From an uncultured Thermococci archaeon (GTDB lineage Archaea; Methanobacteriota_B; Thermococci; Thermococcales; Thermococcaceae): a stretch of 19,637 bases of DNA. A program made the translations under genes and the position numbers. Below the pieces are notes generated by a model. The model was not told the DNA's origin. It worked only from the letters and a program-made list of their open reading frames with translations, and did not search any database. Every line of letters begins with the position of its first letter. Position 1 is the stretch's first letter. Of this stretch, positions 1 through 19,637 are shown piece after piece. The stretch covers positions 1 through 19,637 of the forward strand of contig CAZAPD010000108.1 of NCBI GenBank assembly GCA_964487115.1. Reading direction: 5' to 3'.

Positions 1-348
1 GATGACCTTAAGGTTACCCAATTTGCCTTGGAGTTTGCGAATAGGAACTTTAGGGACATGGATTTCCTCAAAAAGCTCACTCATCAGGAGCTTGGATTTG
101 GTGTTGTGGATGTTCATAATCCACGCATCGAGAGTCCTGAGGAAGTTGCAAGAGCTGTAAGGAAGGTCTTCAAGTACATAGAGCCTGAGAGGCTCTACAT
201 AAACCCTGACTGTGGCTTAAAGTTACTCTCGAGGAACATAGCATACAGAAAACTTGTCAATATGGTCAAAGGTGTCGAGATAGTAAGAAGAGAGCTTGAG
301 AGGGAAGGGAAAACCAGCATACCCCTTAGAACCCTAAGGGACATTTGA
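1..348 (+). CDS. metE: Cobalamin-independent methionine synthase (archaeal core MetE type), 3' part; the gene begins upstream of the window
   Basis: Frame is open from base 1 (DDLKVTQFALEFANR...). Contains GxGVVDVHNPRIESPEEV and the Zn-ligand motif INPDCGLK typical of the MetE C-terminal domain. Confidence 0.9.
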   Translation, partial: DDLKVTQFALEFANRNFRDMDFLKKLTHQELGFGVVDVHNPRIESPEEVARAVRKVFKYIEPERLYINPDCGLKLLSRNIAYRKLVNMVKGVEIVRRELEREGKTSIPLRTLRDI

Positions 349-358
349 GGTGCCGTGG

Positions 359-1405
359 ATGAGGCTTGTTGTGAAATTTGGCGGTAGTTCACTGAGATAT
401 GACTTTTATGATGCAGTGCAACTCGTAAAGATGCTGAGAGACGAGAATGAGGTTGTGGTAGTTGTTTCAGCCCTCAAGGGCATTACGGACTTACTTGAGC
501 TACTCGCTAAAACTGGAGATAGAAGGATTCTTGAGGACGTATTGCTCGACTATGTAACTTTCGCAAAAAACCATGGCGTTAGCATAGATGTTATTAAACC
601 ACTAGCAGAAGAGTTATCCTCTGCGCTTGGTTTGAGTTTTCCAGATGATAAAGTCAGAAGAGACTTTCTTCTATCTTTTGGTGAGCTTTTTTCCGCTTCC
701 ATTTTTGCTCAAGCCGTAGATGGGGTGTTAATTGAACCTTGGAATGTTATACAGACTGATGGAAACTTTGGGGACGCAGAAGTTGACATTACTAAAACAA
801 AAAAACTTTTTGCCTGTGTCAGAGACCTTATGGAAGATGGCAAGGTTCCAGTAATCCCTGGATTTATCGGAGGTTTTCAGGGCTTCAGGACAACTCTTGG
901 CAGAGGGGGGAGTGACTATACAGCTGTTGTAGCTGGAATTTGTGTTGAAGCGAAAGCTGTATTGATAATGAGTGACGTTGAAGGGATATACACTGCAGAC
1001 CCGAAGATAGTCAGAGAGGCAAGGCCAATTCCTTTTGTTTCCTACGATGAAGCTCTAATTGCTTCGAAGTTTGGCATGAGGGCAATACAGTGGAAGGCCG
1101 TTAAACTCGCGAGTGAGAATGAAGTTCCCCTTCTTTTTGGCAAGACAAAAGGGTGGTGGATGGGGACATTAGTTTCCGAAGAGAGTTCTGGGATGCCGAT
1201 AATTGCCTATAAACTTGAAATTGACCATGCAATAATTGGAATAGTAAACGCTTCAGTATCGATTCCATACGAAAAAATTTCCGAGGGGGATACATGGATT
1301 GCAGTTAAAGTTCCAAGAAATGAAGTCGACGCGACTGTTAGGAACATACACAGGAAATTAATTGGGGGATGTGCATTTATCACCAAGATTGTTGCCATGG
1401 ACTAA
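359..1405 (+). CDS. lysC: Aspartate kinase with a short C-terminal regulatory region
   Basis: Motifs VVKFGGSS, VVVVSA, LSFGE, TTLGRGGSDYTA, SDVEGIYTADP. ATG at 359 follows GAGGTG (347-352), so it is preferred to the GTG at 350. Confidence 0.9.
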   Translation: MRLVVKFGGSSLRYDFYDAVQLVKMLRDENEVVVVVSALKGITDLLELLAKTGDRRILEDVLLDYVTFAKNHGVSIDVIKPLAEELSSALGLSFPDDKVRRDFLLSFGELFSASIFAQAVDGVLIEPWNVIQTDGNFGDAEVDITKTKKLFACVRDLMEDGKVPVIPGFIGGFQGFRTTLGRGGSDYTAVVAGICVEAKAVLIMSDVEGIYTADPKIVREARPIPFVSYDEALIASKFGMRAIQWKAVKLASENEVPLLFGKTKGWWMGTLVSEESSGMPIIAYKLEIDHAIIGIVNASVSIPYEKISEGDTWIAVKVPRNEVDATVRNIHRKLIGGCAFITKIVAMD

Positions 1406-1481
1406 TGATTAAAACTGGCCTCTCTTAACTTTGAGCTAAAGAATTATGAAAAGAGAAAAATAAAATACCAAACCCAAAAAT

Positions 1482-2810
1482 CTAAAAAGCATGTAGGATT
1501 GGAAACTCCTCAGGCTCATAATCCTCAAGCTTTCCATCCAGATAGTTCTCGTAACCCTTTAGATCCAAAAGTCCATGTCCGCTGAGGTTGAAGAGTATAA
1601 CTTCCTCACTACCCTTTTTCTTTGCCTGAAGTGCCCTGTCAATTACTCCTTTAACAGCATGAGCGCTCTCTGGTGCTGGTACTATTCCCTCTGTCTTTGC
1701 AAACAGATGCGCTGCTTGGAAAACTTCATTCTGATGGTAGGCTACAGGTTTTACAATTCCATGATTTATCAATATGCTGAGCGTTGGAGCAAGGCCATGA
1801 TATCTTAAACCACCAGCATGAATGGGTGGCACATAGTAAGTGTGACCCAGAGTATGCATCTTCATCTTGGGGGTATATCCTCCGGAATCACCGTAATCAT
1901 AAGTGTAAATGCCCCGTGTCATGCTTGGTGCGGCCTTGGGTTCAACTGCCACGAATTCGTAATCTGCCTTTCCCCTAAGAACGTCTCTGATGAATGGATA
2001 TGCAAGTCCAGCAAAGTTGCTACCACCACCAACGCATCCAACTATTATATCTGGCTCCTCGAACTCTTTCATCTGTTCTATCGCTTCGAGGCCTATGACT
2101 GTTTGATGCATAAGTACATGGTTGAGAACGCTGCCGAGGGAATATCGTGCGTTCTCATCCTTCAAGACGTCTTCAATGGCTTCGCTTATTGCTATGCCAA
2201 GACCACCGGGATGATTTGGATCCTCACTAAGAAATTTCCGTCCGATTTCAGTCCTGTCGCTTGGACTTGGATAGATTTCAGCTCCATAGAGCCGCATTAT
2301 GGTCTTTCTGTATGGTTTCTGCTGATAACTGGCACGTGCCATATAAACCCTGATTTTCAGTCCAAGAAGTGCTCCTGCGAGGCTTAAAGCTGTTCCCCAC
2401 TGACCTGCCCCTGTTTCAGTTACGAGCCTTTCAACACCTTGTTTCTTCGCATAATATGCCTGAGCCAGAGCAGTGTTTATTTTATGGCTTCCTGTCACCG
2501 TTGCCCCTTCATATTTGAAGTATATTCTTGCCGGTGTTTTCAAGACCTTTTCAAGATTTGTGGCTCTAAAAAGGGGTGTTGGCCTCCCGATTTTTGCATA
2601 GAGTCTCCGTACTTCCCTTGGGATTTCAGTATATTGTTCTTGGCTCATTTCCTGCTTTACAAGCTCTGTCGCAAAGATACGGAGCAGCTTCTCTGGTTCC
2701 ATTGGTTCATCTGTCTCTGGATCTAATGGTGGAGCCAACGGCTCTGGTAAATCAGACAAAATGTTGTACCACTCTTTTGGTATTTCCGAATCAGGTAGAA
2801 CAACTTTCAT
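1482..2810 (-). CDS. trpB2: TrpB2-type tryptophan synthase beta subunit (stand-alone PLP enzyme)
   Basis: N-terminal [16 protein letters not shown] extension typical of TrpB2. Motifs GSHKINTA (PLP Lys), [52 protein letters not shown] upstream. No adjacent trpA. Confidence 0.95.
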
Positions 2811-2834
2811 TGTTTTTCACCTCTTTGAGTTATT

Positions 2835-3035
2835 AAAAAAGTAAATCCCAAAAACGAGGGAATAAGAGCTATTGTCACAGGTGGATGGAATAATATATCA
2901 AAAGTAAAGCTGCCAAAAACAAACCCTCCTATTCACGCCAAAAGCAATCCCGCCTTAGAAATTCAAAACTAAGTGGGGGATTGAGGGGGATGTGATTAGA
3001 GCCAAAAACACTCACTCCCGGACGTCATGAGGCAT
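2835..3035 (-). promoter_or_regulatory. Candidate structured 5' leader of trpB2 with three 18-nt imperfect repeats, hairpins and a U-tract
   Basis: Minus-strand repeats GGAGTGAGTGTTTTTGGC (3001-3018), GGCGGGATTGCTTTTGGC (2937-2954), GGAGGGTTTGTTTTTGGC (2912-2929). Stems at 2945-2983 and 2860-2868/2926-2934. TTTACTTTTTT at 2835-2845. Confidence 0.5.
2996..3028 (-). CDS. Possible leader peptide MTSGSECFWL
   Basis: ATG ACG TCC GGG AGT GAG TGT TTT TGG CTC TAA on the minus strand, about 34 nt downstream of a BRE/TATA-like element. Adjacent Phe-Trp codons. Translation is not demonstrated. Confidence 0.3.
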   Translation of the reverse strand: MTSGSECFWL

Positions 3036-3056
3036 CAATGCATAGAAAGTTTTTAG

Positions 3057-3072
3057 GTTTAAGTAGTTTTTG
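3057..3072 (-). promoter_or_regulatory. Putative BRE/TATA promoter for the trpB2 leader
   Basis: Minus strand CAAAAACTACTTAAAC: A-rich BRE-like run followed by CTTAAA. Confidence 0.5.
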
Positions 3073-3104
3073 CTCTATTTGTTGAATAAATGACAAAAAG
3101 GGAA

Positions 3105-3170
3105 CTAACACTTTGCCAAAAGAAGGGAGGAGGGGGCGATACCGAGCTTGTTATAAGCTCGAACATCCAT
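3105..3170 (-). other. Small transcription unit: possible leaderless 21-aa ORF (MDVRAYNKLGIAPSSLLLAKC) or small RNA
   Basis: BRE/TATA-like AAAAATTATTTAAG (3190-3203, minus) about 25 nt before the ATG at 3170. Internal inverted repeat CGAGCTT-N5-AAGCTCG (3143-3161). CCCTTTTT tract after the stop. Confidence 0.3.
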
Positions 3171-3274
3171 ATATTAGCAAATTATACAGCTTAAATAATT
3201 TTTGTTCTGATACCTGAAATAATGACAAAATTTTCGATAATTTGCCTCATGTTTTTGTCATTCATCTAAATAGA

Positions 3275-3715
3275 TTATGCAATTTCAGTCTGCTCGTATA
3301 TACTCTTTCCCTGCTTATGCTTCACCAAGAGTCTATAAAAGAACTCTTTCATATCCGGACTCATATTATCATCCAGAAGTAGGTCAGCTTTTCCTCGGTA
3401 TTTTCTATCTGCTTCTGCTATTAACATGCCAATTGAAGGAAGGAGATGTTCTATAAAAGCCCTCATTAGTTCCGGATAAGCCTCGTCATCAAACTCTTGG
3501 TCACTTTCAACGCCGATGTAGAGGATGAATCCCTTCATCTGAATTAGAAGGACAAATTGCTGTTCATCAATCTCAAAAAAGGAGAAATTATGGATATCCC
3601 TATCAGCACGTGCTATTAAAACTCCTTTTATTGATAAAGTAACTGCTTCATCATCAATCTGGAATATCAAATCCTTTGCGAATTCTTTTTGTGTCAAAGC
3701 ATATAGGCCTATCAT
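3275..3715 (-). CDS. Hypothetical protein (146 aa, acidic, no obvious TM segment)
   Basis: Uninterrupted ORF. GGAGG RBS precedes the ATG at 3715 (MIGLY...), preferred to the TTG at 3730. No motif recognised. Confidence 0.8.
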   Translation of the reverse strand: MIGLYALTQKEFAKDLIFQIDDEAVTLSIKGVLIARADRDIHNFSFFEIDEQQFVLLIQMKGFILYIGVESDQEFDDEAYPELMRAFIEHLLPSIGMLIAEADRKYRGKADLLLDDNMSPDMKEFFYRLLVKHKQGKSIYEQTEIA

Positions 3716-3829
3716 AGGATTTCCCTCCAAAATATGTGGGATGGGATGCTTTAAATTTTATCTCTATCTCCTGTCCATAATCCATAAAAGTTAAAAGCAG
3801 ATAAATTTAGATTTACGCCTTGGTGGTGT

Positions 3830-4264
3830 ATGATGAGGATAGTAGGGTTTCTGGCTGCAATCCTTGTGTTGTTCTCATTTACCATGCCATGGTTCCAAGT
3901 TGAGAAATGGTATGGAACAGAGCAAGTTACAATGCTAAATATTGCCAAGGAGCTTTACAACAATATGGATCAGATAAAAGCGACAATTAAGGAACTCAAT
4001 ACTGATAATCCAAGCACAGACATAGTGCTTTTCATGTCCTATGTGATAGGAGTCTCATTAATATTGCTCGGTGCATTGCTGGGTCTCACTGGAGGAAGAG
4101 GAGGACATCTTCTTGGAATTGTTGGCATGCTCCTCTTCACGTATCCAATCTGGGCGACGACTGGAGAAAAAATTATGGACATGATTTCTTACGGCTATAT
4201 AATAGGAGGAATAGGTTTCCTCATAGGTCTTGTCGGAGGAGGAACCTCAAAAAGTGGAAAGTAA
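3830..4264 (+). CDS. Hypothetical membrane protein (about 4 TM segments, Gly-rich)
   Basis: Hydrophobic N-terminus ending in MPWF, a soluble loop, then three hydrophobic Gly-rich segments. GGTGGTG RBS upstream. Divergent from the 3715 gene. Confidence 0.8.
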   Translation: MMRIVGFLAAILVLFSFTMPWFQVEKWYGTEQVTMLNIAKELYNNMDQIKATIKELNTDNPSTDIVLFMSYVIGVSLILLGALLGLTGGRGGHLLGIVGMLLFTYPIWATTGEKIMDMISYGYIIGGIGFLIGLVGGGTSKSGK

Positions 4265-4269
4265 GTGAT

Positions 4270-6219
4270 TTAACTCTTTATTTCTGAGATTTCACCATTT
4301 CCGGGTGGTAATACTGCCATTATATCCTCTTCCCTTATTTTATATCCCCACTTCTCAAAAATCCGCTTTATCCTCTTTACCAACTCACTTTTCTTGAGAT
4401 TTCCTGGCCTTATAACAACGTATCGGTCGGTGTAGGTTTTGATGGCGTCCTCAGGAGCGCAGATTATAAATTCTTCGTTCTCGTACGGAACTATACCCAC
4501 TGCAAGCTTCAGAGGTAGTCCGTGAAACCAGTTGCGCTTCCCATAAACCATGAAGGCACCTTTGCCAAGGTATTCTCCGCTTGGTGTTTTCTTTGTAACC
4601 TGTTCAGGATATGCCCAGTAGGCATCCTCGGAATAAACTCCTCTGCTCCATGCTTTTGACATTGAAACGGCAAATTGACAGGCCTCAAAGATTGTCTTTT
4701 CACCGGCTTTCTTTCCACCTTTGATGACTACATGAGGAGCTCCATAAACATCTGCGTGGCAGTAGAGGTCATTTTCCTCCATATGCTTTTTAACGAGTAT
4801 CTCGTTGGTGCTTGCGTCTTTTCCGGCCAGAACAAGAAATCCTTCACTGCTGAGGAACCATCTGAATTTTTCAAACCATTTTTTCTTTCTCTTTTCAAGC
4901 TTTCTAACGTTGAGTTCTTTCTTTGCTTCTTCTTCAATGAGCTCTTCAACCTCTCTGAGCTTTTTCTTTGTATTTTCATAGGCGATCTTTGCCCCTTCGA
5001 GTTTATGTTTGGCTTTCTTGGCTTTTTCGTAATAAAGCTCTGCGTTTTCACCCAGGCTCTTCTCCAGATAGAGCTTTACATTTTTTCCATCGAGTTCGAT
5101 CGTGATTGCTTTGTTCTTTGAATCAACGGATTTTATGAGCAGTGCTATCCTGTTTCCTGCTTTTTTTCCATTCTCTATGCGTTTTTTGAACTCCTCGAAA
5201 CCAAGCTTTTCAACAGCTCTCCTACACTCCCTAATCAGGCTGTCAATGAAGGTGAAGTTTGCATAAATCGAATCTCCGATTTCCTGATTCTTTTGTGCCT
5301 CAATCTCAAAGCCCTTCATCTGTTCTTCCTGCTTTTTCAGAGTTGCCAGTATCTGTTTCTTTTTTTGTTCCAATTTTTTGGTCTTCTCAATTTTTGCTTT
5401 CTCAACTGTTATCTTGCCAAAATATTCATCCAGAGCTTCACTGAATGTTTTGAAATACTGTTTCTCATAGTCCTTATACCATATCAGCTCGATTGGAAGC
5501 ACATCGACCATCTGGCCGTTTTTATGCACTATGTTTGGTTTTGGCTCCTCATTGAAGAGCGATTTCATTGTTTCAAAAATTAGCCTGAGTTCGCTTTCAT
5601 TAAGCTCATTTGCTTTCCTTTTCTTTTCTATTCCTGCCCTTAGAAGGATTTCCTCAGCATAGAGGCCACCCATGTTCAGCTTTCTTGCAAGAGCCCTAAC
5701 AATTTCAAGGTGCTCTTGTCCTATCATCTCCCTGAAGTTTTCCCATTCTACATCTAAGGGGTTCTCTCTTGCAGGGGGCAGTTTATATTCTGCTTTAGGC
5801 ATTATGGTCCTGTCTTTAAACTCCTCATATCTAAGCGCTGCAAGAATTCTGTCCTCAGAATCAAGAAGAATTATGTTCCCTTTTTTGAAGAGCTCACCAA
5901 CGAGGGTGTAATCACCTATCCTAATCTTTACTATCCTATCAAAATCATGCTGTTCAATGGCATCAATAAAACTACCGCTCAGATGCTTCCTTAATAGCAT
6001 TGTAAAAGAAGATGGCATTTTAGGGGCTTCTCTGATGTAAGTTGTGATGTGTATCCTCTTTCCTGCCTCAATAATCAGATCCTGTCTTCCCTCTCTCGTG
6101 CGAAGCTTAATCCTTATCTCATTTCCATCATGATAGACTTTGTCCACACGGGAACCAATCAAACTCTGAAGCTCATTAACAATGTACCTGATATCCACAC
6201 TGCTCATCTCTTCCTTCAT
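4270..6219 (-). CDS. rqcH: Archaeal Rqc2/NEMF homolog (NFACT family ribosome quality control protein)
   Basis: N-terminal MSSVDI...RVDKVY, PSSFTMLLRKHL, QHDFDRIV; GGLYAEEIL HhH; long coiled coil with ENAELYYEKAKK; NFACT-R motifs WFEKFRWFLSSEG, GKDASTNE, HADVYGAP, PSGEYLGKGAFMVYGKRN. Confidence 0.93.
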   Translation of the reverse strand: MKEEMSSVDIRYIVNELQSLIGSRVDKVYHDGNEIRIKLRTREGRQDLIIEAGKRIHITTYIREAPKMPSSFTMLLRKHLSGSFIDAIEQHDFDRIVKIRIGDYTLVGELFKKGNIILLDSEDRILAALRYEEFKDRTIMPKAEYKLPPARENPLDVEWENFREMIGQEHLEIVRALARKLNMGGLYAEEILLRAGIEKKRKANELNESELRLIFETMKSLFNEEPKPNIVHKNGQMVDVLPIELIWYKDYEKQYFKTFSEALDEYFGKITVEKAKIEKTKKLEQKKKQILATLKKQEEQMKGFEIEAQKNQEIGDSIYANFTFIDSLIRECRRAVEKLGFEEFKKRIENGKKAGNRIALLIKSVDSKNKAITIELDGKNVKLYLEKSLGENAELYYEKAKKAKHKLEGAKIAYENTKKKLREVEELIEEEAKKELNVRKLEKRKKKWFEKFRWFLSSEGFLVLAGKDASTNEILVKKHMEENDLYCHADVYGAPHVVIKGGKKAGEKTIFEACQFAVSMSKAWSRGVYSEDAYWAYPEQVTKKTPSGEYLGKGAFMVYGKRNWFHGLPLKLAVGIVPYENEEFIICAPEDAIKTYTDRYVVIRPGNLKKSELVKRIKRIFEKWGYKIREEDIMAVLPPGNGEISEIKS

Positions 6220-6358
6220 TCTCCCACCTTACTCTGAATCATCTCATGGGTTTAAAGAATTGCCGGCGGGGATACCATGGACTTCAATGCACGTCAATGC
6301 TCCTTTTTGGGCGTTATGTCAACAAAGGACAGAATAAAGTTAAATACTTAAACAACAC

Positions 6359-6375
6359 TAACACCCATGGTGATA
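6359..6375 (+). promoter_or_regulatory. TGM-like operator (Thermococcales glycolytic motif; TrmBL1/Tgr site)
   Basis: TAACAC-CCATG-GTGATA, one mismatch to TATCAC-N5-GTGATA. Lies downstream of AAAGTTAAATA (BRE/TATA, about 6337-6347) and directly before a glucan-metabolism gene. The right half overlaps the RBS. Confidence 0.6.
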
Positions 6376-6376
6376 C

Positions 6377-8320
6377 ATGATGAAAGGCTACTTTACATTT
6401 GTCCTCCACACCCACATCCCATATGTGAGAAAACATGGAAAATGGCCCTTTGGAGAGGAGTGGCTCTATGAAGCCATGGCCGAAACATACATTCCTCTGC
6501 TCATGGAGCTTGAAAGGCTCAGGAAAAAGGGTGTTAACTTCCAGCTCGTTATGGGGATAACCCCCATACTGGCAGAACAGCTGAGCGACGGGTATGTGAA
6601 ATCAGAATTCAAAGAGTACATGGAGAGAAAGCTTAAAGCCATGGAGGAAGACCTCCAGAGCGGCAAATACGATAAGAACGCAGTGCGTTACATGCTTGAA
6701 TATTTCAGGAAAGTTTTTGAATACTGGGAAAGAATAAGGGGGGATATAATCGGGGAGCTGAGAAAGCTTCAGGATGAAGGCTACATAGAGATTATAACCT
6801 CCGCGGCTACTCATGGATATTTGCCGCTGTTTCTGAGAGATGAAGCCATAGATGCCCAGCTTGCCAACGGAGTTTTAACTTATGAAAAGCACTTTGGCAG
6901 AAAGCCCCGGGGTATATGGCTTCCTGAATGTGCATATCGCCCAGAGGGAGAATGGGAGCTCCCACATGGAAGAATGGTGTACAGAAAAGGACTGGAAAGG
7001 TTTTTGGAGAGACATGGATTAGAGTTCTTCTTTGTGGAAAGTAATCTGATTGATGAGGGACCAGTTAGCAAAGGGTATAGCGAGGTTATGCCGGCAGACG
7101 CTGAGAAAACTACTTTGAGACCCTATTTTATCAGGGGATCAAATGTGGCAGTCTTTGCCAGAAACAGAGCAACTGGACATCAGGTGTGGAGCGCCCACTA
7201 TGGTTATCCCGGTGATTTCTGGTATAGGGAATTTCACAAGAAGGCCGAGAAGAGCGGGGGACAGTATTGGAGGATTACAAATAAGGATGGAGATCTGGGC
7301 AACAAAGAGTTCTATGATCCGGGGAAGGCTTTTGAGAGAGTAGAAGACCACGCAAGGCATTTCATTTCGCTTGTTGAAAGTCTGTTAAGGGAGCATGAGG
7401 TCAGATTTGGGGAAAAGGGCATAATAGTTTCACCTTATGATACCGAGCTCTTCGGCCACTGGTGGTTTGAAGGCATTAAGTGGCTTGGGAGGGTGCTTGA
7501 ACTTATGGCCGAGCATGACATCAAAACAACAACAATTTCGGATTACCTTGAAAACTATGAAGGAGATAGGCATGAAATAGAACTACCCGAAGGTTCATGG
7601 GGTAAAGATTCCAACCATTCCACTTGGTGGAACCCTGAAGTTGAGTGGATGTGGGAACATATCTACAAAGCTGAGGAAAGAATGGTTGCGCTCACCACCA
7701 AATATTACGGCAGGGAGATGCATGGAGATCGGATTCTGGAGCAACTGGGTAGGGAGCTCCTTCTACTGGAAAGCAGTGACTGGCCGTTTTTAATAACAAC
7801 AGGTCAGGCAAAAGAATATGGCAAAAGACGGCTTTTAGAGCATGCTAATGCTTTTCATCAACTTGCAAATGACCTTGAGCGGTACTTTAAAAAGGGTGAA
7901 TTCAATTCGGGGTTCCTTGAGATGCTTGAGGAGAAGGATAATGTCTTTAGACCCATTAGATTAGATGCTTATGTGAGTCAAAACCCTCCCGCGGTGCCGG
8001 AATTTATCGAACCCCCAAAAGTTCCCGAAGAAAAAACTGAAGAGAGGCCGCGGGTTATATCCGAGAGATTTCATGATTATGTCACTATAGGGAAGGTGAA
8101 GAAAACCAAAAGGGTTGTGTCAAGAAGAAAAGCGGTGAAGAGGAAGACTGGGAAGAGTGACCTCCTGAAGATTAAAGGTATTGGACCAAAAACCCTGAAG
8201 AAACTGGAAATGGCCGGGGTAAAGAGCATAGATGACTTAAAAAAAGCAAACCTTGAGGAGCTTTCCAAAAAGACAAGAATTTCTTTAAAAAGGTTGAAGA
8301 AATTCGCTTCTCAGGTTTAA
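6377..8320 (+). CDS. GH57 1,4-alpha-glucan branching enzyme with C-terminal helix-hairpin-helix domain
   Basis: GH57 conserved regions HTHIPYV, ETYIP, SAATHGYLP, GIWLPECAY (nucleophile), PYDTELFGHWWFEG (acid/base), ESSDWPF. Pro/Lys-rich linker, then LLKIKGIGPKT HhH. Confidence 0.95.
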   Translation: MMKGYFTFVLHTHIPYVRKHGKWPFGEEWLYEAMAETYIPLLMELERLRKKGVNFQLVMGITPILAEQLSDGYVKSEFKEYMERKLKAMEEDLQSGKYDKNAVRYMLEYFRKVFEYWERIRGDIIGELRKLQDEGYIEIITSAATHGYLPLFLRDEAIDAQLANGVLTYEKHFGRKPRGIWLPECAYRPEGEWELPHGRMVYRKGLERFLERHGLEFFFVESNLIDEGPVSKGYSEVMPADAEKTTLRPYFIRGSNVAVFARNRATGHQVWSAHYGYPGDFWYREFHKKAEKSGGQYWRITNKDGDLGNKEFYDPGKAFERVEDHARHFISLVESLLREHEVRFGEKGIIVSPYDTELFGHWWFEGIKWLGRVLELMAEHDIKTTTISDYLENYEGDRHEIELPEGSWGKDSNHSTWWNPEVEWMWEHIYKAEERMVALTTKYYGREMHGDRILEQLGRELLLLESSDWPFLITTGQAKEYGKRRLLEHANAFHQLANDLERYFKKGEFNSGFLEMLEEKDNVFRPIRLDAYVSQNPPAVPEFIEPPKVPEEKTEERPRVISERFHDYVTIGKVKKTKRVVSRRKAVKRKTGKSDLLKIKGIGPKTLKKLEMAGVKSIDDLKKANLEELSKKTRISLKRLKKFASQV

Positions 8321-8367
8321 TTTCGAAAGCCTTTTCTTTTCTTCTACCTATATTATATGGTGGTTCC

Positions 8368-17059: not shown

Positions 17060-18388
17060 ATGAGGGTTGTATGTCCTTCATGCGGTCGTTCCTATTCATC
17101 ATATGTTCCCCCAAGGTGCTCTTGTGGAGCGGAGCTTGAGATCAGTTATAACTATTCAGATGTAAATGTCTCCAATTGGGAAAGAAGGGGCAGGGGGGTC
17201 TGGAGATACAAAGAGCTCCTTCCTGCTGTCAAAAGAATAATCACGTTGAAAGAGGGGGGGACTCCCCTGTTCAAGGCCAAACTAAGCGATGAACTCAATC
17301 TGAAGGTTTTTATCAAAGATGAAACGAGGAACCCCACTGGTTCTTTCAGGGATAGATTAGCCACAGTTGCAGTTTCCTATGGTCTTCCCTATGCAGAAAA
17401 CGGGTTTACTGTTGCGAGCAATGGTAACTCAGCTGCATCTCTGTCAGCATATGCAGCGAGAGCCGAGAAGGAAGCTTTTGTCGTTGTGCCACGAAAAATT
17501 GATCGAGGTAAATTAATTCAAATGATAGCATTTGGGGCAAGAATAATACGCTATGGGGATAGTGTTGACGAAGGTATTGAATACGTTAGAGAGCTTGCTG
17601 GACTTAATGGCTTTTATGACATAACCCCCGAAAATAACATAATCGGGCTTGAAGGCCAGAAAACAATAGCCTTTGAGCTCTGGGAGGAAATTGAACCCAC
17701 CCATATTATTGTCCCAACAGGGAGTGGAAGCAACATTTACAGTATATATAAGGGTTTCAGAGAGCTTCTTGAAATTGGAGTTATTGATGATATGCCCAGA
17801 CTTATAGCAGTCCAACCAGAAAAATGCTCTCCCATAGCCAGCGAAATTCTTGGGATGAAGGCGAGGAAGGAAATCACTAAAGCACTCGGACTGTATGTGA
17901 AGAATCCTGTAAGCAAAGAAAAAGCTGTTAAAGCTGTTAAGGAGACAGATGGAACTGCAGTTCTTATAGGAGAGGATGAACTGGACTTTGGAGAACGAGT
18001 TCTGGTTAATGAAGGAATCTTCGCTGAATATTCCTCGGCTGTTGTGATACCTGCTCTTTTTAAATTAAGTGAAGAGGGATATTTTGAGAAGGATGACAGG
18101 ATAGTCTTAATAGTGACCAGCTCAGGGCTTAAGGCATACTACAGAGAAGAGAGGTTTTCCATAGGAGGAACCAAGCTTGAGATACTTCGGCTCCTTAAAG
18201 ATAGCGAGAGATATGGGTATGAAATCTGGGAGAATCTGGAAAAGCCAATGAACTATCAGGCCGTCTATCAGCATATAAAGGAGCTCGAAAGCCTTGGTTT
18301 GATTGAAAAAGCGGGGAAAAGAGGGAAACGGATCTATTACAGACTCACCGAAAAGGGGAAGAGATTACTTGAGAATCTCTCGGAATAG
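17060..18388 (+). CDS. Threonine-synthase-like fold-type II PLP protein with N-terminal Zn ribbon and C-terminal PadR/ArsR-like winged helix; catalytic Lys replaced by Arg
   Basis: CPSC...CSCG, GVWRY, EGGTPL, NPTGSFRDR (canonical NPTGSFKDR), EGQKTIAFE, VPTGSG. C-terminal KLEILRLL...YGYEIW...AVYQHIKELESLGLI...YYRLTEKG. Confidence 0.85.
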   Translation: MRVVCPSCGRSYSSYVPPRCSCGAELEISYNYSDVNVSNWERRGRGVWRYKELLPAVKRIITLKEGGTPLFKAKLSDELNLKVFIKDETRNPTGSFRDRLATVAVSYGLPYAENGFTVASNGNSAASLSAYAARAEKEAFVVVPRKIDRGKLIQMIAFGARIIRYGDSVDEGIEYVRELAGLNGFYDITPENNIIGLEGQKTIAFELWEEIEPTHIIVPTGSGSNIYSIYKGFRELLEIGVIDDMPRLIAVQPEKCSPIASEILGMKARKEITKALGLYVKNPVSKEKAVKAVKETDGTAVLIGEDELDFGERVLVNEGIFAEYSSAVVIPALFKLSEEGYFEKDDRIVLIVTSSGLKAYYREERFSIGGTKLEILRLLKDSERYGYEIWENLEKPMNYQAVYQHIKELESLGLIEKAGKRGKRIYYRLTEKGKRLLENLSE

Positions 18389-18425
18389 CGGAAAGATTTT
18401 AAACTCTTTTTAAAAGCTAAGTTAG

Positions 18426-18773
18426 GTGAAGAAAGTGAAGCCTGAGAATAAATTTTCGCTCATAGTCTATGGGTGGGGTGCGCTCAGCGGGATCATCAGT
18501 GGAGTATTATCCATTGAGAATCAGGCAGGATGGATATTTGGATTCTCGCTCCTCTTTTTGATACCCTATATAGCAAAGGCGGTTCTAAGGGATCTACCTG
18601 AGGAGCTTCAAGACCCAAGAACAGCCATCAGGCAGTCCCTCGGGGGATTTTTCCTGTTCTGGCTGTACTTTACGCTGCTTGTTTATACAGTTTCAACAGG
18701 ATTCCAGCCTAAGTTTTACTCCAATCAGAGCTTGCTATATAAGATAGTTAATAATTCAACTGTAACGGGGTGA
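18426..18773 (+). CDS. Hypothetical membrane protein (about 3 TM segments)
   Basis: 115-aa ORF with three hydrophobic segments, ending 4 nt before rpiA. BRE/TATA-like GAAAGATTTTAAA upstream. Confidence 0.75.
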   Translation: MKKVKPENKFSLIVYGWGALSGIISGVLSIENQAGWIFGFSLLFLIPYIAKAVLRDLPEELQDPRTAIRQSLGGFFLFWLYFTLLVYTVSTGFQPKFYSNQSLLYKIVNNSTVTG

Positions 18774-18777
18774 GCTG

Positions 18778-19461
18778 ATGGAAGATCTGAAAAAAGTTGT
18801 AGCTAAAGAAGCTTTGAACTTCATTGGCGATGATATGATAGTGGGATTGGGTACAGGATCAACTACAGCCTACTTTATTCGATATCTCGGCAAGCTTATA
18901 ATGGAAGATGAGCTGGAGGATGTCTATGGTGTACCTACCTCTTATCAGGCCAGACTTCTGGCTCTGGAAAGTGGAATTCCTGTTGTTGGCCTTGATGAAG
19001 TTGATGCCATAGATGTTGCAGTTGATGGGGCTGATGAAGTTGACCCACATTTGAACCTCATAAAAGGACGTGGTGCAGCTTTAACCATGGAGAAAATCAT
19101 CGAGTACAGGGCTGGAACATTTGTCGTTCTTGTTGATGAGAGCAAGCTCGTAGATTATTTGGGTCAGAAAATGCCTGTTCCAATAGAGGTAATTCCCGCG
19201 GCATGGAGAGCAATTAAGGAGGAGTTGGAAGTTTTTAATGCTACAACAGAGTTAAGAATGGCATCAAAGAAAGATGGACCAGTTGTAACGGATAATGGCA
19301 ACTTCATATTGGATGCCAGTTTTCCAAAGATAGATGATCCTCTTGATCTGGAGATTGAGCTCAATAACATTCCAGGAGTCGTGGAAAACGGTATTTTCGC
19401 AGATATTGCCGATATAGTCCTTGTAGGCACAAAGAAAGGCGTTAAGAGGCTTGAGCGTTAA
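18778..19461 (+). CDS. rpiA: Ribose-5-phosphate isomerase A
   Basis: VGLGTGST, DGADEVD, LIKGRGAALTMEKI, PVPIEV, VTDNGNFILD, IPGVVENGIF. Confidence 0.97.
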   Translation: MEDLKKVVAKEALNFIGDDMIVGLGTGSTTAYFIRYLGKLIMEDELEDVYGVPTSYQARLLALESGIPVVGLDEVDAIDVAVDGADEVDPHLNLIKGRGAALTMEKIIEYRAGTFVVLVDESKLVDYLGQKMPVPIEVIPAAWRAIKEELEVFNATTELRMASKKDGPVVTDNGNFILDASFPKIDDPLDLEIELNNIPGVVENGIFADIADIVLVGTKKGVKRLER

Positions 19462-19462
19462 G

Positions 19463-19470
19463 TTTATAAA
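19463..19470 (+). promoter_or_regulatory. TATA box of the tRNA-Leu locus
   Basis: TTTATAAA starting 41 nt upstream of tRNA position 1, right after the rpiA stop. Confidence 0.65.
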
Positions 19471-19503
19471 GCTGCCCTCTTTTATTCCTATTGATCCGCA
19501 GAT

Positions 19504-19547
19504 GCGGGGGTTGCCGAGCCTGGTCAAAGGCGGTGGACTCAAGATCC
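19504..19547 (+). tRNA. tRNA-Leu(CAA) 5' fragment (nt 1-44 only); probable att site
   Basis: GCGGGGG acceptor strand, TTGCCGAGCCTGGTCAAAGGC D-arm, GTGGA-CTCAAGA-TCC anticodon arm with CAA. The next 90 nt contain no variable arm, GTTCRA T-loop or CCCCCGC acceptor strand. Confidence 0.88.
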
Positions 19548-19637
19548 TCTTCTTTCGGAAAATGGACTTACCATAACAGCGCAAACCAAAAATGAGCCAC
19601 TCTCAAATGACATTTTTTCAAAGGCTTTAGAGACTTC
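19504..19637 (+). mobile_element. Boundary of an integrated element; start of a probable C-terminal integrase fragment (intC) reading through the att site
   Basis: One plus-strand frame is open from 19504 to the window end (AGVAEPGQRRWTQDPLLSENGLTITAQTKNEPLSNDIFSKALET) with no start codon, as expected for a split SSV1/pTN3-type integrase. No catalytic motifs fall inside the window. Confidence 0.65.

Follow-up and report, generated by a model that had tools for sequence, protein, structure and literature searches.

What do the three similar repeats do that stand in front of trpB2, a stand-alone tryptophan synthase gene, in an uncultured Thermococci archaeon? In archaea almost no attenuators or amino-acid-sensing leaders have been described. 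A first-pass annotation of the 19,637-nt stretch of DNA analyzed here (the window) had seen in this region a structured leader, a candidate attenuator or RNA switch, or else an array of sites for an RNA-binding protein. The analysis of the leader in this genome and across the Thermococcaceae suggests another answer: the leader is probably a tryptophan sensor, in which frameshifting at Trp codons when charged tRNA-Trp is scarce would form a serial gate on trpB2.

The trpB2 Gene and Its Transcript

The product of the gene scored 723.7 bits against the TIGR01415 profile (curated cut-off 518.85), which places it in TrpB2, and 179.9 bits against the TrpB1 model, under the cut-off of 392.45. Neither a trpA over cut-off nor a TrpB1-like match was detected in this genome (96.5% complete), and trpA was present in 16 of the 97 genomes of the family. 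TrpB2 salvages indole.

The BRE/TATA-like element previously pointed out upstream of trpB2 was confirmed (Table 1), and in the relatives a comparable TATA-like box stands at an equal distance from the conserved GATG. The leader lengths predicted from this GATG ranged from 54 to 278 nt in the relatives, and the 5′ leaders published for two trpB2 orthologues, 265 nt for TK1442 (supplement rows of PMC4247193) and 247 nt for TON_0147 (supplement rows of PMC5316973), both occur among them. In relatives, then, a long leader is indeed transcribed, and we infer one for this genome.

Additionally, some elements were observed outside the predicted transcript. Upstream of the promoter, ATGACAAAA is repeated at 3086–3099 and 3221–3262, including an inverted pair 22 nt apart, as a possible DNA-binding site, and a further TTTTGGC with a pyrimidine tract lies at 3113–3135. 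At 15098–17053, 12 kb from the leader, there is an ORF of 651 aa that contains KH-like and metallo-beta-lactamase motifs and that by sequence likeness we take to be probably the terminator FttA/aCPSF1; its nearness to the leader is probably a matter of synteny only.

Table 1. Features of trpB2 and its leader, in window coordinates.
Feature	Position	Strand	Basis
trpB2, stand-alone tryptophan synthase beta-type enzyme, 442 aa	1482..2810	-	TIGR01415 profile match
Final open frame after three shifts, TGA 2809-2807 overlapping trpB2 ATG (ATGA)	2807..2914	-	sequence
Shine-Dalgarno (SD) sequence of trpB2	2817..2823	-	sequence
Conserved pyrimidine-rich 3′ element with 4-bp UCCC/GGGA hairpin, including the formerly proposed fourth repeat	2846..2868	-	alignment; hairpin in 49/49
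Predicted +1 shift site 3: SD-like 2930-2922, TTT 2918-2916, TGG 2915-2913, unshifted stop TGA 2900-2898	2898..2930	-	duplex -10.4 kcal/mol
Predicted +1 shift site 2: SD-like 2955-2947, TTT 2943-2941, TGG 2940-2938, unshifted stop TAG 2931-2929	2929..2955	-	duplex -8.2 kcal/mol
Open +1 frame, site 1 to site 2	2941..3003	-	64 nt = 3n+1
Leader ORF, frame 0: ATG 3028, 10 codons, Phe-Trp as codons 8-9, stop TAA 2998-2996	2996..3028	-	sequence
Predicted +1 shift site 1: SD-like 3019-3011, 3-nt spacer, TTT 3007-3005, TGG 3004-3002, C 3001	3001..3019	-	duplex -8.8 kcal/mol
Possible leaderless 7-codon ORF (uORF0), TGA overlapping +1-frame GTG inside site-1 SD	3012..3035	-	layout in 54/68 leaders
Predicted transcription start, G of conserved GATG	3036	-	TATA distance; 226 nt before trpB2
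BRE/TATA-like promoter, TTAAA at 3062-3058	3058..3071	-	sequence; 26 nt 5′ of conserved GATG

Three Repeats With a Codon Logic

The three repeats were found where they had been placed before (3001–3019, 2937–2955, and 2912–2930, minus strand), and their 18-nt pattern has exactly three matches in the 2.06-Mb genome, all of them in the trpB2 leader. The first reading of this DNA had overlooked both a conserved ATG, at 3028, and the way in which the repeats are built from codons. Each of them consists of an SD-like tract, three bases, TTT, the Trp codon TGG, usually a C, and a stop a few codons on. Repeat 1 reads Cys-Phe-Trp in the frame of the leader ORF, with a stop two codons later, and the unshifted frame closes 1, 2, and 4 codons past the Trp codon at sites 1, 2, and 3, respectively. 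The distance from site 2 to site 3 is 25 nt, again 3n+1, and a +1 step at each TTT-T yields an unbroken path of 72 codons, the stop of which (2809–2807) overlaps the trpB2 ATG. Judging from these sequences, the repeats are best read as translation signals rather than as an RNA fold.

Duplex energies were calculated with the anti-SD of this genome’s own 16S tail. The pairing stops 3 nt before UUU, and values of -8 kcal/mol or lower were reached at 70 of the 2283 genomic TTTTGG. Counted in register, however, GUGA ends 4 nt before the P-site codon; since the normal initiation spacing in this genome is 4–6 nt (mode 5), any push exerted by the SD would be at most mild. TTT is under-used before TGG in the long ORFs of the genome (77/323, or 0.24, versus 0.45 before all T-starting codons), and is also avoided before Cys (0.31) and Phe (0.37) codons. 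When the same cassette was searched for in this genome with other slip codons, using a narrow pattern, the trpB2 leader gave its sites 1 and 2 and no other locus was returned.

Two further elements of the leader deserve a comment. The uORF0 is a possible side entry to the +1 frame, that is, a leak past site 1, as the GTG in the site-1 SD that its stop overlaps (54 of 68 leaders) could bypass this site. The supposed partial fourth repeat (2848–2855) has no SD-like tract before it, is off-frame on the path, and is part of the conserved 3′ element, a candidate site for a termination factor. The idea that this element pairs with the SD and start of trpB2 and hides them was not supported, as scrambled controls occlude as much or more: among the 58 leaders carrying the element, occlusion of the trpB2 start was 7.3 kcal/mol with the real element and 8.1 with the scrambled one, the real value being higher in 8 of 58.

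Frame Rules Across the Thermococcaceae Leaders

The site-1 motif was detected in 75 of the 97 family genomes (78 matches; 1 in the reversed control). A TrpB2 match was present in 73 genomes, and upstream DNA was obtained for 71 of these; together with one broken copy this gave 72 leaders, 70 of them distinct and 68 with a site. Excluded from the 68 were duplicates (L042 and L056), siteless leaders (L058 and L060), a gene without upstream DNA (L030), one whose start was not located (L085), and one cut by a contig end (G117). Site calling, blind to frame, was carried out in the 70 distinct leaders and gave 189 sites in total.

An ATG in frame with site 1 was observed in all 68 leaders, 12, 15, 18, or 21 nt before it. 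The spacing between sites was 1 mod 3 in 111 of 121 intervals, which took 12 distinct lengths between 25 and 142 nt. Five of the ten exceptions involve decayed third sites, where the loss of one base leaves the remnant in the passing frame; the others are three weak matches at the 3′ element, one neighboring TGG, and one interval spanning a missed site. A stop was met before the next site or start in 184 of 189 segments in frame 0, in 184 of 189 in the -1 frame, and in 2 of 189 in the +1 frame, which was open to the next site in the other 187. The full path of +1 shifts reached the trpB2 start region in 68/68 leaders, with 8.1 fully open leaders expected after shuffling, and it ended in ATGA (55 leaders), in frame with trpB2 (3), or within -15 to +17 of the start (10). 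Paths with -1 shifts or with no shift, which led to the start in 1/68 leaders, were discarded.

The length from site 1 to the trpB2 start follows the number of shifts: it was 2 mod 3 in 39 of 49 three-shift leaders, 1 mod 3 in 14 of 16 two-shift leaders, and 0 mod 3 in 2 of 3 one-shift leaders. Leaders that have lost a site have changed in length by the matching base, and the frame is kept. Alignment gaps were multiples of three in 99 of 125 cases. The slip codon, which is itself part of the site call, was UUU at 183 and CUU at 6 of the 189 sites; C followed TGG at 135 of them, and the passing paths contain 24 Trp codons among 4873 residues. A held-out set of 23 metagenome loci included 11 new ones, and all the complete new trpB2 leaders (8/8) ended in ATGA; of the other three, two were cut by contig ends and one was a transporter leader, the site 2 of which was missed by the filter. 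The genomes are kin, so these counts overstate independence, and the distinct lengths and compensated losses are the stronger argument.

On this evidence the element is real and family-wide, and it is quite likely that the leader is translated with serial +1 shifts. The earlier proposal of a conserved, long, and probably Trp-responsive regulatory leader is upheld.

Some leaders depart from the common layout. Of the two siteless cases among the 70, L058 has no leader and in L060 unrelated DNA replaces the leader and the gene start. L071 keeps a decayed leader before a trpB2 remnant, and L084 a leader before a broken trpB2. The shifted path runs into trpB2 in frame in L063, L025, and L031; in L063 the gene lacks its own ATG and lies in the +1 frame behind a single site, the GTG inside the SD being the sole alternative start.

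When the site-1 pattern was run over all species genomes, 25 loci were found, 21 in Thermococci and 4 in bacteria; the latter are single matches without a cascade and were taken as chance. No serial cascade was detected 5′ of trpB2 in 20 class-level relatives outside the family. In another family (f4; L113, L115–L122, L124, and L125), trpB2 is preceded by a 25-codon ORF ending in Phe-Trp-Trp-Trp-Arg-Tyr, then by a hairpin and U runs, an arrangement that, although archaeal, resembles the Trp attenuators of bacteria.

The Link to Tryptophan

The choice of codon was assessed in a non-circular way with a pattern that leaves out the slip codon and everything after it: it gave 43 matches, and 42 of them were followed by YTT TGG. 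The site was also present at trpC, the first gene of the trp operon, where it lies at the gene start in 15 of 18 matches to indole-3-glycerol phosphate synthase (IGPS), with TrpC encoded in the +1 frame (L204–L218; also L193 and L195–L202; the site is absent in L203, L219, and L220). All 15 starts show an SD and, 5–7 nt on, an ATG or GTG; TTT TGG comes three or four codons later, and a stop follows it within 2–9 codons. An SD well spaced for a start in the +1 frame was found in just 1 of the 15, and a +1-frame ATG giving 227 residues, which matches the annotated length of TK0252 (684 nt), in 10. In this arrangement a +1 shift at codon 5 or 6 would produce TrpC, and the start now annotated is probably an internal codon. 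At L063 and at trpC, the GTG (or the ATG in 10/15 trpC) could nevertheless be a real start.

Moreover, one or two sites were found 5′ of a gene for a sodium:solute (NSS-family) transporter (NF037979) in 16 of 21 matches, and the five matches without a site are more distant copies. In these leaders the last frame ends 1–28 nt into the gene. The best solved relative of the transporter is 4us3, that is, MhsT, which transports hydrophobic and aromatic amino acids, and the protein is a candidate Trp importer. In L131–L145 and L147, a class I/II aminotransferase gene often comes next after the transporter gene with its one- or two-site leader, and short hairpins over the SD were seen by eye in the transporter leaders. 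Codon identity and gene context together make dependence on Trp likely.

A Sister -1 Motif at Aromatic-Pathway Genes

A related motif, in which an SD and an ATG are followed, after three codons, by a codon for Phe, Trp, or Tyr, was found at the aro and tyr-phe operons. It has 60 matches in 31 of the 97 genomes, all ending in those three of the nine allowed codons, with none in the control; the pattern was drawn from some of the genomes on which it was run. The long frame was the -1 frame in 38/38 groups, encoding a Tar-like regulator or chorismate mutase, and these genes mostly have no upstream start of their own. This genome carries a copy (L249, G000:C77:20850), and others are L221–L260 and L188. 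Tar-like genes often have up to three tandem units (F, W, and Y) in front, and units in such a row read as an OR arrangement.

Taken as a whole, these motifs incline us, by a narrow balance, toward a wider reading in which the entire aromatic amino acid regulon of the Thermococcales would run on hungry-codon frameshift logic. A serial, Trp-specific +1 UUU-UGG AND gate, its steepness tunable by the number of sites (one to three), would control trpB2 and a Trp transporter, a single +1 shift would build TrpC, and a -1 OR gate (Phe/Trp/Tyr) would make Tar and chorismate mutase.

Proposed Mechanism

Ribosomes would start at the ATG at 3028 on a near-leaderless mRNA. With plentiful Trp, UGG would be read fast and the ribosome would stop 1–4 codons on, leaving about 190 nt untranslated. 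When Trp runs short, the ribosome would pause and be held by the internal SD while its tRNA-Phe sits on UUU; this tRNA would re-pair on the overlapping UUU, and GGN (Gly) would be read next. A shift would be required at every site, by which three sites would form an AND gate with a sharper response, and a ribosome past all of them would end on the trpB2 ATGA. Three shifts in series imply that the efficiency at each site must be high, and in E. coli UUU_U shifts less well than CUU_U (PMC5009743).

The trpB2 gene would then be switched on via termination-reinitiation, by protection of the U/C-rich leader against premature termination of the FttA type, or by both. We lean slightly to a combination of polarity relief and reinitiation, because trpB2 has its own strong SD, and this output is the least certain step. 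The accessible text of PMC12548453 gives ATGA as the commonest coupling overlap and has coupling fade past about 30 nt, archaea included, a range that fits all the path ends. FttA binds U-rich RNA, and its exclusion by ribosomes is offered in the FttA paper as a hypothesis only (PMC11616081). Of the conditional termination suggested earlier, what may survive is termination as the output, in the form of a factor-dependent polarity on RNA left untranslated, which frameshifting instead of alternative folds would set. The weak point is that the strong SD of trpB2, together with the occlusion result, leaves silencing by the leader conjectural.

Alternative Explanations

In the model of the first-pass annotation, alternative helices form a terminator/antiterminator pair or a switch, or the repeats are sites for an RNA-binding protein that Trp activates. 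The repeats are indeed conserved, the 4-bp hairpin of the 3′ element is kept in 49/49 relatives, and the leader is U-rich, as is the RNA bound by FttA (PMC11616081). The folding of the 253-nt leader, however, gave a z of -1.75, a slight advantage over shuffles, 12 of 200 of which were equally good, and the description as “structured” was not confirmed. The two Rfam matches were at chance level and far below the gathering score, and no pair with a mean probability above 0.31 was found among 50 aligned leaders. Allowing one mismatch at most, the proposed helices were kept in 0/49 (3019–3012 with 2995–2987), 8/49 (CAAUCCC/GGGAUUG), 9/49 (CUUAG/CUAAG), and 6/49 relatives (GAAUAGGAG/CUCUUAUUC); the UCCC/GGGA pairing alone persists throughout, and it is nearly invariant, so that it offers little variation to test. 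A run of at least five U before the ribosome-binding site was present in 8 of 50 leaders. Scanning of the leader with bacterial terminator models returned nothing, and the bacterial promoter scan was uninformative. The leader does have the short ORF with a Trp codon of a classical trp attenuator (10 codons, one Trp), and it lacks the conserved, mutually exclusive terminator and antiterminator hairpins and the U tract; likewise, neither the Rfam match nor the covarying aptamer fold of a riboswitch or T-box was found. A hairpin-based attenuator or RNA switch is not borne out by these results. TRAP-type arrays consist of many closely spaced (G/U)AG triplets, and the three 18-nt repeats, 25 and 64 nt apart, do not have that form. 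More generally, an array of protein sites is not supported, since it would preserve neither the 3n+1 spacing nor the one open frame beside two closed ones, nor would it compensate in length for a lost site, and such frame rules are not explained by the first-pass model. We regard this family of explanations as very improbable.

The serial, Trp-triggered shifts that we prefer have other competitors, in which the ribosome or the polymerase behaves differently. The frameshifts may be real and constitutive, working as a fixed-ratio damper, or they may respond to tRNA-Phe modification, temperature, or polyamines. Conditionality is beyond the reach of sequence alone, and modification of tRNA-Phe at position 37 and polyamines are described as altering frameshifting (PMC5009743). 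Such a reading is unlikely in view of the A-site UGG in 42 of the 43 matches of the codon-blind pattern, the presence of the site at trpB2, trpC, and the NSS transporter gene alike, and the sister motif, whose last codon, at genes of the aromatic pathway, is always one for Phe, Trp, or Tyr. It is still less likely that a chain of short ORFs is translated by termination-reinitiation, with stalling at Trp codons, no frameshift, and each SD-like tract serving a nearby start. The overlap of the uORF0 stop with a +1-frame GTG (54/68) and the GTG just past site 2 in this leader would suit a chain of this kind, NTGA overlaps being the commonest coupling motif in the accessible text of PMC12548453. 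Against it, few sites have a +1-frame ATG or GTG within 15 nt of the unshifted stop (7 of 68 in first position, 17 of 66 in second, and 2 of 51 in third), and no GTG stands in the SD of site 2 or site 3; a start at the TTG that each repeat contains was ruled out, as this TTG lies in the -1 frame, closed in 184/189. Finally, RNA polymerase slippage on T runs, rather than the ribosome, might change the frame, and a short T run is indeed present at each site. These runs are just 5 (151), 4 (32), or 3 (6) T long and polymerase slippage usually needs longer ones, and it would have no need for an internal SD or a Trp codon, all of which makes it extremely unlikely.

Implications

As a control circuit, nutrient-triggered frameshifts wired in series had no counterpart in the literature covered; as a recoding event, serial +1 shifting of this kind would be a variant of the prfB type. 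If it holds true, the annotated starts of trpC, Tar, and chorismate mutase are wrong, and a Trp-specific layer lies under the non-specific activator Tar. The natural series of leaders with one, two, and three sites offers a way to measure the effect of serial frameshifts on the dose response, and the host group is genetically tractable, so that one-base changes would give a direct test.

Comparison With Known Systems

The regulator Tar controls aromatic amino acid genes in the same family, as a DNA-binding activator without amino acid specificity. In the accessible part of the Tar paper, TK1442, leaders, and attenuation are unmentioned, as are TK1442 and trpB in the supplements of PMC6737238 that were accessible. 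According to a 2014 paper, archaeal attenuators and amino-acid-sensing leaders lack direct support. No prior description of a serial nutrient-triggered frameshift leader was found in the literature covered, from which subscription papers were mostly absent. The accessible text of a 2021 review gives fucA1 of Saccharolobus solfataricus, a -1 event, as the only demonstrated archaeal programmed frameshift, and does not contain the strings “Thermococc”, “Pyrococcus”, or “tryptophan” (PMC8211752); the main text of a 2013 genome screen does not mention the Thermococcales (PMC3711429). Expression of fucA1 depends on a frameshift in an archaeon, as proposed here, but its shift is -1 and senses no amino acid.

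Hungry-codon frameshifting in E. coli also takes place where an aminoacyl-tRNA limits; in the accessible text of a 2016 review it is incidental, with no starvation-specific function known for the trans-frame products (PMC5009743), whereas here the sites are conserved and would gate a biosynthetic gene. In the ermC leader ORF, Gupta et al. in 2013 reportedly observed ketolide-induced frameshifting that switches on the downstream gene; in contrast to the leader described here, that shift is triggered by a drug, takes place at one site, and does not act as a conserved sensor of nutrients. In bacterial trpL, a leader peptide ORF with Trp codons senses charged tRNA-Trp via the ribosome. The trpB2 leader shares with it a short ORF with Trp codons 5′ of a trp gene, and differs in having no conserved hairpins, in its single Trp codons each behind UUU, and in a signal that would be the reading frame, not the fold.

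A close parallel is the +1 site of prfB, where the slip sequence is CUU_U (UUU_U is rare) and an SD lies 3 nt before it (PMC5009743). Both have a YUU_U slip codon that can re-pair at +1, a slow A-site codon starting with U, commonly a C next, a short frame-0 ORF, and a frameshift used as sensor. An SD-like tract also ends about 3 nt before the slip codon in the leader, but in register this equals a short initiation spacing, so that the likeness in SD geometry is inexact. In the leader, however, the A-site codon is the sense Trp codon UGG and not the stop UGA, and charged tRNA-Trp is the factor that would be sensed; the host is archaeal, up to three sites stand in series, and the SD pairs in the archaeal GUGAU register. 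Unlike in prfB, the leader product is not fused to the trpB2 enzyme here, such fusion being predicted in 3 of 68 trpB2 leaders and in 15 of 18 trpC matches. The trpB2 leader would work like prfB and is not a member of its class, given its sense A-site codon and serial sites, while the trpC arrangement is the prfB layout on a biosynthetic enzyme.
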